A DNA stretch of 64,000 nucleotides from contig VGOM01000007.1 in assembly GCA_016875915.1 (NCBI GenBank), positions 1 to 64,000 on the forward strand. The letters run 5' to 3'. The notes beneath the pieces are model-generated. The model was not told the DNA's origin and ran no database searches. It saw nothing but the letters and a program-made list of their open reading frames with translations. Of this stretch, positions 1 through 64,000 are shown piece after piece. This DNA comes from Chloroflexota bacterium. Lineage in GTDB: Bacteria; Chloroflexota; Dehalococcoidia; UBA2247; RBG-13-53-26. How positions within the stretch are numbered: position 1 is the first letter of the stretch; every line of letters begins with the position of its first letter. Both the position numbers and the translations under genes were made by a program.

Positions 1-12
1 GGCGACGGTGAA

Positions 13-177
13 GATGGCGAAGTACGAGTGTACGGCCTGTGGCTACATATACGATCCTGAGAAGGGCGATCCCGACGGCGGCATCCCACCGGGAACCCCC
101 TTCGAGAAGCTGCCGGACGACTGGACTTGCCCACAGTGCGGCGTGGGCAAGGACGAGTTCCAGAAGGTGAAGGACTA
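13..177 (+). CDS. Rubredoxin (53 aa, complete)
   Basis: Translation [52 protein letters not shown] has two CxxCG knuckles in the typical rubredoxin length and layout. ATG at 13, stop at 175-177. Confidence 0.9.
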
Positions 178-657
178 GCGGCTGAAGTCCAGGACACAGA
201 GTCCAGCGCCCTGGCAGATGCGGGACCGTGAGGTGTAGCGCAGCCTCTCATCGAACTCGGCCGCCCACGTGGAATACTCCGTGTCGCAGATGCGGGCGCC
301 AATCTTGCCAGACAGGGCCTCCCGGCCGGACTTGATCATGGCATCGTGCCAGGGGCAGCGGCTGATGCTGATGCGGAGTCCATCAGGGGAGCGCCGCTCC
401 ACCTGAAAGGCGAAGCCCTCCACACCCAGCTTGGCGGCGAAGCACTCCAGAAAGGCCTCCTCGCCTCCGGTCCGCTTCAGCATTCCCTTGAGCGTCCGGG
501 CCTGGATCTTGGGGAAGACCTTCCACACCTCATCATCAACGTCCAGGGCGGCGTCGAAGCCGAATCTCTCCTCCAGCTTCATGAACCACAGTCCATCGAT
601 GGCGGTGTAGCTGCGTCGGAAGAACTCGGCGGTCTGCTCCGGGCTCAACTCGGTCAT
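175..657 (-). CDS. Uncharacterised conserved-domain protein, a single copy of the domain that is tandemly duplicated in 57696..58865
   Basis: Start taken at MTELSPEQ inside the 188-aa ORF. Shares the pattern hhxDxxWFxxVxxRxGxDxAxxxDxxxW ... CxxhxxhxxxxxxhxxxC with both halves of the 389-aa protein at 57696..58865. Confidence 0.6.
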
Positions 658-785
658 GGTCGACTCCTCCCCGGCAATGGCGAAACCGGCGGGGTACTCA
701 CATCCCGGGACAAGAATAGGATAATCAGCCGTGCAACACAAATGATGCGCCGGCCAATTAGAACAAGCAAGGTAAATCGACTATA

Positions 786-1379
786 ATGCTTCCCATGCAA
801 AATCCCGAACCCGAACCGGAAGTCCGCGCGCCACGGAAGGGGCAGATGAGGATCAACCTGCGCGAGATCCTGATCATGGCCCTCATCTTCCTGGTGGTCT
901 TCGCAGCAGTGCAGTTCGGCGTGCAGAGCTTCAGGGTGGACGGTCCAAGCATGGAGCCATCCTTCACCGAGGGCGAGTTCATCATGGTGAACAAACTGAC
1001 CTACCACTTCAGCGACCCGCGGAGGGGCGACGTGATCATCTTCGACCCGCCATTCTCATCCAGCTACCCGTTCATCAAGAGAGTGGTCGGCCTGCCCGGC
1101 GAAACGGTGGAGATCAGGCACGGCGACATCTACATCAACGGCCGCCTGTTGAACGAGACGCCCACCATGGGCGATCCCAACAGGGACATAGGACCGATGC
1201 GAGTGGAGAAGGGCCACTACTTCGTCCTGGGCGACAACCGTGACAACAGCCGCGACTCCTCCGAGGGCTGGACGGTGCCGCGCGACAACATCATCGGCAG
1301 GAGCTGGATGGTCTACTGGCCCCTGTCGCACTTGGGCCTGTCGCCGGGCTACTCGTACACCCTGGGCACCGTGGCCTAG
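786..1379 (+). CDS. lepB: Signal peptidase I
   Basis: N-terminal TM helix, then SMEPS(F) box, GDVIIF, KRVVGLPGE, GDNRDNSRDS motifs. An alternative start at MRINL (846) is possible. Confidence 0.9.
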   Translation: MLPMQNPEPEPEVRAPRKGQMRINLREILIMALIFLVVFAAVQFGVQSFRVDGPSMEPSFTEGEFIMVNKLTYHFSDPRRGDVIIFDPPFSSSYPFIKRVVGLPGETVEIRHGDIYINGRLLNETPTMGDPNRDIGPMRVEKGHYFVLGDNRDNSRDSSEGWTVPRDNIIGRSWMVYWPLSHLGLSPGYSYTLGTVA

Positions 1380-1442
1380 CCCGGCCAACGCCGGAGACCA
1401 AGAAGGGCGCCGGGGCGAAGGCGCCGGACAAAGGAAGGAGAC

Positions 1443-3407
1443 TTGACCGTGAAGCACCTGAAGAAGCTGTTCACTCCCCTCAGGATCGGCTCCGTGGAGC
1501 TGAAGAACCGGATCGTCATGGCACCGATGACCACCACCTGGGCTCCCAACGACGGCACGGTGCCGGACAAGATGATCGACTACTGGGAGGAACGGGCCAA
1601 GGGCGGAGTAGGGCTGATCATCTTCGAAACGGTGGTTGTGGATTCTGCCCATCCATATATAGTCCAGAGCGTGGGACTGTGGGATGACAAGCTCATCCCC
1701 AGCTTCAAGAGACTCGTCGACGCCATGCATGCCCACGGCGCCAAGGTGGCGCCCCAGATCTCCCACCCCGGCCCGGAGTCTTTCGGATGGATATACGGTG
1801 TCCAGCCCGTGGGGCCCTCGGCTGTGGTCAGCAAGAGGCACGGGCAGGTCTGCCGGGAGCTGACCCTGGAGGAGATCAAGAAGATCATCGAGCAGTACGG
1901 GGATGCGGCCAGACGCGCGAGGGAGGCGGGCTGCGACTGCATGGAGTTGCATGCGGCCCACAGGTACATGCTGGCGGGGTCATTCCTGTCACCGCTGCGC
2001 AATCAGCGCACGGATGAGTACGGCGGGGGCATCGATGGGCGGCTGAAGTTCGTCCTGGAAGTGGTGGAGAACATCAAGAAGAAGGCGGGGAAGGACTTCC
2101 CGATCATCATGCGCATGTCCGGCGACGAGCACATGGCCGGGGGCAGGGACTTGGCAGACTCGCTGTACATCACACCGAAGCTGGCCGAGGCAGGCGTGGA
2201 CGCCTTTGAGATCTCCGGAGGGGTGGACCCAGACGACACCTACCGGGTGCTGCCCTGCATGGGCATGCCGCCCGGGGCCAATGTGCCCCAGGCAGCCGCC
2301 ATCAAGCAGGTGGTGGATGTGCCCGTGCTGGTGGTGGGCAAGATCACCGACCCGCGGTTCGCCGATGACGTCCTGATCAAGGGCTACGCCGACGCCATAG
2401 TCATGGGAAGAGCCCTCATCGCCGACCCGGAACTGCCCAACAAGGCCAAGGCAGGCCATTTCGAGGACATCGCTCCCTGCACCAGTTGCGGCCAGGGCTG
2501 TCTGCGGATGGGCCTGACCTTTGAAGCCTTCACCTGCGTCATCAATCCCACTGTGGGCAGAGAGAAGGAGATGGCCATCACCCCGGCGGCCAAGCCCAAG
2601 AAGGTGCTGGTGGTCGGCGGCGGGCCGGGGGGCATGGAGGCGGCCCGCGTGGCGGCGATCAGGGGCCACAACGTGACGCTGTGGGAGACGGCCGCCAAGC
2701 TGGGCGGACAGCTCTGCCTGGCTCCCATCCCCCCCACGAAGCAGGATATGGCCAAGTGGGTGATCTACCTCTCCGCCCAGATGAAGAAGGCCAAGGTCAA
2801 GGTGGAACTGAACAGGGAGGCCACGGCGGAGTCCATCGTGGACTTCAAGCCGGATGTGGTCATCGTGGCCACCGGCGGCAAGCCGCTCATCCCGCCCATT
2901 CCGGGCATCGAGGGGAAGAAGGTGGTCACGGCCGCCGATGTCCTGGCCGGGAAGGTGGGCGTGGGCCGGGGCAATGCCCTGGTGGTGGGAGGCGGCATGG
3001 TAGGCTGCGAGGTGGCCGACTGGCTGGCCAGCCGGGGGCTGGACCAGACCACAGGGAGCGTCCACGTGACCATAGTGGAGATGCTGCAGGATATCGGCAT
3101 GGATGAAATCCCCCAGACCAGGATGCTGCTCATCCCCAGGCTGGAACAGAAGGGGGTGAAGTGGACTACCTCGGCCACGGTGAAAGAACTGACGGAGGAC
3201 GGCGCCGTGTACACCAAGGATGGCCGGGACGAGACCATCCGGGGCATGGAATTCATAATCATCGCCTGCGGGGCCGCTTCCGTCGATGACCTGAGCGAGA
3301 AGATCAAGGACAGAGTGCCCGAGGTTCATGTCATCGGCGACGCCAAGAAGGCCCGGAAGGCGCTGGAGGCCATCGCCGAGGCGGCGGAGATCGCCAGGAA
3401 GATCTGA
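1443..3407 (+). CDS. OYE-family NADH:flavin oxidoreductase fused to an FAD/NAD(P)-binding domain (2,4-dienoyl-CoA reductase / BaiCD-BaiH-like), paralog 1 of 3
   Basis: 654 aa. N-terminal TIM-barrel OYE motifs (RIVMAPM, HAAHRYML), central 4-Cys stretch (CTSCGQGCLRMG), C-terminal GGGPGG Rossmann motif. TTG/GTG start follows a GGAGG RBS. Confidence 0.85.
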   Translation: MTVKHLKKLFTPLRIGSVELKNRIVMAPMTTTWAPNDGTVPDKMIDYWEERAKGGVGLIIFETVVVDSAHPYIVQSVGLWDDKLIPSFKRLVDAMHAHGAKVAPQISHPGPESFGWIYGVQPVGPSAVVSKRHGQVCRELTLEEIKKIIEQYGDAARRAREAGCDCMELHAAHRYMLAGSFLSPLRNQRTDEYGGGIDGRLKFVLEVVENIKKKAGKDFPIIMRMSGDEHMAGGRDLADSLYITPKLAEAGVDAFEISGGVDPDDTYRVLPCMGMPPGANVPQAAAIKQVVDVPVLVVGKITDPRFADDVLIKGYADAIVMGRALIADPELPNKAKAGHFEDIAPCTSCGQGCLRMGLTFEAFTCVINPTVGREKEMAITPAAKPKKVLVVGGGPGGMEAARVAAIRGHNVTLWETAAKLGGQLCLAPIPPTKQDMAKWVIYLSAQMKKAKVKVELNREATAESIVDFKPDVVIVATGGKPLIPPIPGIEGKKVVTAADVLAGKVGVGRGNALVVGGGMVGCEVADWLASRGLDQTTGSVHVTIVEMLQDIGMDEIPQTRMLLIPRLEQKGVKWTTSATVKELTEDGAVYTKDGRDETIRGMEFIIIACGAASVDDLSEKIKDRVPEVHVIGDAKKARKALEAIAEAAEIARKI

Positions 3408-3519
3408 TCCCGCCTCTCCTCAGCTGTAGCCAGGGAGAGCGGGCGAGCACAATCGCCAAGGGAAGAGTGGGGTTTCTGAGCCGACTGCGGAGGCAGCGCT
3501 CCAGGCCGGGAGGGAAGAC

Positions 3520-4503
3520 ATGCTGGTGATCATGAAGAACGATGCCACGGAATCGCAGGTCGAGGCGGTGGTCCGGGAGATCAAACGCATGGGCTACCGG
3601 GGGATCCCCATACCGGGGGCCCTGCGAACGGCCGTGTGCATCACAGGGAATGAGGGCCCCGTTGACGATTCGCGCCTGCTGTCCATGAGCGGCGTCAAGG
3701 AGACCGTCCGGGTCACCAAGCCCTACAAGCTGGTCAGCAAGGAGACTCGCGCGCAGCCGACAGTCATCGTCGTCGGCCAGGTGGCCATCGGCGGCGGCAA
3801 GCCGGTGGTCATGGCGGGCCCCTGCGCCATCGAGAATGAGACACAGACGCTGACCATCGCCCGGATCGTGAAGGAGCACGGGGCCCAGGTCTTCCGCGGC
3901 GGAGCCTTCAAGCCGAGGACCTCGCCCTACAGCTTCCAGGGTCTGGGGGAGGAAGGCCTGCGACTGCTGAAGAAGGTCCGAGAAGAGACGGGGCTGCTGG
4001 TGATCACCGAGGCCATCGACCACACCAACCTGGAGCTGGTAGAGGAGTACGCCGACATCATCCAGATCGGGGCGAGGAACATGCAGAACTACTCCATCCT
4101 GCGCCGGGCAGGACGCTCGACACGGCCGATCCTGCTCAAGCGGGGCTTCGCGGCCACCATTGAGGAACTGCTGATGTCGGCCGAGTACGTCATGGCGGCG
4201 GGGAACACCGACGTCATCCTGTGCGAGCGGGGCATCCGGACCTTCGCCGATGTGACCAGAAACACCCTGGACCTGAGCGCCATACCCTCGATCAAGGAGC
4301 TGAGCCACCTCCCCGTCGTGGTTGACCCCAGCCATGCGGCCGGGCGGAGCGAGTACGTCATCCCTCTTTCCAGGGGGGCCATCGCCGTGGGCGCCGACGG
4401 CCTGCTGGTTGAAGTGCACCACGACCCGGCACACGCGCTCTCCGACGGCAGGCAATCGCTGGACGCCGAGCAGTTCGCATCGTTGATGCGCCAGATCACC
4501 TAG
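3520..4503 (+). CDS. 3-deoxy-7-phosphoheptulonate (DAHP) synthase, type I-beta with N-terminal regulatory domain
   Basis: KDO8P/DAHP-synthase core motifs ([34 protein letters not shown]) after a ~90-aa N-terminal extension. GGGAGGGAAG RBS. Confidence 0.85.
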
Positions 4504-4531
4504 AGCAGGCCGGGACCGGCGAGGCAGAGCT

Positions 4532-5089
4532 TTGGAGTCCTTCCACTACACGAAGGTTCCTTCCCCTTTTGGGGGACTGGCCATCCTCTGGCGGCAGGGA
4601 GACGGCGGGCCGGAGGTGCACCGGATCCTCCTGCCCAACGAGACAGGCCGAGCCGGGTCCGGGACTCGACAGAGCTTCGTCCACGCGACGCCCGCATCGT
4701 GCTCCGTCATCGCCAGCCTGGGGGAACGCATCCAACGCTGCCTCGAAGGGGAAGCGGTGGAGTTCGACCTGGCTGCCATGGCGCTTGACTCCTGCTCCGG
4801 ATTCCAGCGGAGGGTCCTTCTGGCCGACTACGGCATCCCCAGAGGCTGGGTGAGCACCTACGGCAGGGTGGCCCGCAGCCTGGGCTGTCCCGCCGGGGGC
4901 AGGGCGGTTGGGGGCGCTCTGGCGCACAACCCGTTCCCCATCGTCATCCCCTGTCACCGGGTGGTCAGAGCCAACCTGGAGCTGGGGGGCTTCGGGGGCG
5001 GCCTCGCCATGAAGCGGGCCCTGCTGGAACTGGAGGGCCTGAAGCTCTCGGAATCGGGGCAGGTGCTCACCGACAGGATCTTCTACTGA
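4532..5089 (+). CDS. ogt: Methylated-DNA-protein-cysteine methyltransferase
   Basis: IPCHRVV active-site motif, YGxxA and ALxxNP motifs. N-terminal Ada/Ogt-type domain present. TTG start at 4532 is uncertain. Confidence 0.8.
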   Translation: MESFHYTKVPSPFGGLAILWRQGDGGPEVHRILLPNETGRAGSGTRQSFVHATPASCSVIASLGERIQRCLEGEAVEFDLAAMALDSCSGFQRRVLLADYGIPRGWVSTYGRVARSLGCPAGGRAVGGALAHNPFPIVIPCHRVVRANLELGGFGGGLAMKRALLELEGLKLSESGQVLTDRIFY

Positions 5090-5144
5090 CCGCCCCATGG
5101 GGGTGATGGCGGGAGATGGGCCCCCGGATCACGGATGGCAGCCC

Positions 5145-5714
5145 TCAGAGAATATGGGTCAGCAGGATTCTGAGGCCGATGCCGATGAGGATAAGCCCGC
5201 CAACCGCTTCCGCCCATTCCCCCAGGATATGACCCGCCTTTCTGCCCAGCAGGAAGCCCAAGGCAGTGATGGCAAAGGCCACCCCTCCGATGGTCAGGGC
5301 AGCCAGGGCGATGTTCACCTCCAGGAAGGCGAAACTGAGGCCGACGGCCAGGGCGTCGATGCTGGTGGCCACGGCCAGGACCAGCAGGGCAAGCCCTCTG
5401 GTGGCATCCCTGGTTCCGGCTTCGGACTCTTCTGAATGCAGGGACTCCCAGAGCATACGGCCACCGATGACGGCCAGCAGACCGAAGGCCACCCAGTGGT
5501 CGTAGGAGGCGATGAAGTCCACTATGGTGCTCCCCACAGCCCAACCGATGGCAGTCATGAGGGTCTGGGCCACTCCAAAGGCCAGGGCGGTGCGGAGCAT
5601 CCGCCGGGAGGAAGGGCTGGCGGCGGAGATGCTCACTGCCATCGTCACGGCAAAGCAGTCGGCAGACAGACCGACGGCTATGAGCAAGAGGGAGGTCAGA
5701 TCCACCTGAGCCAT
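5145..5714 (-). CDS. mntP: Manganese efflux pump MntP
   Basis: 189-aa polytopic membrane protein with two DUF204-type repeats (SxDxFAV ... SIDALAVG). Confidence 0.75.
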   Translation of the reverse strand: MAQVDLTSLLLIAVGLSADCFAVTMAVSISAASPSSRRMLRTALAFGVAQTLMTAIGWAVGSTIVDFIASYDHWVAFGLLAVIGGRMLWESLHSEESEAGTRDATRGLALLVLAVATSIDALAVGLSFAFLEVNIALAALTIGGVAFAITALGFLLGRKAGHILGEWAEAVGGLILIGIGLRILLTHIL

Positions 5715-5842
5715 CGCACCAGTGTACGGTCAGGCCGGGCATTTGCCAAATCGCTCCGCCCGCAGGTGCGGGGCAAGGTGCCAGGCGAGGGCTGGACTTC
5801 GGCCCGGGAATGGGAGAGAATGGCTGCAGCCGGGAGTAGGGA

Positions 5843-6559
5843 ATGCCTGTGCTCTTCTTCGTAGTCCTGATCTGCGTGCTGATCGCCGGGGGCATCGCCT
5901 TCGCCATCTGGCGCCGCCGGCTGAGAGAGAAACGCATGATGGCGCTGGCCATGTGGGCTGAGTCCAACGGCTTCAGCTTCCGGGCCACGGTGGACAGGGG
6001 CATGCACTGGCGCTTCAGGGACTTCCGTTGCCTTCAGCGGGGCGACGACCGCTACGGCTACAACATCATGGAGGGAACGGCAGGCAAACGGCCGGTGTGC
6101 GCCTTCGACTACCACTATGAGACCCACTCATCGGGCAGCAAGGGACAGCGGCAGACGCACCACCACCACATGTCAGCCCTGGTCATGGAATCCGGCCTGC
6201 CGCTCAAACCGTTGTTCATCCGTCCCGAGGGCTTCCTCGACCAGGTGGCGGAGTTCGTCGGATTCGACGACATCGACTTCGAGTCGGCGGAGTTCAGCAA
6301 GCGATTCCTGGTCAAGTCGCCCGACCGCCGCTGGGCCTATGACGTGCTGCACCAGAAGACGATGGAGTTGATGCTGGCTCATCCCAACTTCACCCTGGAC
6401 TTCCAGGGGAGCCAGATCATGGCCTACCGCGACAACAAGACCCTCGCTCCGGGGGAGTTCAGCGCAGCCCTGAAGCTGATCGCGGTGATCCTGGACAACC
6501 TGCCCGAATCCGTGGTCCGGGAGCAGAGGAGCGTCAATACGGAGGTCCGACAAACATGA
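5843..6559 (+). CDS. Membrane-anchored protein, DUF3137-like LemA partner
   Basis: N-terminal TM helix plus a soluble domain with an internal His run. Its stop overlaps the lemA start. DUF3137 is recalled from memory and unverified. Confidence 0.5.
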   Translation: MPVLFFVVLICVLIAGGIAFAIWRRRLREKRMMALAMWAESNGFSFRATVDRGMHWRFRDFRCLQRGDDRYGYNIMEGTAGKRPVCAFDYHYETHSSGSKGQRQTHHHHMSALVMESGLPLKPLFIRPEGFLDQVAEFVGFDDIDFESAEFSKRFLVKSPDRRWAYDVLHQKTMELMLAHPNFTLDFQGSQIMAYRDNKTLAPGEFSAALKLIAVILDNLPESVVREQRSVNTEVRQT

Positions 6560-7116
6560 ATCCAATAGCCATCGCCGTCCTGGCCGTTGTGGTCCTGCTG
6601 ATACTTTGGGTGGCCTTCATGTACAACTCGCTGATCCGGGGCCGCAATCACTGCGACGAAGCGTGGTCCAACATCGACACCGAACTCAAGCGGCGCTACG
6701 ACCTGATCCCCAACCTGGTGAACGCGGTCAAGGGATACGCCGCGCACGAGAGGGAGGTGATGGAGCGGGTGACCCAGGCCCGGACCAACGCCATAGCCAG
6801 CCAGGGCTCGCCGGCCTCGCAGGCTAGGGACGAGAACGTGCTGGTGGACAGCCTGCGCCGTCTGCTGGCGGTGGTCGAGAAGTACCCCGACCTGAAGGCC
6901 AATCAGAACTTCCTGTCCCTGCAGGAGGAACTGGTCAACACCGAAGACCGCATCCAGAGGGCGCGGCGGTTCTACAACGGCAATGTGCGGGACTACAACA
7001 ACCGCGTGGAGGTCCTGCCCTCCAACATCGTGGCGAAGTGCTTCGGCCTGAAGAAACGGGAGTTCTTCGAGATCGAGGCCGCCGTGGAGCGGGCAGCACC
7101 TGCGGTGAAGATCTGA
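6556..7116 (+). CDS. lemA: LemA family protein
   Basis: N-terminal TM helix plus YNSLIxxRNxCDEAWSNIDTELKRRYDLIPNLV and EKYPDLKANQNF motifs typical of LemA. Confidence 0.85.
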   Translation: MNPIAIAVLAVVVLLILWVAFMYNSLIRGRNHCDEAWSNIDTELKRRYDLIPNLVNAVKGYAAHEREVMERVTQARTNAIASQGSPASQARDENVLVDSLRRLLAVVEKYPDLKANQNFLSLQEELVNTEDRIQRARRFYNGNVRDYNNRVEVLPSNIVAKCFGLKKREFFEIEAAVERAAPAVKI

Positions 7117-7161
7117 AGCAGGGCAACACCCTGCGTCAGGTGAGAGACGTCCACCTGGGCT

Positions 7162-7920
7162 TCAGATCCTGGCCGCCAGACCGCTGATGAAAGCCGTGAG
7201 GTTCCTCTCTGCGCGCCGCGCGCTTCTGAAGAGGGTGAACACGTTGATCAGGTACCACGGGTGGAGAAGGAAGGAAACCGCAGCCCTCTTCCAGAGGAGT
7301 CTGCCGTCCGCAGTGAGAACCCGGTCGAAGGGTTGGACGCCCTGCCGCGTTGTGTCCGAAATGGACCGAATGGCGATGAAGGGCACCCCCCGGGCGGAGG
7401 CTATCCTGGCAATCCAGTAGCTCTCCATATCGACGATGTCCGCCCGCAGGCCAATGCCGAGCGCCTGCGTCTTCTGAGTGCCGGAGGCCAGATGCCTCAC
7501 CGTGACACCGGTGCCAAGGAGGACGCGGGGCACCCCCTGCCCTGCCGTCTCTGAGGCCAGGGCGAGCAGCCGGGCATCGGCATGACAGGCCTCAGACTCC
7601 CCCTCCCACCCCAGAGGTCCGGACGCGCAATGCAGGGTCGAGCAGACAATCACGTCACCGATGGCCAAGTCCCGACTCAGCGCCCCGGCGAAGCCCAAGG
7701 AGATCACAGCGGTGACCGGGTAGCGCTGCAGAGCAAGATGAGCCGCAGCAGCAGCCTTCTCCCTGCCCATCCCGGTCCGTGCCAGGAGGCAGTCCCGGCC
7801 TTCCAGCCTGCCCCGGTACACCTTGCCGCCCGGGCCGGCGATGACCTCCTCAATGGCCATCCTTCCCCGCAGGCCAGCTATCTCCTGGTCGAATGCACCC
7901 AACAGAGCCAGCATCGGCAC
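7162..7920 (-). CDS. Nucleoside phosphorylase family protein (MTA/SAH nucleosidase, futalosine hydrolase or HpnG-like)
   Basis: PNP_UDP_1-type fold signals: GMGREKAAAAAHLAL, VISLGFAGAL, DMESYWIARIA, FIAIRSISD. Confidence 0.65.
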   Translation of the reverse strand: MPMLALLGAFDQEIAGLRGRMAIEEVIAGPGGKVYRGRLEGRDCLLARTGMGREKAAAAAHLALQRYPVTAVISLGFAGALSRDLAIGDVIVCSTLHCASGPLGWEGESEACHADARLLALASETAGQGVPRVLLGTGVTVRHLASGTQKTQALGIGLRADIVDMESYWIARIASARGVPFIAIRSISDTTRQGVQPFDRVLTADGRLLWKRAAVSFLLHPWYLINVFTLFRSARRAERNLTAFISGLAARI

Positions 7921-7965
7921 CCCAAGGCGAGCAGACGATGACTTGTGCCGTCGTCGGCTGCCGGG

Positions 7966-9939
7966 CTAGGTCTTCTCGGCGGGTTTCTGGCCGAAGTACT
8001 TCATGAGTATGCCGGCCAAGCCGTCAACTGATGACCCACCGGAGACCATCACGTCCGGTACGAACTTGAGGTTCTTCTCGGCGAGCTGCCCGATGGTGTT
8101 CACCAGCACGGCTCCATCCTGTCCCAGAGCCGTCTGCTGGGCCTGGTAGCCCTTGGCCTTGCCGACACCGATGGCCTCGAAGGCGGCGCCATCGCCCTTC
8201 CCGATAGCTTCCCGGGAGGATCCTTCGCCTTTGCCGATGGCTTCCCTCTTGGCTCCTTCGGCCTTGCCCATCCTCTCGGTGTAGAAGGCTTCGCCATCGG
8301 CTTCGGCCTTCCTCTGCTCAGCCTTGTTCTTCTGAATGGACACGCCCACTTCGGCAGCGGCCAACTCGGCCTGTTTGTCCGCAGTACCCCGGGACTTCTC
8401 TGTCTGAATGCGCTGCTGCTGGGCCTCCTGCTGCTTCTTGTACGTAGCGATCTCCTGGTTGGCGATCTCTCTGGCAGTCAGGACATTGACTAGCTGCTCA
8501 GGCAGAACAACGTCCTGGATGTAGACACCCCTCGTTTCCACTTTGTACTGGTCAAGCTTGGTCTGAACATGCTCGAAGGCTTCTTCCTGAACCCGCTGCC
8601 TGGTTTCGATGAACTGAACGGCCGGCATGCTCTGCAACTTGTCCCTGAAGTGATTGCCCACAGCCCCCTGGAGCACCTCGTCGACCAGGTTGAGCATGGT
8701 GCCGACCATGGAAATGACCACGGGGGCGTTTCTGTCGGAGACGTGGATCTGAACCTGGAGGTCGATGCTGAACTTGAAGCCCTCTCTGCTCTTGGCCAGG
8801 ATGGTGGACAGGTTGGCGTCGAGCTTGTGCGCCCGAGACCGGGCCTCGGCCCAGTTGAGGGTGAGTATGGCAGTGGGAACGACCTCGGCGTTGTAGCAGT
8901 GGGGATTGATAGGGTATTTCCCCGTCCTGAGAGGCTCTCTCCATATCCCACGGTGCCCCGGACGGACCAGTGTGCCGAACTTGAACTCCTCTCCGGTGAC
9001 GCTCTCCGACGGCAGGCCGACGTAGGACTTGATGACGGCGACCTCGCCCTGCTCCACCACCAGCATGGGAACCTTCTGGACAGAGACCAGGAAGGGATTG
9101 AGGTTGTACGCGCCGTAGAGAAGGACGTCGTGCTGCAGACCAATCTTGCCGCCGCTGTCGAGGAAGGTCTGGAAGTCCTGGTAGTTGTTGTGGACGCTGT
9201 TCTTGCTGCCGAGGACAGCTTCGATGATGTCTATGTCCCCCTGAGTTGCCTCCAGGGCCCTGATCTCGCCGAATCCGCCGATTCGGCTGGCGATATCACC
9301 GGCCAGGAGGGGATCACCCTCGTAGGTGGTGACCACCCCGACCATGTCCTTCCCGCTGGCGTCAGGGGTAATGACCACTACTCCAAGCTGGTCAGGAGTG
9401 AGCCCGAAGTGCTTCGGCTTGAGTTCCTCCTTGGTATTCAGTAGTTCGGGAAGGATGGGCACGCCATAGACACTCTGTCTGGTGAGCACCAGGAATGCCA
9501 CCGGATGTATGGGGGCGGCGGTTCCCGGCGGCAATACCGGCCTTTGAACGCCCTTCTGGCCGCCGTTTTCGATGAAGGCCTTGAGGCTGGTGAAGTTGGA
9601 GAACTCCTTCTTGTAGACCGCCGACTTGGCCCCGATGGGCAGCGGATCGCCAACCTGAGCGATGACCACGCCGATTTCGCCCGCTGGAACCTGGACCCAG
9701 GGATGGCGTTCCACGGAATACACCGGCCAGAATCTGAAGAAGAATCCGGGCATGATGAGCCCCGCCTGGTAGCCAGCTTCTCCTTCGAAGCCTATGGGGT
9801 TGTCCTCCGGCAGTTTCTTGCCGAAGCGTTTGCGCACCAGGCCAACTTCCAGCGCCCCGATGAACCCTGTGGAAGGATAGATGAGGACAACAGCGATGAC
9901 AACGAGGGCAATCGAACCGAGAACGATCCCCAGAACCAT
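7966..9939 (-). CDS. Flotillin-like SPFH/band-7 membrane protein
   Basis: 657 aa. N-terminal TM helix and a long C-terminal Glu/Ala/Lys/Gln-rich coiled-coil repeat region (KQQEAQQQRIQTEK ... AEQRKAEADGEAF) typical of bacterial flotillins (YqiK/FloT-like). Confidence 0.6.
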   Translation of the reverse strand: MVLGIVLGSIALVVIAVVLIYPSTGFIGALEVGLVRKRFGKKLPEDNPIGFEGEAGYQAGLIMPGFFFRFWPVYSVERHPWVQVPAGEIGVVIAQVGDPLPIGAKSAVYKKEFSNFTSLKAFIENGGQKGVQRPVLPPGTAAPIHPVAFLVLTRQSVYGVPILPELLNTKEELKPKHFGLTPDQLGVVVITPDASGKDMVGVVTTYEGDPLLAGDIASRIGGFGEIRALEATQGDIDIIEAVLGSKNSVHNNYQDFQTFLDSGGKIGLQHDVLLYGAYNLNPFLVSVQKVPMLVVEQGEVAVIKSYVGLPSESVTGEEFKFGTLVRPGHRGIWREPLRTGKYPINPHCYNAEVVPTAILTLNWAEARSRAHKLDANLSTILAKSREGFKFSIDLQVQIHVSDRNAPVVISMVGTMLNLVDEVLQGAVGNHFRDKLQSMPAVQFIETRQRVQEEAFEHVQTKLDQYKVETRGVYIQDVVLPEQLVNVLTAREIANQEIATYKKQQEAQQQRIQTEKSRGTADKQAELAAAEVGVSIQKNKAEQRKAEADGEAFYTERMGKAEGAKREAIGKGEGSSREAIGKGDGAAFEAIGVGKAKGYQAQQTALGQDGAVLVNTIGQLAEKNLKFVPDVMVSGGSSVDGLAGILMKYFGQKPAEKT

Positions 9940-10105
9940 GATTCACCTCCTGGCTATGGCAATCCCGTTGTTGTCGGCGGCGCCGGCGGCGGAGCATGGG
10001 CGAGCCCGCCGATAGTGCCTGCAACTACCGTATGCGAATGGTAGGCAGGCAGCGACTCGGATGTCAAGTGAGCGCAGAAGGCCGCCGGACCGGCGGCGGT
10101 TTGCG

Positions 10106-10134
10106 TTTGACAATGGATTGGCCTGTGGTAGTAT
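10106..10134 (+). promoter_or_regulatory. Candidate sigma70-type promoter for the small ORF at 10167
   Basis: TTGACA at 10106-10111, 16-17-nt spacer, TAGTAT at 10128-10133, about 33 nt upstream of the GTG start. Confidence 0.3.
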
Positions 10135-10166
10135 TGCGCCTAGACAAGCACTGAGGAGGCACTAGC

Positions 10167-10316
10167 GTGTTCTGTGGCACTGGCCCATGTGCATGGGGCT
10201 TCTGGACCGGCGTAGGCATACTGATAGGGGCCGCCGCCTCAGGGGTGGGGCTTCTGGGCTTTCTGCTCTACCGCCGACTGAAGAAGCCCGGCAAGCCGTC
10301 CACGGCTCAACAGTAG
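10167..10316 (+). CDS. Small hydrophobic peptide (49 aa) with CGTGPC motif, one TM helix and a basic tail
   Basis: GTG start 7 nt after a GGAGG RBS. Translation VFCGTGPCAWGFWTGVGILIGAAASGVGLLGFLLYRRLKKPGKPSTAQQ. Not in the ORF track because it is short and GTG-initiated. Confidence 0.4.
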   Translation: MFCGTGPCAWGFWTGVGILIGAAASGVGLLGFLLYRRLKKPGKPSTAQQ

Positions 10317-10448
10317 CTGGTTTCCCCCTCCCCAGCAGACGATTCCACAGCGTCAGCGCGACTGATTCCCTCTCATCACACGGTCGCTGGCATGCGCACC
10401 TCAAGCTCCGGGCGGAGTCAGACCCCCGTGCCGGAATCGCCCCACCCA

Positions 10449-10476
10449 TGGATCCCGCATCAAGTGCGGGATGACA
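10449..10476. repeat. Conserved hairpin motif, copy 1 (TGGATCCCGCATCAAGTGCGGGATGACA)
   Basis: Perfect 8-bp stem ATCCCGCA/TGCGGGAT with TCAAG loop, about 80 bp downstream of the minus-strand MoCo gene stop. Same motif at 34546 and 40597. Confidence 0.7.
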
Positions 10477-10551
10477 AACAGAAAGGGAGCGCGGGTGGAC
10501 ATCGGGGGTGAGGCACGGGATTGCATTGGAGGGGAGTCCGCCGAGTGGGGT

Positions 10552-12759
10552 TCAGGAGGCCTTGGCCACTTCGACCAGGGCGGTGTTGTAGGGGAAGGAG
10601 CCGCCGGGTGAGTGCCTGTCAGGGGTGAGGACGTTGGCGCAGCCACCTCTGTCCACGCGGTCCGGATCCGGGGCATACCAGGCCCCGTGGGGCACATCGA
10701 CCACGCCGGGCATGATCCTCTCCGTGACGCGGGCCTTGATGAGTATCTGCCCCCGGTCGTTGAACACCCTGACCATATCGCCATCGTTGATGCCACGAGC
10801 ACGGGCGTCTTCGGAGTTGATCAGCAGGGCATGATCCTGGAGTTCCCTCAGCCAAGGGATGTTCTCGAACTGACTGAGGGCCCGCCTCTTGAGATGGGTG
10901 GTGATCAGCTGCAGCGGGTACTTCCGGGCCAGGGGATCGTTGCGGCCTTCCCAGCTCCCGATGTACTTGGGGACGGCGGGCAGACCGGGTATGCCCAGGT
11001 CCGCCCACTGCCGTGAGTAGATTTCGATCTTCCCCGAGGGAGTGGGGAAGGGGTTGGCGGCCGGGTCTTTCACCTGAGCCCTGAAGGCAACGTAGGGCTC
11101 GATGGTCTTCAAGCGGTACACACCCCGCTTCTTGAAGCGGCGGTAGTCATAGACGCCGTTGTTCATGGCCCGTTCCTGCAGTATCTGCTCCTCAGTCTTG
11201 TCCAGATAGCCCTTGATGCCCAGGCGCTCGGCCAGTTCGGCGGCAATGCGCCAGGGGGGCCGGGATTCCCCCAGTGGTTCGATGACCTTGTTGACGCAGC
11301 CGACGTAGGCCGAGCCCACCCCCGGGGTGACGTCGTTCCTCTCCATGAAGGTGGCCACCGGCAGTATGATGTCGGCGAACTTGGCCGTGGGCGTCATGAA
11401 CTGCTCTTCGACGACGATGAACTCCAGGGAGTTCAGCGCCCGGGCGATCTTGTTGCTGTCGGGGAACTGGACCAGGTAGTTGCACTGGGCGACCACCAGC
11501 GCCTTGTAGTCGGCGAAGTAGCCGCCGGCCCTGCCTCTGAGGATAGCATCAGCCAGCCTGGTGAAGTGGACCCGGGGTCTGCGGTAGAAGAGGGGGACCT
11601 TGCGGTCCGGCGGGAAGGCCCTCTCCACGGGGTTGGGCGCCCGGTCTATGGCGCTGGTCATGGAGTTCACCGGGTAGGGGAAACCACCCATGACCGACTC
11701 CCAGGCCCGGGCTCCGGCGTCCCCGCCGTGGATGCCGACGTTGCCGGTCATGGCGGCCAGGGTGATGGCGGCACGGTGGAACTGCTCGCCGTAGGCGGTG
11801 CGGCCCGGGGCGATGCCAGCCATCAGCGCCGCAGGCCGAGTGGTGGCGTACTGCCGGGCAAGCTCGACGATGGTCCCAGCAGCGACGCCGGTGATACCCT
11901 CCGCCCACTGCGGCGTCTTCGCTACACCATCCTCCGAGCCCAGGACGTAGTCCTTGAACCGGTCGAAGCCGACGGTATGCGCGGCGATGAAGTCCCGGTC
12001 GTAAAGCTTTTCGTCGACCATGACATAGGCCATGGCGATAAGCATGGCAGTGTCCGTCCCCGGCCTGATCGGTATCCAGCTGTCGGCGAAGGCGGCAGCG
12101 CTGTCGGTGTGCCGGGGATCAACGGAGATGATCGTGGTGCCGGCCTCCCGGGCACGGGCCAGATACCAGCAGGTGTTGGGGCCGGTGATGGTGCTGGCCG
12201 GGTCCCAGCCCCACATGATGATCAGCCTGGAGTTGAGTAAATCGTCGCGGGTGTTGCTGGCGAACCAGGTGCCGTAGGTAACCATCGAAGCGTACACCCC
12301 GGCCTGAAAGGAGGTCACTCCCCAGGGCGAGGTGTAGCCGCCGGCCATGCTCAGCAGGCGGTCCAGGGCCCCGAAGTTGTTCAGGGAGCAAACATCACCA
12401 GTCATCTGGGCCAGGATGATGGCTGGCGGACCGTAGGCATCCCTGACCCTCTTCAGCTCGGCGGCAACGGTGTCCAGGGCCTCGTCCCAGGAGGTGCGCT
12501 GGAAGCGGCCCTCCCCCCGGGGACCCGCCCGCTTCAGGGGATAGAGCAGGCGGTCCGGGGCGTAGACCCTCTGGCGGTAGGCCCGCCCCCGGAGGCAGCC
12601 GCGGAGCTGGGGCTCCTCGCCGTCGTCGCTCTCTATCCTGGTGATGACGCCGTCTCTGACGTGGACCTTGAGGAGGCAGGCACCGCCGCAGTGGCTGGCG
12701 CACATGGTGGCGATGACCCTGTCGCCGCCGGTCGATGTGCCGCCTTTGCCGTGACTCAT
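10552..12759 (-). CDS. Molybdopterin (Mo/W-bisPGD) oxidoreductase catalytic subunit, DMSO-reductase family, cytoplasmic, copy 2
   Basis: 735 aa. N-terminal CxxxCxxxC...C [4Fe-4S] motif (CASHCGGACLLKVHVRDG), no twin-arginine signal, C-terminal molybdopterin dinucleotide-binding beta-barrel region. Close paralog of 13226..15436. Confidence 0.85.
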   Translation of the reverse strand: MSHGKGGTSTGGDRVIATMCASHCGGACLLKVHVRDGVITRIESDDGEEPQLRGCLRGRAYRQRVYAPDRLLYPLKRAGPRGEGRFQRTSWDEALDTVAAELKRVRDAYGPPAIILAQMTGDVCSLNNFGALDRLLSMAGGYTSPWGVTSFQAGVYASMVTYGTWFASNTRDDLLNSRLIIMWGWDPASTITGPNTCWYLARAREAGTTIISVDPRHTDSAAAFADSWIPIRPGTDTAMLIAMAYVMVDEKLYDRDFIAAHTVGFDRFKDYVLGSEDGVAKTPQWAEGITGVAAGTIVELARQYATTRPAALMAGIAPGRTAYGEQFHRAAITLAAMTGNVGIHGGDAGARAWESVMGGFPYPVNSMTSAIDRAPNPVERAFPPDRKVPLFYRRPRVHFTRLADAILRGRAGGYFADYKALVVAQCNYLVQFPDSNKIARALNSLEFIVVEEQFMTPTAKFADIILPVATFMERNDVTPGVGSAYVGCVNKVIEPLGESRPPWRIAAELAERLGIKGYLDKTEEQILQERAMNNGVYDYRRFKKRGVYRLKTIEPYVAFRAQVKDPAANPFPTPSGKIEIYSRQWADLGIPGLPAVPKYIGSWEGRNDPLARKYPLQLITTHLKRRALSQFENIPWLRELQDHALLINSEDARARGINDGDMVRVFNDRGQILIKARVTERIMPGVVDVPHGAWYAPDPDRVDRGGCANVLTPDRHSPGGSFPYNTALVEVAKAS

Positions 12760-13223
12760 GCCTGACCCTGCTGCTTCTGGTACCAGAGCAGCTCGATCAT
12801 GACACCACCGACGCTGTCGGTGCCCAGGTAGGCGAAGGCCATCCAGCCCATGTTGTGCCAGAAGACGGGCTCAACGCCCTTGCTCTTGAAGCGGGCCAGC
12901 CAGCCGTGGAAATCGTCCACCTCGAAGCCCAGATGGTGCAGTCCCTCTCCCTTGGCGGCGAGGAACTCGGTGTAGATGCTCTCGCCCTGCAGAGGTTGGA
13001 TCAGCTCGATCTGTACGGGGCCGGACTGGGCGAAGGCCACCTTGATGCTGGTGCTGGTGGGCCGGCCACGGAGGAGGGCGCCCTCGAACTTGACCTCCGG
13101 GATGATGCCGAAGGGACCGATGCCGAAGGTGGAGTGGTAGAAGGCAGCGGTCCTGTCGACGTCCCGGACCACGATGCCTACCTGACTCAGCGGGGGAAGA
13201 CTCACGGGTGATTGGTCTTTCAT
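12756..13223 (-). CDS. VOC (glyoxalase/bleomycin-resistance/extradiol dioxygenase fold) family protein, copy 2
   Basis: Start taken at MKDQSPVSL. Conserved GIVVRDVD...HHLGFEVDD motifs. Paralog of 15433..15909. 4-nt overlap with the downstream MoCo gene. Confidence 0.7.
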   Translation of the reverse strand: MKDQSPVSLPPLSQVGIVVRDVDRTAAFYHSTFGIGPFGIIPEVKFEGALLRGRPTSTSIKVAFAQSGPVQIELIQPLQGESIYTEFLAAKGEGLHHLGFEVDDFHGWLARFKSKGVEPVFWHNMGWMAFAYLGTDSVGGVMIELLWYQKQQGQA

Positions 13224-13225
13224 GT

Positions 13226-15436
13226 TCAGATCCTTTCTACCTGCACCAGGGTGGTGTTGGAGCAGAAGGCCCCTCCCGGCGAGTGCTCGTCCCGGGTGAG
13301 GACATTGCAGCACCCTCCCCGGTCAACCCCATTCTCGTCGGGGTCATACCAGGCCCCTTGAGGGATGTCGACCACTCCGGGCATGATCCGCTCCGTGACC
13401 CTGGCGGGAATGACCATCCGGCCCCTGTCGTTGAACACCCTGACCATGTCGCCATCATTGATGCCCCTGGCCTGAGCGTCGGCGGAGTTGACGGACACGG
13501 CCTGAGTCTGGAGCTCGCGCAGCCAGGGCAGATTGTCGTACTGGGAGTGGGCCCGCCTCATGATGTGCGTGGTGACAAGCTGCAGCGGGTATCTGGCAGC
13601 AAGGGGATCACGGCGGCTCTCCCAGGTCTCGATGTACCTAGGGATGGGCGGAATCCGGGGATCGTCCATGTCCGCCAGGCGCTGGGAGTAGATCTCGATC
13701 TTGCCGCTGGGGGTGGGGAAGGGATTGTTCTGCGGATCTTCGATCTGAGCCTTGAAGGCCACAAACGGTTCGGCCATCCTCAGCTTGTGGATGCCGTCCT
13801 TCTTGAAGACATCGTAGTCGGCGATGTCGCGGCTGCCCTTGACGATCTCCCGCAGCCAGCCGTCCTCCGTATGCTCGCTGTAGTCGGCGACGCCTAGCTT
13901 CGCGGCCAGATCCATGCCGATCTGCAGGTGTGATCTGGCTTCGCCCGGCGGCTCGGCGGCCTTGTTCATGTAGCCGTAGAATCCCGTAGCGCCGTCCAGG
14001 GCAATGTCGTTCTTCTCCAAGGAGTTGCAGGTGGGCAGGACCAGGTCGGCGAACCTGGCCCCGGGGGTCGTGAACTGCTCGAAGACGACGACGAACTCCA
14101 GGCTCTTCAGGGCCCGGACGGCCTTGTTGACGTCGAGGTACTGATTGGGGTAGTCGGTGTCCACCAGATAGAGCAGCTTGTAGTCGGCGGGGTAGCCGCC
14201 GGCCCTGCCCCTGAGGATGGCATCGGACATCTTGGCGGTGTTGACCTGGCCACGCCTCATGGCCACGCCGAAGGCGGGGAGGGCATTGCGGCGGGGCGGG
14301 GCGTCGGCCTCAACGGGGTTGCGGGGCGATTTCGGACCACGGCCCAGGCTGAAGTAGGCCGTGGGACCGGCGGTGGGCCAGGAGCGTCCACCGGAGCTCC
14401 CGCCGTGGACGCCGACATTGCCGGTCATGGCGGCCAGGACCATGGCCGCCCGGTGATACTGCTCGCCGTAGGCGGTCCGTCCCGGAGCGATGCCGGCGAT
14501 GAGGGCCGCCGGCGTGGCGGTGGCATATTCCCTGGCGAAAGCAGCGATGGTGGCGGCGGGCACGCCGGTGATGGCCTCTGCCCAGGCGGGCGTCTTGGCC
14601 ACACCGTCCTCCAGTCCGAGGACATAGTGCTTGAAGTGATTGAGGCCCACGGTGTAGGTATCCAGAAAGGCCTGGTCCTGCAGGTTCTCCTTGATGATGA
14701 CGTAGGCCATGGCGATGAGCATGGCGGCGTCCGTGCCGGGGACGATGGGGATCCATTGCTGGGAGAAGGTGGCGTTCGATTCGGTGTACCGGGGGTCGAC
14801 GGAGACAATCCTGATCCCGGCCTCCCCGGCCTGGGCCAGGTACCAGGCGGTGTTGGTGTTCTGAATGGTCACCGAGGGATTCCAGCCCCACATGATGATA
14901 AGGCGGGAGTTGAGCAGGTCATCGCGGGTGTTGCCGGTGTCCACGGTGCCGTAGGTAGCCAGCTCGGCGAACAGTCCCCCGTCGAAGGAGAAGGTGCCCC
15001 AGACATCCGAGCAGCCACCGATCATATTCAGCACCTTGTAGTGGCACATGGCGTTGTGCAGCACGGAGGTATCACCTCCGGACCACTTGAAGAGGATGGC
15101 GGCGGGACCGTAGGTCTCCCGGACCCGGTTCAGCTCCCGGGCCAGGGTGTCCAGGGCCTCTTCCCAGGAGATCCGGGTGAACCGGCCCTCTCCGCGCTGG
15201 CCGACTCTCTTCAGAGGGTGCAGCAGCCGGTCGGGGGCATACATCCGCTGGCGGTAGGCCCGGCCGCGAACGCAGGCCCGGAACTGGGGATCGGCGCCGT
15301 CATCGGTCTCGATCCTGGCCACGACGCCGTCTTTGACGTGGACCTTGAGGAGGCATGCCCCGCCGCAGTGGCTGGAGTGCGTGGAGTAGATCACCTCCTC
15401 CGAGGCGGGCTGCCGATGGTCATGGTGAGCGCTCAT
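13226..15436 (-). CDS. Molybdopterin (Mo/W-bisPGD) oxidoreductase catalytic subunit, DMSO-reductase family, cytoplasmic, copy 1
   Basis: 736 aa. N-terminal CGGACLLKVHVKDG [4Fe-4S] motif. Collinear paralog of 10552..12759 with long identical blocks (LLNSRLIIMWGW, DRGGC). Confidence 0.85.
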   Translation of the reverse strand: MSAHHDHRQPASEEVIYSTHSSHCGGACLLKVHVKDGVVARIETDDGADPQFRACVRGRAYRQRMYAPDRLLHPLKRVGQRGEGRFTRISWEEALDTLARELNRVRETYGPAAILFKWSGGDTSVLHNAMCHYKVLNMIGGCSDVWGTFSFDGGLFAELATYGTVDTGNTRDDLLNSRLIIMWGWNPSVTIQNTNTAWYLAQAGEAGIRIVSVDPRYTESNATFSQQWIPIVPGTDAAMLIAMAYVIIKENLQDQAFLDTYTVGLNHFKHYVLGLEDGVAKTPAWAEAITGVPAATIAAFAREYATATPAALIAGIAPGRTAYGEQYHRAAMVLAAMTGNVGVHGGSSGGRSWPTAGPTAYFSLGRGPKSPRNPVEADAPPRRNALPAFGVAMRRGQVNTAKMSDAILRGRAGGYPADYKLLYLVDTDYPNQYLDVNKAVRALKSLEFVVVFEQFTTPGARFADLVLPTCNSLEKNDIALDGATGFYGYMNKAAEPPGEARSHLQIGMDLAAKLGVADYSEHTEDGWLREIVKGSRDIADYDVFKKDGIHKLRMAEPFVAFKAQIEDPQNNPFPTPSGKIEIYSQRLADMDDPRIPPIPRYIETWESRRDPLAARYPLQLVTTHIMRRAHSQYDNLPWLRELQTQAVSVNSADAQARGINDGDMVRVFNDRGRMVIPARVTERIMPGVVDIPQGAWYDPDENGVDRGGCCNVLTRDEHSPGGAFCSNTTLVQVERI

Positions 15437-15909
15437 TTCTCATCCTTCCCGCGTTTGGCCAGATGAAACAGCTCGAAGGTGACGCCGCCGATTCTGTCGG
15501 TGTTCAGATAGGCGAAAGAGGCCAGTCCCGGAAGCACCTGGTGGAACACCGGCCGCACTTCCTCCCTGCCGAGCTGAGACAGAAGTCCATCGTAGTCGTC
15601 CACGCGGAAGCGGAGGTGGTGCAGGCCTTCACCCTTGTGCCTCAGGAACTCTGAATGGGGCGTATCGCCCTCCAGGACCTGGATCAGCTCGATCTCGATG
15701 GTTCCGGAGCGGGCGAAGGCCATCTTCAGCCGGCAGCGGCCCGGCCTGTCCCTGAAGATGAACCCCTGCAGGTCAACCTCACTGATCTGGAAGGGGCCCC
15801 AGCCGAAGAGGGCGGTGAGATGCTCGACGGCCCGGTCAACATCGTGAACGACAATGCCCACCTGTTCCACCGGAGGCAGCTTCACCGCAGGCTCCAGACT
15901 GTCCGACAT
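15433..15909 (-). CDS. VOC (glyoxalase fold) family protein, copy 1
   Basis: 158 aa. GIVVHDVD...EGLHHLRFRVDDYD motifs. Overlaps the downstream MoCo gene by 4 nt. Confidence 0.7.
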   Translation of the reverse strand: MSDSLEPAVKLPPVEQVGIVVHDVDRAVEHLTALFGWGPFQISEVDLQGFIFRDRPGRCRLKMAFARSGTIEIELIQVLEGDTPHSEFLRHKGEGLHHLRFRVDDYDGLLSQLGREEVRPVFHQVLPGLASFAYLNTDRIGGVTFELFHLAKRGKDEK

Positions 15910-15925
15910 CAGAGCACAACTCCAA

Positions 15926-16498
15926 CTAATGGGCGATACCGGCAGGCTCCGACTTGGGCTTGAAGATCACGGCCGGCCGGATCTTGGTCTTGTAGGTGAA
16001 TCCCACGGCATGGTGGGCCCCGCCATACTTGGCCTGGAGATCCTCCAGCGGCCCGGCATCCAGGGCCCGCATGGGGCAGCCAGCGACGCAGATGGGCGCT
16101 TTGCCCTCGGCCCAGCGCTCGAGGCAGAAGTCGCACTTCTCCATCTTGGCGTTTTCTTCGGCGCCGAACTGAGGGGCCTTGTAGGGGCAGACCTCGAGGC
16201 AGCGCTGGCAGGAGTCCTTGCCCAGGCAGAGCCCCCGGTCGACGACCACTATGCCATCCTCATCCCGCTTGGTCATGGCGTCCACGGGGCAGGCGGGGAT
16301 GCAGGCCGGGTGGGTGCAGTGGTAGCAGGCAGCAGCCATGAAGGCCACGAAGGGGTGCGGATACTTGCCCTTCTCTATGGTGGTCACCCGCATCCAGCTG
16401 GCCGGGCCAGCGGGGACATCATGCCAGTCCTTGCAGGCCACCACGCAGGCGTAGCAGCCGGTGCATCTGGTTTGGTCAAAGTAGAAAGCCAACTGCAT
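15926..16498 (-). CDS. DmsB-type 4x[4Fe-4S] ferredoxin electron-transfer subunit
   Basis: 190 aa. Four Cys clusters (CTGCYACVVAC, CYHCTHPACIPAC, CQRCLEVC, CDFC...CVAGCP) in the DmsB/PsrB arrangement. AGGAGG RBS. Confidence 0.85.
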   Translation of the reverse strand: MQLAFYFDQTRCTGCYACVVACKDWHDVPAGPASWMRVTTIEKGKYPHPFVAFMAAACYHCTHPACIPACPVDAMTKRDEDGIVVVDRGLCLGKDSCQRCLEVCPYKAPQFGAEENAKMEKCDFCLERWAEGKAPICVAGCPMRALDAGPLEDLQAKYGGAHHAVGFTYKTKIRPAVIFKPKSEPAGIAH

Positions 16499-16575
16499 GC
16501 GGTCAGTCCTCCTTCTTCAGAGCAGCCCTGAGCCCGTGGGTGGACGCGAGCGTTTCAGAGCACTCCCGGCACGCG

Positions 16576-18372
16576 TCATGAGGCAGAACGCCCCTTCCTG
16601 GCCCTCGTGAGCAGCGCAATGGCGGTCAATCCGGAGATGGCAAGACCTGTGGCCAGAAGCCACCACCAGGGGAAGAAGGGGCTCCGAGAAGGCGTCTCCC
16701 CACCGGGAACGTCGGGGCCCTCTGGGGCCGCCGGCGGGTCGGGAGTTGATGGCGGGGCATCCCCATCAGGGGTCACGGTTGCCGCGGTGAAGCGCTCCAC
16801 GGCCTCACGCGAGAGGTTGCCGGCGGTGTCGACGGACACGGCACGGATCTGGTACGCTTGGCCATCATCCAGCGCGGGCAAGGCGCAGATCCAAGTGTCG
16901 GTGCCCTGGCCATCAAGCCATCTCTCTGCCTGGACCCAGGCCGAGCCATCCCAGCAAGCGCGGTCGCTTCCTCTGCCAATGGCCACCTGCACCCTGGCGA
17001 TCTGCCCCGGCGGGGCATCCGAAGCAGTGCCGCTGACGGCGGACAAAAGTCCCACCAAATCGGGGACGTCCTCAATGGTGACCGACGGAGGAGCAGTGTC
17101 AACGGTGAAGGATTGTCCGGTCAAGGCACTCACGTTCCCGGCTGCATCAGTGGCCATCAGTTCCACCGAGTGGGCTCCGTCGCTGAGCTCTGTGACCGTG
17201 AAGATAATATCTTCGTCGGGCTCGTCGAACAAGCCATCGGCGGCAGCAGCCGCAATCCAGTGGCCGCCATCAAGCTCATATTGTACCAGCACGATCGGGC
17301 TGGTGGCATCCGAGGCGCTGCCGCTGAAGCCGGGTGTGCTGTCGCTCGTAACACTGCTCCCGGCAGGGAGTAGCAACACGCTGGGGGCGGTGGTATCCGT
17401 GACGAAGCTGGCGGAGAGGTAGCCGGCGGCTGCGGTGGAGTTGCCCAGAACGTCGGCAGACCGCAGCTCAACGGTGTGGGAGCCATCGCTGAGGCCAGAG
17501 AAAGCAACGGCGAACTCCTCCACCGGCTCATCGAAGGCCCCATCGGGCGATGAGGCCGCCGTCCACTGCCCGCCATCCAGGGAGCCCTCCACCGCGGCCG
17601 CCAAACTGCCGGCGTCCGCGGCGGTGCCATGGAGGATGACGTTCGAGGCGCCGATGTAGGCGGGGAGGGGTTCCAGAGCGAGAGAGGGCGCCGTGGTGTC
17701 TATGGCGAAGGTGTCGGCCACCGGGGCGCTGACGTTGCCAGCGGCGTCCCTGGCCCTAGCCTGCACGGTGTGCGGACCATCGGCGAGGGCAGCGGTGGTG
17801 AAGGAGTAGCCCTCAGAGAGGGAGTCGAAGGCGCCGTCAACGGCCGCCGCCACGGACCACTGTGCGCCGTCGAGGCGGAACTCCACCGCGGCTATGTGAC
17901 TGGTGGAATCCTGGGCCGAACCGGTCACGGTGGGGGTGTTGTCGGCCGAGGCGTCGGGAGACAGAGGGACGATGGAGATCATGGGTGGAACGGTGTCGAC
18001 ACAGAAGACGGCAACGGCGTAGTCGTCGGCCGCCGTGGTGTAGCCCGCCTTGGTCGTAGCTTTGACATCGGCCTGATGCCATCCATCATCGAGATCCCCG
18101 GCAATGAAGGTATAGGGTTCGACGGCTGAGCCTCCGAAGGCTCCATCAACGGGGGCCGCCGGCAGCCAGGGGCCGTCGTCAACCCTGTATTCAACAGAGG
18201 CGACGGGGCTGTTCTCATGTGCGGCCGTCCCGGTGAAGCTGACTGTATGAGCGGCGGCGTACTCCGGGTACGAATCAAGGCTCACGGAGGGGGCTGGCCC
18301 ATCCGCGTGAGCAGTGGCGGGCAACACCGGCGTGAGGAACACGGCGATCAAAGCCAGGGCCGATCCCAGCAT
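16576..18372 (-). CDS. Secreted cell-surface protein with about five tandem Ig-like repeats and a C-terminal TM anchor
   Basis: Signal peptide (MLGSALALIAVFLTPVLPATAHA). Roughly 90-aa repeats sharing DTTAPS...GTAxDxxS...VEFRLDGGxWxAA..DGAFD. C-terminus PFFPWWWLLATGLAISGLTAIALLTRARKGRSAS is a hydrophobic helix plus basic tail. Confidence 0.65.
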   Translation of the reverse strand: MLGSALALIAVFLTPVLPATAHADGPAPSVSLDSYPEYAAAHTVSFTGTAAHENSPVASVEYRVDDGPWLPAAPVDGAFGGSAVEPYTFIAGDLDDGWHQADVKATTKAGYTTAADDYAVAVFCVDTVPPMISIVPLSPDASADNTPTVTGSAQDSTSHIAAVEFRLDGAQWSVAAAVDGAFDSLSEGYSFTTAALADGPHTVQARARDAAGNVSAPVADTFAIDTTAPSLALEPLPAYIGASNVILHGTAADAGSLAAAVEGSLDGGQWTAASSPDGAFDEPVEEFAVAFSGLSDGSHTVELRSADVLGNSTAAAGYLSASFVTDTTAPSVLLLPAGSSVTSDSTPGFSGSASDATSPIVLVQYELDGGHWIAAAAADGLFDEPDEDIIFTVTELSDGAHSVELMATDAAGNVSALTGQSFTVDTAPPSVTIEDVPDLVGLLSAVSGTASDAPPGQIARVQVAIGRGSDRACWDGSAWVQAERWLDGQGTDTWICALPALDDGQAYQIRAVSVDTAGNLSREAVERFTAATVTPDGDAPPSTPDPPAAPEGPDVPGGETPSRSPFFPWWWLLATGLAISGLTAIALLTRARKGRSAS

Positions 18373-18444
18373 CCCAAGGCTCGCCACGAGGGGACACCGG
18401 GTCAAGGCAGGCCCCCGGGAATGGCAGCCTCCCACAGGCGCGAC

Positions 18445-18783
18445 CTAGCCCTCATCCGTTTCCCGGTCTATCCATTCCAGGTAGTCATCATTGCCGGCCA
18501 TGATGGGCAGGGCTATGATCTCTGGAACGGTGTAGCTGTGCGCACCTTTGACCATGGCAATCACCCGGGGGACGAGCGCCATCCTGGTCTTGGCGATGAG
18601 CAGGCTCTCCTGGGCGGAATCCAGTTTTCCCTGCCACCAGAAGAGCGAGTGCACGCCGGGGACGATGTTGACGCAGGCCACCTTCCGCTGATCCAGAAGC
18701 AGCCGGGCTAGCCGCTCGGCTTCCTCCTTTGATGCGGTGGTGATCAGCACCACCGCTTTGTCTGTACCCTTGGTCTCTGTCAT
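18445..18783 (-). CDS. cutA: Divalent-cation tolerance protein CutA
   Basis: 112 aa from ATG at 18783. VVLITTASKEEAERLARLLLDQRKVACVNIVPGVHSLFWWQGK matches the CutA1 fold. Confidence 0.8.
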   Translation of the reverse strand: MTETKGTDKAVVLITTASKEEAERLARLLLDQRKVACVNIVPGVHSLFWWQGKLDSAQESLLIAKTRMALVPRVIAMVKGAHSYTVPEIIALPIMAGNDDYLEWIDRETDEG

Positions 18784-18931
18784 GGAGAAGTGAACCTCCC
18801 TTCCGGATCCGCCCACTGGAAACAGCATGAACCAGGGAGCTCCGGGAGACCGTCTGTGCCTGAATGATAGCCTATGGGGCTGCCCCGAATCAAAGCGGGG
18901 CCGGCCCATGCGGAATGCCGTTTCCGCTGGA

Positions 18932-18960
18932 TGTACAACAGTCTCATGAGGAAGTATAAT
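18932..18960 (+). promoter_or_regulatory. Candidate sigma70-type promoter for the GNAT gene
   Basis: TGTACA, 17-nt spacer, then a perfect TATAAT at 18955-18960, about 80 bp upstream of the ATG at 19038. Confidence 0.35.
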
Positions 18961-19037
18961 CGTAGCTGAGCCGACACGATGCCCGGGTTGCGGCCCCATC
19001 GCGACAATGTCCCATATTCCACCAATCAGACGGAGGT

Positions 19038-19673
19038 TTGATGCAGAGCGGTGACCCTGACAGTCAGCAGAGATCAGTCAACAGGCGGACGGAGGTCGAA
19101 GAGGACCACCAGACCCAGCCAACAGGGGACGAGGAGGACTCCAGGCCGAGGAAGCTGGAGCTGGAGATCAGGGAGATCGAGGTGGATGACATCCCCGAGG
19201 TCTTTCACCTGGGCGAGCAGATCTTCACCGTGGACAGGGTGCCCACGCTCTACCGTACCTGGGACGAATACGAAGTCACATCGCTGTTCAACTCCGACCC
19301 GGAGTTCTGCCTGGTGGCCGAGATCGGCCATCTCATCGTGGGCTTCGCCCTGGGTACCACGGTGACCAAGACCAGATCATCATGGAAGTACGGCTATCTG
19401 GTCTGGTTGGGGGTGCTGCCCGAGTGGCAGCGTGACGGAATAGGCGGCCGACTCTTCGACAGGCTGGCGGAGAAGATGATTGAGGACGGGGTGCGCATGT
19501 TCCTGGTGGACACCGAGGCGGACAACACCCCGGCCCTGGATTTCTTCAAGAAGAAGGGGTTCACCAACCCCGAAGAACACATCTACCTCACCCTGAACCT
19601 CAAGACCTACCGGCAGATCCGGAGGAAGGCGCGGGGCGCGGCCAGAAAGCACCAGAATGGAAACCACTCCTAG
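19038..19673 (+). CDS. GNAT family N-acetyltransferase
   Basis: Acetyl-CoA binding region LVWLGVLPEWQRDGIGGRLFD. Low-complexity N-terminus makes the start uncertain. Confidence 0.75.
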   Translation: MMQSGDPDSQQRSVNRRTEVEEDHQTQPTGDEEDSRPRKLELEIREIEVDDIPEVFHLGEQIFTVDRVPTLYRTWDEYEVTSLFNSDPEFCLVAEIGHLIVGFALGTTVTKTRSSWKYGYLVWLGVLPEWQRDGIGGRLFDRLAEKMIEDGVRMFLVDTEADNTPALDFFKKKGFTNPEEHIYLTLNLKTYRQIRRKARGAARKHQNGNHS

Positions 19674-20781
19674 ATCGGCGCCGGAGGTACAGCCAAGGAG
19701 GCTGAGGAAGCTCATTCGTGAGCTGACCGACATCTACAGCCCTTCCGGCAAAGAGGAGGAGATCCTCGAGTATGCCGAGCAGCACCTGAAGAAGCACGAC
19801 CTGCCGGTGGAGAGGCAGGAGGTGGGCGAGAACCGATTCAATCTGGTGGTCTTCCCAGACAAATCAAATCGAGTCGACCTCTGCTTTGTGGGACACCTGG
19901 ACACGGTGGTGGCCTTTGACCTGGAGGACTACGGCTTCCACGAGGAAGGCGACACCCTCTTCGGGCTGGGCATCACCGACATGAAAGCCGGGTGCGCGGC
20001 CATGATGGAGGCGTTCTGCGTGCTGGCCGAAACCAAGAAGGGCCTATCCTCGGTAGGCCTGGCTCTGGTGGTCGGCGAGGAGCAGGAGGGCGACGGTGCC
20101 AAGACCCTGATCCGAGAGCTGAGCATCCCCTGGGCAGTGGTCGGCGAGCCCACGAACCTGGTGCCCTGCCTGGGCCACTATGGCTATCTGGAAGTGCTCC
20201 TGCGCACCCGCGGCAAGCGGGCCCATTCCTCCATGCCGGAGTTGGGGCAGAACGCCATCGAGACCATGCTGAAGTTGCTCCTGAAGCTGACCGAGTATGC
20301 CGACAACGCACCTCACGGCCTGGTGTACAACATCAGGCAGCTCACGGGATTCCCCGGCGGGTTCGTGGTCCCCGATAGCTGCGAGGCCTGGCTGGACCTT
20401 CATCTGCCCCCCGACGCCAGGATGGACATACTCAAAGCAGAACTGGAGCAGATCGTAGAAGGGGCCATCGAGAACATCCCGGGCATGGACGCCTACATCA
20501 GGTTCGAGAACGCCCATTCGGGGTATCTCATCTCGCAGAAGAGGCCGCTGGTGGGCAGACTGAGAGAGGCCTACCGGAAGATGTCCATCGGCTGGAAGCC
20601 TCAGGTGTTCCGGAGCCATTCGGACGCCAACATCCTCTGGGCCGGTGGAACCGACCCGATCATTCTGGGGCCAGGGCAACTGGAGACGGCCCATACCCCC
20701 GAGGAATCCGTGGAGTTCTCTCAGGTAGTGCAGGCGGCTGAGCTCTACCTGAACTTCGCCCGCTCGGTGCACAGACGATAG
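19657..20781 (+). CDS. M20 family metallopeptidase (ArgE/DapE-like deacylase)
   Basis: GHLDTV, GITDMKAG, VVGEEQEGDGAKTL motifs of the M20 zinc-binding and catalytic sites. Confidence 0.8.
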   Translation: METTPRSAPEVQPRRLRKLIRELTDIYSPSGKEEEILEYAEQHLKKHDLPVERQEVGENRFNLVVFPDKSNRVDLCFVGHLDTVVAFDLEDYGFHEEGDTLFGLGITDMKAGCAAMMEAFCVLAETKKGLSSVGLALVVGEEQEGDGAKTLIRELSIPWAVVGEPTNLVPCLGHYGYLEVLLRTRGKRAHSSMPELGQNAIETMLKLLLKLTEYADNAPHGLVYNIRQLTGFPGGFVVPDSCEAWLDLHLPPDARMDILKAELEQIVEGAIENIPGMDAYIRFENAHSGYLISQKRPLVGRLREAYRKMSIGWKPQVFRSHSDANILWAGGTDPIILGPGQLETAHTPEESVEFSQVVQAAELYLNFARSVHRR

Positions 20782-20841
20782 GCTCGGGGAACAGGGGGCG
20801 TGCCGGGGATGGTGCGTCACTCACCTCGGTTGGACGAATCC

Positions 20842-21585
20842 ATGCTGACCAGACAGGACCTGGAACGGTACGATCGGCAGATACGGTACGAGGGGTTCGG
20901 TGAGCAGGGGCAGCGCAGGCTCAAGGCATCGCACGTGGTGGTGGCCGGCGCCGGGGGGATCGGCTGTCCGGCCTCGATGTACCTGGCCTGTGCCGGGGTG
21001 GGGAGAATCACGGTCATCGACCACCAGTCCGTGGAACTGTCCAACCTCAACCGGCAGGTCCTGCACTGGGAAGAGGACATCGGCCGGCCCAAGTCTGTTT
21101 CCGCGGCGGCCAAGCTGAGGAACCTGAACCCTTCGACGGCCATCTCGCCAGTGACTGCCGAGATCACCGCGGCCAATGCCGGTGACCTTGTCAGAGGAGC
21201 CAGCGCAGTGCTGGATGCCATGGACAACTTCGAGACCAGAGCCGTCCTGAACCGGGCCACTGTGGCCAAAGGGATCCCCTTCATCCACGGAGGGGTCTGG
21301 GGTCTGTGCGGCCAGGTGACCACCATCATTCCAGGGAAGACACCGTGCCTGGCCTGCCTCTATCCGGAGAAGCCGGCGGAGAAGAGTCCTTTCCCGGTCT
21401 TCGGCGTGGCACCGGCCATGGTGGCCATCATCCAGGCCATTGAGGCCATCAAGATAATCGCCGGATTCGGCCGCCTGCTGGCGGGCCAGATGCTCTACTT
21501 CAACCAGGCCACCATGGACTTCAGCTTCCGCGAAGTGATCAGAAGGCCGGGTTGCCCGGTTTGCGGGCAGGCGGTCAAGCGATAG
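20842..21585 (+). CDS. ThiF/MoeB-family E1-like adenylyltransferase
   Basis: RYDRQI, VVVAGAGGIGCP Rossmann motif, C-terminal CxxC...CxxC zinc site. Start taken at MLTRQDL; the ORF opens at 20800. Confidence 0.8.
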   Translation: MLTRQDLERYDRQIRYEGFGEQGQRRLKASHVVVAGAGGIGCPASMYLACAGVGRITVIDHQSVELSNLNRQVLHWEEDIGRPKSVSAAAKLRNLNPSTAISPVTAEITAANAGDLVRGASAVLDAMDNFETRAVLNRATVAKGIPFIHGGVWGLCGQVTTIIPGKTPCLACLYPEKPAEKSPFPVFGVAPAMVAIIQAIEAIKIIAGFGRLLAGQMLYFNQATMDFSFREVIRRPGCPVCGQAVKR

Positions 21586-21588
21586 CCG

Positions 21589-21882
21589 ATGAAGATCCGC
21601 CTGAAGTCATTCTTCCACTATGACCTGAGTCAGGTCCTCGACCGGGGCATGATGGAACTGGAAGGCCGGAGTCCAACCCTGAGGGACCTCCTGAATGAGA
21701 TCTCTCTGAGGAGCGGCGGGAAGGTCCGGGCCATCGACCCGAAGACCGGAGAGATGGACGTGGAGTTCTTCGTGCTGCTCAACGGGCGCGAGGTGCCGGC
21801 TGTGCCGCAGGGGCTGGAGACCGAGATCCATGACGGCGACGAGGTGGGCATCGGCCTGATGCACTTCTGGGGTGGAGGCTAG
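21589..21882 (+). CDS. MoaD/ThiS-like ubiquitin-fold sulfur-carrier protein with C-terminal GG
   Basis: 97 aa ending ...GDEVGIGLMHFWGGG. Sits immediately downstream of the E1-like gene. Confidence 0.65.
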   Translation: MKIRLKSFFHYDLSQVLDRGMMELEGRSPTLRDLLNEISLRSGGKVRAIDPKTGEMDVEFFVLLNGREVPAVPQGLETEIHDGDEVGIGLMHFWGGG

Positions 21883-21953
21883 GCGGAGACAGCAAGGCGA
21901 TAGCAAGACCGCCTTCTCCACAGGGGCCGAAACACGGACAGGATGGGAACAAC

Positions 21954-22367
21954 TTGAATCAGGAAGAGCAGATACTGGATACTTACCGTATAGTGGCCGT
22001 GGTGGGTCTGTCGCCGGATGCAGAACGCCCCAGCTTCAGGGTGGCGTCATATCTCAAGGCACAGGGCTACAGGATCATCCCGGTGAACCCGAGGCTCAGT
22101 CAGGTACTGGGTGAGACCTGCTATCCGGAGTTGACCTCGATACCGGAGCCGGTGGAGGTGGTGGACATCTTCCGGCGGGCCGAGGAAGCGCCGGCGATCG
22201 TGGACCAGGCCATCGCCGTCGGGGCGAGGGCGGTCTGGATGCAGGAGGGAATAGTGAACGAGGCCGCAGCCCGGAAGGCCAGGGAGGCCGGGCTGCTGGT
22301 GGTGATGGACAGGTGCATGCGCAAAGAGCATCTGAAAGCAACAGAGAAGAAGTCAGGAGGTAGGTGA
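21954..22367 (+). CDS. CoA-binding domain protein (YccU/YneT-like)
   Basis: IVAVVGLSPDAERPSFRVASYLKAQGYRIIPVNP and VWMQEGI motifs. Confidence 0.75.
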   Translation: MNQEEQILDTYRIVAVVGLSPDAERPSFRVASYLKAQGYRIIPVNPRLSQVLGETCYPELTSIPEPVEVVDIFRRAEEAPAIVDQAIAVGARAVWMQEGIVNEAAARKAREAGLLVVMDRCMRKEHLKATEKKSGGR

Positions 22368-22870
22368 TGTCGAAGACCAATGACAACGTGGCAGCAGCAT
22401 TCGCCGGGGAGAGTCAGGCAAACCGGAAGTACCTCTTCTTTGCGGAGAAGGCCGAGGAAGAGGGGCACAAGCAGATAGCCCGGCTGTTCCGGGCCACCGC
22501 GGAGGCGGAGACGGTCCACGCGCGGAACCACCTCAAGGTTCTGCAGGGCATTATGTCAACTTCTGACAACCTCAAGACGGCCATCGGCGGTGAGAACCAC
22601 GAGTTCACGGAGATGTATCCCGGGTTCATCAAGCAGGCCGAGACCGAGAACCAGGCCAAGGCCAAGAACAGCTTCGACCTGGCCAACAGGGTGGAGGAGC
22701 TCCATCACGGCCTGTTCCAGGCCGCCCTGAGCAAGCTGGAGAAGAAGCAGTCCATGGAGGAGCAGCCCTTCTACGTGTGCCAGATCTGCGGCAACACGGT
22801 GGAGGGCAAGGCCCCCGACAAGTGCCCGGTGTGCGGCGCGCCGGCGAAGATGTTCAAGCGCGTCGACTAG
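22364..22870 (+). CDS. rbr: Rubrerythrin
   Basis: Diiron four-helix ExxH motifs plus a C-terminal rubredoxin-like CQICGN...CPVCG. Confidence 0.9.
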   Translation: MMSKTNDNVAAAFAGESQANRKYLFFAEKAEEEGHKQIARLFRATAEAETVHARNHLKVLQGIMSTSDNLKTAIGGENHEFTEMYPGFIKQAETENQAKAKNSFDLANRVEELHHGLFQAALSKLEKKQSMEEQPFYVCQICGNTVEGKAPDKCPVCGAPAKMFKRVD

Positions 22871-22938
22871 CTGCGCCGTTCCCGAAGCAATCGAACACCT
22901 GATGTCAGCGGCTCCCTGTCCGGAGCCGGGCGGAGGCT

Positions 22939-23517
22939 GTGATGAAGATCATGGGCATCATGGGCAGTCCACGGATAGGGGGCAACACCGAACTGCTCCT
23001 CGACGAAGCCCTGCGGGCGGCGGGAGTCCAGGGGGCGGAGACGGAGAAGATCGCCGTGGGCAGGCTGAAGATATCCCCCTGCAAGGAGGACTACGCCTGC
23101 CTCAAGGACGGCACCTGCGACATCAGGGACGCCATGGATGACATCTACCCCAAGCTGCTCGGCGCGGACGCCGTGATCATCGCCTCACCGATCTTCTTCT
23201 ACGGACTGACCAGTCAGGCCAAGGCGCTGATCGACCGCTGCCAGGCGCTGTGGGCCAGGAAGTACGTCCTGAAGCAGAAGCCGCACGGTTCGGGCAGGAG
23301 AGGCGCCCTCATAGCCGTCGGGGCCACCAAGGGAGAGAAGCTCTTCGAGGGATCGATACTGACGGCGAAGTACTTCTTCCAGACCATCGGCGTTGACTAT
23401 GCCGGGGAGTTGCTCATCCGGGGCATAGACAAGAAGGGCGAGATACGGGAGCATCCCACGGCGCTGAGGGATGCGGCGGAACTGGGCAGGCGGTTGGCGC
23501 TGCCAAGGCCGGAGTGA
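22939..23517 (+). CDS. NADPH-dependent FMN reductase / flavodoxin-like flavoprotein (Isf-like)
   Basis: MGSPRIGGNTE flavodoxin-like FMN loop. Cys-rich CKEDYACLKDGTC segment near the N-terminus. Confidence 0.7.
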   Translation: MMKIMGIMGSPRIGGNTELLLDEALRAAGVQGAETEKIAVGRLKISPCKEDYACLKDGTCDIRDAMDDIYPKLLGADAVIIASPIFFYGLTSQAKALIDRCQALWARKYVLKQKPHGSGRRGALIAVGATKGEKLFEGSILTAKYFFQTIGVDYAGELLIRGIDKKGEIREHPTALRDAAELGRRLALPRPE

Positions 23518-23603
23518 AGTCCATCCCGTCTCCGCCGGCGACACAGCCGAGCCGCTGAAGGAGTCATGGTGGCCCCATCCGACAGGTGAGGAGGAGTCAG
23601 GCG

Positions 23604-24134
23604 ATGTCGAAGCAGATCCAGAGAATGGCCGGCGCCCTGGAGACGGCCCTGGGGATGGAGATCGAGGGCAAGGAGTTCTATCAGAAGACAGGGCGGAAGA
23701 GCGTCAGTCCACTGGTTCAGGAACTGTTCAAACACTTGGCGGCGCAGGAGGATGTGCACTACCGCAGGGTGAAGGAGGTTCACGCGGCGGTCAAATCCGG
23801 GAACAGATGGCCGGAGAAGGAGTCCACCTTCAAGCGCCCCAGGAGCCTGCAGCGGGTCTTCAGGGAGGCCATAGACAAGATGGGCCCTCATTTCCAGGCT
23901 GCCTCCGCCGAGATTGACGCCCTCAAGGTGGCCATGGACATGGAGGACAAGAGCTGCAGCTTCTATCGAAATCGCGAGGAGGAGGCGGGGTCGGCGGCCG
24001 AGAAGGCCTTCTACAAGGCTCTGATGGGCGAGGAGAGGGTGCACTACCTCACACTGCAGTCCTCCCATGAGTACCTCTCCGATCCGGAGGGCTGGTTCAC
24101 CACGAAGGAGCGGTGGAGCCTGGACGGGATGTAG
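23604..24134 (+). CDS. Ferritin-like diiron protein (rubrerythrin family, no rubredoxin domain)
   Basis: Two ExxH half-sites (AQEDVHYRRV, EERVHYLTLQ) in a four-helix-bundle-length protein. Start taken at MSKQIQ. Confidence 0.6.
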   Translation: MSKQIQRMAGALETALGMEIEGKEFYQKTGRKSVSPLVQELFKHLAAQEDVHYRRVKEVHAAVKSGNRWPEKESTFKRPRSLQRVFREAIDKMGPHFQAASAEIDALKVAMDMEDKSCSFYRNREEEAGSAAEKAFYKALMGEERVHYLTLQSSHEYLSDPEGWFTTKERWSLDGM

Positions 24135-24222
24135 CCCCGGCCCTCGCCAGGCCCGGGTGCTGGTCTGGGTGGGGACGCGGGTATATAATCTTCTCTGCTC
24201 CGCGGAGCCGTCCTGAACGTCA

Positions 24223-24921
24223 ATGGCCATCGAAGTCGCGCTGCTGAAGTCGATACCGTACTTCCTGGGTTTGAGCACAGCGGAGCTCGAAGCCATCAGG
24301 AAGTACGTCTTCGAGCAGGCCGTGGGAAAGAACGACATGATCCTCATGGAGGGGGACCCGGCCAATGCGGTCTACTTCGTGGTCTCAGGGGCGGTGAAGG
24401 TCTTCAAGACGTCGGTTGAAGGCAAGGAGCAGATCCTGTGCATCCTCAGGCCGGGCGAGTCTTTCAATGACGTTGCCGTGTTCGACGGCGGCCCCAATCC
24501 GGCCAGCGCCATAGCCATGACCCCGGTGCTCCTCTACGGGATAAACAGGGCCAACGTGGAGACCATCCTCAGGGACTACCCCAACCTGGCCGCCAACGTG
24601 ATCAGGATCCTCTCCAAGAAGGTGCGCCACTTCGTGTCGCTGGTGGAGGACCTGTCGTTCCGGCACGTCACCGACAGATTGGCCAAGCTTCTTCTGGAGT
24701 ACGCCACGGACCACGGCACCGTCGCCGGGGAGCCCGGGGCGCGCCCGAGGCTGACCCAGCAGGAGATGGCCGCCGTGGTGGGCACGGCCCGGGAGGTGGT
24801 GGGCCGGTCTCTCAAGGCGCTGGAGGAAGAAGGGGCCATCAGGATGGACCGGCACCGGATCGTCATCGTCAACAAGAAGCGTCTGGAGCAGATGAGCGGG
24901 GTCGGGGCCGGGTCCGGCTAG
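24223..24921 (+). CDS. Crp/Fnr family transcriptional regulator
   Basis: cNMP-binding beta-roll region followed by a C-terminal HTH (REVVGRSLKALEEEG). No N-terminal FNR-type Cys cluster. Confidence 0.8.
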   Translation: MAIEVALLKSIPYFLGLSTAELEAIRKYVFEQAVGKNDMILMEGDPANAVYFVVSGAVKVFKTSVEGKEQILCILRPGESFNDVAVFDGGPNPASAIAMTPVLLYGINRANVETILRDYPNLAANVIRILSKKVRHFVSLVEDLSFRHVTDRLAKLLLEYATDHGTVAGEPGARPRLTQQEMAAVVGTAREVVGRSLKALEEEGAIRMDRHRIVIVNKKRLEQMSGVGAGSG

Positions 24922-24997
24922 ATGAGATGGAGACAAAGGTTACATACGTTCGGCCAGAGAGTGTGCCACTATCGCTGTTGGGCAAGCGAGGTTTGAG

Positions 24998-25225
24998 ATG
25001 CTGGTGAAGCCTATCCTGGATGAGGCGCTGTGCAATGGATGCGGGCTGTGTGTGGACGTCTGCCGGTGCGGGGCCCTGGTCCTGGTGAAGAAGATCATCA
25101 AGATCATCGAGGCAGAAGACTGCGGCTACTGCACCCAGTGCGAGCTGGTTTGCCCCACCGGGGCGATCCAGTGCCCATTCGAGATAGTGATCGAGGAAAC
25201 CATCGAGATAGGCCCTGAGGAGTAG
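24998..25225 (+). CDS. 2x[4Fe-4S] ferredoxin
   Basis: 75 aa with CNGCGLCVDVC and CGYCTQCELVCP motifs. Confidence 0.85.
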   Translation: MLVKPILDEALCNGCGLCVDVCRCGALVLVKKIIKIIEAEDCGYCTQCELVCPTGAIQCPFEIVIEETIEIGPEE

Positions 25226-25245
25226 TACCCGGGGGCGCGGCCCGA

Positions 25246-26349
25246 TCAGCCCAGAACCCTGGCGAACACGGGGTTCGAGGTGAGCACCCGGGAAGGCTCC
25301 AATCGATAAGACAGACCTTGGCGCGTCAGCCATCCCTCATTGACCATTTCATCCAGTCTGCGTAGTAGTCCGGCAGCAACGCCGTGCCCGTACCGGCTGA
25401 CCAAATCATCAGCCATCAACCCCTCTGAGAGCAAGCGCAGGCGCAACATGGCCTCCTCTGCGGCCTTGTCCGCCGGCCCCAGTTCCTCCGCCTCTTCCAC
25501 CAGTCCGCCGGGCTGGCAGAGGTAGGCATCCAGATCGGTCCGATTCCGGAACCGGCGTCCGTTCAGGTGCGAGGCGGCTGCGGGGCCGAGTCCGAGGTAC
25601 TCACCGCCGCGCCAGTAGTTCAGGTTGTGCAGACAGGCACGGCCCGGGAGGGCGAAGTTGGAGATCTCGTAGTGGATGTAGCCCGAACCCTGAAGGAGAC
25701 ACCGGGCAGCCTCGAAGAGATCGACCTGATCGTCCGCGGAGGGCAGATCAGGCGGCGGATTCGAGGCCAGGGCCGTGCCCGGCTCCAGCGACAGGCAGTA
25801 CAGCGAGAGATGGGGCACACGGAGGGCGGTCAGGCCGTCGAGGGTGGCCTGAAGAGCCGGCCAGCGCTGACCGGGCAGGCCGACAATGACGTCGACGGAT
25901 ATGTTCTCGAAGCCGGCCTCCCGGGCACGCTGAACCGCACCCAATGCCTGCGCGGCGCTATGGACCCTACCCGCCCGGCGGAGTTCCTCATCCTGAAGCG
26001 ACTGGACCCCGACGGAGAGTCGGTTCAGCCGGGAGTCCAGGGCAGCCCGAAGCAGATCAGCGCTGGCTGACTCCGGGTTGACCTCAATAGTGGCCTCCAC
26101 CATGGCCGAGAGGTCGAAGACCGAACGCAATCCCCCCAACAGCCTGGTCAGTCCCCGGGCTCCCAGGAGGCCGGGCGTGCCGCCGCCCAGGTAGAGGGTG
26201 TCGAATGACAGTCCGGGGCGGGCGCGGGCCTCGCCAATCAGAGCCTCAACATAGCTGTCGATGAGGTCGATCCGTCCGGCAAGGGAGTAGAAATCGCAGT
26301 AGGCGCACTTCCGGACGCAGAAGGGAACGTGGATGTAGAGTCCGGCCAT
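25246..26349 (-). CDS. hemW: Radical SAM heme chaperone HemW (HemN-like)
   Basis: LYIHVPFCVRKCAYCDF radical-SAM CxxxCxxC motif, about 367 aa (HemW size). Start taken at MAGLYIH. Confidence 0.8.
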   Translation of the reverse strand: MAGLYIHVPFCVRKCAYCDFYSLAGRIDLIDSYVEALIGEARARPGLSFDTLYLGGGTPGLLGARGLTRLLGGLRSVFDLSAMVEATIEVNPESASADLLRAALDSRLNRLSVGVQSLQDEELRRAGRVHSAAQALGAVQRAREAGFENISVDVIVGLPGQRWPALQATLDGLTALRVPHLSLYCLSLEPGTALASNPPPDLPSADDQVDLFEAARCLLQGSGYIHYEISNFALPGRACLHNLNYWRGGEYLGLGPAAASHLNGRRFRNRTDLDAYLCQPGGLVEEAEELGPADKAAEEAMLRLRLLSEGLMADDLVSRYGHGVAAGLLRRLDEMVNEGWLTRQGLSYRLEPSRVLTSNPVFARVLG

Positions 26350-26365
26350 CTGCCGCTGCCCGGAG

Positions 26366-26608
26366 CTATCCCTCGACGACATCGCCGGAGGCGGAGTCCA
26401 CCCTGATGCCTTTGGCGGCCACCCAGGCGATTCCCCTGTCGATGTCCTCGTCCGCGCCCTCCAGCTCCAGAACCACCCAACCCCTGTTCTCAGTCACATC
26501 GGCGCGGCGGATATTGGTCACCACCCCGAACTGGCGGCCGAGCAAGTAGATGACCGGCTCCTCAATGCGCTCCGGGGGGAAGGTGAACATCACCCGTCTC
26601 TTCGGCAT
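26366..26608 (-). CDS. NIL-domain-like small protein
   Basis: 80-aa protein. The pattern resembles the MetN C-terminal NIL domain (recalled from memory). Sits between the ThrC-like and hemW genes. Confidence 0.45.
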   Translation of the reverse strand: MPKRRVMFTFPPERIEEPVIYLLGRQFGVVTNIRRADVTENRGWVVLELEGADEDIDRGIAWVAAKGIRVDSASGDVVEG

Positions 26609-26616
26609 GGTCCCTC

Positions 26617-27858
26617 CTATCGAACCTCTGCGGCTGTCCCGGCGGCCGGCACTCTCTCTTTGAATGACTCCAGCGTGGGCTGGATGACGATGGGCTGAAC
26701 CACATCCCAGACCACCTCCTGGGTCTTGAGTCCGGCCGCGGTGATGCAGGCCACAGTGAGTTCATCGCGCCGGATCACCCCTGATCTTACCATGTTCTGC
26801 AATCCGGCAATGACCACCCCACCGGCGGTCTCGGTGAAGATGCCCTCGGTCCGGGCCAGGAGCTTCATGCCGGCAATGACCTCGTCGTCGCTCACCGCCG
26901 AGGCGCTGCCCCCGGACTCCCTGACGACCTTCAGGGCATAGTGGCCGTCGGCAGGATTGCCCACGGCGATGGACTTGGCGATGGTGTGCGGCTCCACGGG
27001 ATGGACGTGCAGCGTGCCGGCTCTGTAGGCATTGACGATGGGCGAGCTGCCGGCAGCCTGAACCAGGTGCATGTGGGTATTCACCGGCTCGATCAGGCCG
27101 AGCATGGACAGCTCGTTCAGTCCCTTCCAGATCCGGGTGAACAGCAGTCCCGAGGCAGACGGCGCCACAACGCAGTCCGGCGAGCGCCAATCCAACTGCT
27201 CTGCGATCTCATAGCCCAGGGTCTTGCTGCCTTCGGCATAGTAGGGACGCAGGCTGATATTGATGAAGCCCCAGCCATAGGCCTCGGCCAGCCTGTTGCA
27301 GAGGGCATTGACCCGGTCGTAGCTGCCTTCAACGGCGACCACCGTTGGCCCGTATACGGCCGTGCCCACCACCTTGCCTGCCTCAATGTCCGCCGGGATG
27401 AAGACGTAGGCGCGGAGTCCGGCCCGGGCCGCATGGGCGGCAACGCTGGCCGCCAGATTGCCGGTGGAGGCACAGGCGACGGTGCGGAAGCCCAGTTCTC
27501 GGGCCTTGGTGATGGCCACGGCCACGGCGCGGTCCTTGAAGGAATAGGTGGGGTTGAGACAGTCGTTCTTGATGTAGAGCTGCTCCAGTCCCAACTCCCG
27601 ACCCAGGTTGTCGCACCTGGTCAGGGGGGTGAAGCCCGTGCCGATGTCCACCACCGGGTCCTCGACGGGCAGAAGATCACGGTAGCGCCACATACTGGGC
27701 GGACCACTGCTCAGCGCCTGGCGGCTGACCCGCCTGGACATGGCCTTGTAGTCGTAGGCCACATCCAGCGGGCTGAAGCAGAAGTCGCAGAGGTTGACGG
27801 CTTTGAGGGGGTATTCACCGCCGCACTTGCGGCAGCGCAGGCTGGTGGCATAGGACAC
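26617..27858 (-). CDS. Threonine synthase-like PLP enzyme with N-terminal zinc ribbon
   Basis: N-terminal CRKCGG...CDFC zinc ribbon, PLP lysine motif SFKDR, glycine loop ASTGNLAAS. Confidence 0.75.
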   Translation of the reverse strand: MSYATSLRCRKCGGEYPLKAVNLCDFCFSPLDVAYDYKAMSRRVSRQALSSGPPSMWRYRDLLPVEDPVVDIGTGFTPLTRCDNLGRELGLEQLYIKNDCLNPTYSFKDRAVAVAITKARELGFRTVACASTGNLAASVAAHAARAGLRAYVFIPADIEAGKVVGTAVYGPTVVAVEGSYDRVNALCNRLAEAYGWGFINISLRPYYAEGSKTLGYEIAEQLDWRSPDCVVAPSASGLLFTRIWKGLNELSMLGLIEPVNTHMHLVQAAGSSPIVNAYRAGTLHVHPVEPHTIAKSIAVGNPADGHYALKVVRESGGSASAVSDDEVIAGMKLLARTEGIFTETAGGVVIAGLQNMVRSGVIRRDELTVACITAAGLKTQEVVWDVVQPIVIQPTLESFKERVPAAGTAAEVR

Positions 27859-27870
27859 TGTTCTGCTCCC

Positions 27871-28962
27871 TCAGTCCCCTTCCCGCAGTCCGGCTTCGCC
27901 GGCCAAGGCATCCTTCTTCTCCAGGGCGGAGTAGAACGCCTTCCAGAAGGGATCAACCCTGGGGTGGACCAGTTCCCTGCGCGCACCCCCGGCGGTGACG
28001 GTCATGCCCTGTCTGGCGTCGGTCAACTCTGCGACCACCGACGACCTGATCCCCTTCCGCGACAGAGCGGCAACGGCATCGGCCGCCCTGTGCTCGCGGC
28101 AAGCAATGACCAGGGTTCCCTCACTGATGGAGGAGTAGGGGTCGATGCCGAAGTAGCCGCAGACCTCGGGGACGCAGTCCTCGACCACAATGCGGTCGGC
28201 ATCCACTCTGATCCCCAGTCCGGAGGCCTGGCAGAGCTCATAGAGAGCACCCCAGATGCCACACTCCGTGGCGTCGTGCATGGCAGTCACACCGTCCTCC
28301 CTGACCCCAACGCCGGCCGCGGTGAGCGCATCATCAACGACGGACATCTTGTAGAAGATCCCCTGTGCCTTGCGACTGAAGGCCCCTCCGAACTGCCTGG
28401 CGATCAACTCAGGGAACATGGTGGCCAGTATCCCCACGGCTTCGATGGCCGGCCCCTTGGTGACGATGACTCTGTCGCCGGCCCGGCACATGGCCGGGGT
28501 GACGTATCTGTCCTTCTGGCCCACACTGATCACGGTGGCACCGCCGACCATGGGATAGTGGCAGTTCTCATACCTGGCGGTATGGCCACAGATGACGCAG
28601 ATGCCCAGTTGCTGACACTCCCGGTGGATGACGGTCCAGGTGATCTCCAGTTGCTCCCGGGTCATCTCCATAGGCAGGTTGAGATCGATGGAGAGGTAGG
28701 TCGGCTTCAGTCCAGAGGTCACCGCATCTGAGGCCAGTATGTGAAGGGCGAACCAGGCGGCCTTCTCCCAGCCGTACTCCGGCACGATGAAGACGGGGTC
28801 GGTAGTCAGGGCCACCGCCTTGTCCCCGATCTCAACGATGCCCACGTCAACGCCGTGCTGGGGACCGACCAGGACGCTGTCATTCCTGGCTCCAAGGCGG
28901 GGCAGTATCAGCTCCTCGAAGATCTCGGGGGATATCTTGCCTATCTCAGGAAGTTCCTTCAT
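27871..28962 (-). CDS. AIR-synthase-related (PurM/HypE/ThiL superfamily) protein
   Basis: PurM-like N-domain (DVGIVEIGDKAVALTTDPVF) and C-domain. Lacks the SelD N-terminal Cys/Sec loop and the HypE C-terminal Cys. Confidence 0.6.
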   Translation of the reverse strand: MKELPEIGKISPEIFEELILPRLGARNDSVLVGPQHGVDVGIVEIGDKAVALTTDPVFIVPEYGWEKAAWFALHILASDAVTSGLKPTYLSIDLNLPMEMTREQLEITWTVIHRECQQLGICVICGHTARYENCHYPMVGGATVISVGQKDRYVTPAMCRAGDRVIVTKGPAIEAVGILATMFPELIARQFGGAFSRKAQGIFYKMSVVDDALTAAGVGVREDGVTAMHDATECGIWGALYELCQASGLGIRVDADRIVVEDCVPEVCGYFGIDPYSSISEGTLVIACREHRAADAVAALSRKGIRSSVVAELTDARQGMTVTAGGARRELVHPRVDPFWKAFYSALEKKDALAGEAGLREGD

Positions 28963-29059
28963 GGCTCACCTCCGATGTCGCCTCGCTCAGGGACGGGGCG
29001 ACGACAGCAGTTCATGCCGGCATTGTATCAGGACCAGATACACTGATAGAAGGTCAAGG

Positions 29060-30202
29060 CTAGACCCCAGTCAACGCCTGTTCCAAGTCTTCGACAAGGT
29101 CGTCCACGTTCTCCAGGCCGACCGATAGGCGGATCAGCCCTTCCGTGATGCCCACGCCGTTTCTGACCGACTCCGGCATGGAGGCATGACTCATTGTAGC
29201 AGGATGTTCCACCAGGGAGTCCACGCCCCCGAGGGATTCCGCCAGCGAGAAGACCTTCATCCTCCTGAGGAACGCCGGGACGGCCTGGCTGCCGCCCTTG
29301 ATCTCGAAGGAGACCATGGCCCCAAATCCCTTCATCTGCCTTCTGGCGATGGCATGGCCGGGGTGGGACTTCAGTGACGGATAGAAGACCCGCTCCACCC
29401 TGGAGTGACAGTCCAGGTACTCGGCCACGGCGGTGGCGTTCCGCTCCTGCTGCTTCATCCTGACCGGCAGGGTCTTGATGCCTCGGAGTACCAGCCAGCA
29501 GTCGAAGGGAGAGGCGCAGGTCCCCATGGCATTCAGCAGGAACTGCACCCGGATGGCCAGATCATCGCTGGCGGTGACCACCGCCCCCCCGACGACGTCG
29601 CAATGCCCGTTGAGGTACTTGGTGGTCGAGTGCACCACCAGATCGACGCCGTACACGATGGGCCTGAGGAAGCAGGGTGTGGCGAAGGTGTTGTCCACCA
29701 CGGTAGTCAGATTGTGCCTCCTGGCTACGGCAACGGCCATCTCGAGGTCAACGATGTTCAGCAGCGGGTTGGACGGCGTCTCAATCCAGAGCATCCTGGT
29801 GCTGGGCCTCACAGCATCTTCAATGCGCCGGGGGCTATCCATCCTCACGAAGGAGCACTCCAGGCCGAACCGGGTCATGACGTCCTGAAAGAGACGATAT
29901 GTCCCCCCGTAGACATCATCCCCGCAGATGACGTGATCGCCCTTCTGGAGCAGACAGGCTACGGTGGTCTCGGCGGCCATTCCGGTGGCGAAGGCGAAAC
30001 CAGCCTTGCCGCCTTCCAGGGCAGCGATGGTCTCCTCCAGCGCACTGCGGGTCGGGTTGGAGGTTCTGGAGTAGTCATACCCCCGAGTCCGGCCCACGTC
30101 TTCAAAGACGAAGGTGGATGTCTGGTAGATGGGCGGTATCAGAGCGCCGGTGGCCGGGTCGGGCCCTCCAGCGGAATGAATAGCCAGCGTCTCAAATCGC
30201 AT
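29060..30202 (-). CDS. Cys/Met-metabolism PLP enzyme (cystathionine gamma-lyase / gamma-synthase / methionine gamma-lyase family)
   Basis: PLP lysine in VVHSTTKYLNGH. YSRTSNPT and AVESLGG motifs. Confidence 0.85.
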   Translation of the reverse strand: MRFETLAIHSAGGPDPATGALIPPIYQTSTFVFEDVGRTRGYDYSRTSNPTRSALEETIAALEGGKAGFAFATGMAAETTVACLLQKGDHVICGDDVYGGTYRLFQDVMTRFGLECSFVRMDSPRRIEDAVRPSTRMLWIETPSNPLLNIVDLEMAVAVARRHNLTTVVDNTFATPCFLRPIVYGVDLVVHSTTKYLNGHCDVVGGAVVTASDDLAIRVQFLLNAMGTCASPFDCWLVLRGIKTLPVRMKQQERNATAVAEYLDCHSRVERVFYPSLKSHPGHAIARRQMKGFGAMVSFEIKGGSQAVPAFLRRMKVFSLAESLGGVDSLVEHPATMSHASMPESVRNGVGITEGLIRLSVGLENVDDLVEDLEQALTGV

Positions 30203-30259
30203 TGTCTCTTCCCTCCCCTGTCCCTTCCAGAGAACGCCCGTGCGGGTCCTGCTGCTATT

Positions 30260-31234
30260 CTACTGGAAGACCCAGGTGCTGAGGTAGCGTTCCCCGGTAT
30301 CGGGCAGAACGACCACGATGATCTTGCCCCGGTTCTCCGGCCTCCGGGCCACCTGCAGAGCGGCCCAGGTGGCGGCACCGGAGGATATGCCCGCGAGTAT
30401 ACCCTCTTCCCTGGCCAGGCGCACGGTGGTGGCGCCGGCGTCCTCGTTGCTGACCCCGATGATCTCATCGATGAGCTCCGTTCTGAGCACAGCGGGCACA
30501 AAACCGGCGCCGATTCCCTGGATCTTGTGCGGTCCAGGCTGTCCCCCGGAAAGCACAGGGGAGGCGGCCGGCTCCACGGCGACGGTCAGGAAGCCGGGCC
30601 TGCGGGCCTTGATGACCTCGGACACGCCGGTGATGGTTCCCCCGGTGCCCACGCCAGAGACCAGGATGTCCACCTTCCCTTCGGTGTCCCTCCAGATCTC
30701 CTCGGCGGTGGTCAAACGATGTATCTCCGGATTCGAGGGGTTCTTGAACTGCTGTGGCATGAAGGAGTTGGGGGTGCTAGAAGTCAGCTCCTCGGCCTTC
30801 CGGACGGCCCCGGCCATTCCTTCAGCCCCCGGGGTAAGTACCAATTCAGCGCCGAGAATGCGCAGAATCTGGCGACGCTCCAGCGACATGGTGTCGGGCA
30901 TGACCAGGATCAGCCGGTACCCGCGGGCGGCACAGACGAAGGCCAGGGCAACGCCAGTGTTGCCGCTGGTGGGCTCGATGACCACGGAGTCCTTGTGCAG
31001 GAGGCCCTTCTCCTCAGCATCGGCGATCATGGCCATACCGATCCTATCCTTGACACTGCCCAGGGGATTGAAGGACTCCAGCTTGGCCAGGACCTCCGCA
31101 CCGGTCCCCCCGGCGATACGGTTCAGCCTGACCAGCGGAGTATTGCCGATCAGCTCCGAGCTGTCCCCGGCTATTCCCCTAGTGAGCCGGGGCAGGCTGA
31201 CCGTCTTGTAGCGTAACTTGTCAGCAGCGTGCAT
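30260..31234 (-). CDS. Cysteine synthase / cystathionine beta-synthase-like PLP enzyme (CysK/CysM family)
   Basis: IGNTPLV, SVKDR (PLP lysine), GNTG and GIGAGF motifs. Confidence 0.85.
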
Positions 31235-31296
31235 TGTGCCACCCTCCTCAATTCCCGAAGTCCGGCGCCTGACGAGCCGCCGGGACGACGCACCTA

Positions 31297-31797
31297 TCAG
31301 GGCAACCCGGCGACCCTGGTGTTCTCGTATGCAGTGACCAGGTCGCCGATGCCGGCAGCCAGCCTGTCACCGACGACGGTGTAGGCGGCTCCCGCCTTGG
31401 GGTAGTTCTTGCAGGCACCGGAGATGCCATCGCCCGTAGCTGCCTGGAATCTGGTGCCACAGGCATTGCAGACCAGAACGTCGCCAGCAAGTGAGAAGCT
31501 CTCTGACCGGCAGGGCGGACAGATGCTGGCCCGGAGCTGAATCTCCTCACCCAGCCGATAGGCCATGAAGACCATCTTCTTCCCCTGATCTTCCACCCTG
31601 AAATGGGCCATTTGAGCGTCATCGATCTCACTCCTGGAGACGGACACCTGCTCTCCATCCACCTGGGCAGTGACCCACGTAGGCTTGATCTCCACTCCTG
31701 TTCCGCCGGAGCTGCGGCTGCAACCGGCAGCCAGAAACGCCACGAGGGCCACCAGGACCAGCGATACCGCAGCGAACGCCAGTGTTCTGTGCTTCAT
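31297..31797 (-). CDS. Lipoprotein with CPPC...CxxCG metal-binding motif (DUF2318-like)
   Basis: Signal peptide plus lipobox (LAAGC). ICPPCRSE...CNACG. Sits directly upstream of an ABC ATPase/FtsX-like pair. Confidence 0.55.
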
Positions 31798-31864
31798 CCG
31801 ACTACCTCCTCAGCCTGTACTTGGATCACGCTCTGGAATCCTGCTAACACCGGGGGACTCCGAC

Positions 31865-32530
31865 TCAGCCGGCAGAGACCACCTCTCCGTCCCTCAGGGA
31901 GACGATCCTCCTGGCCCGATGGGCTATCTCGGGACTGTGAGTAACCATGATGATACTGACACCGTCCCTGTTCACCTGCTCGAAGAGCTGCAGAACCTCG
32001 ATGCCCGTCTTCTGGTCCACGTTGCCAGTCGGCTCATCGGCCAGAATGAGGGTACAGCCGTTGACCAGGGACCGGGCGATGGCCACTCTCTGCTGCTCTC
32101 CGCCGCTCAACTGACTGGGCTTGTGCCCGGCCCTCTTCTCCAGTCCCACCCGGCGGAGAAGCTCCATGGCCCGCTGTTCGGCATGCCCGTTCGAGGCACC
32201 GAAGGTCAGCGGCAGGAGAACGTTCTCCAGGGCGGTGAGGGAGGGGATGAGATGGTACTGCTGGAAGACATAGGCGATCTTCTTCCTGCGGATATCAACA
32301 AGAGCATTCTCACTCAAGTCGTCGATGCGCCGGCCGTCCAGGATGACCTGGCCACCGGTGAGCTTCTCCAGTCCGCCAATGACATTGAGGAGGGTCGATT
32401 TGCCGCTGCCGGAAGGACCTGTGATGGCCACGAAATCGCCATCCTCCACACGGAGGCTGACATCATTCAGCGCGGCTACCCTGGCCGGACCGCTGCCATA
32501 GATCTTCGACGCGTGCCTCACCTCCAGCAT
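31865..32530 (-). CDS. ABC transporter ATP-binding protein (MacB/LolD-type)
   Basis: Walker [10 protein letters not shown], signature [13 protein letters not shown], Walker [12 protein letters not shown]. Confidence 0.9.
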
Positions 32531-32539
32531 GGCATCACC

Positions 32540-33730
32540 TCAGAGGGACCTCAGCGACTCCGCGACTCTGATCTGGGAGGCCCGGAACGCGGGGTACACG
32601 CTGGCCACCGCGGCCACCAGGACAGCCAGGCCGAGTGCGGGGCCCAGATACTGCAGTTCGTAGGCCACGGCCAGGTCGTCGAAGATGAGGGGGCCGATGA
32701 CGTAGGACAGCAGGGTCCCGGCCGCGTATCCCAGCAAGCCCCCGATGACGCCGACGCCGATGGCCTCATAGACGAACATTCGGACGATCTGGCGGCGGGA
32801 AGCCCCGACGGCTTTCATGATGCCGATGTCTCTGACACGCTCGTGCACCGAGGAGATCATGGTATTGACCACCCCGAATGCTCCCACGATCAGGGTGATC
32901 CCGGCCAGAGTGATCATGAAACGGTTCACCTTGTTGACCAGATTCATCTCGGTCTCGGCTATCTGCCTCACGGCCACGGCGCGGACCCCGGGGATCTCCT
33001 CATTGATCATGTCGGCGATGTCCACCGCGGGACAGGCGGAGCACAGTGCCCGGATATCGGCCGCGGAAACCAGTCCTTCCCTGGCGAACAGTCTCTGAAC
33101 CGTGGGCAAGGGCACGAACACATGATAGTCATCATTGGAGCCGGTCTCCCCCAGCACACCGACAACGGTGGTCTGCTCCCCCCCGAGGAGGAGGGTGTCC
33201 CCCACGCCGAGGCGGAGCGATGCACTGGCCCTGGCACCGAGAACGGCCTCATCGGCCTGTTCCACATACCTGCCTTCAGACACGATCCACCAGGTCTTGA
33301 CAAGCCTTTCCTGCTCCGGATCAATGCCTACTACCATGGCGGACGTACCCTGCAGTTCAGTGTCCACGTAGAGCTTGGGGGCGATAGTGGCAATATCACC
33401 TTCATCCTGGATGTCGAGGGCCTCCCGTATGGCGTCATCGGCAATCCGTCTGACCTCAAGCAGTTTCTCTTCCGCAAAGTAGTTGTCGCCTATGGCCAGG
33501 GTCCCCAGGCGCAGGTCCCCCAACTGTAGATCCAGGTCGCTGACCGCCGGAGTGACCATCAGGTTCGGGCCGTACTTGTCGATTTCAGCATAGACCCTGT
33601 CCTCACCGGCCCGGGCCACGGTGAGCACGGCCACGAAGGCGGCCACGCCGATGGCCACGCCAAGCGCCGTGTAGAGCACGCGCCGCTTCCGGCGCAGCGC
33701 ATCCTTGAACACCACCTGAAGCAACTTCAT
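32540..33730 (-). CDS. ABC transporter permease, FtsX/MacB-like
   Basis: 396 aa: N-terminal TM helix, large extracytoplasmic domain, C-terminal FtsX-type 3-TM bundle. Confidence 0.8.
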   Translation of the reverse strand: MKLLQVVFKDALRRKRRVLYTALGVAIGVAAFVAVLTVARAGEDRVYAEIDKYGPNLMVTPAVSDLDLQLGDLRLGTLAIGDNYFAEEKLLEVRRIADDAIREALDIQDEGDIATIAPKLYVDTELQGTSAMVVGIDPEQERLVKTWWIVSEGRYVEQADEAVLGARASASLRLGVGDTLLLGGEQTTVVGVLGETGSNDDYHVFVPLPTVQRLFAREGLVSAADIRALCSACPAVDIADMINEEIPGVRAVAVRQIAETEMNLVNKVNRFMITLAGITLIVGAFGVVNTMISSVHERVRDIGIMKAVGASRRQIVRMFVYEAIGVGVIGGLLGYAAGTLLSYVIGPLIFDDLAVAYELQYLGPALGLAVLVAAVASVYPAFRASQIRVAESLRSL

Positions 33731-33905
33731 CCAGCCTCTACCTCCCGGCTAGAATAACACGATAATCATTATCATGTTAGTCATAAATTATCATGGGCTC
33801 CAGGCCTTGTCAAGCGATTCCGTGATCCTGAAACGAAGGGGGAGTCAGTCGGCGTCCATCAACAGAAGTCAGGGGCCGGGCCGAGGATTCACCGCCGAAT
33901 CGGTG

Positions 33906-34145
33906 CTACTTCCGCCTGCTTCTGGCCGACGACCCAGACCGGCGGGGCGATCCGGCCCTGGCCGCCTCAAGCATGGTCTCCCACTTGCCTTCGCTCGGCA
34001 GCGGACGGCCGGCCTGCTGCGGGCTGTAGTGGTCGAGATACATCAGATTGCCGCACTGGACACAGTTCTCGTACCACTCACCGAGGTAACTGCCCATCAT
34101 GAGTATGCCTCCGCACTTGGGGCACTTCCGCGAACTGAGACCCAT
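33906..34145 (-). CDS. Small zinc-ribbon protein (80 aa), locus B partner
   Basis: Start taken at MGLSSRKCPKCGG. The CxxC-x19-CVQCGNLMYLDHY pattern echoes CQSCGTQKQFHNY in 45090..45368. Confidence 0.5.
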   Translation of the reverse strand: MGLSSRKCPKCGGILMMGSYLGEWYENCVQCGNLMYLDHYSPQQAGRPLPSEGKWETMLEAARAGSPRRSGSSARSRRK

Positions 34146-34213
34146 AACTGCACCTCTCCTTCCTGGTCTTCCGGGGAACTGCCTATGACGATAGTCCAGC
34201 GGGCATCTCCAGT

Positions 34214-34231
34214 CTGTGACCGCGGTCACAG
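34214..34231. promoter_or_regulatory. Perfect 18-bp palindrome CTGTGACCGCGGTCACAG (candidate operator)
   Basis: Exact dyad symmetry about 70-85 bp upstream of the zinc-ribbon gene start. Confidence 0.45.
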
Positions 34232-34545
34232 TCGGCATGAGAGTGAAGCAATGAACAGGCGGCACTTGCAGTCCGGCAACCCCCGTGTTATGATGGCATC
34301 AACAACTGAATAGACGATACATAGAGTCCAACGGGTCATAGCTCAACGGTTACAGCCAAACTAGGAGAAAGAAAGGGCCGATCTGAGCACTCAAGCGGAC
34401 TCTTTTCTTTTGCCCAGAACCGTCTGGAGTCAGCTGGCTTGGACTAGCCGAGACTCCACCCCGTCACCCCTGGAGGGAACCGGACAGACTGCCTCCATCG
34501 GGCTGGCAATACCACCACTGATTCGAGATTCGTCTTTGCGGGAAG

Positions 34546-34573
34546 TGGATGACGCATCAAGTGCGGCGTGACT
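34546..34573. repeat. Conserved hairpin motif, copy 2 (TGGATGACGCATCAAGTGCGGCGTGACT)
   Basis: Same loop TCAAG and GCA/TGC stem core as copies 1 and 3, with one mismatch and one G-U wobble. About 160 bp downstream of the minus-strand 5-Cys gene stop. Confidence 0.6.
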
Positions 34574-34729
34574 TGGGGCGAGTGCCGGGAGGGGCACGAG
34601 CCATACGCAAGGTGCAACCTGGGCGCGCATGTACCGGCAGCAAGAGGAGTGCACCGGCCAGCGGGAACTGTGTGACACGCAAATGCCCGCCCGGGGACAG
34701 GGGAGACAGTCCCCGTTGGCGGTCCGGGA

Positions 34730-34984
34730 TCAGCCGTAGCTGAACTGCTGCTCCGGCTCGGATCTCCTCACCCGCCGGTGAGTCACTATGGATGGCACGT
34801 GCATACAGCCGATAAGGCGGTCGGCGAGGTCCTGGCAATCACTCATGTAACGGCAGTTGCGGCAGTCGTCGTTCGTCCTGCTGCAGGCGAAGGCCCAGCG
34901 TTCAATTAGCTTGTCGTCGTCCTTCTTGGGATACCACCTGGCCCATCTCTGTCGTCCACTGGATTTCTCTCCCATTACGCGCAT
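34730..34984 (-). CDS. Small 5-Cys protein, family member B (84 aa)
   Basis: Start at MRVMGEK with GGAGGAG RBS. RQRWARWYPKKDDDKLIERWAFACSRTNDDCRNCRYMSDCQDLADRLIGCM aligns with 45374..45622 at identical Cys positions 34/41/44/50/60. Confidence 0.65.
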   Translation of the reverse strand: MRVMGEKSSGRQRWARWYPKKDDDKLIERWAFACSRTNDDCRNCRYMSDCQDLADRLIGCMHVPSIVTHRRVRRSEPEQQFSYG

Positions 34985-35111
34985 GCCTCTGTCTCCTCCT
35001 TCTGAAAAGGGGGGATGGTTTTGGAATAGGGCAAGCATAGGGGAGGGAGATTAGCTCCAGATGAGGGCAACCTTAGAAGAGCCTTAGAGTTTTGTCACAG
35101 AGCGGAGGCCG

Positions 35112-35139
35112 TGTTATACTTTTACCAGTTCAAGTATAA
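35112..35139. promoter_or_regulatory. 9-bp inverted repeat GTTATACTT-N10-AAGTATAAC (candidate GntR-type operator)
   Basis: Perfect inverted repeat about 25-50 bp upstream of the GntR-PBP regulator ATG, in the divergent intergenic region. Confidence 0.4.
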
Positions 35140-35163
35140 CAATATCCAGCGATCGGCACCGGC

Positions 35164-36360
35164 ATGGCAGCACGCAAGACAACCGCCCAAACCCCGCCTG
35201 AGGGGAAGTCAACGGCCATTCTCCTCGGCGACACCGCTCACTCCCCGCTCTTCACCCAGATAGTGGCACAGGTGAGGCAACTGGTAGCCACTGGCAGGCT
35301 GAAGCCAGGCGAACGCTTGCCCACCGTCAGGGAATTGGCGGACACCCTCGGGGTCAGCCCCGGCACAGTGGTCAGGGCCTATCTCGATCTGGAGAAGCAG
35401 GGGGTTGTCCAGTCCAGGCGAGGGGCGGGCACGTTCGTCTCCGCCAGTGTCGGACGTCCCGGAGCGTCTGCGCTGCGCAGGGGCCAGCTCTCCAACATAG
35501 TGAGCGGCAGCATCCTGGAAGCCCTGACTCTGGGCTTTGAGCCCGATGAAGTGGAGGCGGCCTTCTCGGTGCACCTGGCCCGCTGGCGCGAGGAGCGACA
35601 GCGGCTAGCAGCCACACCACCGAAGAGAGGCAGGAACGGGAACAAGACGATTGCCATTGTCGCCAGCCATGACCTGGCGCTCAACCTTCTGGTGAGCCAT
35701 CTCAAACAGCGCGATCCCCGGACTCGGGTAGAGGTGACCTATGCCGGAAGCCTGGGCAGCCTGATCGCCCTGCAGGGCGGAAGGGCCGACATAGCCGGCA
35801 TCCACCTCCTGGATGGTGAGACCGGGGAATACAACTGCCCCTACGTGAAGCACGTCCTCCCCAACCAGGAGGTGGCCGTAGTGCACCTCGCCTACAGAGT
35901 GCAGGGCATGATGTTCGCCGCGGGCAACCCCAAGCGGATCAAGGGACTGGAGGACCTGAAGCGTCCCGATGTCAGGATGCTCAACCGCCAGAAGGGCTCG
36001 GGGACCCGGGTACTGCTGGACTTCCAGTTGCAGCAACTGGGGATAGCGCCGCGTGACGTTCAGGGATACGAAACAGAGGTGGACACCCATCTGGCTGTGG
36101 CCGACGGCGTGGCCCGGGGAGAGGCAGACGTGGGCATGGGCATCGAGGCGGCCGCCAGAGCCTGCGGGGCCGACTTCCTGCCACTGTTCAGGGAGAGATA
36201 CGACCTGATCATCCCGATGGAGACCTACAAGAGCAGGCGGCTGTCCCATCTCCTGGAGATCGTAGCCAGCGAGGATTTCAGAAGGGTGGTGGCCGAGACC
36301 GGGGGCTATGACACCTCACAGACCGGGGCGACCACCTTCTGCAGATACGAGAAGAACTAG
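35164..36360 (+). CDS. GntR-family HTH regulator fused to a periplasmic-binding-protein-like (tungstate/molybdate-binding-like) domain
   Basis: N-terminal winged HTH (LPTVRELADTLGVSPGTVVRAYLDLE), C-terminal PBP type-2-like domain. Sits immediately upstream of tupABC. Confidence 0.75.
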   Translation: MAARKTTAQTPPEGKSTAILLGDTAHSPLFTQIVAQVRQLVATGRLKPGERLPTVRELADTLGVSPGTVVRAYLDLEKQGVVQSRRGAGTFVSASVGRPGASALRRGQLSNIVSGSILEALTLGFEPDEVEAAFSVHLARWREERQRLAATPPKRGRNGNKTIAIVASHDLALNLLVSHLKQRDPRTRVEVTYAGSLGSLIALQGGRADIAGIHLLDGETGEYNCPYVKHVLPNQEVAVVHLAYRVQGMMFAAGNPKRIKGLEDLKRPDVRMLNRQKGSGTRVLLDFQLQQLGIAPRDVQGYETEVDTHLAVADGVARGEADVGMGIEAAARACGADFLPLFRERYDLIIPMETYKSRRLSHLLEIVASEDFRRVVAETGGYDTSQTGATTFCRYEKN

Positions 36361-36566
36361 GCACTCCGAGCCCTGACCCCTAGGGGCGGTGAGCCTACGG
36401 GGCAGCGGCCGGCAGGGTATCGCGGGAAACGGCGATGCCTCCCTCAGCTTGGAAAGGAGTGTATGGCTAGAAGGGCAGGCCCGGAATGCCGGGCGCCACC
36501 GGGTACGGATTGATGTCTTTGATGCGATCGGCCCCATGTTTATGTAAATAAAGGACAGAAGGATCA

Positions 36567-37451
36567 ATGACAAGAAAGCCACTGTATTGCCTGGTGACTG
36601 TGCTGGTTCTGGCAGCCCTGGTGATCGGCGCCATCGGCTGCAGCAGCGAGACCAGCGGAGGAGTGCTCAAGCCCGAGGGCAGACTCCGGGTGGCGACGAC
36701 CACCAGCCTGTATGACACCGGACTCTGGGGCTACCTGGAGCCGAAGTTCGAGAAGCAGTATGACGTGGAACTGGACGTACTGTCGGGGGGAACCGGCCTG
36801 GCACTGGAGTGGGGCAGGAGAGGAGACGTGGATGTCCTCACCGTGCATTCCAAGGCCGATGAACTGAAGTTCATCGCCGACGGCTATGCCGCAGAGCGTG
36901 TCTGGTTTGCCTGCAACTACTTCCTGATCGTGGGACCAGAGGACGATCCGGCCGGCATCAAGGGTATGTCACCGGAAGAGGCCTTCAAGACGCTGTACGA
37001 TGGCGGCGAAGGGAAGTTCGTCTCCCGCGGGGACAACTCCGGCACCCACAGCAAAGAGAAGGCCATATGGAAGGCCGCCGGCTATGCCGACTATGCGGCA
37101 CTGACAGAGGCCGGAATAGCAGCAGGGTGGTACCTGGAGGCGGGCAGGGGCATGGGGGATACCCTGGTAATGGCCCGCGAGTTGGGAGCGTACACGCTGA
37201 CAGACATCGGCACCTTCCTGGCATTTCAGAGCGACCTGCAACTGGTGCCCATCGTGGAGAGCGGCAGTATCCTGCTCAACGTTTACTCCGTGCTGGTCTG
37301 TGCGAAGAGCACGAAACAGGAGATGGCCAACAACCTGGTGACCTTCCTCACCTCGCCGGAGGTACAGGACCTGATCGCCGACTATGGCGTAGCGGACTAT
37401 GGCCAGTCACCGTTCACGTCCTGCGCCGGCCAAGATGAGCCGACGTCGTAG
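36567..37451 (+). CDS. tupA: Tungstate ABC transporter substrate-binding lipoprotein TupA
   Basis: Lipobox (AIGCSS), RLRVATTTSLYDTGLW and RGDNSGTHSKE motifs typical of TupA. Confidence 0.8.
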   Translation: MTRKPLYCLVTVLVLAALVIGAIGCSSETSGGVLKPEGRLRVATTTSLYDTGLWGYLEPKFEKQYDVELDVLSGGTGLALEWGRRGDVDVLTVHSKADELKFIADGYAAERVWFACNYFLIVGPEDDPAGIKGMSPEEAFKTLYDGGEGKFVSRGDNSGTHSKEKAIWKAAGYADYAALTEAGIAAGWYLEAGRGMGDTLVMARELGAYTLTDIGTFLAFQSDLQLVPIVESGSILLNVYSVLVCAKSTKQEMANNLVTFLTSPEVQDLIADYGVADYGQSPFTSCAGQDEPTS

Positions 37452-37475
37452 CAGCACTGGGAGAACTGCAAGACA

Positions 37476-38165
37476 TTGACCGAACTTTGGGACGGATTAG
37501 TACAAGCCCTGCACCTAATCGTCACCTTCGACGATGAGGTGGTGGACATCGCGTGGAGGTCGCTGCGGGTATCGGCGGCCTCCACCGTCCTGGCAGCCCT
37601 GATCTGCATCCCCCTGGGCGGACTGATCAGCTTCCGCAGTTTCCGGGGCAAGCGCCTGCTGATCAACGTCATCCAGACCTTCTACAGCGTGCCCACGGTC
37701 TGCGTGGGCCTGTTCGTCTTCCTGATGCTCTCGCGGGCTGGGCCCCTGGGGGGACTAGGACTCCTGTTCACGCCGTCGGCTATGGTGGTGGGGCAGGCGC
37801 TGCTGATCACGCCCATCATGCTGGGGCTGACCATCTCCGCCCTGAGCAGCGTGGACAAGAACATCAGGGACACCACCCTGTCCCTGGGTGCCTCCGAGCG
37901 GCAGGCCATCTGGGCCATTATCAAAGAGGCCAGATTCGCCATCAGCGCCGCCATCGTCCTCGGCTTCGGCCGGGCCATCTCCGAGGTGGGGGTAGCGATG
38001 ATGGTGGGAGGGAACATCAGGGGCTTCACCCAGATTCTGACCACGGCGATCGCTGACGAGGCCAACCAGGGTAACGTAGAACTGGCGCTGGCTCTCGGCG
38101 TGATCCTCCTGGCAATTGCCCTAGTCGTCACTCTGGGTGTCAACCTGGTACAGCAGAGGCGCTGA
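37476..38165 (+). CDS. tupB: Tungstate ABC transporter permease TupB
   Basis: 229-aa 5-6 TM permease with an ABC TMD EAA-like loop. Confidence 0.75.
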   Translation: MTELWDGLVQALHLIVTFDDEVVDIAWRSLRVSAASTVLAALICIPLGGLISFRSFRGKRLLINVIQTFYSVPTVCVGLFVFLMLSRAGPLGGLGLLFTPSAMVVGQALLITPIMLGLTISALSSVDKNIRDTTLSLGASERQAIWAIIKEARFAISAAIVLGFGRAISEVGVAMMVGGNIRGFTQILTTAIADEANQGNVELALALGVILLAIALVVTLGVNLVQQRR

Positions 38166-39241
38166 TGTCCATCATGCAAGTCATCGATCTACACCAGCGC
38201 CACGGCTCCAGGGAGACGCTGAAGGGCGTATCGTTCTCCCTAGAGCAGGGGGAGGTGTTCGGGATCATCGGCCCGACCGGCTCGGGGAAGACAACGCTGC
38301 TGCGCCTGCTGGACCAGATCGAGGTGCCCTCCTCAGGCAGGGTCTACTTCGAAGGGCGGGATGTCACCGGATCACCCAGGCTGCGGTCAGAGCTGAGGCG
38401 CAAGGTGGGGATGGTCCTTCAGAAGCCGGTGGTCTTTGATGCCAGTGTCTATGACAACGTGGCCTTCCCTCTGAGACTGCGAAGGTACAGCAGAAAGGTT
38501 GTCCACGGCAAGGTGGACACCATGCTGAATGCAGTGGGGCTCGATGGCTACCAGAGGCGGAATGCGCGCACGCTGTCGGGCGGCGAAACCCAGAAAGTGG
38601 CCCTGGCGCGGGCACTGATCACCAATCCGCAGGCACTGCTACTGGACGAGCCGACGGCCAACCTGGACCCGGTCAGCCTGAAGACGATCGAGGAGTTCAT
38701 CCTGCGGTTCAGCCGGGAGAACGGAACGACGATTGTCATTGCCACACACGAGATGGCCCAGGGCCAGCGCCTGGCCGACAGGATAGGCGTGATAATGGAG
38801 GGACAACTGGTCCAGATCGGCAAACCATCCGAGATCTTCTATGCGCCAAGCGACATCAGGGTCGCCCGCTTCGTAGGGGTTGAGAACATCCTGGAGGGAA
38901 GGGTGACTTCAAACCGGGAGGGGCTCGTTCACTTGGACGTCCACGGACGCGCCGTAGAGGCCATAGCCAATCGTCATCCAGGTGATGAGCTGCACCTGTT
39001 CATCAGACCGGAGGACGTAGTCCTGTCACTGAGCGAGGCCTCAACCAGCGCCAGGAACTCCTTCTCAGGTCAGATAGCCGGGCTGGCCATGTCTGGTCCC
39101 TTGGCCAGGGTACACCTCGATTGCGGCTTCCCGCTGGTGGCACTGATCACCAGACAGTCAGCCGAAGACCTGGGACTGCAGGTCGGGAAGCAAGCTCACG
39201 TTTCCTTCAAGGCAACCGCGGTCCACGTCATCGGGCAGTGA
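38165..39241 (+). CDS. tupC: Tungstate/molybdate ABC transporter ATP-binding protein with C-terminal TOBE domain
   Basis: Walker A GPTGSGKTT, LSGGETQKVALARAL, Walker B LLLDEPTANLD, C-terminal TOBE-like domain. Start overlaps the tupB stop. Confidence 0.85.
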   Translation: MSIMQVIDLHQRHGSRETLKGVSFSLEQGEVFGIIGPTGSGKTTLLRLLDQIEVPSSGRVYFEGRDVTGSPRLRSELRRKVGMVLQKPVVFDASVYDNVAFPLRLRRYSRKVVHGKVDTMLNAVGLDGYQRRNARTLSGGETQKVALARALITNPQALLLDEPTANLDPVSLKTIEEFILRFSRENGTTIVIATHEMAQGQRLADRIGVIMEGQLVQIGKPSEIFYAPSDIRVARFVGVENILEGRVTSNREGLVHLDVHGRAVEAIANRHPGDELHLFIRPEDVVLSLSEASTSARNSFSGQIAGLAMSGPLARVHLDCGFPLVALITRQSAEDLGLQVGKQAHVSFKATAVHVIGQ

Positions 39242-39375
39242 TAGCGACGCGGTTGACGTCTGCACGGGAGCCCGTATGGTACCATAGGGATCAGACCGTG
39301 CGGGTGTGCTGAAGCCTGATGGATGCTGGGCGTTCCGGCGACTCGAAGGCGACAGACAGAGAGGAGGAAAGACAG

Positions 39376-39872
39376 TGAAGGTTCTGGTTACCTATGTTTC
39401 GCGGACGGGCAACACGAAGAAGGTGGCCGAGGCGATCTTCAAGGAGATCAAGGGCACCAAGGAGATGAAGGACCTGGAGCAGGTCGGCGGACTTGAGGGC
39501 TATGACCTGGCCTTCGTGGGTTTCCCAATCGAGGCGTACGGGCCGGCCAAGCCGGCAGCGGCCTTCCTGGAGAAACACGCGACGGGCAGGAATATCGCCC
39601 TGTTCATCACCCACGCTGCACCGGAAGGCGACGACAGGATCAAGGAATGGCTCGAGAGCTGCAAAGGAGCCGCGGCCGGCGCCAAGTTGGTGGCGGTGTT
39701 TGACTGCCAGGGAGAACTGTCAGAACAGATAGCGGACTTTATGCTGAAGAGCGGGGACGAGCAGTTGGCTGCCTGGGCAAAGGAGCGCTCCACCACCATG
39801 GGCCAGCCTGATGCCACCAGGCTGAAGCGGGCAGCCGCCTGGGCCAAGGAGGTATTGAAGAGCTGCCGCTGA
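39376..39872 (+). CDS. Flavodoxin
   Basis: GTG start after GAGGAGG RBS. VKVLVTYVSRTGNTKKVAEAI FMN phosphate-binding loop. Confidence 0.8.
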
Positions 39873-40029
39873 GGCAGGCCTGTAGCTGTCCGAGGGGCGG
39901 AGCCCCGGGGCGAGCGAGGCCGATTCAGAGCAAGTTGGCGGGCTTGCCAGACCAAAGAGGAGTCACTCTTGGGGGGTCGGTCTGGCTCACCCGCCAGGAT
40001 ACACCTGAGTGTGGCCTGATTGAAGCCGC

Positions 40030-40434
40030 CTACACGCGTGTGCCTCCGACGCCGATGGGCACCTCCTCCGGCGTTTCCTCCAGCGTTTCCTCGCGGACCA
40101 TCTCGAACTCGCCTTCAAAGACGCAGCACTCACTGCCGTTGTCCATGGTGACAAGCCAGCTTCGCGGGCAGTCCTCTCGCCTCTCTCCAGCGCCGGTGAT
40201 CCGGCCCAGATCGCCCTGGTCACAGACAAGCCACAAGCGCCTCCGCATCCGGATCCGTGAGCCGATTCCGGGCTTCCCTCTCTCGCAGCCTGCGGCGGGC
40301 AGAACCAGGACCCCATCGGCACTGACCCAGACAGGGACATGGGTGGAGCGTCCCTCCACAACGATGACCCCGCTCTTGGAGCACCACCTCTCGTCAGCGA
40401 GTTGGCGCCGGGGCATCCACTCATCTGCACACAC
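40030..40434 (-). CDS. Hypothetical protein (orphan ORF in an 825-bp gap)
   Basis: Only protein-like frame in 39873..40698. Acidic C-terminus, no recognised motif. The overlapping plus-strand ORF is Ser-rich low complexity. Confidence 0.25.
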   Translation of the reverse strand: MCADEWMPRRQLADERWCSKSGVIVVEGRSTHVPVWVSADGVLVLPAAGCERGKPGIGSRIRMRRRLWLVCDQGDLGRITGAGERREDCPRSWLVTMDNGSECCVFEGEFEMVREETLEETPEEVPIGVGGTRV

Positions 40435-40533
40435 AGCCCTGGCCTCCTCGTTTGCCCAACACCGGGCAGAGGTCGCCTTGCGCCTCCGGGTTCAGGGATA
40501 ACACAACTGGATTCGTCTTGGAAGTGATTATGT

Positions 40534-40552
40534 TATAGAAGATACTTCTATA
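40534..40552. promoter_or_regulatory. Palindrome TATAGAAG-ATA-CTTCTATA in an AT-rich island
   Basis: Perfect 8-bp inverted repeat in an unusually AT-rich about 50-bp patch of a GC-rich genome, 100 bp upstream of the orphan ORF start. Confidence 0.35.
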
Positions 40553-40596
40553 TGCGACTGTTATGAGGCAGGCTTGGCGCCACGCCACCCCAGCCC

Positions 40597-40624
40597 TGGA
40601 TGCCGCATCAAGTGCGGCATGACA
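40597..40624. repeat. Conserved hairpin motif, copy 3 (TGGATGCCGCATCAAGTGCGGCATGACA)
   Basis: Perfect 8-bp stem ATGCCGCA/TGCGGCAT with TCAAG loop. Differs from copy 1 by a compensatory C-G to G-C swap. About 80 bp downstream of the lepA stop. Shares the upstream CCACCC flank with copy 1. Confidence 0.7.
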
Positions 40625-40698
40625 TCTCGGAGATGCGCGGGGTGACCCGACGTGGGCGGACCTGCCGGTGCAGGTCAGGTGGAGCGTGGTGCTGGGGA

Positions 40699-42494
40699 CT
40701 ACTCCTCGAGCTTGAGGAGGGAGAGGAAGGCTTCCTGGGGCACCTCCACGGAGCCAACCATCTTCATGCGCTTCTTGCCCTCTTTCTGCTTCTCAAGGAG
40801 CTTCCTCTTGCGGGTAACATCGCCGCCGTAGCACTTGGCCAGAACGTCCTTCCTGATCGGGGCGATGTCCTCTCTGGCCACGATCCTGCCACCGATGGAC
40901 GCCTGGAGGGGGACCTTGAACTGCTGCCGGGGGATGAGCTTCCTCAGCTTGCTCACCAGCACCCTAGCCCGTGCAATGGCGGCATCCCGGGTGGCGATGT
41001 AGGAGAAGGCATCCACAGGGTCGCCGTTGACCAGGATGTCCACCTTCACCAGGTCGCCGGTGCGGTAGCCGGCGAGCTCATAGTCCATGCTGGCATAGCC
41101 CTGGCTGACGCTCTTGAGCCGGTCGTAGAAGTCGGCGATGATCTCCACCAGGGGGAAGTCGTAGGTGAGGACCACCCTCCTCTGATCCGGATGATCCATG
41201 CCCGCCAGCGTGCCCCGGCGGGAGCTGGCCAGCTCCATGCAGGGTCCCACGAAGGCGGTGGGGACGACAATCTGGGCCCGGATCATGGGCTCCTCTATGT
41301 GGTCGATCTCCTGGACACTGGGGAACTTCGAGGGGTTGTCGATCATGAGCACATCGCCCGCGGTGGTGGCCACCTTGTAGACCACCGAGGGCATGGTGGC
41401 GATGAGGTTCTGCTCGTACTCGCGGCGCAGTCTCTCCACAGTGATCTCCATGTGGAGCATGCCCAGGAAGCCAACGCGGAAGCCATGGCCCAGGGCGGCG
41501 GAGTTCTCCTTCTGGAAGACGATGGAGGAGTCGTTGAGCTGGAGCTTCTCCAGGGCCATCTTGAGCTTGTCATAGTCGCCGGTGTCCACCGGGTAGAGTC
41601 CGCAGAAGACCATGGGCTGGAGCCGTCTGAAGCCGGCGATGAACGGGGTCTCCGGATGCTCCGGCGAGATGATGGTGTCACCGACACTGACATCGGCCAC
41701 TTCCCGGACCATGGCGCTGACGTAGCCCACGTCGCCGGCCACCAGCCGCTGGCAGGGCATGGGCTGGGGACTGAAGTGGCCCACGTCCTCCACATCGAAG
41801 GTCTTGCCGCTGGACTTGACCAGGATATGGTCGCCGGGCGAGATGCTGCCGGAGAAGACCCGGATGTGGGCGATGACCCCGCGATAGGGGTCGTAGTGGG
41901 AGTCAAAGACGAGGCAACTGAGGGGGGCGGCGGGCTCTCCTCCGGGGTGCGGGATGCGCGACACAATGGCCTCCAGGAGCGCGGGCACGCCGGTGCCCTC
42001 CCGGGCGGAGACCAGCAGGGCATCCTCGGCGGGCAGTCCGAGCATCTCCTCGAGCTGGAGCAGGCAGTCGTCGATCATGGCATTGGGGAGGTCGATCTTG
42101 TTGATCACGGGGATGATCTCCAAGCCGGCGTCAACGGCGAAGTAGGCATTGCCGATGGTCTGGGCCTCGACGCCCTGCGAGGCATCCACCAGGAGGACAG
42201 CCCCCTCACAGGCCTTGAGGCTGCGGGAGACCTCGTAGTTGAAGTCGATGTGGCCGGGGGTGTCAATCAGGTTCAGGACGTACTCAGCGCCGCCGGGGGA
42301 CCTGTAGGGTATCCTGACCGGTTTGGCCTTGATGGTGATGCCCCGCTCACGCTCCAGGTCCATGCTGTCCAGGACCTGCTCGCTGCCGGAGGTGCGGATC
42401 ACCCCGGTCAGCTCGAGGATGCGGTCGGCCAGGCTGGACTTGCCGTGGTCGATGTGGGCAATGATGCAGAAGTTGCGGATGGCCTTGGTCTTGC

Positions 42495-42498
<4 letters not shown>
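40699..42498 (-). CDS. lepA: Elongation factor 4 (LepA)
   Basis: IRNFCIIAHIDHGKSSLADR G1 motif, DTPGHIDF, and the LepA-specific C-terminal domain. Confidence 0.95.
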
Positions 42499-43754
<1,256 letters not shown>

Positions 43755-43821
43755 GCTTTCCTCTCAGATCCAGATTCCCAACGGGAGAGGCAACGTGCCC
43801 TCTCCTGCAGCCGCTGGGCAG

Positions 43822-44931
43822 CTACCGGCTCAGGATGGTGCGGCGGCCGTTGTAGCGCTCGGTATCATACTGGGTGGCCACGTCGACCAGGCTGAGCCGG
43901 CCCACGATATCCTTAAGGGGGACAGTGCCAATCCGGCCGTTGCCGTAGCTGACCATCTTGCCGAAATCACGGGCCACGATGAGATCGACCGCAGCGATGC
44001 CGAAGTAGCGGCCCATGCGGCGATCATAGGCACACGGCGCGCCACCGCGCTGCAAATGGCTGAGGACCAGGCTGCGCGTCTCCAGTTTGGTGGCACCGGA
44101 GATCTCCGTGGCCAGGTAATCGCCGATGCCGCCAAGGATCTTGTGGCCGAAGCTGTCTTCGCCCTGGTCCCTGATGAACTCCCCGCCGCCGGAGGGCTTG
44201 GCCCCTTCGGCCACGACGATGATCTCATATCTGGCCCCCTGCCGCCTTCCTTCAAGCACCAGATCGTTGATCTTCTGAACAGAGAAATCGTACTCAGGGA
44301 TGAGGATGATGAAGGCCCCGGCGGATTCGCCTCCCTCCAGAGCCAGCCAGCCGGCAGTGCGGCCCATGGTCTCCACCACAAATATCCTCTTGTGGGAGCC
44401 GGCGGTGGTCCGCAGCCGGTCGATCTCCTCGGTGATGACGTTCAGCGCAGTCTCGAATCCCAGGGCGTAGTCGGTCCCCCAGAGGTCCTTGTCGATGGTT
44501 TTCGGTATGGCGACGACGCTGACCCCTTCCTGGCTCAGTTTGGAGGCTACGCCGAGGGTATCCTCCCCGCCGATGGCCACGATGGCGTCCAGACCCAGGC
44601 CCTGGATGTTGCCCAGGACCTTCCGGGACTGGTCGTTCTTGGGGCTGTAGGGGTTGGTGCGGGAAGTGCCCAGCATGGTGCCGCCCAGCCTGTCCCAGGT
44701 GCGGACCACGTTCTGGTCCAGGGGCATCAGCCACTCCTGCGCATCGCCCCGCGACGGGTCGGCGGCTACGAGGCCCTTCCAGCCATCCCGGATGCCGATG
44801 ATCTCGTAGCTGGTGTCCCTCTCGCGCTGCAGTCGGTCGTCGAGGGAAGTCTTGACCACCCACTTGATGGCCGAGTTGAGGCCGGCGCAGTCGCCGCCGC
44901 CGGTGAGGATGCCTATCCTGCTCTTCCTCAT
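43822..44931 (-). CDS. pfk: 6-phosphofructokinase (ATP- or PPi-dependent)
   Basis: IGILTGGGDCAGLNSAI, GGDGS-like GGEDT and MGR motifs. Confidence 0.85.
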   Translation of the reverse strand: MRKSRIGILTGGGDCAGLNSAIKWVVKTSLDDRLQRERDTSYEIIGIRDGWKGLVAADPSRGDAQEWLMPLDQNVVRTWDRLGGTMLGTSRTNPYSPKNDQSRKVLGNIQGLGLDAIVAIGGEDTLGVASKLSQEGVSVVAIPKTIDKDLWGTDYALGFETALNVITEEIDRLRTTAGSHKRIFVVETMGRTAGWLALEGGESAGAFIILIPEYDFSVQKINDLVLEGRRQGARYEIIVVAEGAKPSGGGEFIRDQGEDSFGHKILGGIGDYLATEISGATKLETRSLVLSHLQRGGAPCAYDRRMGRYFGIAAVDLIVARDFGKMVSYGNGRIGTVPLKDIVGRLSLVDVATQYDTERYNGRRTILSR

Positions 44932-45089
44932 GACGCTGGCTAGATTCTAGGGTCGGGCCCCCCCGATGTCAATAAGGCCTGAGAACGAAGTGAGCGTGGA
45001 GCGGCGGGGGGCATCTGGCGACAAAAGTCGCATACAAGGATCACCTCTTACTCTAGACTGGGTCCGATCAGCGTAAGGGGGTAAGCAAG

Positions 45090-45368
45090 ATGGTGACCAG
45101 AAGCGCGGTAGCAGACGAAGAGACGGTAGCGGAGGAGAGGGGGGCCGAGTGTCAACACCACTGGGTGATTGATGCGGCAGCGGGGCCGGTGAGCAGCGGG
45201 AGGTGTCAGAGCTGCGGGACCCAGAAGCAGTTCCACAACTACCTGCCTGACTGCCTGGCGAACAAAGACAGGGAGACATACGAAGGGTGGCTGGCGAAGC
45301 ACAGCCAGAATGAGAGAAAGAGGTCCAGAGCGAAGCGGGGCATCGTGTCTCTTCTTGACGAGGACTAG
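45090..45368 (+). CDS. Small zinc-ribbon-like protein (92 aa), locus A partner
   Basis: AAGGGGGT RBS. CQHH...CQSCGTQKQFHNY. Only 5 nt upstream of the 5-Cys gene. Confidence 0.5.
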   Translation: MVTRSAVADEETVAEERGAECQHHWVIDAAAGPVSSGRCQSCGTQKQFHNYLPDCLANKDRETYEGWLAKHSQNERKRSRAKRGIVSLLDED

Positions 45369-45373
45369 GGGAG

Positions 45374-45622
45374 ATGGGGATGGCGGATGATATCCAGGGT
45401 GTGAGGCGGCGATGGGCCAGGTGGTATCCCAAGAAGCAGGATGACACCATAATTGAGCGCTGGGCCCGGGCTTGTAGTAGAATTAATAACGACTGTCGGG
45501 ACTGCGGTTTCGGCGAGGAGTGTCAGGACCTTGCCGACCGTCTCATTGTATGCATGACGGCATTACCGGGCAGAGGCGGACGCCGACAGAGAGGGCAGGA
45601 TCCCGGTCAAGGCAGCAACTGA
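45374..45622 (+). CDS. Small 5-Cys protein, family member A (82 aa)
   Basis: RRRWARWYPKKQDDTIIERWARACSRINNDCRDCGFGEECQDLADRLIVCM. Paralog of 34730..34984. Immediately upstream of dnaJ-clpB. Confidence 0.65.
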   Translation: MGMADDIQGVRRRWARWYPKKQDDTIIERWARACSRINNDCRDCGFGEECQDLADRLIVCMTALPGRGGRRQRGQDPGQGSN

Positions 45623-45644
45623 CCAGCGCGGTCTTTGAACCACC

Positions 45645-46658
45645 ATGGACTACAAGGACTACTACAAGGTCCTGGGCGCGGACAAGAAGGCCACCGCCAA
45701 GGAGATCAAGCACGTCTACCGCAAGCTGGCCCGCCAGCACCACCCGGACGTGAATCCAGGCAACAAGCAGGCCGAGGCGCGATTCAAGGAGATCAACGAG
45801 GCCTATGAGGTGCTGGGGGACGAAGAGAAGCGGAAGAAATACGACGAACTGGGCGCCAACTGGAAGCACTACGAGCAGTGGCAGCGGGCAGGCGGCGAAG
45901 CCAGCGGACAACCCTTTGACTGGAGCCAGTATGGCTTCGGGGCGGGGCCGGGCAGGGGCGGCCGCTACCAGACCCGGACGGTGTCCGAAGAGGAACTGAA
46001 GGACCTCTTCGGCGATTCCGGGCCATTCTCCAGCTTCTTCTACACCTTCTTCGGCGGCGGAGAGCAGCCGGAGATGGGCGGCAGACGGCACTTCAGGACG
46101 ACGTCGCGGCAGCACCGGGGCGAGGACCTGGAGCAGCCGGTAGAGATAAGCCTGGAGGAGGCCTTCAGCGGCACCAACCGCATCCTGCAGATGCAGGACG
46201 CCCACGGCAGAGTCCGCCGACTCGAAGCCAAGATCCCCGCCGGGGTCCAGGAAGGCTCCAGGGTCCGCCTGGCCGGCCAGGGGGGACACGGGGCGGGCGG
46301 GGGGCCGGGCGGCGACCTGTACCTGGTGGTCCACATCCTGCCCCATCATCTCTTTGAACGAAAAGAGGATGATCTTCACCTCAAGCTGGGCGTGCCCCTG
46401 ATCACCGCGGTGCTGGGAGGTGAGGTCAGCGTGCCCACGCTGAACGGCAGGGCAATAATGCTGAAGATCCCGCCCGAGACACAGAACGGGCGGGTGTTCC
46501 GGCTCCGGGGCAAGGGCCTTCCCAAGCTGGCAGCCTCTCCGCAGAAGCACGGGGACCTGCTGGCTGAGGTGAGGGTGGTCCTGCCCGACTGCCTCTCCGA
46601 CAAAGAGCGCAAGCTCTTCGAGGAACTGGCTAAGCTGCGTCCCGCAGACGGCGAGTAG
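45645..46658 (+). CDS. cbpA: DnaJ-class co-chaperone lacking the zinc-finger domain (CbpA-like)
   Basis: J domain (DYYKVLG...HPD), G/F-rich linker, two C-terminal beta-sandwich domains, no CxxCxGxG repeats. Confidence 0.8.
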   Translation: MDYKDYYKVLGADKKATAKEIKHVYRKLARQHHPDVNPGNKQAEARFKEINEAYEVLGDEEKRKKYDELGANWKHYEQWQRAGGEASGQPFDWSQYGFGAGPGRGGRYQTRTVSEEELKDLFGDSGPFSSFFYTFFGGGEQPEMGGRRHFRTTSRQHRGEDLEQPVEISLEEAFSGTNRILQMQDAHGRVRRLEAKIPAGVQEGSRVRLAGQGGHGAGGGPGGDLYLVVHILPHHLFERKEDDLHLKLGVPLITAVLGGEVSVPTLNGRAIMLKIPPETQNGRVFRLRGKGLPKLAASPQKHGDLLAEVRVVLPDCLSDKERKLFEELAKLRPADGE

Positions 46659-46719
46659 TCCACGGCAGGCGAGGGACCCGGTCCGAGACCACGACCACAG
46701 ACCAAGGGGGTGACAGCCG

Positions 46720-49362
46720 ATGAGCATGAACAAGTTCACCGAAAAGGCGCAGGAAGCCATCGTCTCGGCACAGCAGATCGCCGAGAGGAGCAATCATACC
46801 CAGCTTGACGTGGAACACCTGCTGGCGGCCTTGCTGGACCAGTCGGAAGGCATAGCGCCTCAGGTACTGCGGAAGCTGGGGGCTGACCAGGCGCAGGTCA
46901 AGGTCGAGCTAGCCAGCGAGATGGACCGCCTCCCCAAGGGGTATGGCGCGGTGCAACTGTCGATGTCCCCGCGCTTCAAACGGGTCCTGGATACGGCCCA
47001 GATCGAGGCGGGAAGGCTCAAGGATGAGTACGTCAGCACCGAGCACCTGCTGATCGCCCTTGTCGACGATCAGGACAGGGGAGCGGCCAGCCGCATCCTG
47101 AAGAGCCACGGGGTGACCAAGGACCGGATCTATCAGGTGCTGACCAGCATCAGGGGGACGCAGCGGGTGACCGACCCCAATCCCGAAGGCAAGTACCAGC
47201 CGCTGGAGAAGTACGGCCGGGACCTGACCGAGATGGCCCGCAAGGACAAACTGGACCCGGTGATCGGCCGGGACAAGGAGATCCGCCGGGTGATCCAGGT
47301 CCTGTCGCGCCGCACCAAGAACAACCCTGTTCTGATCGGCGAACCGGGCGTGGGCAAGACGGCCATCGTCGAAGGTCTGGCACAGCGGATAGTCAAGGGG
47401 GATGTGCCTGAGGGGCTGAAGAACAAGCGCCTGGTGGTGCTGGATCTGGGAGCCATCGTGGCCGGCTCGAAGTACCGCGGGGAGTTCGAGGAACGGCTCA
47501 AGGCGGTGCTGAAGGAGGTCCAGGAGGCCGAAGGCAGAATCCTCCTCTTCATCGATGAGCTGCACACCGTGGTGGGGGCCGGCGCCGCCGAGGGGGCCAT
47601 GGACGCCTCCAACATGCTCAAGCCGATGCTGGCCCGGGGAGAGCTGCACTGCATCGGGGCCACCACGCTGAACGAATACCGGAAGCACATTGAGAAGGAC
47701 GCCGCTCTGGAGCGCCGTTTCCAGCCGGTGATGGTCAACGAGCCAACGGTGGAGGACACTATCAGCATCCTGCGCGGACTGAAGGAACGATATGAGGTTC
47801 ACCACGGGGTGAGGATCAAGGACTCGGCGCTGGTAGCGGCAGCGGTGCTGTCACACCGCTACATCAGCGACCGCTTCCTGCCGGACAAGGCCATCGACCT
47901 GGTGGACGAGGCGGCCAGCAGACTGCGCATGGAGATCGACAGCGTGCCGGCGGAACTGGATGAAGTTCAAAGACGGACGATGCAACTGGAGATCGAGCGC
48001 CAGGCACTGAAGAAGGAGAGCGACGACACATCGAAGGAGCGCCTGGCGCACCTGGAGAAGGAGCTGGCCGACCTGAAGGAAGAGGGCAACCGGCTGAAGG
48101 CGCAGTGGCAGCAGGAGAAGGGGGCCATCCAGGGCATCCAGCAGATCAAGGAGCAGATCGAACAGGCCAAGCTGGAGGTGCAACAGGCGGAGCGGTCGGC
48201 CGACCTGGAGAAGGCGGCCCAACTGAAGTACGGCACCCTGGTGGAACTGGAGAGGCAACTCAGAGAGAAGGAATCCCATCTCACCGCGGCACAGGAGGGC
48301 CACACCATGCTGCAGCAGGAGGTGGGTGAAGAGGACATCGCCGAAGTGGTCAGTCACTGGACAGGGGTGCCGGTGAGCCGGCTGATGGAGGGCGAGATCC
48401 AGAAGCTGCTGAAGATGGAGGAGCGCCTGCACGTCCGGGTGGTGGGCCAGGATGAGGCCATCAACGCGGTGAGCAGCGCAATCAGACGGGCCAGGGCGGG
48501 GCTGCAGGACCCCAACCGGCCTCTGGGCAGCTTCATCTTCCTGGGGCCGACGGGGGTAGGCAAGACCGAGCTGGCCCGGGCGCTGGCCGAGTTCCTCTTC
48601 GACGACGAGCAGGCCATGATCCGCCTGGATATGTCCGAGTACATGGAGAAGCACACGGTGTCGCGGCTGATCGGCGCGCCGCCGGGGTATATCGGCTATG
48701 ACGAAGGGGGCCAGCTCACTGAAGCGGTGCGGCGGCGGCCCTACTCGGTGGTGCTGTTCGACGAGATCGAGAAGGCGCACCCCGACGTGTTCAATACGCT
48801 TCTCCAGATCCTCGACGACGGCCGGCTCACGGACGGCCATGGCCGGACGGTCGACTTCAAGAACACCGTGGTGATCATGACCAGCAACCTGGGCGGTCAC
48901 CTGTTCAGCGAGCCGGGCCTGGCCGACACGGACGAGGTCCGCCACCGGGTGATGGAGACGCTCCGGGCCCAGTTCCGGCCGGAGTTCCTCAACAGAATCG
49001 ACGAGGTAATCATCTTCCACTCGCTGGACCGCGACCAGATCAAGGAGATCGTGGACATCCAGATGAGGGGATTGAAGCAGCGGCTCGATGGCCGGCACAT
49101 GAGCTTTGAGCTGACGGATGCGGCCAAGGAACTGGTGGTGGAACAGGGATACGATCCCACCTACGGCGCCAGGCCTTTGAGGAGAACCATCCAGCGCCGC
49201 ATCCTGGACCCGCTGGCCCTGAGGGTTCTCGACGGCACCTTCAGCGACGGCGCCAGGATAGTGGTCGACGCCAGGGATGGGGAGATCGTCTTCCGTGAGG
49301 AGGACGGGGGGCACGAACACAAACAGAAATCATCGCACAAGAAGTCCGCGCGGTCCGGATAG
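46720..49362 (+). CDS. clpB: ATP-dependent disaggregase ClpB
   Basis: 880 aa: Clp-N repeats, two AAA+ modules ([16 protein letters not shown]), long M-domain coiled coil in NBD1. Confidence 0.95.
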
Positions 49363-49404
49363 CCGCGTCAGAGAACCAGGCAAGGGGAAGGCAAGGAGGA
49401 TGAG

Positions 49405-49926
49405 ATGAATGTAGTACTGTACACCACGCGCACCTGACCCTACTGCTACCAGGTGAAGGAGTTTCTTTCACAGAAGGGCATCGCCTACCAGGAGCGTGAC
49501 GTCTCGGTGGACCGGGAAGCGGCCCGGGAGATGATTCAGAAGACGGGGCAGCGGGGCGTGCCGGTGACCACGGTGGACGGCGAGGCGGTGATCGGCTTCG
49601 ACCGGGCCAGGCTGGAGCAGCTGCTGGCCAAGCAGGGTGGGGGGCAGCATCCCTCCATGGGTCTGCAGGTGGCCGACGCCAGCAAGATCGCCCAGAAAGT
49701 GGGCGCCGTGCCGGTCTTCGGAGCCCTGGTGGGCGGCGTCAGACCGGGCTCGGCCGGTGAGAAGGCGGGGCTGGAGCAGGGCGATGTGATCACCGAGGTC
49801 AACCTGCGCCGGATCAGCAACGCCGATGATCTGGAGAAGGCCGTGGCTGGACTGTCGGCGGGCAGCCGGGCGGCCATAGTCTTCATGCGGGGGCAGAAGG
49901 AGATCCGGGCGGAGGTCACCCTCTAG
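49405..49926 (+). CDS. Candidate selenoprotein: glutaredoxin-like domain (U-P-Y-C active site, in-frame TGA at 49435-49437) fused to a PDZ domain
   Basis: AAGGAGGA RBS 5 nt before the ATG at 49405. Read-through gives MNVVLYTTRT-U-PYCYQVKEFLSQKGIAYQERDVS...GVPVTTVDGEAVIGFDRARLEQLL, a complete Grx fold. The track ORF from 49453 would lack beta1 and the CxxC motif. Confidence 0.6.
49453..49471 (+). ncRNA. Candidate bacterial SECIS stem-loop (GUGAAGG-AGUUU-CUUUCAC)
   Basis: 7-bp stem (one G-U) with a 5-nt loop containing GUU, starting 16 nt 3' of the in-frame UGA. Confidence 0.35.
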
Positions 49927-50053
49927 GGCAACATCGGCGTCATTCTAGGGCACTATCACGCGGGGACGGCCGAGGGGCCGTCCCCGTTGCTTTGCGGCAA
50001 TGGCAGCCACGGCGGGGATGCGTCTATAATATCAACTGCCGGGGGAGACAGCG

Positions 50054-50854
50054 TTGAAGATCGTGCGTTTTGGGGCCGGGGGCAGGGCCAGGTACGGTGT
50101 GCTAGAAGGAGATACCATCCGCGGCCTCCGGGGCAGCCCCTTCGCCGACTCCGGAGTCGGCCTTGGCTCCCTCGAGTTCGACGGCAAGACCCTCGATGCG
50201 GGCAAGGCGAAGCTGCTCGCTCCCTGCACTCCATCCAAGCTGGTGTGCCTGGGGGTGAACTACCGCAGCCACGCTGAAGAGACAGGACTGCCCACGCCCC
50301 CGCTGCCCCTGATCTTCCTCAAGCCGTCCACGGCAGTGATCGGCCCGGAGGAGAAGATCGTCCTGCCCCCGCTGCCCAAGCGCCGCGTGGACTACGAAGC
50401 AGAGCTGGGAGTGGTCATCGGGAGAAGGGCCAGAAACGTGGCCAGGGAGGAGTTCGGCCGGTACGTGCTGGGCTACACCTGTGTGAACGACGTCACGGAG
50501 CGCTACGCTCAGCGGGACGACGGCCAGTGGACAAGGGCCAAGAGCTTCGACACCTTCGCCCCCATCGGGCCCTGGATCGAGACCGACATCAGCCCGCATG
50601 ACCTGAAGATCGAGAGTTGCCTCAACGGCGAGGTCCGCCAGTCAGCCCGGACCAGTGATCTGATATTCGGCGTGGCGGAGCTGGTGAGCTTCATCTCCGG
50701 CATCATGACGCTGCTGCCGGGCGATGTGATCGCCACAGGCACGCCCTCGGGCATCGGGCGGATGAATGCCGGCGATGTGATCGAGATCAGGATCGAGGGG
50801 ATCGGCACGCTGAGGAACTTCGTGGTGGACCAGTCTCAAGGAGAAGCGGCATGA
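50054..50854 (+). CDS. Fumarylacetoacetate hydrolase (FAH) family protein
   Basis: TTG start after GGGGGAG RBS. FAH-fold motifs (KLVCLGVNYRSHAEE, YEAELGVVIG, GDVIATGTPSGIG). Confidence 0.8.
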   Translation: MKIVRFGAGGRARYGVLEGDTIRGLRGSPFADSGVGLGSLEFDGKTLDAGKAKLLAPCTPSKLVCLGVNYRSHAEETGLPTPPLPLIFLKPSTAVIGPEEKIVLPPLPKRRVDYEAELGVVIGRRARNVAREEFGRYVLGYTCVNDVTERYAQRDDGQWTRAKSFDTFAPIGPWIETDISPHDLKIESCLNGEVRQSARTSDLIFGVAELVSFISGIMTLLPGDVIATGTPSGIGRMNAGDVIEIRIEGIGTLRNFVVDQSQGEAA

Positions 50855-52833
50855 GCAGACTGAAGCACCTCTTCCAGCCGGTGAAGATAGGCACCATGGA
50901 GATCCAGAACCGGATCGTGATGTCCGCCATGGACCCCGGCTTCGGCATTGACGACGACGGGTGCGTGACGGAACAGCTCACCGCGTTCCTGGTGGAGAGG
51001 GCCCGGAGCGGCCCAGGGATGATCGTCACCGGCGCGACTCCGGTGCACCCCTCGGGGACAGCAGATCCGAACACCATCAAGATGGTGCACCTGTGGGAGG
51101 ACAGGGTGCTGCCCAGTCTGGAAGCCATGGTGAAGGCGGTGCACCGCTACGACGTGAGGTTCGGGGCCCAGTTGAACCATGGAGGGCTGGCCCATATCCC
51201 TCAGGAGGCGGTGTGCGCTTCGGTGATCCCGGAACTGACCCAGCTCGGACTGCCTGTGAGGGAGGCCACCAGGGATGACCTGCAGGAGTATGTCGAGGCC
51301 TTCGCCGCCGGGGCAGAGAAGTCGGTGAGGGCGGGCTTCGACTTCATCGAGATCCATGGTGGTCACGGCTATCTGATCAACACCTTCCTCACTCCCTACT
51401 ACAACCGGAGGATGGACGAGTACGGCGGCAGCTTCGACAACAGGATCAAGTTCCTCCTGGAGATCATCCGGGCCATCAGGGAGAGGATCGGCCGCGGCGT
51501 TCCCCTCGGGGTGCGGCTGAACGGCGACGATTTCATTCCACAGGGAGGCTGGAGGCTGCCGGAGGTCTGCCGGCTGGCTCCCATCCTGGAGAGGGAGGCG
51601 GTGGACTACATCAACATATCGGCCGGGGCCACCTCCATGGGCACGTTGCACTACACCATTATGCCCATGTACCAGGAGCAGGGTGTCTTCGCCCCCTTCA
51701 GCGAGGAGGTGAAGAGATACGTCTCCATCCCAGTGATCCTCACGGGACGGATCAAGAGCCCGGTAGTGGCGGAAGGGATCATCAAGGAGGGCAGGGCCGA
51801 CCTGGTGGTCATGTCCCGGGCCCAGATCGCCGATCCCGATCTGGTAGAGAAGGCCAGACAGGGCCGCCTGGCTGACATACGGCCCTGCCTGGCGGAGTGC
51901 CTGGGGTGCATCGAGGGGATCCTGCGCTACGGCGAGGCAAGCTGCGCGGTGAACGCCAGACTGGGCAGGGAGTACCTCCTGAAGGAGATCGAGGGGGAGA
52001 AGAAGGCCTCGGCGAAGAGGGTGCTGGTGGCCGGGGCAGGGTGCGCCGGGCTGGAAGCGGCCCGAAGGGCGGCCTTCGCCGGGCACAAGGTGATTCTCTG
52101 CGAGAGCCGGAGTTGGATCGGCGGCCAACTCAGGCTGGCGGCCATGATGCCCGGGAGACAGGAGATCGGGGACATCATCCCCTGGTACGAGAGGCAGTTG
52201 CACAACCTAGGGGTGGAGATACGGCTGAACACCGCCGTGGATGAAGGCCTACTGGGCGACATTCGGCCCGACGTGCTGGTGATAGCCTGCGGCAGCCTGC
52301 CGGAGGTGTCTCTGGGGTTCATCGACGGACTGGGGAATATCAGGGATATCGAGCTGGTCATGGCCGACGAACTCATTGAGGAAGGACGGCTGACGGGCGC
52401 GGCCGTGCTGGTCATCGGCGGGGATCAGATCGGGCTGCAGGTGGCCGACCTTCTGTCACGGGACGGCAAGACCGTGCACGTGGTGGAGAAGGGGGACCAC
52501 TTCGGGCAGAAGATGGCCTCCAACGACAGGCGCTTCCTCATGGGCCGGCTGATCGCCCAAGGGGTGAAGAGGCACAAGAACGTGGAGGGCATCGAGGTCC
52601 TGCCCACCGACGAAGTGTGGATGACCAGCGGAGGCAGGCGCGAGAGGCTGCCAGCGATCGAGACCATTGTTCTGACCAGCCAGAGACGCCCCAACGTATT
52701 CCTGGAAGAGGCGGCCAAGCGGAAGGGCATCGAGACTCACATCGTCGGCGACTCCGCGGGCGTCGCCGCTGAGGGCCAGGGCACCATCATGGCGGCGATC
52801 ACCGCCGGATACGATGTGGGCCGACAGATCTAG
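50851..52833 (+). CDS. OYE-family NADH:flavin oxidoreductase fused to an FAD/NAD(P)-binding domain (BaiCD/BaiH-like), paralog 2 of 3
   Basis: 660 aa, collinear with 1443..3407 (IQNRIVMSAM, HGGHGYLIN, 4-Cys patch, VLVAGAGCAGLEAA). Start overlaps the FAH stop. Confidence 0.85.
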   Translation: MSRLKHLFQPVKIGTMEIQNRIVMSAMDPGFGIDDDGCVTEQLTAFLVERARSGPGMIVTGATPVHPSGTADPNTIKMVHLWEDRVLPSLEAMVKAVHRYDVRFGAQLNHGGLAHIPQEAVCASVIPELTQLGLPVREATRDDLQEYVEAFAAGAEKSVRAGFDFIEIHGGHGYLINTFLTPYYNRRMDEYGGSFDNRIKFLLEIIRAIRERIGRGVPLGVRLNGDDFIPQGGWRLPEVCRLAPILEREAVDYINISAGATSMGTLHYTIMPMYQEQGVFAPFSEEVKRYVSIPVILTGRIKSPVVAEGIIKEGRADLVVMSRAQIADPDLVEKARQGRLADIRPCLAECLGCIEGILRYGEASCAVNARLGREYLLKEIEGEKKASAKRVLVAGAGCAGLEAARRAAFAGHKVILCESRSWIGGQLRLAAMMPGRQEIGDIIPWYERQLHNLGVEIRLNTAVDEGLLGDIRPDVLVIACGSLPEVSLGFIDGLGNIRDIELVMADELIEEGRLTGAAVLVIGGDQIGLQVADLLSRDGKTVHVVEKGDHFGQKMASNDRRFLMGRLIAQGVKRHKNVEGIEVLPTDEVWMTSGGRRERLPAIETIVLTSQRRPNVFLEEAAKRKGIETHIVGDSAGVAAEGQGTIMAAITAGYDVGRQI

Positions 52834-52848
52834 GCAGGCCGGTCCCTG

Positions 52849-53379
52849 ATGACATCCCCAAACCCAGCAGAACGCGCCTTCCCCACGGACAGCGAATTCG
52901 AGTCGCTCTTCGGGGCGCAGATCGCCGCGGCCACCAGGATGCTGGCCGGGCATGCCGGAGGCATCTGCCAGTCGTGCCGCGGGGAGTGCTGCCGCAGGAT
53001 CGAGTGTGAGTTCTACTCAGACCGGTTCGACTGCTGCCCCATACACGGGTACCGTCCGGTGAAGTGCCGCTTCTACTACTGCGAGAAGATCCTGGAGAAC
53101 GAGACGCTGAGCGACGAGGCACGCTGGCTGCTCAACCGGCCGGCACGGGAGCTGTCTGACCGCCTCAGAGAGGACCAGGGCCTGCGGGTATTCATCGAGC
53201 CGCCAGTCAGAATCGGGGGCCGAAGCTGGCTGGCCCGGTTCGGCATCGAGGACGAAGTGGCCGGGATAGTCAGAGCCGTGAGCAAGGGCGCCCTGAGTGC
53301 CGAAGCCGGCACGGCCGGGCTGGCCGAACTGGTCCGGCAGTGCAGAGAGCGGCCGTCCGGCTCAGTGGACGATCGATGA
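52849..53379 (+). CDS. YkgJ/UPF0153-like Cys-rich putative Fe-S/zinc protein
   Basis: CQSCRGECCRR...C...CC...YRPVKCRFYYC pattern (CxxCxxCC ... RPxxCRxF). Family recalled from memory. Confidence 0.5.
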   Translation: MTSPNPAERAFPTDSEFESLFGAQIAAATRMLAGHAGGICQSCRGECCRRIECEFYSDRFDCCPIHGYRPVKCRFYYCEKILENETLSDEARWLLNRPARELSDRLREDQGLRVFIEPPVRIGGRSWLARFGIEDEVAGIVRAVSKGALSAEAGTAGLAELVRQCRERPSGSVDDR

Positions 53380-54408
53380 AGGCCCGGCGATGGTTTCCGG
53401 GATGAACTCCGGCGGCCTGACCAGCTCCATCGTCATAGCGCCCGGCGGGCACTTGAGCACACAGACACCGCAGCCGACGCACTTCTCGGCATTGATGACC
53501 GCCTTCGGCGCGTCAGGGCCATGGACCTTCTTCATCTCGATGCCATCGAAGAAGCACCAGGAGACGCAATCCCCGCAGCCGTCGCAGAGATCATTGTCCA
53601 CTTCGACCAGGAAGCGGCTGGCGGCCAGGGCCTGGGGCACCTTGTCCGCCCTGATGATGGGGTTGAGCACCAGGCAGGCACACTTGTCGCAGTAGCAGAT
53701 GAACTCCAGGGCCTCCATCGGCGAAACGTTGGCCACGGTGGGCACCAGGCCCGCCTTGCCGGCCTTCATGGACACGGCAATGGCCTCCCCCGCCGAGACC
53801 TTCCGTCCGCTGCCCCGATAGAGGTCGTATTCCGCCCTCCGGCCGAACTGGGTGCAGACCTCGGTGGGGTGATCACAGGCCTTGGCGCCCACGCGGCAGC
53901 AGCAGTGACGCACCGTGATCAGCTCCTTGTGGGCCTCGATGATGTCCGCGATGCTCTCGTGAGGCAACAGCTTCACATCCGGCGGGGTGGACTTGAGGAT
54001 GGGGGCCACCCTGAGCACGGCATTTCCCAGGGTGGTCAGTGAGTCGGCTATCTCGCGCCACCAGCCGCTCTCATAGAAGTCCATCCACAGCCTGTCGATG
54101 CCCGGCGGGACGTGCTGGGGCAGGCTGGCCAGGATGTTGTCATGCAGCGTGCCCAGGTCCCGGGGATAGCGGAACCCCTTCCGTGATGAAACCACCAGAC
54201 CTCTGCGGGCCAGATTGAGCACCCTGTCCGCCACCGCCCTCTCATCCATGCCGAACTTGGCCGCCAGATCGGCATTGGCCGCCGGCAACTCCAGGAGAAA
54301 CCGGGCCTCTTCAGGGGTCATGGCCTTCTCCAGTATCCGGTGCAGCAGCTCCGAGTCGCGGTGTCCACCCCTCTCCGCCAGCTTCACATAGGCCTCATCA
54401 GTCTTCAT
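53362..54408 (-). CDS. Fe-S protein with C-terminal 2x[4Fe-4S] ferredoxin domain
   Basis: C-terminal CDGCGDCVSWC and CVGCGVCVLKCP motifs plus additional Cys pairs (HCCCRVG, CYCDKCAC). N-terminal about 150 aa is unassigned. Confidence 0.6.
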   Translation of the reverse strand: MKTDEAYVKLAERGGHRDSELLHRILEKAMTPEEARFLLELPAANADLAAKFGMDERAVADRVLNLARRGLVVSSRKGFRYPRDLGTLHDNILASLPQHVPPGIDRLWMDFYESGWWREIADSLTTLGNAVLRVAPILKSTPPDVKLLPHESIADIIEAHKELITVRHCCCRVGAKACDHPTEVCTQFGRRAEYDLYRGSGRKVSAGEAIAVSMKAGKAGLVPTVANVSPMEALEFICYCDKCACLVLNPIIRADKVPQALAASRFLVEVDNDLCDGCGDCVSWCFFDGIEMKKVHGPDAPKAVINAEKCVGCGVCVLKCPPGAMTMELVRPPEFIPETIAGPSSIVH

Positions 54409-54447
54409 GCTTCTCCTCTCCTGTCGACAATCGCAGCAACCATCGGG

Positions 54448-54969
54448 TCACTTCCCGGGCGGCGCGAACATACTCCTGGTGATCCTCAGGCTCTTGGTCT
54501 CGTTCCGGTCCCAGACCTCCTCGAAGACGCGGTCGTAGCCGGTCTGCTGGATCTTCCATTCCCCGCCGACCTTGACGTACTCGTCATGATAGAAGGACGC
54601 CCCCCTCAGAGCGGTGTTGCTCTGAGTGACGATGACATAGTCGTGCAAAGCCCAGATCCCCCTGGCCGTGGTCTTGCCGGTGATCTCGATCTCGGGGTGA
54701 TGTCCGTGGTGCATGCTGATCATGGTCGGCCCCAGCCCTTCCCTGAGGAACTTCATGATGGCCTCCCGGCCCTGAAAGCTGTACTTGCCGCCGGAGTAGC
54801 TGGTGGTGGCATCCTCGGCGAAGCACTCCACCAACTCGTCCCACAGCTTGCTGTCCAGGCAGCGGAAGTAGCGGTACTTCAGGCGCTTGATGGCCTCTAT
54901 GTCGTCGCGAACGGCCTGCGCCCGCTCCAGCTTCTTCAACCGTGCTTCTATCTTCGAGGCCTCAGCCAT
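54448..54969 (-). CDS. SnoaL/NTF2-like protein resembling bile-acid 7-alpha-dehydratase BaiE
   Basis: 173 aa with DIEAIKRLKYRYFRCLDSKLWDEL, TTSYSGGK, ISMHHGHHPEIEI, GGEWKIQQTGY, which matches BaiE motifs as recalled from memory. Confidence 0.6.
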   Translation of the reverse strand: MAEASKIEARLKKLERAQAVRDDIEAIKRLKYRYFRCLDSKLWDELVECFAEDATTSYSGGKYSFQGREAIMKFLREGLGPTMISMHHGHHPEIEITGKTTARGIWALHDYVIVTQSNTALRGASFYHDEYVKVGGEWKIQQTGYDRVFEEVWDRNETKSLRITRSMFAPPGK

Positions 54970-55033
54970 GGCAATCCCCTTTCCGCCGGGACGCGGGGCC
55001 TTCGACCCCGGGGTCCCGGTCCGCTCAACGCTC

Positions 55034-56641
55034 CTACTTCTTGCCCGCTTGGGCAGCGTGACGGGCGGCGATGTAGCCGAAGATCATGCTCTTGCCCTGC
55101 GCCGCGCCGCTGTCGTAGTGGTGGCCCAGGGGCAGCATGGCCTGGGTATTGCTGGTGCAATACAGGCCAGGTATCACCCGACCGCGCACATCGATGACCT
55201 GAGCCTGAATATCGGTGACCAGTCCGCCCAGATTCCCCGCCGTGGTCAGGCCGAGGCGCACGCCATAGAAGGGCGGCTTCTCCAGCGCGCCAAGCACGGC
55301 ACCAGCGCCGCGTCCGGGGAAGACGAACTCTCCCCACTGGAGATCGAAGGTGCTCTCTCCCCGGCGGAAGTCGGGGTCCTTTCTCTCTCTGGCAAACCTA
55401 TTGAACCGCTCCACGGTCTCCACGAAGTTGTCCGCCGGAATGCCCAGCGCCCCGGCCAGCTCCGGGAGCGTCTGGCCGCGCTTGATCCAGTCGGCCACGT
55501 CCGTGCCCCTCTTCAAAGTCATCACAGGCATGAAATCCCGGAAGGCCTGGTCGCAGATCCAGAAGATGGGCCAGTTGGCGAATTCCCCCCTGATCCGGTC
55601 GTACTCCAGGAAGGCCCGGCCCATGTCAGGATAGAAGCTCTCGTTGCAGCAGCGCCGGCCATAGCGATTGACCATGATCATGTTGGGATACCCATAGATG
55701 AAAGGCCGGTAGAAGGGCTTGCCCCCCTCGACCACCTCGCCGGGGAGATTGAAGCCGGGCTGAAAGATGCTGTGGTCCATCAGGGCCAGCGCCGCGCCGA
55801 CCTCCATGCCCATGATATGGCCATCGCCTTCGTTGGAGGGAGCGGTGTACGCGTGAAGCGGCGGCGAGTAGATGAATCGCCGGTTCATCTCCTCGTTCCA
55901 CTCGAAGCCTCCCGTGGCCAGCAGGACGCCCCGTCGGCCCCTGACGAAGAAGTCGCGCCCGTTGCGCTCCGCGCGGAGTCCGACCACCCTGCCGTCGTCG
56001 ACGATCAACTCCTGACCGCGAACGCCCGTGATTATGTCAACTCCACGCTGGGCACAGGCCAGTGTCAGAGCGCCGATGAGGGCCCGGCCCTGAACCCAGG
56101 GCGGGCGGGGCCCGATGAGGTACTTCACCGGGTCCTTGCGCACTCTGGCCACGATGGGGTGGGCCTTCTCCGCCTCCTCCAGTACGGGGGGCATGATCTG
56201 GGGATCGGGCCAGATCTTCCGGCCCATGCACTTCCCGCCGGGGACATCGGCGCAGTACTCGGTGCGGCTGGCATCGGTCTCAGCAGTCATCTTCAAGGGT
56301 GTGTGTTCCTCGATGTAGCGGAGCATCACCGGGCCGTTGTCCAGGTAGGCAGCCAGGAGCGGCTCATCATGGTGCCCCATGCTCACTCCGCGGACGTAGG
56401 TCAGCGCGTCCTCCCGGGAGTCGTGGATGCCGGCTGCCGGCATGTGGTGATTGAACGGTATCCAGATCACCCCTCCGGAAAGGGCCGTGCCTCCGCCGAG
56501 GACATCGGCTTTCTCCAGCACCACCGTCTTCAGTCCCAAGTCATGGCCCACGATGGCGGCGGTCAGCCCGCCGCTGCTGGAGCCGACGGCCACCAGGTCA
56601 ACTTCTAGGTCCCAGCTCTGGGGAACCCTGTTCTTGATCAT
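55034..56641 (-). CDS. FAD-dependent oxidoreductase (3-ketosteroid-delta1-dehydrogenase / fumarate-reductase flavoprotein family; BaiJ-like)
   Basis: Start at MIKNRVP with GGAGGT RBS. VDLVAVGSSSGGLTAAI dinucleotide fold. C-terminal FAD_binding_2-type closure (AAGNLGG). Confidence 0.75.
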   Translation of the reverse strand: MIKNRVPQSWDLEVDLVAVGSSSGGLTAAIVGHDLGLKTVVLEKADVLGGGTALSGGVIWIPFNHHMPAAGIHDSREDALTYVRGVSMGHHDEPLLAAYLDNGPVMLRYIEEHTPLKMTAETDASRTEYCADVPGGKCMGRKIWPDPQIMPPVLEEAEKAHPIVARVRKDPVKYLIGPRPPWVQGRALIGALTLACAQRGVDIITGVRGQELIVDDGRVVGLRAERNGRDFFVRGRRGVLLATGGFEWNEEMNRRFIYSPPLHAYTAPSNEGDGHIMGMEVGAALALMDHSIFQPGFNLPGEVVEGGKPFYRPFIYGYPNMIMVNRYGRRCCNESFYPDMGRAFLEYDRIRGEFANWPIFWICDQAFRDFMPVMTLKRGTDVADWIKRGQTLPELAGALGIPADNFVETVERFNRFARERKDPDFRRGESTFDLQWGEFVFPGRGAGAVLGALEKPPFYGVRLGLTTAGNLGGLVTDIQAQVIDVRGRVIPGLYCTSNTQAMLPLGHHYDSGAAQGKSMIFGYIAARHAAQAGKK

Positions 56642-56835
56642 CGTTCGTACCTCCGTGGTGAGATTGGCCAAGACTGGTTCGGTGCTGAAGTCCCGTCTGC
56701 GGGATGGCAAAGCTCCATGATGCAACCATATGGTAGCACCGGCGCTTCGAGTTTATCAAAGCAGAGATTGGCGCTGGCCGCGAGTGTTGACTAAAATGGA
56801 CTGCAGAAGACTGACCGATCGCGGGAGGTGCTGAA

Positions 56836-57603
56836 GTGTACCCATCGTTTTCTCTGGCCAACAGAGTGGCCATCGTCACCGGTTCCGGCCGGGGCATTGG
56901 CAAGGCCACCGCCCTGGGCATGGCTCAGGCCGGTGCCGATGTGGCAATCCTGGCCCGCACCGCCGCCGATGTGGAGAAGACCGCAGGGGAGGTGCGCGCA
57001 CTGGGCAGGCGGGCCCTGGCCATTCCCACGGACGTCAGGATCAGCGAGCAGATACTGGCCATGGTGGAGGCGACACTGAAGGAGTTCGGGCGGATCGACG
57101 TACTGGTGAACAACGCCGGCGCCGCCTTCCTCGCGCCGACTCTCAGCCTCAGTGAGGGCGGCTGGGACGCCCTGATCCGGGAGAACCTGAAGACCCCCTT
57201 CCTGTGCAGCAAGGCGGTGGCCCCGGCCATGATCAAGCAGGGCAAGGGCAGCATCATCAACATCTCCTCCACAGAGGGGGTGCGCTCAGCGGCGACCACC
57301 GCGGCTTATGCCGCGGCCAAGGCAGGGGTGATCAACCTCACCCGCAGTCTGGCGGTGGAGTGGGCTCAGCACGGGATCAGAGTGAACGCCGTCTCCCCCG
57401 GATTCATCGAGAATCCGGGGTTGCCCGAGGCGCTGCAGGCGAACACAGGGCTTCAGGAGAAGCTGTCCAGGGTGCCGTTGGCCCGCATGGGCAGGCAGGA
57501 GGATATCGTGGGTGGCGTGATCTACCTGGCCTCAGATGCCGCCGCCTACGTCACCGGGGCCAACCTGATCATCGACGGCGGCCTGACCAGCGTGCTGGGC
57601 TGA
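56836..57603 (+). CDS. Short-chain dehydrogenase/reductase (SDR)
   Basis: GTG start after GGGAGGTG. TGSGRGIG cofactor motif, NNAG, catalytic YAAAK. Confidence 0.85.
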   Translation: MYPSFSLANRVAIVTGSGRGIGKATALGMAQAGADVAILARTAADVEKTAGEVRALGRRALAIPTDVRISEQILAMVEATLKEFGRIDVLVNNAGAAFLAPTLSLSEGGWDALIRENLKTPFLCSKAVAPAMIKQGKGSIINISSTEGVRSAATTAAYAAAKAGVINLTRSLAVEWAQHGIRVNAVSPGFIENPGLPEALQANTGLQEKLSRVPLARMGRQEDIVGGVIYLASDAAAYVTGANLIIDGGLTSVLG

Positions 57604-57695
57604 CGCCGGGCCGACAAGGACCACGCGTGAAACATACAGGGGTGGGCCATGCAGCCCACGCCTTTGCCATCTCTATCGGTGGATACGGCCGGACG

Positions 57696-58865
57696 CTATT
57701 GCTGGAGCTTGAACTCCCAGCGGCAGGCGATGTCTTCGGGGCTCTTCCGCGGCGGTAGTACGAGGGGGGTCACAGTCACCTTGGGGTTGACCAGGTACTT
57801 CTCGATGACCGGCTTCTCCAGGTGGTGACACATGGGGATGATCCTCTCTGGCTCCGCCTTCTCGAAGTAGTCCAGGGTGCGGCACTTCATCACCGTCATG
57901 ACCACGTGGTTGGGGCTGCGGACATCGTACTCGGCCGGGTACAGGCCGACGGTGTTGTCCAGAGGCAACTGGGTGACCTTGAGGGAGTCGAGCACCGTCT
58001 CCAGCTTGATGTTGGCTATCTTGGCGTACCTGGGATTGACCTTCTCTCCCACGATCATCCACGATGCCAGCTCGCACTCATTGGCGGCATCGGAACCATA
58101 CCGGGATTTCACCGCGTCGTAGTAGCCGCCGCTCATGATGATCCAGGCATACTGGTAGGACTGCATCAGCTTGAGAAGGAAGTCCTTGGAGAAGTTGGCA
58201 TGGGTGAGATTGAGATAGAAGGGACCGCTGTTGTCGTTCAGCTCTGGGATCTGATCCGATGGCCGCTCGTCGACCACCTCGGCCTTCTTCCTGATCTTGG
58301 TTCCCCTGGGGACTTTGATCTTGTACTCCCACTGACAGGCAATGTCCTCGCCGCTGCTGCGCGGAGGGAGCTTCAACGCCTTGACCTGGATATTGGGATT
58401 GACGATGTACTTCTTGATGATCTGGGGCTCATTCACCTGGCACATCGGCCCGATCCGGCCCGGCTCCTCCCGCTCACACCACTCCAGGGCAACGCACTTC
58501 CGCACCGTGACGATGGCATGGTTCTCGTTCTTGATATCGTAGTGAACCGGGAAGATGCCGCCCATGGTGTTGTCCAGAGGCAACTGGAGCAGCTTCAGTG
58601 AGTCCACAACGCTGTTCAGGGGGATGTTGGCCAGCTTGGCGTAGCGGGGATTGCAGCGCTCGGCCACCCTCAGCCACATCTCCAGGTCGCACTCCCAAGC
58701 CACCTTGTCGCCCCATCTCTTCTTCACCACGTCGAACCAGGCGGCATCCATGCGCAGCCAGGCCCACTGCCAGACGCCGATCAGTTTGACCAGGAACTCC
58801 TTTGAGAAATCCGAGAATCTCAGTCCGGGATTGAACGGGCCACTGAGGTCATTGAGCTCTGCCAT
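57696..58865 (-). CDS. Tandem-duplicated uncharacterised-domain protein (2 x about 180 aa)
   Basis: The two halves align residue by residue (ELNDLSGPFNPGLRFSDFSKEFLVKL... vs ELNDNSGPFYLNLTHANFSKDFLLKL...; ...NPRYAKLANI vs NPRYAKIANI; ...PPRSSGEDIACQWEYK vs PPRKSPEDIACRWEFK). Same domain as 175..657. Confidence 0.65.
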   Translation of the reverse strand: MAELNDLSGPFNPGLRFSDFSKEFLVKLIGVWQWAWLRMDAAWFDVVKKRWGDKVAWECDLEMWLRVAERCNPRYAKLANIPLNSVVDSLKLLQLPLDNTMGGIFPVHYDIKNENHAIVTVRKCVALEWCEREEPGRIGPMCQVNEPQIIKKYIVNPNIQVKALKLPPRSSGEDIACQWEYKIKVPRGTKIRKKAEVVDERPSDQIPELNDNSGPFYLNLTHANFSKDFLLKLMQSYQYAWIIMSGGYYDAVKSRYGSDAANECELASWMIVGEKVNPRYAKIANIKLETVLDSLKVTQLPLDNTVGLYPAEYDVRSPNHVVMTVMKCRTLDYFEKAEPERIIPMCHHLEKPVIEKYLVNPKVTVTPLVLPPRKSPEDIACRWEFKLQQ

Positions 58866-58942
58866 TCGGCCCCCTTTCGCTGCGAACCTTTCCTTGAATC
58901 CGATCGCCGTGCCCGCCCGCCGTCCGGGAGGGCCAACCCGCC

Positions 58943-60877
58943 CTAGATCTGGGCGGCCACCCTGGCCGCCTGGTAGGCCACCTCGGCGGCATCCCGCGGC
59001 CGGACGCAGTCGCCGACGCTGTATAGTTCCGCCGCCACGCCCTCAAGCTCCTGGGCCAGCTTGTTCTCCGACTTCATGCCCACCGCCAGAATGACCGTAT
59101 CGGCCGGCAGGGTATGGATGTCCCCTCCCATGGAGAAGATCACCGCTTTGTCGGTGATCTCCATGACAGTGGAGTTCAGATAGAGCGGAACCCGCAGGTC
59201 GAGCAGCCTTCTGGCCAGCGTCTTGAAGCTGAGCTTCTCCAGCTTGATGCCGTCCTCTCCCAGGCCGGCGCGGGTGACCAGGGAGACCTCCCGACCCTGC
59301 TCAGCCAGCCAGATGGCCACCTCCATGCCGATGAACCGTCCGCCGACCACGATGACCTTGCCCTCGGCCTGGACCTTGCCCTCGATGACGTCATGCCCCT
59401 GAACGACACTGCCGCCGGTGCCGCCGGGCACTCTGAGCCACACGGGCACCGCACCTGTGGCCACCACCACGGCATCCGGCCTCACCTCAGCGACCAGCCC
59501 CCTGGTGACCTCGGTGTTCAGGGTGATATTGACGCTGTACCGGTCCAGAAAGCGCTTGAGATACTGGGTGAACGCCGCATAGCCCTCTTTGCCGGGTGTG
59601 GCACAGGCCACATTCCACTGGCCGCCAAGCTGCGCTTTCTTCTCGTACAGTGAGACCCGATGTCCCCGCTGCGCCAGGAAGAGGGCCGCCTGCATGCCAC
59701 CCAGCCCACCGCCGACGACCATGACCCGCTTCGGCGCCTTAGCTGGAGGGGGAGGGTACCTGGCCTCCCTGTAGAGATAGGGATTCACAGAACAAGAACC
59801 CGGCCCGGCCTCAGGGTCGGTCTTGAGGCAGTTGTTGCAGTAAATGCAGCGGCGGACGTCCTCCACGGGGCCCCTATGGATCTTCTCCGGAAGCTCGGGG
59901 TCCGCCAGAAGAGGCCGGCCCATAGCCACGAAATCAGCCCTGCCCCCGGCAATGACCTCCTCGGCCAGCTCAGCGTCTATCTTGCCGGCGGCGATCACCG
60001 GCACCTGGACCGCTTTCTTGATGCGCTCCGCCATGGACACCATGGGGCCTTTGGGGTAGGGGTAACAGGGTATGCTCAGGGTGGACCAGTACTCCAGTCC
60101 CCCGGAGACGCTGATGGCGTCCGCGCCTGCTGCTTCCAGTATCCGGGCCTGCTCCGCGGCCTCGTCAAGGGTGACCCCGCCCTCCACGTCGTCACTGGCG
60201 TTGACTCTAACCCACAAGGGATACTCCCTGCCCACCTCCTGCCGGATCCGCTCCAGGACCATCCGGGCGAAGCGGGCCCGGTTCTCCACGGAGCCTCCGT
60301 ACTGATCGGTGCGGCGGTTGGTGACGGGGGACATGAAGCTGCTGATCAGGCAGCCATGGCAGGCATGAAGCTCAATGGCGTCGGCACCGGCCTGTCTGGC
60401 CCGGCGCGCCGCCTGGCCGAAATCCTCCATGTATCGCTCGATATCACTGCTGCTGAGCTCATGGTAGGGGTTCCTGGTCTCCTTCAGCCAGGGCATCATG
60501 GACGGGACCAGTATGGAGAACTCCTCAGGCACCACCTCGGAGTACAGGAGAAGCATGCCGATATGCATCAGTTGGATGCAGAAGGCGGCGCCGGCCTCAT
60601 GGACCGCATCGGCCACCCGGCTCCAGTCCGGCACGTGACCATCGTCACACAGGGCCATGGTGTACGGGAGTGCGGAGTCCCGGCTCACTGCGGCGAACTG
60701 CGGAGTGACCATGGCCGCGCCACCCGCCGCCCGGGTGCGGTAGTAGCTGACCAGTCGGTCGGTGACCCTGCCCTCCGCGTCCGCCAACTGGGTGCCCATG
60801 GCGGGCATGATAAGCCTGTTCTTCAACTGGAGCGAGCCTATCCTGCCCGGCTGGAACAGTGAGGGAAAACGCTTCAT
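58943..60877 (-). CDS. OYE-family NADH:flavin oxidoreductase fused to an FAD/NAD(P)-binding domain (BaiCD/BaiH-like), paralog 3 of 3
   Basis: 644 aa: LKNRLIMPAM, HACHGCLIS, CIYCNNC Cys patch, VMVVGGGLGGMQAA. Confidence 0.85.
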   Translation of the reverse strand: MKRFPSLFQPGRIGSLQLKNRLIMPAMGTQLADAEGRVTDRLVSYYRTRAAGGAAMVTPQFAAVSRDSALPYTMALCDDGHVPDWSRVADAVHEAGAAFCIQLMHIGMLLLYSEVVPEEFSILVPSMMPWLKETRNPYHELSSSDIERYMEDFGQAARRARQAGADAIELHACHGCLISSFMSPVTNRRTDQYGGSVENRARFARMVLERIRQEVGREYPLWVRVNASDDVEGGVTLDEAAEQARILEAAGADAISVSGGLEYWSTLSIPCYPYPKGPMVSMAERIKKAVQVPVIAAGKIDAELAEEVIAGGRADFVAMGRPLLADPELPEKIHRGPVEDVRRCIYCNNCLKTDPEAGPGSCSVNPYLYREARYPPPPAKAPKRVMVVGGGLGGMQAALFLAQRGHRVSLYEKKAQLGGQWNVACATPGKEGYAAFTQYLKRFLDRYSVNITLNTEVTRGLVAEVRPDAVVVATGAVPVWLRVPGGTGGSVVQGHDVIEGKVQAEGKVIVVGGRFIGMEVAIWLAEQGREVSLVTRAGLGEDGIKLEKLSFKTLARRLLDLRVPLYLNSTVMEITDKAVIFSMGGDIHTLPADTVILAVGMKSENKLAQELEGVAAELYSVGDCVRPRDAAEVAYQAARVAAQI

Positions 60878-61077
60878 CTCAAACGTATTCGCGGATTCGT
60901 GCGGCGACAGCAGCCACCTGGGAGGATGAACGCCGAATGAGTCTCAATATCGCCCTCAGCCCGAGGCAGGCATGCCCCGCGGCTACGAATAGAGATTATA
61001 TGCTCTGCGTGTCCTGCGGCGCAATTCGGCAGCATCAAGTCAGACGGGAACGAAGCTGCAGGCGCAGCGGTCGGCAG

Positions 61078-61617
61078 CTACTTCACGATACTGATGATCT
61101 GCTTGAACACGGGCCCTTCGGCCACCCGGAGAAGCTCGAAGAGGGCGGTCTCCACGCTGGTGATGCTGGCCCCGGCGTCCTTCATCTTCTGCAGTCCGAT
61201 GGCCTTGTTCTCCGCCCTCCTTGAAGAGACCGCGTCAGCCAAGACATGCACCTCATAGCCGGAGGCGACCAGATCGACGGTGGTCTGGTAGAGACAAACG
61301 TGAGCTTCGATGCCCGACAGCAGCACCTGGCACCGCTGCAGCCCCGAGAGCTCCCTGGAGAAGGCCTCGTCGCCGCAGCAACTGAAGCTCAGTTTGGGGA
61401 TACGCCGCGCGCCGGGCACCAGGTCGGCGATCTCGGGTACGGTCGGCCCCAGACCCCTGGGGTTCTGCTCGGTGAGCAGCAGGGGTAGGCCCAGAGCCTG
61501 GGCTCCCTTGATGATCTTCTGCACGTTCTCGAAGAGCAACTCCCTGCAGTGCATCGACTGGGCCAGCTTGCCCTGCATGTCGATGACCACCAGGACCGCC
61601 TTGTCGGTGGTGAGCAT
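61078..61617 (-). CDS. Isochorismatase-family cysteine hydrolase
   Basis: VLVVIDMQ, catalytic Cys in GIEAHVCL, about 180 aa. Confidence 0.8.
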   Translation of the reverse strand: MLTTDKAVLVVIDMQGKLAQSMHCRELLFENVQKIIKGAQALGLPLLLTEQNPRGLGPTVPEIADLVPGARRIPKLSFSCCGDEAFSRELSGLQRCQVLLSGIEAHVCLYQTTVDLVASGYEVHVLADAVSSRRAENKAIGLQKMKDAGASITSVETALFELLRVAEGPVFKQIISIVK

Positions 61618-61824
61618 GGGATGTTGCCTCCTCAGGAACAGTGTTCCGTCCGCTGCAGGTCAGAGCTGCAGCGTGTCCCAGCAATTGAAGCCCTTGGAGT
61701 AGTCCAGCAGGTACTCAATGATGGCCTTCCTCAGAGTCTGTTCCATATCCACCCCCCTGCCTTGATATCCTCTCCGAAAAGGACTTGGCAGGCATAGCCC
61801 GTCCGGGCCGACGCTCTCCCGGCT

Positions 61825-62082
61825 CTACCCATCCGAAGCCGGGCTACGCCTCAGCTCGAAGACCACCGGCTGCGGGTCGGGGCAGGAAACGGTGGCCTTG
61901 TCCGGGTCGTCCTCCCAGGGGAACGATCCCCCGAACTGCAGCACCTCGGCGAAGGGGAAGAGTGTGTGAAAGGCCCAGGAGCACATGCCGGGAGGGGTCT
62001 TCTCCCCCATGACGAACTCATCGCCCACCCGGTGGCCGGCAGAACAGGTCCCCGATATGACCCTGGCAATGACTTCCGCCAT
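61825..62082 (-). CDS. TIGR04076-family small protein
   Basis: 85 aa with GMCSWAF ... FGGSFPWE ... VSCPDPQPVVFELRR, matching TIGR04076 motifs as recalled (GFCSWAW...GASYPWM...CCTDG.RPVIFKLER). Confidence 0.5.
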   Translation of the reverse strand: MAEVIARVISGTCSAGHRVGDEFVMGEKTPPGMCSWAFHTLFPFAEVLQFGGSFPWEDDPDKATVSCPDPQPVVFELRRSPASDG

Positions 62083-62115
62083 TCCTCTCCCTTCTGCCCG
62101 CGGCGTAGGTACAGG

Positions 62116-63222
62116 CTAGAGATTGATGACGAACTGCCCGTCTTTGTACAGCAACTCGCCGTCCACGCGGATCTCGCCTCCATGTTGAAGGTCGCTGACC
62201 AGATCCCAGTGAACAGCGGACTCATTGGTGCTGCCGGTCTCAGGATAGCCCGCCCCCAGCGCCATGTGGAAGCTGCCGTTGATCTTCTCGTCGAAGAGGA
62301 TCTGCCGGGTGGCCCGGGTGATGCCCTCATTGGTGCCGACGGCGAACTCCCCGATGCGCCGCGAGCCCTGGTCGGTGTCCAGTATCTTCAGCAGGTACTC
62401 CTCGTTCTTCTCTGCGCTGGCCTTGACCACCCGCCCCCGCTCGAACCACAGTCGCACCCCCACAACCTCACGCCCACCCTCTATGGCGGGGTAGGAGAAG
62501 TAGGCATGTCCCTCGACGCTGTCCTCAACGGGGCCGGTGAATATCTCGCCGTCGGGCATGTTGTAGCGTCCGTCGCAGTTTATGAAGTGCCGTCCGGCGA
62601 TGCCCAGACGGAGGTCAGTCCCCGGCCCGACGACACGCACATGCTCCTTGCCCTTGAGCCAGGCGACGATCTTGTCCTGCCGGGCCGAAAAGCGCCTCCA
62701 GTAGCCCACCGGATCATTCATGTCGGGCATACAGGCCCCGTAGGCGAAGTCCTCGTATTCACTGAGGCTCATCTCGGCATCCTGGGCATAGGCGTTAGTG
62801 GGGAACAGGGCATAGGTCCAGCGCAGCTCACCCGCGGCAGAACGCCGCAGGAAGGTCTTCATCAGCTCGGTTCGCGCCTGATCGCGGAGCACCATCTTGG
62901 CCGGGTCAACGCTGGTCAGGGACTTGGTGTTGTCGTCTCCGCCGATGGAGATGCGCACGTCGTAGGTCTCCATGATGAGCTTGTGCGGCTGGTGGATGTA
63001 TCGAAGCTGGTCATCCGACCCATGTCGGAACAGCATCTCCTCCATCCCCGGCGGCGCGGCATTCATCAGCGGATGCCCGCCGGCCTGGAGCACCTTGATG
63101 TACACGGCCTTCAGTAGTGGCTCGGCCAGGCTGGCGCCCTCGATGAGCACCCTGTCCCCGCTGCGCACGGCAGCAGAGTAGCTGACCAGCAGGTGAGCCA
63201 GTTTCTCTACACGCGGATCCAA
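62116..63222 (-). CDS. M29-family aminopeptidase (AmpS/PepS-like)
   Basis: 368 aa. Conserved EIFTGPVE, IGEFAVGTN and HMALG motifs of aminopeptidase T/S. Confidence 0.75.
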   Translation of the reverse strand: MDPRVEKLAHLLVSYSAAVRSGDRVLIEGASLAEPLLKAVYIKVLQAGGHPLMNAAPPGMEEMLFRHGSDDQLRYIHQPHKLIMETYDVRISIGGDDNTKSLTSVDPAKMVLRDQARTELMKTFLRRSAAGELRWTYALFPTNAYAQDAEMSLSEYEDFAYGACMPDMNDPVGYWRRFSARQDKIVAWLKGKEHVRVVGPGTDLRLGIAGRHFINCDGRYNMPDGEIFTGPVEDSVEGHAYFSYPAIEGGREVVGVRLWFERGRVVKASAEKNEEYLLKILDTDQGSRRIGEFAVGTNEGITRATRQILFDEKINGSFHMALGAGYPETGSTNESAVHWDLVSDLQHGGEIRVDGELLYKDGQFVINL

Positions 63223-63243
63223 AAGCCCTGCCCTCCCGGATCC

Positions 63244-64000
63244 TCAGGCGACCATCACGCTCACGGCACCGGGGACGATCTCAAACGTAGCCGGCAGCCG
63301 GCCCACCAGCTCGCCGTCCATCTCCAGAAGGACCTCTTCCTCAGAGGTGACTTCAACCCGGCGGCCCTGCGAGTGACCCACCTTCTCCAGCCCCATGTGC
63401 TTCCCGTTGCGCAGTTTGGGAAGATGCCACAGCGCTTCGAGGGTGCCGAAATTGCCCACAGTGACGATGTCGAAGAGGCCGTCGTTCATCATGGCCTCCG
63501 GCGCGGCCAGAAAGCCCCGGCCGAAGAACCTGCCGTTGGCGATGACGACGTTCCTCGTGGCCAACCGTGCCGGCGGGCTGCCGTCAACGGAGATGGCCAC
63601 CTCCCTGGCCCTGTAGAAGAGTGCAGCGGTGAGAATGCCCCAGGCATAGTTGGGCCTCCGGCCGAGGATGCGGGGCGCCCGGATAGCCTTCTGAACCACC
63701 AGTCCCCCGGCGCCGAGGTCGGCGATGTTGATGAAGAGCCGGGTCTCCTCTTCTCCACGGAGGTTGACGAACCGCACTCTGCCGACGTCAACCCTCCTGA
63801 CGCAGCCGGCATCAGGGCTGTTCAGCACGGGGGTGGTTTCCGCGTTGATGCCCAGCGTCCGGGCCAGGTCGCAGCCGGAGCCCAGCGGGACAATGCCCAA
63901 TACCAGATCGTCCCGGAGCGGCAAACCGTTCTCGAACATGCCATTGACCACCTCATTGACGGTGCCGTCACCGCCGACGGCCACCACCACCCGGCAGCCG
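63244..64000 (-). CDS. Diacylglycerol/lipid kinase catalytic-domain protein (YegS/DgkA-like), N-terminally truncated by the window edge
   Basis: VVAVGGDGTVNEVVNG motif. The frame stays open to position 64000. Confidence 0.7.
   Translation of the reverse strand, partial: GCRVVVAVGGDGTVNEVVNGMFENGLPLRDDLVLGIVPLGSGCDLARTLGINAETTPVLNSPDAGCVRRVDVGRVRFVNLRGEEETRLFINIADLGAGGLVVQKAIRAPRILGRRPNYAWGILTAALFYRAREVAISVDGSPPARLATRNVVIANGRFFGRGFLAAPEAMMNDGLFDIVTVGNFGTLEALWHLPKLRNGKHMGLEKVGHSQGRRVEVTSEEEVLLEMDGELVGRLPATFEIVPGAVSVMVA

What the first reader, a model, noticed from the sequence alone, without database searches (positions are those of the whole stretch)
33906..34984. Second copy of the small Cys-protein module, with the partners separated by a 580-bp structured spacer
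The paralogous 5-Cys gene (34730..34984, strong GGAGGAG RBS) and a zinc-ribbon gene (33906..34145) sit on the same strand as in locus A, but in the opposite order. They are separated by about 580 bp of non-coding DNA that holds the degenerate hairpin-motif copy, a perfect 18-bp palindrome and several further hairpins. The locus is also divergently arranged against the GntR-PBP/tupABC regulator operon.
Basis: seen in the sequence. Interest (0 to 1): 0.6.

Follow-up and report, generated by a model that had tools for sequence, protein, structure and literature searches.

The report
Cys gene, hidden sRNA, zinc-ribbon gene
The 584-bp gap between a small four-cysteine protein gene and a small zinc-ribbon gene in this uncultured Dehalococcoidia genome is not one structured leader: it is non-coding DNA made of separate conserved signals, including what looks like an undescribed small RNA gene on the opposite strand.

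Summary
The sequence features are real. They comprise an 84-aa Cys gene (34730..34984, -) 54% identical to 45374..45622, a 79-aa CxxC/CxxC gene (33906..34145, -), a 584-bp gap, a perfect 18-bp palindrome, a decayed copy of a repeated hairpin, and a divergent GntR-PBP/tup operon.

- The zinc-ribbon gene is not homologous to the partner at locus A (hhalign probability 1.8%). That partner lies directly upstream of the Cys gene in 21 of the 29 related genome loci.
- As RNA, the gap folds no better than shuffled sequence (z = +0.84).

Ten orthologous loci (eight distinct spacer sequences) show fixed-geometry blocks joined by linkers of variable length:
1. A REP-like hairpin 3' of the Cys gene.
2. 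A ~130-nt block more conserved than synonymous sites. On the + strand it reads TTGCAG-17-TGnTATGAT, then a long stem-loop and a T-tract, giving a candidate ~110-nt sRNA antisense to both genes.
3. A TGTGA-N6-TCACA box, always 85-86 nt before the zinc-ribbon ATG in six of seven lineages and centred at about -41.5. This fits a class II CRP/FNR-type promoter.

The locus is therefore most likely three transcription units. No frameshifted gene was found. The Cys protein belongs to a tiny orphan family with four invariant cysteines. Nothing here was tested for expression.

The parts
34730..34984 (-). cysB: 84-aa small Cys protein. Invariant C34, C41, C44, C50 with C-x6-C-x2-C-x5-C spacing, then CQDLADRLI and a basic tail.
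   Evidence: ORF and RBS. Start codon and SD conserved in 8 orthologues. Family alignments. About 90% aa identity among orthologues.
33906..34145 (-). znB: 79-aa zinc-ribbon-like protein (CPKC-x16-CVQC, invariant GEWYENCVQCGNL, basic C-terminus).
   Evidence: The 64-aa calls in public MAGs start at an internal ATG. The upstream ATGGGTCTCAGTTCC... start is conserved in the DNA alignment.
34146..34729 (.). 584-bp gap that does not encode protein. Fixed-geometry blocks are joined by variable linkers.
   Evidence: Orthologous gaps measure 441-702 bp to the true znB ATG. Linkers are 50-249, 127-163 and 37-147 nt, while block-internal distances are constant. No conserved ORF and no Pfam hit.
34266..34294 (+). 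Candidate promoter of the sRNA: -35 TTGCAG (34266-34271), 17-nt spacer, TG (34286-34287), -10 TATGAT (34289-34294).
   Evidence: Hexamers and the 17-nt spacing are the same in all 9 distinct sequences, while the spacer sequence varies. L001 and L003 have TTGCCA at -35, and L001 has TATCAT at -10. It is below the threshold of the consensus scanner because the -35 matches only 3 of 6.
34301..34411 (+). Candidate ~110-nt small RNA; both ends are predicted. It has a 5' tail with conserved GAAUAGA, a long imperfect stem-loop (AGAGTCC 34323-34329 pairs with GGACTCT 34397-34403) and a T-tract (34404-34411).
   Evidence: Conservation 0.89 against 0.71 at codon position 3. All 21 pairs are canonical (100%) on + against 86% on the mirrored - strand. 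Conservation stops at the -35 box and just after the T-tract. No Rfam family matches.
34214..34231 (.). Perfect palindrome. Its core, TGTGA-N6-TCACA (34215-34230), is a candidate CRP/FNR-type operator of the znB promoter.
   Evidence: Unique in the window. Half-sites are invariant and the centre varies (CCGCGG, CAGAGG, CCGTGG). It lies 85-86 nt from the znB ATG in 6 of 7 lineages. The centre falls at -41.5 if TATCGT is the -10 (counted).
34188..34193 (-). Inferred -10 box of znB (TATCGT on the minus strand). The predicted TSS is near 34181.
   Evidence: CTATCGT is conserved in the orthologues (TAACTT in L044) at a fixed distance from the palindrome and the ATG. This is inferred, not mapped.
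34169..34178 (.). Second short palindrome, TTCCCCGGAA on the gene strand (TTCCCGGGAA in L041-L044), just downstream of the predicted znB TSS.
   Evidence: Conserved in the spacer alignment. Its function is unknown.
34549..34569 (-). Decayed copy of a repeated hairpin (mRNA sense GUCAU-SCCGCA-CUUGA-UGCGGS-AUCCA), 161 nt after the cysB stop codon.
   Evidence: Three copies in the window against none in shuffles. Intact in L038, L041, L043 and L044, with a compensatory G-C to C-G swap in L044 and in the copy at 10452. The local copy folds at only -3.7 kcal/mol.
35035..35088 (-). Probable cysB promoter region: -10 TATGCT (35040..35035) preceded by CTAAGG direct repeats 11 bp apart (35072-35077 and 35083-35088 on the + strand).
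   Evidence: The block is conserved in the orthologues. It is also found upstream of partner-less Cys genes of other genomes: L004, L006, L009, L014, L018 and L028.
45090..45622 (+). Locus A, for comparison: znA (45090..45368) followed directly by cysA (45374..45622), upstream of dnaJ/cbpA and clpB.
   Evidence: The same pfk / znA / Cys / dnaJ order occurs in ten other loci (listed in the full report).

Best explanation
The 1.08-kb region most likely holds three separately controlled transcription units rather than one operon with a structured leader.

1. cysB is monocistronic. It is transcribed from a promoter carrying CTAAGG direct repeats that it shares with partner-less Cys genes of other Dehalococcoidia. 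Its message ends at or near a REP-like hairpin. The product is a small protein with four invariant cysteines, so most likely a metal or Fe-S binding domain. I infer that it acts as a regulatory cofactor or sensor.

2. In the middle of the gap, on the opposite (+) strand, a promoter with an extended -10 box (TTGCAG-17-TGnTATGAT) drives a ~110-nt RNA. This RNA consists of a short single-stranded 5' tail and one long imperfect stem-loop closed by AGAGTCC/GGACTCT, followed by a U-tract. It converges on cysB. It would be fully complementary to any read-through from cysB towards znB, so it could act as a cis-antisense insulator, and it may also act in trans.

3. znB has its own activator-dependent promoter. 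A TGTGA-N6-TCACA box centred about 41.5 bp upstream of the predicted start replaces a -35 box, which is the geometry of class II CRP/FNR promoters.

Shown here: the genes, the conservation pattern, the motif geometry, the strand asymmetry of pairing, and the absence of coding signal.
Inferred: every transcript end, the binding proteins, the metal site, and all functions.
For: Modular architecture:
- Distances inside blocks are constant: sRNA stem to -10, 108-109 nt; -10 to -35, 23-24 nt; CRP-like box to znB ATG, 85-86 nt in 6 of 7 lineages.
- The linkers between blocks vary: 50-249, 127-163 and 37-147 nt.

sRNA:
- Nine distinct copies exist.
- Mean pairwise identity of the stem-loop is 0.89, against 0.71 for cysB third codon positions. 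For the most divergent pairs it is 0.85 against 0.56.
- Conservation begins at the -35 hexamer and ends a few bases after the T-tract.
- The promoter hexamers and the 17-nt spacing are conserved while the spacer sequence is not.
- All 21 stem pairs are canonical in all sequences on the + strand, against 86% for the mirror image on the - strand. The three substitutions found in stems (A-U to G-U, G-U to A-U, U-G to U-A) keep pairing on + only.
- Canonical hairpin-plus-T terminators are not enriched in this genome region (13 against 9.4 +/- 3.0), so a conserved T-tract stands out.

znB promoter:
- The exact CRP consensus occurs once in 64 kb.
- The half-sites are invariant and the centre varies.
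- The centre is at -41.5 by counting from TATCGT.

Separate units:
- The REP-like hairpin also lies about 80 nt after the stops of two other minus-strand genes.

Non-coding status.
Against: - There are no expression data of any kind.
- No stem pair shows a change on both sides, because the nine sequences are too similar. The structure is therefore not proven by covariation.
- The MFE of the candidate RNA is unremarkable (z = -0.96).
- The -35 matches the consensus at only 3 of 6 positions in most copies, and the consensus scanner does not call the promoter.
- The terminator stem is long-range rather than a compact GC hairpin.
- The znB -10 and TSS are guesses, so '-41.5' depends on them.
- No CRP-family gene was found among ten mid-sized ORFs of the window.
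- The palindrome also folds as a hairpin (z = -2.1).
- cysB has no recognisable T-tract terminator, so read-through into znB cannot be excluded.
- No target of the RNA could be predicted.
Confidence: 0.55

Rival explanations
1. One operon. cysB and znB are co-transcribed on the minus strand. The conserved block then acts in cis within the long intercistronic RNA, for example as a processing site, a protein-binding platform or a riboswitch-like element controlling znB.
For: - Both genes are on the same strand, and the arrangement is conserved in all orthologues.
- No T-tract terminator follows cysB.
- The block can also be drawn as a stem-loop on the minus strand, with a pyrimidine-rich apical loop.
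Against: - Mirrored pairing is only 86% canonical. All three stem substitutions create A-C mismatches on this strand.
- MFE z = +0.22 for the block and +0.84 for the whole gap.
- The conserved TGnTATGAT and TTGCAG boxes with fixed spacing, and the T-tract, have no role on this strand.
- znB has its own conserved, fixed-distance upstream signals.
- No Rfam cis-regulatory family matches.
Confidence: 0.2
2. The conserved block is a DNA-level control region with no stable RNA product, for example an upstream activating or architectural site for znB or for cysB termination. On this view the promoter-like and terminator-like features are coincidental, or they produce only a short-lived transcript whose synthesis matters through transcriptional interference.
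For: - The block has very high sequence conservation without covariation. This is what protein-binding DNA looks like.
- Two other palindromic operators lie nearby.
- The organism shows few canonical terminators.
Against: - A block of 130 nt is long for an operator.
- Its distance to the znB promoter varies from 37 to 147 nt. That argues against a phased upstream site.
- Its boundaries coincide with a -35 box and a T-tract.
- The pairing asymmetry between strands is unexplained under this model.
Confidence: 0.17
3. The gap is a decayed gene or a remnant of a mobile element.
For: - Long stop-free stretches exist: 99 and 94 codons on the gene strand.
- Frame 0 after the cysB stop is open for 70-102 codons in five of seven orthologues.
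Against: - Translations in that frame are unrelated between orthologues, and L001 and L003 end in TAG rather than TGA.
- Indels are not multiples of three.
- No Pfam domain was found in the ten longest stop-free stretches, which cover five of the six frames (the eleventh, 40 aa, was not scanned).
- In 62% GC DNA a given frame stays open for 99 codons in roughly 5% of cases (my estimate from base composition).
- The best-conserved part has no ORF common to the orthologues. The ATG of the 37-aa ORF at 34226..34339 is absent in L001, L041 and L043.
Confidence: 0.03

Closest known systems
WhiB-like (Wbl) proteins of Actinobacteria
   Same: Both are small proteins of about 80-100 aa with four conserved cysteines that include C-x2-C-x5-C, and with a basic, Arg/Gly-rich C-terminal tail. 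Both occur as several paralogues per genome wired to stress loci; here one copy sits in a dnaJ-clpB operon.
   Different: The first Cys gap is 6 residues here, not 14-22. There is no G[VI]WGG turn. No hit was obtained in Pfam, NCBIfam, PDB sequence searches or fold searches. The phylum is different (Chloroflexota). Fe-S binding is untested. This is at most an analogy.
[4Fe-4S] cluster loop of endonuclease III / MutY glycosylases
   Same: The cysteine spacing is identical, Cys-X6-Cys-X2-Cys-X5-Cys. That spacing is described for EndoIII and MutY in PMC11138216. Here it is C34, C41, C44 and C50.
   Different: There is no HhH-GPD glycosylase domain; the protein is only 84 aa. No sequence or structural similarity was detected. 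Distant family members have x5-x7 in the first gap.
Class II CRP/FNR-dependent promoters
   Same: An exact TGTGA-N6-TCACA box is centred about 41.5 bp upstream of the inferred start. There is no recognisable -35 box, and the distance to the gene is fixed.
   Different: The TSS is not mapped. No cognate regulator was identified. Whether regulators of this lineage use the E. coli-type half-site is unknown.
Small regulatory RNAs, cis-antisense or trans-acting, with their own sigma-70 promoter and intrinsic terminator (for example plasmid ctRNAs)
   Same: Its size is about 110 nt. It has an extended -10 promoter, one long imperfect stem-loop, a U-tract, and it is oriented antisense to the flanking genes. 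The best (non-significant) Rfam match is ctRNA_p42d, E = 0.83.
   Different: It matches no Rfam family. It is chromosomal. It overlaps no annotated ORF. No target is known. It was found only in this one locus of one narrow Dehalococcoidia clade.
REP-like repetitive extragenic palindromes / 3'-UTR stabiliser hairpins
   Same: A short palindrome is repeated at several extragenic sites, always 3' of a gene, with compensatory stem changes.
   Different: The loop (CUUGA) and the flanks are conserved. There are only three copies in 64 kb and no T-tract. Its function is untested.

Membership tests
WhiB-like (Wbl, Pfam PF02467) | Match to the family profile | tested here: not met
   No Pfam or NCBIfam family matched either Cys paralogue at E <= 1. 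A profile search of PDB sequences, which I expected to include solved Wbl proteins (not verified), gave nothing relevant.
WhiB-like (Wbl, Pfam PF02467) | Cys-X(14-22)-Cys-X2-Cys-X5-Cys, followed by a G[VI]WGG turn (definition from my own knowledge of the family) | tested here: not met
   C-x2-C-x5-C is present, but the first gap is 6 residues and no GxWGG follows. CQDLADRLI follows instead.
EndoIII/MutY-type [4Fe-4S] site | Cys-X6-Cys-X2-Cys-X5-Cys spacing | tested here: met
   C34, C41, C44 and C50 are invariant in 50 sequences. The motif definition is from PMC11138216.
EndoIII/MutY-type [4Fe-4S] site | The motif is embedded in an HhH-GPD glycosylase fold | tested here: not met
EndoIII/MutY-type [4Fe-4S] site | The protein actually binds an Fe-S cluster | not testable with these tools
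   This needs purified protein with UV-visible, EPR or Moessbauer spectroscopy.
Locus-A 'module' (znA + Cys protein) | A partner of the C-x-H-[HY]-W...CxxC...NYLxDC family lies immediately upstream of the Cys gene | tested here: not met
   tblastn with znA finds nothing near 34000-35200. znB against znA profiles gives hhalign probability 1.8%.
Zinc ribbon (znB) | Two CxxC knuckles 15-20 residues apart, plus a profile match | tested here: inconclusive
   CPKC-x16-CVQC is nearly invariant. All Pfam and NCBIfam zinc-ribbon hits are below the curated cut-offs; the best are S27ae at E = 3e-4 and Auto_anti-p27 at 0.015.
Class II CRP/FNR-dependent promoter | A palindromic TGTGA-N6-TCACA (or related) site | tested here: met
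   The exact site is at 34215-34230 and is unique in the window. It is conserved in all orthologues.
Class II CRP/FNR-dependent promoter | Site centred at -41.5 relative to the TSS | tested here: inconclusive
   This holds only if TATCGT (34193..34188) is the -10 box. The TSS is not mapped. The distance to the ATG is fixed at 85-86 nt.
Class II CRP/FNR-dependent promoter | A cognate CRP/FNR-family regulator is present | tested here: inconclusive
   None was found among ten 179-266-aa ORFs of the window. The rest of the genome is not available.
Bacterial small RNA gene | Own promoter and terminator, with conservation above the neutral level | tested here: met
   The promoter is below the consensus-scan threshold and the terminator is non-canonical.
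Bacterial small RNA gene | Secondary structure supported by covariation | tested here: inconclusive
   No pair has a change on both sides. Three one-sided changes are compatible with pairing. Pairs are 100% canonical on + against 86% on -.
Bacterial small RNA gene | A discrete transcript is detected | not testable with these tools
   No transcriptome data are available here.
Any Rfam family | Score at or above the gathering threshold | tested here: not met
   Only the Moco riboswitch at 36352-36475 passes. Within 33800-35200 the best match has E = 0.41.

The most novel reading that the evidence does not exclude
The Cys protein family could be a Chloroflexota counterpart of the actinobacterial WhiB proteins. 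On this reading it is a tiny Fe-S (C-x6-C-x2-C-x5-C) redox- or metal-sensing transcription cofactor that has radiated into paralogues. One paralogue is coupled to a dedicated Zn-finger partner in the dnaJ-clpB heat-shock operon. One lies in front of a two-component system. One sits in a tungsten/iron/cysteine homeostasis neighbourhood. The last copy would be flanked by a dedicated, previously unknown antisense-oriented small RNA that controls the cysB and znB pair.
Probability: 0.15. Interest if true: 0.7.

Novelty: new member of a known kind. Interest (0 to 1): 0.38.

Why it matters
Dehalococcoidia are abundant, mostly uncultured bacteria with very few characterised regulators and, as far as one library search showed, no described small RNAs.

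If the candidate RNA is real, it would be a new RNA family with a clearly delimited promoter and terminator. It could be looked for directly in existing metatranscriptomes.

The Cys protein family has only 31 representatives among 1.84 billion clustered proteins. Its four invariant cysteines have the spacing of a known [4Fe-4S] site, and some distant members appear fused to winged-helix DNA-binding domains (weak Pfam hits). That makes it a plausible new type of small metal or redox sensor.

In practical terms, the analysis corrects three things:
- the mis-called start of the zinc-ribbon gene in several public MAGs (64 aa instead of 79 aa);
- the spurious 'ribosomal protein S27AE' label given to that gene by JGI;
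- the assumption that any two adjacent small Cys-rich genes form one module.

All of this concerns one narrow lineage and rests on sequence comparison alone.

Tried and rejected
- Rfam at gathering and at E <= 10: nothing in the locus.
- tRNA/tmRNA scan: none.
- nhmmer with the block against 374 kb of related loci and the window: no further copies.
- Metagenome scan for the invariant 21-mer: one extra locus only.
- Duplex prediction between the sRNA and the 5' regions of cysB, znB and macB in six orthologues: no better than shuffled RNA. A 6-nt GAAUAG/CUAUUC match to the cysB leader is not kept in L041, so I dropped it.
- RNA-thermometer or SD-sequestering hairpin in the cysB leader: z = +0.58, dropped.
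- Stop-codon read-through or selenocysteine after the cysB TGA: rejected. L001 and L003 use TAG and the downstream translations are unrelated.
- A small ORF (37 aa, 34226..34339) opposite the sRNA as a possible type I toxin: its ATG is absent in L001, L041 and L043.
- PDB sequence profile search: nothing significant.
- Search for a CRP-family gene in the window: none among ten ORFs.
- One-mismatch CRP-like sites at 50482 and 60634: both are inside coding regions.
- Literature search for small RNAs in Dehalococcoidia: no paper.
- I ran no further search on translated spacer frames, because the comparative evidence already settles that point.
Full report
**What is at the coordinates**

Both genes lie on the minus strand.
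- The ORF at 34730..34984 encodes 84 aa (MRVMGEKSSGRQRWARWYPKK...). A GGAGGAG Shine-Dalgarno sequence lies 8 nt before the ATG.
- That ATG and the GAAGGAGG box are conserved in all orthologues, whereas the second in-frame ATG is not.
- 33906..34145 encodes 79 aa with CPKC-x16-CVQC.
- The gap between the two genes is 584 bp.
- tblastn finds one paralogue of the Cys protein in the window, at 45374..45622 (+): 54% identity over 79 aa, E = 2e-22. It finds no paralogue of the zinc-ribbon protein.
- Upstream and divergent lie a GntR+PBP_like regulator (35164..36360) and a Moco/tungsten riboswitch (36352..36475, 74.7 bits), followed by tupA-like genes.
- Downstream of the zinc-ribbon gene lie MacB/FtsX, an ABC ATPase and an FtrD-like protein.

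**The proteins**

Neither Cys paralogue matches any Pfam or NCBIfam model. The family is very small:
- 31 clusters in a 5.8-billion-protein collection;
- 31 representatives at E <= 0.001 among 1.84 billion 50%-identity clusters, using a profile;
- 29 loci in the species-representative genomes, all in Dehalococcoidia/Chloroflexota MAGs, with two or three paralogues per genome in most of them.

Across 50 sequences the invariant residues are C34, C41, C44, C50 and D55. D24, R29, W30, A33, Q51, L53 and L57 are nearly invariant. The fifth cysteine (C60) is lost in distant members, so this is a four-Cys domain.

The spacing C-x6-C-x2-C-x5-C is the one described for the [4Fe-4S] site of endonuclease III and MutY (PMC11138216). 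However, no sequence or fold similarity to those enzymes or to WhiB proteins was detected. AlphaFold gives two helices (residues 21-37 and 47-59) with pLDDT 71-80 in the core only.

Three distant members carry an N-terminal extension with weak winged-helix hits (E about 1e-3, below threshold). That is a hint of a link to transcription and no more than that.

**Is it the same module as locus A?**

At locus A the Cys gene is preceded, 5 nt upstream, by a 92-aa gene at 45090..45368. It is followed by dnaJ/cbpA and clpB.
- Homologues of that partner (signature C-x-H-[HY]-W...CxxC...NYLxDC) lie immediately upstream of the Cys gene in 21 of the 29 genome loci, and also in metagenome locus L008, with or without dnaJ.
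- The zinc-ribbon protein at 33906..34145 is a different family of 16 clusters. The profile-profile comparison of the two partner families gives probability 1.8%.
- The window's second Cys gene belongs to the class that has no such partner (L004, L005, L006, L009, L014, L018, L028 and others).
- Most of that class shares a distinct upstream block: TTCTAA-N5-TTCTAAGG ... CTAAGCT ... TATNNT.
- In L006, L007, L012, L014 and L018 the partner-less Cys gene is followed by an OmpR-type response regulator (a histidine kinase as well in L006, L007, L012 and L014; L018 ends inside the regulator gene).

The order GntR-PBP <- -> Cys gene, long gap, zinc-ribbon gene is nonetheless kept in every orthologue recovered (L001, L002, L038-L045). 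It is kept in L044, where the MacB cassette is missing. L003 ends inside the gap and L046 lacks the Cys gene. These are close relatives (Cys protein about 90% identical), so the synteny is weak evidence for a functional link.

**The gap does not encode protein and is not unusually structured**

- Orthologous gaps measure 441 to 702 bp to the true znB start and differ by many indels that are not multiples of three.
- The stop-free stretches differ in frame and in translation between orthologues.
- The ten longest stop-free stretches, covering five of the six frames, have no Pfam match.
- An apparent open frame after the cysB stop is not conserved, and L001 and L003 end in TAG.
- Folded as one RNA, the gap is no more stable than dinucleotide shuffles: -213.3 against -219 +/- 6.8 kcal/mol, z = +0.84.
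- The extra GC-rich hairpins I picked out by eye (about 34583..34709) lie mostly in sequence that aligns against gaps in the orthologues; I did not verify them as hairpins with a tool.

**What is conserved inside the gap**

Three blocks have fixed internal geometry and are joined by variable linkers.

(a) The repeated hairpin
- In mRNA sense it reads GUCAU-SCCGCA-CUUGA-UGCGGS-AUCCA.
- The window holds three copies (10452, 34549, 40600), against none in shuffles.
- Each lies after the stop of a minus-strand gene: about 80 nt at 10452 and 40600, and 161 nt here.
- L044 and the 10452 copy carry a compensatory G-C to C-G swap.
- The copy in this gap has two stem mismatches and folds at only -3.7 kcal/mol, but it is intact in L038, L041, L043 and L044.
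- No T-tract follows it on either strand, so I treat it as a REP-like 3' hairpin.

(b) A ~130-nt block (34266..34415)
- It is present in nine distinct sequences.
- Mean pairwise identity of its stem-loop is 0.89, against 0.71 for cysB third codon positions and 0.94 for positions 1 and 2. For the most divergent pairs it is 0.85 against 0.56.
- On the + strand the block starts with TTGCAG (TTGCCA in L001 and L003). Exactly 17 variable nucleotides follow, then TGnTATGAT, an extended -10 box.
- About 28 nt later it forms a long imperfect hairpin closed by AGAGTCC/GGACTCT, which runs directly into TTTTCTTTT or TTTTTTGTT. Conservation collapses a few bases after that.
- All 21 predicted pairs are canonical in all sequences on the + strand, against 86% for the mirror image on the minus strand.
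- The three stem substitutions, and three invariant G-U pairs, are tolerated only on the + strand.
- Weak points: no pair has changes on both sides, the MFE z-score is only -0.96, and the -35 is weak.
- No Rfam family matches. No other copy exists in 374 kb of related DNA.
- My reading is an unannotated ~110-nt small RNA gene, antisense in orientation to both flanking genes and convergent with cysB.

(c) The 18-bp palindrome
- Its core is an exact TGTGA-N6-TCACA, the only one in 64 kb.
- The half-sites are invariant and the centre varies (CCGCGG, CAGAGG, CCGTGG).
- It lies 85-86 nt before the znB ATG in six of seven lineages, whereas its distance to block (b) varies from 37 to 147 nt. It therefore belongs to znB.
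- Counting from the conserved TATCGT (34193..34188), the centre falls at -41.5 and no -35 box is present. This is the layout of class II CRP/FNR-dependent promoters. That comparison rests on established knowledge of the family, and the TSS is inferred.
- A second small palindrome (TTCCCCGGAA, 34169-34178) follows the predicted start.
- No CRP-family gene was found among ten candidate ORFs of the window.

**Most likely mechanism**

There are three units.
1. cysB is transcribed from the CTAAGG-repeat promoter (-10 at 35040..35035) and ends around the REP-like hairpin.
2. The small RNA is transcribed from the opposite strand towards cysB.
3. znB is transcribed from an activator-dependent promoter.

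The RNA would pair perfectly with any read-through from cysB towards znB, so a cis-antisense, insulating role is the simplest mechanistic guess. A trans role cannot be assessed, because duplex predictions against neighbouring leaders were no better than shuffles.

The neighbourhood suggests that the two small metalloproteins take part in metal or sulfur homeostasis. It contains a tungstate transporter with a Moco riboswitch, an ABC/FtrD-like cassette behind a Fur-box-like sequence, and cysteine synthase. This is inference only.

I give the three-unit model 0.55. I give a single operon with a cis-acting intercistronic element 0.20, a purely DNA-level control region 0.17, and a decayed gene 0.03.

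**Comparison with known systems and novelty**

The Cys protein resembles WhiB proteins in size, in part of its Cys motif, in its basic tail and in its paralogue radiation. It resembles EndoIII/MutY in exact Cys spacing. It fails the profile, motif and fold tests for both, so it is a member of neither. The candidate RNA is an ordinary kind of element (a promoter- and terminator-delimited sRNA) but belongs to no described family. The znB promoter looks like a textbook class II site.

Overall this is a new member of known kinds in a poorly studied lineage. It is not a new kind of system, and nothing is experimentally supported. Interest: 0.38.

Noticed in passing
window 33761-33773: GATAATCATTATC lies between the znB stop and the macB start. 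It matches 13 contiguous positions of the Fur-box consensus as I recall it, and 15 of 19 over the full box by eye. GATAAT[CA]ATTATC sits at the same place in L038, L043 and L046. This suggests the MacB/ABC/FtrD-like cassette is iron-regulated and has its own promoter.
   Followed up: partly
window 35035-35090; L004, L006, L009, L014, L018, L028 upstream of their Cys genes: Partner-less Cys genes of different genomes share an upstream block with CTAAG(G) repeats 11 bp apart, plus a third copy and a TATNNT box. In L006, L007, L012, L014 and L018 the Cys gene is followed by an OmpR-type response regulator, and by a histidine kinase too in L006, L007, L012 and L014 (L018 ends inside the regulator gene). 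The repeats may be that regulator's binding sites. No such regulator was found in the window.
   Followed up: partly
window 10452-10472 and 40600-40620: Two intact copies of the hairpin ATSCCGCA-TCAAG-TGCGGSAT lie about 80 nt downstream of the stops of the minus-strand genes 10552..12759 and 40699..42498. Hairpin-plus-T terminators are not enriched in 30-50 kb. This motif may be the lineage's 3'-end signal.
   Followed up: partly
L041-L045 (public MAG and metagenome gene calls) and JGI annotations of P0032/P0033: The zinc-ribbon gene is called as 64 aa from an internal ATG, which removes the first CxxC knuckle. The conserved upstream ATG gives 79 aa. JGI names two members 'ribosomal protein S27AE', which rests on a sub-threshold resemblance.
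   Followed up: yes
P0065, P0066, P0074 (distant homologues): The four-Cys domain occurs at the C-terminus of 167-184-aa proteins whose N-terminal parts give weak MarR_2 or Trans_reg_C hits in P0065 and P0074 (E about 1e-3, below cut-off; P0066 gave none). This would link the domain to DNA-binding regulators.
   Followed up: partly
window 45090-45368 and 21 of the 29 genome loci, plus L008: The locus-A partner is itself an uncharacterised family with invariant C21, H23, W25, C39, C42, F48, N50, Y51, D54, C55 and W67. It always lies directly upstream of a Cys gene. Its only Pfam signal is a sub-threshold DUF5817 hit.
   Followed up: partly
window 35092-35142: The gntR promoter-like site (TTGTCA-17-TATACT with TG, 10 of 12 matches) faces a second TGnTATACT-like box on the minus strand (TTGTTATACT, 35142..35133). 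That box is partly conserved in the orthologues. The two sites would overlap back to back; the significance is unknown.
   Followed up: no
window 34169-34178: A palindrome (TTCCCCGGAA here, TTCCCGGGAA in L041-L044) is conserved just downstream of the predicted znB transcription start. It could be a repressor site.
   Followed up: no
sRNA apical loop, window about 34351-34375: The apical part of the stem-loop exists in two discrete versions. CCAAACTAGGAGAAAGAAAG occurs in the window, with point variants in L038, L041 and L044. GTAATCATTAGAGATAAAG occurs in L001, with point variants in L003, L043 and L046. This split does not follow overall sequence similarity.
   Followed up: no

Follow-up and report, generated by a model that had tools for sequence, protein, structure and literature searches.

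The 584-nt gap between two small minus-strand genes of a Chloroflexota bacterium, one encoding a zinc-ribbon protein and the other a Cys-rich protein of 84 aa (positions 34146-34729 of the 64-kb stretch of DNA analyzed here, further on referred to as the window), is probably a composite spacer in which a repeat element accompanies two functional units that are independent of each other. The units are a predicted small-RNA (sRNA) gene on the plus strand and a putative CRP-type promoter of the zinc-ribbon gene on the minus strand, and we hold with fairly good confidence that both of them are real. The features discussed below are listed in order of their position in the window.

24223-24921, plus strand: gene of a CRP-family regulator, candidate binder of the palindrome, 10 kb from the operator in a conserved neighbourhood
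33906-34145, minus strand: gene of the 79-aa zinc-ribbon protein, with CPKC...CVQC and a basic C-terminal tail in the translation
34146-34181, minus strand: short 5′ UTR predicted for the zinc-ribbon gene, containing the Shine-Dalgarno sequence AGGAGAGG at 34160-34153 and a deduced transcription start
34188-34193, minus strand: predicted, conserved -10 hexamer TATCGT of the zinc-ribbon promoter
34214-34231, no strand: predicted CRP-type operator TGTGA-N6-TCACA (core 34215-34230, centre 34222.5)
34266-34294, plus strand: predicted sRNA promoter, with -35 TTGCAG (34266-34271), a 17-nt spacer, TGn (34286-34288) and TATGAT (34289-34294)
About 34301-34411, plus strand: putative unannotated small RNA of about 110 nt, drawn from alignments and a consensus fold, with deduced ends
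34414-34457, plus strand: two lineage-specific hairpins
34547-34571, plus strand: degenerate copy of a REP-like repeat with two mismatches to its family, related to copies at 10450 and 40598
34685-34722, minus strand: nested GC-rich hairpins in the sequence directly following the 84-aa stop codon
34730-34984, minus strand: gene of the 84-aa Cys-rich protein, with an invariant C-x6-C-x2-C-x5-C, convergent with the small RNA

Organization and conservation of the gap

Relatives of the locus were reached via homologues of the zinc-ribbon protein and comprised about 25 further contigs from approximately 10-12 Dehalococcoidia-type metagenome lineages. Gene order is alike in all syntenic relatives, and the gap between the two genes is always long, ranging from 441 to 747 nt. 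The identical 584-nt gap was found on eight metagenome contigs, which therefore represent one and the same strain. Aligned with each other, the gaps consist mostly of unalignable spacer from which three conserved islands stand out, and in the spacer from the stop codon of the 84-aa gene to position 34412 merely 5-23% of the window bases are matched in relatives. The strongest signal of the region comes from the block 34260-34412, which had been missed in the initial annotation of this DNA and which is 81-96% identical to the relatives, like the flanking coding sequences. As the coding sequences of the relatives show 75-90% nucleotide identity, and the relatives are thus fairly close, part of the invariance of the block could reflect limited divergence. 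The initial annotation had named lack of conservation in relatives as evidence against its reading of the gap; key parts of the region are conserved, which counts for the finding.

In regard to coding capacity, no plausible ORF had been seen in the gap, and this view is upheld by our analysis. The six ORFs lying in or over the gap are without Pfam matches, no gap ORF is conserved, and the flanking spacer is both unalignable and variable in length. A minus-strand ORF of 37 aa (34226-34339) was considered as a hidden gene and rejected, its ATG being lost in relatives.

The description of the gap as structure-rich found no support, as folding of the whole gap is no outlier against dinucleotide shuffles (z = -0.14 on the plus and +0.84 on the minus strand). 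The two hairpins to which attention had been drawn, CCAGA-ACCG-UCUGG (34414-34427) and GGAGUC...GACUCC with an inner GGCU/AGCC stem (34426-34457), are indeed present. The sequence of 34414-34457 is unalignable in relatives, only some of which form any hairpin there, and for the hairpin at 34426-34457 the z-score is -1.6 on the plus and 0.0 on the minus strand, a value equalled by 10 of 200 shuffles. The earlier proposal of a small RNA in this gap can be retained for the plus strand at 34301-34411, but not for these lineage-specific hairpins.

Searches for known structured RNAs gave no match in the region. The Rfam scan that the initial annotation had suggested (Rfam 15) returned, for the whole window, a sole match at the gathering threshold, a Moco riboswitch at 36352-36475 and thus outside the gap, and at E<=10 over 33700-35200 only sub-threshold chance matches were obtained. 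Of the three refuting observations that the initial annotation had named, this lack of an Rfam match in the gap is the one that speaks against the finding. No tRNA or tmRNA was detected in the window by ARAGORN, despite the presence of the D-arm-like string AGCUCAACGGUUA. The Moco riboswitch is followed by a molybdate/tungstate-type ABC transporter, and other nearby genes encode a GntR/PBP-like regulator, a MacB-like ABC transporter, an FtrD-like protein and PLP enzymes.

The palindrome and the predicted zinc-ribbon promoter

The 18-bp palindrome CTGTGACCGCGGTCACAG at 34214-34231, already recognized as a perfect dyad in the initial annotation, is perfect and unique in the window. According to our own arithmetic, about 0.24 perfect palindromes of 18 bp are expected by chance in 64 kb, so the significance of this one comes from its conservation and not from its existence. 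Its exact form TGTGA-N6-TCACA is found once in the window, compared with 0.04 expected. In the syntenic loci (26 of 26) the operator is present exactly once, as TGTGAC-N4-GTCACA, with both half-sites, TGTGA and TCACA, invariant and with variation among the central six positions (CCGCGG, CAGAGG, CCGTGG, CCCCGG). In the distant locus L033, where the zinc-ribbon gene is present and the small RNA is absent, the sequence reads TGTGA-TGGAGG-TCACA.

The predicted -10 hexamer of the zinc-ribbon gene is TATCGT, TAACTT or TATGGT in the relatives and is always located 18 nt after GTCACAGAC, L033 included. The promoter is without a good -35 element, and because of this weak -35 it was not flagged by the consensus scan. 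The dyad centre lies 29 nt upstream of the hexamer, which would correspond to approximately -41.5 provided that transcription begins 7 nt past the hexamer, at about 34181. Downstream of this putative start, the block 34146-34181 is conserved without indels in relatives. The distance between the operator and the sRNA promoter varies by tens of bases, whereas its spacing to the -10 hexamer is fixed, and on these grounds the operator can be assigned to the zinc-ribbon promoter.

A dimer site at -41.5 placed over a weak -35 is the arrangement of class II CRP/FNR activators. The palindrome is thus best read as a site at which a CRP-family regulator would activate the zinc-ribbon gene. The initial annotation had proposed a repressor operator for this gene; an operator as such is supported, with its fixed spacing to the -10 in 26 loci and L033, but its predicted geometry fits a class II activator better than a typical repressor site.

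The regulator could be encoded nearby, as the product of the CRP-family gene at 24223-24921 plausibly binds the palindrome. This regulator is 91% identical to its counterpart in the syntenic locus L022, and its best relatives among solved structures are M. tuberculosis CRP, GlxR-type regulators, Thermus CRP and E. coli CAP. Its recognition helix AREVVGR (R-E-x-x-G-R) aligns with SRETVGR of CAP, keeping the Arg, Glu and Arg residues with which the recognition helix of CAP contacts TGTGA. In the effector pocket, equivalents of the cAMP-binding Arg and Ser of CAP are lacking. According to the proposed mechanism, a CRP-family dimer, plausibly this protein, would bind TGTGA-N6-TCACA centred near -41.5, overlap the missing -35 and recruit RNA polymerase to the TATCGT -10.

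Alternatively, the 18-bp palindrome could represent an RNA hairpin, serving as a terminator or processing site, or a repressor operator, and not an activator site. Folded as RNA it reaches -12.5 kcal/mol (z = -2.1), repression was the role proposed originally, and CRP-family proteins can also repress. However, the palindrome is situated upstream of both predicted transcription starts and would normally not be transcribed, its stem shows no compensatory change and its centre is freely variable, while the fixed -41.5 geometry together with the weak -35 is an activator arrangement. We regard this alternative as unlikely.

The predicted small-RNA gene

The predicted activator site and its -10 hexamer are separated by variable spacer from the second unit, the putative sRNA gene, in which an extended -10 promoter of the sigma-70 type (34266-34294) would drive a stand-alone transcript of about 110 nt on the plus strand (approximately 34301-34411). 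The promoter positions TTGC, TG and TATSAT are invariant among the 11 aligned gaps. The -35 matches at three of six positions, and the promoter lies below the threshold of the consensus scan. The predicted RNA begins with a 5′ tail of about 22 nt, variable save for an invariant AAUAG, and continues with an imperfect hairpin of 81 nt (34323-34403) built of P1 (AGAGUCC/GGACUCU), followed by GGGU/ACUC, GCUCA/UGAGC and CGGUU/GGCCG. These stems are invariant, and variation is found in the A/G-rich apical loop of 24 nt, in one internal loop and in the 5′ tail. The basal 7-bp stem runs directly into the U-tract UUUUCUUUU (34403-34411), and because of this position the hairpin would double as an intrinsic terminator. 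A U-tract after the hairpin on the plus strand is present in every lineage. The stem that precedes it closes the 81-nt hairpin instead of a loop of 3-8 nt, and the structure was not listed by the terminator consensus scan. The GC content of the sRNA is 0.48, compared with 0.635 for the window.

A covariance model built from 11 sequences (R1) finds one match per locus, scoring 124-148 bits, and the window contains no paralogue. Inside the sRNA, the best Rfam match is ctRNA_p42d with 18.4 bits against a gathering threshold of 50, and it covers the terminator-like part only. Among the 21 predicted pairs of the fold no two-sided change was observed: 19 pairs never vary, another has a one-sided change, and the last is disrupted in L026, a locus described below. 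The fold is not proven because covariation is absent, and this lack is uninformative, not contradictory. The folding energy of the hairpin is unremarkable as well (z = -1.25), and the two strands fold nearly equally, with means of -23.6 kcal/mol for the plus and -21.9 kcal/mol for the minus strand, so that energy is indecisive in the choice of strand. The assignment to the plus strand is based on other properties: the promoter and the U-tract are conserved only in the plus orientation, three invariant G-U pairs would turn into A-C on the minus strand, and the next functional module sits between the block and the zinc-ribbon gene.

A 21-mer of the sRNA core matched one of 185,579 species-representative genomes, that of an uncultured Dehalococcoidia MAG (locus L026), and DNA scans with the exact core added one extra metagenome contig and no viral contigs; a protein-based genome scan for wider homologues found none. 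In L026 the sRNA is flanked by an MFS transporter gene on one side and by a DUF169 gene on the other, retaining its own promoter TGgTAAGAT and the U-tract, and the locus contains neither the zinc-ribbon gene nor the 84-aa gene nor the palindrome.

Such a context raises the possibility that the block 34300-34412 acts in cis, either as a structured leader, as an attenuator or as a riboswitch-like element that has been orphaned, and that terminating transcription at the U-tract would regulate a gene downstream. The element in L026 is located about 130 nt upstream of the DUF169 gene on the same strand and ends in a terminator-like stem with a U-tract, and the invariant helices are reminiscent of a fold that binds a ligand or a protein. 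However, a role as DUF169 leader is not supported by three other loci, where DUF169 genes are without a nearby copy. In the other lineages there is no plus-strand gene downstream, the next gene being convergent and the spacer unalignable; furthermore, neither an alternative antiterminator pairing nor a matching Rfam riboswitch was observed. We consider a cis-acting leader quite unlikely, and in the light of both the L026 context and the DUF169 loci devoid of a copy, the sRNA behaves as an independent gene, not as the leader of a neighbour.

It could also be assumed that the block acts on the minus strand, as part of an extended 5′ leader of the zinc-ribbon gene or as an intercistronic element of an operon composed of the 84-aa and zinc-ribbon genes. 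The minus strand carries the two flanking genes and folds almost like the plus strand, and the block is syntenic with both genes in nearly all lineages. This explanation has a very low probability, since the conserved CRP box and -10 module stand between the block and the zinc-ribbon gene, L026 carries the block with neither gene, L033 carries the gene and the box without the block, and a minus-strand element would start with an A-tract, would have no conserved upstream promoter and would contain A-C mismatches in place of the three invariant G-U pairs. The structured leader considered in the initial annotation is left unsupported for the same reasons, namely the predicted promoter between block and gene and the presence of the RNA without the gene in L026. 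Finally, it is hardly probable that the block acts as DNA, such as a site of recombination or attachment or a platform on which several proteins bind, as suggested by its extreme primary-sequence invariance without covariation and by its other genomic context in L026, given that promoter-like and terminator-like parts follow in the right order and strand in every lineage, that invariant stems with variable loops fit a hairpin, and that one copy per locus is present with no integrase, transposase or repeat boundary nearby.

Possible mode of action of the small RNA

Our confidence in the mode of action of the sRNA is much lower than in the reality of the two units. Most likely, it is a regulatory RNA that works in trans. 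It may base-pair via the exposed 5′ tail containing AAUAG, via the purine-rich apical loop, or via both; alternatively, it may bind a protein that reads the sequence-invariant helix. A search for targets within the 64-kb window, with the 5′ tail and the apical loop as probes, gave no convincing candidate. The best non-self target, at 25044-25068 in the coding region of a ferredoxin, contains many G-U pairs and involves a portion of stem P1, and it was treated as a chance match. Pairing with the translation start region of the zinc-ribbon gene was weaker than in shuffled controls in the two lineages inspected. Queries for Hfq, CsrA, ProQ and KhpA found no match in the window or in the examined loci, which make up a small part of the genome.

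An unlikely possibility is that the sRNA, instead of being an ordinary base-pairing sRNA specific to this lineage, represents a new housekeeping-type class of structured RNAs that bind protein in Dehalococcoidia, maybe one of the abundant sRNAs of D. mccartyi that belong to no Rfam family. Its helices would then be invariant because a partner protein or the tertiary fold reads them.

The repeat element and the flanking genes

The degenerate copy of a conserved hairpin motif reported in the initial annotation is present at 34547-34571, with its two mismatches. The consensus of the repeat is GGAUGCCGCA-UCAAG-UGCGGCAUGA, and the family reads GGAU-GCCGCA-UCAAG-UGCGGC-AUGA. The copy in the gap is degenerate in the window and perfect in most relatives, at an unchanged position. 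Among family members, one stem position is occupied by G-C, C-G and U-A, and such compensatory changes support a hairpin in the repeat family. Three copies are found in the window and more in relatives, retaining hairpin potential, and all three copies of the window are in plus orientation between convergently ending transcription units. Together with the lineage-specific hairpins, the REP-like repeat would fill the variable spacer extending from the 3′ end of the sRNA to the 84-aa gene.

In this regard the motif is comparable to REP/BIME elements, being likewise a short imperfect intergenic palindrome at convergent gene ends, with constant orientation and compensatory stem changes. Unlike enterobacterial REPs, it has a differing sequence without the GTAG head, merely three copies in 64 kb, and no RAYT-type transposase was seen.

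The other end of this spacer is formed by the nested hairpins at 34685-34722, which may serve as a terminator of the 84-aa gene, with a weak U-tract; at the corresponding place relatives have ATCCGCC-CCC-GGCGGAT. The 84-aa protein is without a significant Pfam or NCBIfam match, its structural model is unusable (pLDDT 54), and a paralogue of its gene is located at 45374-45622.

The zinc-ribbon protein likewise has no significant match in Pfam or NCBIfam. Its family comprises 16 homologue clusters, all of them sharing synteny. The structural model has a pLDDT of 65, and its matches to zinc-ribbon folds are all non-significant, the best being the small zinc-finger protein ZifS of Thermus with a non-significant E = 0.18. 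In many relatives the annotation shortens the gene from 79 to 64 aa, so that the first CxxC is lost.

Comparison with known systems

Several properties of the predicted zinc-ribbon promoter are shared with class II CRP promoters, such as those of the galP1 type regulated by E. coli CAP and those in the regulons of M. tuberculosis CRP (Rv3676) and C. glutamicum GlxR. The consensus TGTGA-N6-TCACA is common to both; relative to the predicted start, the site would be centred about 41.5 bp upstream and overlap a poor -35, the -10 is recognizable, and a CRP-family regulator with an R-E-x-x-G-R helix is encoded nearby. In contrast to these systems, the host is an uncultured organism of the Dehalococcoidia type, the regulator is without the Arg and Ser of CAP that contact cAMP, and the target is a lineage-specific 79-aa zinc-ribbon protein. 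A literature search for CRP sites in Dehalococcoidia and for ZifS was unproductive.

The predicted sRNA can be compared with divergently transcribed trans-acting sRNAs that end at Rho-independent terminators, such as OxyS next to oxyR and GcvB next to gcvA. Like them, it is predicted to have a promoter of its own and a length of about 110 nt, to carry a conserved single-stranded segment at the 5′ side and to finish in a hairpin followed by a U-tract. As in these pairs, it is arranged back-to-back with the promoter of its neighbour, and conservation is confined to the RNA. On the other hand, no sequence or Rfam kinship to a known sRNA was found, the divergent neighbour is a zinc-ribbon protein and not a known regulator, and a single long hairpin with invariant stems takes up almost the entire RNA.

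In the same class of bacteria, the putative sRNA1-3 of Dehalococcoides mccartyi CBDB1 were presented as abundant monocistronic intergenic transcripts with sigma-70-type promoters and high conservation, which match no Rfam family (PMC12961961, 2026). The predicted RNA of the present locus is likewise without an Rfam family. As the 21-mer core matched L026 only, the identical core is absent from the D. mccartyi representative, if this is in the collection.

Implications

The locus presents a clean candidate for an sRNA, with a defined predicted promoter, predicted ends and a predicted fold, which annotation pipelines miss entirely. At the same time, it offers a CRP-type regulatory link in which site, geometry, candidate regulator and target gene can all be named, and the predicted promoter is a textbook architecture in a new host. 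Dehalococcoidia, and Chloroflexota in general, are abundant, mostly uncultured and ecologically important bacteria, and to our knowledge regulatory RNAs are almost uncharted in them. Taken as predicted from comparison of the sequences, the gap is a real, conserved and composite regulatory spacer that combines an sRNA of a known kind with a textbook-type operator and a repeat element, and the RNA, if true, would represent a new sRNA family.

Zinc-ribbon gene start and a small cysteine-rich family

In regard to the start of the zinc-ribbon gene, many relatives (loci L015-L025 and L028 of the compared metagenomes) have this gene called from an internal Met, giving a product of 64 aa. The motif MGLSSRxCPKCGG is nevertheless conserved in the DNA upstream of the called start in these loci, and for this reason the real product is about 79 aa, the shorter version being one that lacks the first CxxC. 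Two of these zinc-ribbon clusters carry the JGI name 'ribosomal protein S27AE', apparently an artefact caused by the zinc ribbon.

A Cys-rich protein and a paralogue of it are also encoded in the window:
34730-34984 (-), gene for the 84-aa protein
45374-45622 (+), its paralogue

The two proteins share 54% identity and are members of a small family (about 31 clusters) in which W..KK.DD..IERWA.ACS-x5-C-x2-C-x5-CQDLADRLI is invariant. The resulting spacing, C-x6-C-x2-C-x5-C, is reminiscent of that in Fe-S-binding WhiB-like proteins. The family had no match in Pfam, and the structural model of the 84-aa protein (pLDDT 54) was too poor for use. The paralogue lies directly upstream of an apparent dnaJ-like gene, recognised by eye.

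Hairpin repeats and tandem paralogues

Further copies of the hairpin repeat, as well as a pair of tandem genes, were located as follows:
10450-10474 (+) and 40598-40622 (+), hairpin repeat copies in the window
L022 8365-8401 and L034 6632-6668, hairpin repeat copies in related loci
10552-12759 (-) and 13226-15436 (-), tandem paralogous genes (735 and 736 aa)

The repeat reads GGAU(G/C/U)CCGCAUCAAGUGCGG(C/G/A)AUGA, with compensatory stem changes among copies, and every window copy is in + orientation between convergently ending genes. Directly upstream of one copy, a small ORF (10168-10316, +) with a good GGAGG ahead of it was read by eye, its predicted product being a hydrophobic peptide of about 49 aa containing Cys (VFCGTGPCAWGFW...). 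The tandem paralogues show 71-81% DNA identity at a 2677-nt offset (repeat families D1-D4 and D9).

Candidate regulators and regulatory sites

Two regulatory elements, one of them a candidate, and a neighbouring gene lie at:
36352-36475 (+), Moco (molybdenum/tungsten cofactor) riboswitch, 74.7 bits
33761-33773, candidate Fur-box-like 13-mer GATAATCATTATC, in the 175-nt gap from the zinc-ribbon gene to the MacB-like gene
32540-33730, MacB-like ABC transporter gene

The riboswitch is flanked by a GntR/PBP-like regulator gene on one side and a molybdate/tungstate-type ABC transporter operon on the other. In an alignment to CAP, the CRP-family regulator (24223-24921, +) retains the DNA-reading Arg-Glu...Arg, and the cAMP-contact residues E72, R82 and S83 are replaced by Asp, Pro and Ala, which argues that its effector is probably not cAMP.

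Over all its 13 nt, GATAATCATTATC is identical to the 3' end of the classical Fur-box consensus, and across the full box 15 of 19 positions agree. The surrounding patch is AT-rich and precedes an operon that also encodes an FtrD-like iron-related protein. The 13-mer occurs once in the window against 0.05 expected, and is also kept in the related loci L009-L012. This suggests that the operon is under metal-dependent repression.

Follow-up and report, generated by a model that had tools for sequence, protein, structure and literature searches.

WhiB-like (Wbl) proteins are [4Fe-4S] transcription cofactors that bind region 4 of the principal sigma factor, and RsrA and McsA have their home operons in sigR-rsrA and ctsR-mcsA-mcsB-clpC, respectively. 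For transcription factors of the CRP/FNR type, the reference sites are TTGAT-N4-ATCAA for FNR, TGTGA-N6-TCACA for CRP and the dehaloboxes for CprK. The locus described here lies in a 64-kb stretch of Chloroflexota DNA, which we refer to as a whole as the window, and it consists of a palindrome and putative promoter followed by five genes:

45017..45032, strandless: operator palindrome gGCGAC-AAAA-GTCGCa, core at 45018..45031
45031..45059, + strand: putative promoter core, with a weak -35-like CATACA (45031..45036), a 17-nt spacer and the -10 box TAGACT (45054..45059)
45090..45368, + strand: ZnRA, a predicted zinc-ribbon protein of 92 aa
45374..45622, + strand: Cys5A, a Cys-rich protein of 82 aa
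45645..46658, + strand: class-B (CbpA-like) J-protein with Pfam domains DnaJ and DnaJ_C
46720..49362, + strand: ClpB disaggregase
49405..49926, + strand: glutaredoxin-PDZ fusion (Grx-PDZ; Pfam Glutaredoxin and PDZ), the last gene of the operon

The list of open reading frames gave the coordinates, sizes and 5-nt spacing of ZnRA and Cys5A exactly as in the initial annotation. The short gap suggests that the two are translationally coupled, and the true start of Cys5A may be the ATG at 45380. Both ORFs are real genes under purifying selection, because they have conserved orthologues against which dN/dS is 0.14-0.22 for ZnRA and 0.24 for Cys5A. The proposal that they make up a small Cys-rich two-gene module was also correct: of 25 related genome loci, all of them in Chloroflexota/Dehalococcoidia MAGs, about 21 have a ZnRA-type gene next to a Cys5-type gene, and the two form a conserved module. 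Across many MAGs the pair is syntenic between pfk-fba and dnaJ-clpB, and base composition at the pair shows no anomaly. Paralogous pairs of a second type (type 2) stand alone, 3' of a two-component system. Both protein families are undescribed. The 5-Cys family had not been recognised initially, and neither family has an assignment in Pfam or NCBIfam: scans of ZnRA and Cys5A against Pfam, NCBIfam and PHROGs returned nothing above threshold, the ZnRA and 4-Cys family profiles each matched PDB sequences at chance level only, and neither protein matched a solved fold.

ZnRA carries the Cys/His set C21-x-H23-H24 ... C39-x2-C42 together with an invariant C55 and W67, and its knuckles, C21-x-H23 and C39-x2-C42, are invariant or nearly so across the family. 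The AF2 model (mean pLDDT 67) has three beta-strands at residues 25-27, 34-39 and 45-49 (pLDDT ~82-87), followed by helices at 52-56 and 61-89; the C-terminus is a long basic helix. As modelled, ZnRA has the generic zinc-ribbon fold, a small sheet of three strands bearing two Cys/His knuckles, and is predicted to bind zinc. The family has 169 members, which contain no Pfam domain and are named 'hypothetical protein' in every source. Among named zinc-ribbon families (DUF5817, Zn_ribbon_8/FmdB and the NrdR N-terminal domain), none exceeded the Pfam gathering threshold for ZnRA; the best, DUF5817, scored 18.3 bits against a cutoff of 31, and Zn_ribbon_8 gave no match. Longer matches are C-terminal extensions or, once, a read-through, and none is an informative fusion. 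ZnR proteins that lack a Cys5 partner have acidic tails and no basic helix.

The strict 5-Cys pattern first described for Cys5A holds for four of the cysteines, which are kept family-wide in an invariant core, C34-x6-C41-x2-C44-x5-C50, within a helix-loop-helix; the fifth, C60, is absent in distant relatives and is Ser in one related locus, L003. The AF2 model places helices at residues 21-37 and 47-62 (core pLDDT ~80), and the basic parts of the protein are an N-terminal RRRWARWYPKK segment and the tail. This 4-Cys family is tiny, with 32 matches among 1.84 billion representatives. Three proteins (P0042, P0043 and P0052) combine the 4-Cys domain with a winged-helix-like one in a single chain, an assignment that scores below Pfam thresholds in each, and distant relatives of the domain occur in phage-like arrays of small ORFs; a search for a phage origin found no match in INPHARED phage records or IMG/VR viral contigs. 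A test for a DNA-binding fold, suggested at the outset, found none in either ZnRA or Cys5A. The H-x3-C-x2-C (ZAS) motif is likewise absent from both sequences, as had been noted, and the pair is flanked by pfk and dnaJ, not by an ECF or other sigma gene; we rejected identity with a ZAS anti-sigma factor. Membership of Cys5A in the Wbl family was also rejected: there was no Pfam Whib match at E<=1 and no PDB Wbl chain at E<=10, and hhalign against WhiB1, WhiB and WhiB3 gave a probability of 15%.

A second locus in the window had been put forward as another zinc-ribbon and 5-Cys pair. Its features are:

33906..34145, - strand: ZnRB, a C4 zinc-ribbon ORF outside the module
34215..34230: CRP-consensus palindrome upstream of ZnRB
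34730..34984, - strand: Cys5B, a solo 4-Cys paralogue with no ZnR partner and no operator

The paralogue is genuine. Cys5B is 61% identical to Cys5A over 69 aa (E 1.7e-24), its Cys positions are identical, and its upstream region resembles that of L003. The second pair is not: no similarity between ZnRB and ZnRA could be detected, ZnRB is next to a 4-Cys gene in none of the 25 related loci, and its location near Cys5B is probably a coincidence. The window holds no ZnR partner for Cys5B, the next gene being ~180 nt away; in nine other MAGs the second 4-Cys copy does have a ZnR-type partner.

The gene for the J-protein begins 22 nt after Cys5A, which places it as co-transcribed, and the operon order is ZnR, Cys5, class-B DnaJ, ClpB and the predicted selenocysteine Grx-PDZ, with the pair promoter-proximal. 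Pfam gives the class-B DnaJ no Zn-finger domain. The Pfam/NCBIfam matches of the two small proteins include no CbpM or MerR-type family, and we rejected a CbpM-type modulator. ClpB orthologues of 75-87% identity occupy the same position in related genomes. Grx-PDZ is a predicted selenoprotein, since an in-frame TGA (49435..49437) falls at the first active-site position (U-P-Y-C) and the orthologues have TGA in eight further cases and Cys in three others; standard gene callers would miss or truncate it. Grx-PDZ is a regular operon partner of the pair, at times directly 3' of it.

The position of the pair in front of heat-shock genes, pointed out in the initial annotation, is conserved across lineages, and the partner chaperone varies. 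The pair lies upstream of dnaJ-clpB in type-1 loci, in which the class-B dnaJ is syntenic, and it precedes dnaK in L012/L066 and hsp20-lon in L019; in L028, ZnR alone is followed by grpE-dnaK-clpB. Other contexts lack chaperones: ZnR occurs without an adjacent DnaJ gene, heading chaperone-free operons in L074, L087 and L094, and in L023/L024 an Nfu gene lies directly upstream of, and is co-transcribed with, a solo Cys5. The absence of hrcA was likewise confirmed. A repressor-protein search limited to HrcA returned no homologue from the window, and scans for CIRCE and HAIR found neither element there within 3 mismatches.

At up to one mismatch, the window contains a single copy of the operator palindrome, and relaxed matching gave no excess of further copies over shuffled sequence, save the palindrome upstream of ZnRB. 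Every type-1 and type-3 locus keeps the operator in front of its ZnR gene, and the operator is conserved in 14 genome loci that were retrieved via protein, not via the DNA motif. The copy before the nfu-Cys5 genes of L023/L024 is degenerate, and type-2 pairs are without such an operator. A consensus sigma-70 scan gave no full promoter on the operon strand and found only the divergent PFK promoter (TTGACA-17-TAGAAT). The centre of the palindrome is ~41.5 bp upstream of the transcription start as inferred from the -10 box, such that the layout, read from sequence, is that expected of a CRP/FNR activator, with an inverted repeat near -41.5 upstream of a -10 box. The ATACA flank beside the palindrome is strongly conserved, which is unexpected for a class II promoter. 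A site overlapping the -35 element could also serve a repressor, a point against activation by a CRP-type factor. Our literature search returned nothing relevant on the operator sequence or on a CRP stress regulon in Chloroflexi/Dehalococcoides.

A candidate operator binder is encoded elsewhere in the window, together with a small ferredoxin:

24223..24921, + strand: CRP-family transcription factor, with PDB and NCBIfam matches
24998..25225, + strand: 75-aa ferredoxin of the 2x[4Fe-4S] type, immediately 3' of the CRP gene

The CRP gene that accompanies the operator in metagenome loci, and likewise in L010/L019, shares 69% identity with this window gene and adjoins the operator in 16 of 107 metagenome loci. 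A cognate CRP-family gene is therefore present in the window and linked to the site elsewhere. There are two arrangements at the operator, crp-(fdx)-operator-ZnR and crp divergent from operator-nfu, and crp and the operator are separated by the same small ferredoxin gene in L043, L053, L074, L087, L102, L010 and L019. The crp-fdx unit is conserved, and in the window the CRP gene is next to the ferredoxin gene and to rubrerythrin genes. In established CRP-DNA structures, recognition-helix residues of E. coli CRP read G5 and G7 of the site. The recognition helix REVVGR of the window protein aligns with RETVGR of E. coli CRP, the residues for G5 and G7 are kept, and the operator half TGCGAC retains both G positions; Arg82, which contacts cAMP in E. 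coli CRP, aligns with Pro. The operon is probably switched on by the CRP-family regulator encoded at 24223..24921 and not by the pair, an assignment that we infer solely from adjacency, site geometry and recognition-helix logic, which together support it well. The conserved ferredoxin neighbour could be the sensor of the CRP-family factor, which speaks against an adaptor role for the pair; a second sensor is less necessary because the ferredoxin could already sense for this factor.

A metagenome scan recovered the operator in 107 loci. A -10 box is present in 81 of the 104 testable loci, and in 74 of them the spacing from ATACA to a downstream TAnnnT is exactly 17 nt. The first gene after the operator is ZnR in 35 loci, a count biased upward by a search pattern derived from ZnR loci, and Nfu in 21; others encode rubrerythrin, FmdB, YgaP-like protein, Grx or TusA. 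Because the same promoter element precedes redox and Fe-S operons (nfu, rubrerythrin, glutaredoxin, TusA, FMN-reductase and FmdB-type zinc-ribbon) as well as dnaK/grpE operons in related organisms, it appears to define an undescribed regulon that combines redox/thiol/Fe-S stress with protein-damage stress. The redox or metal setting proposed at first is borne out by this wider context of Nfu, rubrerythrin, glutaredoxin and the predicted selenocysteine Grx-PDZ. Most other regulon members are effectors, which counts against a sensor role for the pair and favours an effector role.

The pair had originally been viewed as a DNA-binding regulatory duo. Neither protein shows a DNA-binding fold, and the operator is of CRP type and adjoins a CRP gene in the metagenome loci counted above; therefore, the pair is more likely regulated than regulator. 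Most likely, it belongs to the redox and protein-damage stress regulon as one of the targets, and it might act there as a sensor or adaptor. The fuller explanation, a CRP-controlled stress operon with the pair as a thiol/metal redox-switch accessory module, we advance tentatively, judging it slightly more likely to be wrong than right. Its better-supported part is that the operon is probably transcribed from a weak -35 promoter with (T/G)GCGAC-N4-GTCGCA near -41.5 and that a cAMP-independent CRP-family activator (24223..24921) probably binds the palindrome. More speculatively, the pair might consist of a Zn ribbon and a four-Cys helical hairpin holding Zn or an Fe-S cluster; this metal centre might be oxidised or lost under stress, the changed centre could alter contact with the CRP factor, RNA polymerase or chaperones to give feedback or adaptor control, and the co-transcribed glutaredoxin could reset the pair. 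Observations on the side of a redox switch are the four invariant cysteines with Cx2Cx5C spacing, the Grx-PDZ partner, Nfu upstream of solo Cys5 and the winged-helix-like fusions of the 4-Cys domain.

The pair could instead be stress effectors, small metalloproteins with damaged proteins or cofactors as their targets rather than sensors of stress, either as a Zn/Fe-S hand-off or repair factor with Nfu or as a Cys-rich, client-binding accessory that replaces the Zn-finger domain missing from class-B DnaJ. We regard this as unlikely, though worth serious weight. It fits the preponderance of effectors (Nfu, rubrerythrin, Grx and chaperones) under the same promoter, the co-transcription of Nfu with solo Cys5 in L023/L024, the adjacent DnaJ without a Zn finger and the lack of a predicted DNA-binding fold, but it sits poorly with the ZnR genes that head chaperone-free operons away from any DnaJ gene (L074, L087, L094), with type-2 pairs alone after a two-component system and with the occurrence, in phage-like contigs, of 4-Cys domains joined to a DNA-binding-like domain; at 35-40 aa, the conserved cores would also be very small for a chaperone or carrier. 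That the pair is an autoregulated DNA-binding heat-shock regulator acting on GCGAC-N4-GTCGC, in the classical place of hrcA, seems to us improbable. Zinc ribbons can bind DNA, as in the NrdR N-terminal domain, and both proteins have basic segments in their sequences; ZnR is the commonest first gene after the operator, in L028 it sits as hrcA does in classical hrcA-grpE-dnaK operons, and the window is devoid of HrcA, CIRCE and HAIR. However, the operator also precedes many operons without ZnR, where a CRP gene is divergent from it, its sequence and spacing are of CRP type, and the window itself encodes a CRP protein whose recognition helix matches, whereas ZnR proteins without Cys5 have acidic tails instead of the basic helix, type-2 pairs have no operator and no DNA-binding fold was found.

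Least credible of all is a mobile or phage-derived cassette, or a toxin-antitoxin-like pair, lying before dnaJ-clpB by chance. Two small adjacent genes are the usual toxin-antitoxin layout and distant 4-Cys relatives do occur in phage-like arrays of small ORFs, but the pair is stably syntenic between pfk-fba and dnaJ-clpB in many MAGs, shares its promoter with core stress genes, is unremarkable in base composition and matched no phage record or viral contig.

The pair adds two new families that occur solely in Chloroflexota, in groups that have been little studied and are mostly uncultured. The 4-Cys family is extremely rare, yet it is under purifying selection and stands at the front of the main disaggregase operon. 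The apparent regulon would join DnaK, DnaJ, ClpB, Lon and Hsp20 with defence by Nfu, rubrerythrin and glutaredoxin, and it suggests how these organisms, here with a window that has no HrcA, CIRCE or HAIR, sense oxygen or thiol stress.

Our data suggest likenesses to several described systems. As at class II CRP/FNR promoters, the putative operator is a 5-N4-5 inverted repeat (TGCGAC-N4-GTCGCA) near -41.5 with a weak -35 and a good -10 box, and the window regulator has an R-E-x-x-G-R recognition helix. What sets it apart from those systems is a half-site with two departures from the CRP consensus, a regulator with neither the cAMP-binding Arg nor an FNR-type Cys cluster, a regulon in which oxidative-stress genes occur together with chaperone genes, and the unusual ATACA flank. 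ZnR comes first in a chaperone operon, as the hrcA and ctsR genes do, but the pair is non-homologous to HrcA, HspR and CtsR, CIRCE and HAIR are missing, and control looks positive and CRP-type, not repressive. Like CbpM, the pair consists of small proteins encoded next to a CbpA-like J-protein; it lies upstream of the J-protein gene, whereas E. coli CbpM is downstream of CbpA, and it is Cys-rich and also found without an adjacent J-protein gene.

With Wbl proteins, Cys5A shares its small size (~80 aa), four invariant cysteines that include a C-x2-C-x5-C-x3-A stretch, a W-x2-A-x-C motif before the first Cys, a helical core with a basic tail, an association with stress-regulon genes, and stand-alone or fused copies in phage-like contigs. 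The differences are that its first Cys is 6 residues before the second rather than ~20-30, that it lacks the G[VI]WGG turn, that the alignment extends to no more than the last three Cys and the +4 Ala, that it comes from Chloroflexota and not from Actinobacteria and their phages, and that it is paired with a zinc-ribbon partner. We think there is a small chance that the pair is a two-protein Chloroflexota counterpart of WhiB-type redox cofactors, plugging into a cAMP-blind CRP-family activator or RNA polymerase. Such a pair would couple thiol or oxygen stress to the joint oxidative-stress and heat-shock regulon and would be reset by the selenocysteine glutaredoxin of the same operon; the phage versions of the 4-Cys protein, some fused to winged helices, would then be host-takeover factors, like phage WhiB. 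RsrA and McsA offer the other parallel, as small Cys-rich Zn proteins co-transcribed from a stress promoter that they help control, in which thiol oxidation is undone by the thiol reductase of the regulon, for which Grx-PDZ is the candidate here. The pair differs from them in having neither the H-x3-C-x2-C motif nor sequence similarity, in having no adjoining sigma factor, kinase or CtsR, and in that the candidate transcription factor belongs to the CRP family. Should the pair act as a redox-switch adaptor, it would represent a new solution to a problem met elsewhere by RsrA, WhiB, Spx/YjbH and McsA.

The two small ORFs that the initial annotation placed before dnaJ-clpB are real genes: many assemblies hold orthologues of ZnRA (a zinc-ribbon protein) and Cys5A (a protein with a four-cysteine core) at 46-85% protein identity, and pairwise dN/dS is 0.14-0.24. 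They form a conserved, unannotated module within a coherent stress regulon, and they open the following operon.

45090..45368, + strand: ZnRA, ORF of 92 aa
45374..45622, + strand: Cys5A, ORF of 82 aa
45645..46658, + strand: class B, CbpA-like J-protein (Pfam DnaJ and DnaJ_C)
46720..49362, + strand: ClpB, downstream of the J-protein gene
49405..49926, + strand: Grx-PDZ, a glutaredoxin-PDZ fusion and predicted selenoprotein (in-frame TGA at 49435..49437), operon end

Gaps of 5 nt and 22 nt separate Cys5A from ZnRA and from the J-protein gene, respectively. Pfam detected no Zn-finger domain in the J-protein, which was therefore assigned to class B. The Grx-PDZ gene starts at ATG 49405, not GTG 49453, and is predicted to encode a selenoprotein because its TGA occupies the first active-site position (T-U-P-Y-C). 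This TGA is common to eight Grx-PDZ orthologues and three stand-alone Grx genes, Cys takes its place in three orthologues, and a hairpin whose folding z-score is not significant begins 15 nt 3' of it.

Neither ZnRA nor Cys5A gave a match reaching threshold in Pfam or NCBIfam, and no sequence relatives of either were found in the PDB, in keeping with the initial annotation, which did not recognise the 5-Cys family. When 1.84 billion representative proteins were searched exhaustively with an HMMER profile (E<=1e-3), only 32 relatives of Cys5A emerged. The "strictly spaced" five-cysteine pattern holds for four residues, C34, C41, C44 and C50 (C-x6-C-x2-C-x5-C), which are the only invariant cysteines, but not for C60, which is absent from distant members and is Ser in locus L003. 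Full conservation extends to Asp55, and near-full conservation to D24, R29, W30, A33, Q51, L53 and L57. The helix-loop-helix model from AlphaFold2 (residues 21-37 and 47-62 helical; core pLDDT about 80) places the cysteines in the loop and at the helix ends. Three relatives (P0042, P0043 and P0052), encoded within phage-like arrays of small ORFs, carry an N-terminal winged-helix-like domain fused to the 4-Cys domain; its Pfam matches are sub-threshold (Trans_reg_C, E 9e-4; MarR_2, E 1e-3). On contigs L133-L141, which encode P0052, P0043 and P0047, the distant 4-Cys-domain proteins, some with this N-terminal domain, lie within phage-like stretches of small ORFs that share a direction, and the six P0052/P0043 loci (L133-L138) have a Zn_ribbon_8 (FmdB-type) protein two genes downstream.

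The ZnRA family comprises 169 matches, none (0/169) of them informatively named or assigned a Pfam domain. Its invariant positions are H23, W25, C39, C42, F48, N50, C55 and W67, with C21 nearly invariant, and in the model (mean pLDDT 67) a long basic helix follows a three-stranded zinc ribbon. ZnRA itself matched only generic zinc ribbons at E>0.3, and an FmdB identity was excluded for it. Many ZnR proteins from loci arranged like the window (type 1, below) end in ...LSEI, ...LSEV or ...EEGV (e.g. L030, L061, L089, L112; L002, L006, L039), resembling class I or class III PDZ-binding C-termini, and the same operon encodes a PDZ protein; window ZnRA ends in ...LLDED, outside this pattern.

The initial annotation also described a second zinc-ribbon/5-Cys pair in the window, at locus B; the region around it contains the following features.

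33906..34145, - strand: ZnRB, C4 zinc-ribbon ORF
34215..34230: perfect CRP-consensus palindrome TGTGAC-CGCG-GTCACA, upstream of ZnRB
34730..34984, - strand: Cys5B, paralogue of Cys5A
35113..35140: 9-bp inverted repeat GTTATACTT-N10-AAGTATAAC, between Cys5B and a gene (35164..36360) for a GntR-HTH plus PBP-like regulator
36352..36475, + strand: Moco (molybdenum/tungsten cofactor) riboswitch, 74.7 bits, overlapping the final 9 nt of the regulator gene

Cys5B is a paralogue as proposed (61% identity over 69 aa, E 1.7e-24, identical Cys positions). The pair is spurious, since comparison of ZnRB with ZnRA found no similarity and ZnRB is missing from all 25 related loci. A TATCGT box lies 21 nt downstream of the ZnRB palindrome, the same distance that separates the main operator from its -10 box, and ZnRB may thus also be a CRP-family target.

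Surveying gene neighbourhoods in a single genome for each GTDB species yielded those 25 loci, all in Chloroflexota/Dehalococcoidia MAGs, nine of which have two copies. In about 21 of these loci the 4-Cys gene is immediately preceded by a ZnR-type gene. Type 1 loci share the window layout, with fba and pfk divergent from ZnR, Cys5, DnaJ, ClpB and Grx-PDZ (L001, L002, L004-L008, L011, L013, L022). Type 2 loci have no chaperones; a PAS histidine kinase and a NarL-type response regulator precede the pair (L009, L015-L018, L020, L021, L025 and, with its 5' end truncated, probably L014). In type 3 loci, either DnaK (L012) or a 98-aa protein and then Hsp20 and Lon (L019) come after the pair; L010 has a promoter as in type 3 and metabolic genes downstream. 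Cys5 stands without ZnR at window locus B, in L003 and in L023/L024, where an Nfu (NifU-C) gene lies directly upstream. The types 1 and 3 contexts show that the association with heat-shock genes is conserved irrespective of which chaperone gene is downstream, so the proposed link stands, but the pair does not always precede dnaJ/clpB.

Several further elements recur in these loci. The paralogous type 2 pairs (L009, L015-L018, L020, L021) lack the palindrome described below and have instead a conserved imperfect hairpin, GGCCACCTCTTCG-NNN-CGAAGGGTGGACC, about 25-55 nt upstream of the ZnR start codon and just 5' of the ribosome-binding site, a candidate regulatory structure of the 5' UTR. A ~100-aa protein with no Pfam match, encoded for example after Grx-PDZ or before Hsp20-Lon (L019 6388..6684; L034, L074, L087, L094, L110), is another undescribed regulon member. 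Short, GC-rich, hairpin-like intergenic repeats (GGTGGGTTACGC...CAACCCACC, and a ~80-nt element starting CAGCAGAGGTGGGGCC) occur in L002, L006 and L007, upstream of the operator, and in L009, L018, L020 and L025, and look like REP or MITE-type repeats.

Alignment of ZnR upstream regions revealed an element, present in every type 1 and type 3 locus, composed of the palindrome GCGAC-N4-GTCGC (the operator), ATACA, 17 nt and TAGAAT or a close variant. The 64-kb window contains no more than one copy of the palindrome, even with one mismatch allowed.

45018..45031: palindrome, upstream of ZnRA
45054..45059: -10 box TAGACT, upstream of ZnRA

Consensus scanning found the divergent pfk promoter (TTGACA-17-TAGAAT) and no complete sigma-70 promoter for ZnRA, whose -35 region is weak. 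If transcription starts ~7 nt past the -10 box, the palindrome is centred near -41.5, the classic class II activator position of CRP/FNR proteins, and the predicted promoter fits that type.

A scan of JGI metagenome contigs with GCGACWWWRGTCGCATACA, a pattern derived from ZnR loci, identified 107 loci. A TAnnnT box lies downstream in 81 of 104 testable loci, in 74 exactly 17 nt past ATACA, indicating that most matches, many of those on low-GC contigs among them, are real promoters. The first downstream gene is ZnR-type in 35, a share inflated by the origin of the pattern, and otherwise Nfu (21), an FmdB-type zinc ribbon (5, or six at most), rubrerythrin (4), a YgaP-like membrane protein (3) or, among single cases, glutaredoxin, TusA, FMN reductase or a sigma-70-like protein. 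Cys5 comes next in 19 of the 27 ZnR-first loci with enough sequence; the other eight lead straight into grpE-dnaK-clpB, dnaK or Grx-PDZ. A degenerate element (GAGAC-AAAA-GTTGC-ATACA-17-TAAGAT) also precedes nfu-Cys5 in L023/L024. Judged by the genes downstream of it, the element marks a predicted regulon uniting protein-damage defence with thiol, peroxide and Fe-S defence.

When all neighbouring ORFs were clustered, 16 of the 107 loci proved to have a CRP/FNR-family gene no more than 4 kb from the operator. In ten, crp lies upstream of operator-ZnR on the same strand, with a small 2x[4Fe-4S] ferredoxin gene (fdx) between them in five; in six, crp is divergent from operator-nfu, so that the operator falls within the shared intergenic region. 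The crp-fdx unit also lies just upstream of the pair in L010 and L019. The window orthologue belongs to the following cluster.

22364..22870, + strand: rubrerythrin
22939..23517, + strand: FMN reductase
23586..24134, + strand: ferritin-like protein
24223..24921, + strand: CRP-family regulator, orthologue with 69% identity
24998..25225, + strand: 75-aa 2x[4Fe-4S] ferredoxin

The crp-fdx unit of this cluster is conserved in other genomes, there directly upstream of operator and ZnR. The recognition helix of the window protein aligns with that of E. coli CRP (REVVGR vs RETVGR), keeping R180, E181 and R185, which in E. coli CRP read G5 and G7 of TGTGA; both G positions are exactly kept in the operator half-site TGCGAC. 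Arg82, which contacts cAMP in E. coli CRP, is matched by Pro, which makes cAMP improbable as the effector. In our view this protein is likely to bind the palindrome and to count ZnRA-Cys5A-dnaJ-clpB-grx among its target operons.

The role of the pair was first proposed to be that of a redox- or metal-sensing regulator. It is a reasonable idea that the function is linked to redox or metal and connected with the heat-shock genes, but primary control probably does not lie with the pair. Neither protein yielded a DNA-binding fold, and a role as DNA-binding regulator is unlikely. Our tentative preference is for an accessory sensor or adaptor, as suggested by the promoter-proximal position of the pair (like hrcA and ctsR-mcsA in classical operons), the tight linkage of crp, fdx, ZnR and Cys5, the type 2 pairs that stand alone after a two-component system, the basic segments in both proteins and the winged-helix-like fusions. 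The pair may act as a thiol or metal switch, a mechanism consistent with the four invariant cysteines, whose Cx2Cx5C spacing is that of Wbl proteins and the FNR N-terminus, with Grx-PDZ as constant operon partner, at times directly after the pair, and with co-transcription of solo Cys5 with Nfu. Besides the lack of a DNA-binding fold, both the sensor or adaptor role and the switch must contend with the ferredoxin beside crp, which could already serve as the CRP sensor, and with the fact that most regulon members are effectors. The pair could itself be a pure effector, which we regard as possible and less probable than the sensor or adaptor role; any other role would be a considerable surprise.

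Among known systems, the ZAS, HrcA/HspR and CbpM families were excluded for the pair. Membership of Cys5 in the WhiB-like proteins failed as well: neither Pfam nor the PDB sequences gave a match, hhalign probability was 15%, and Cys5 differs in first-Cys spacing, in lacking the GxWGG turn and in phylum. That the pair is a WhiB-like two-protein redox cofactor is possible but improbable. WhiB-like proteins are the closest resemblance for Cys5, being similar in size and sharing the W-x2-A-x-C and C-x2-C-x5-C-x3-A motifs, a basic tail and the presence of phage copies.
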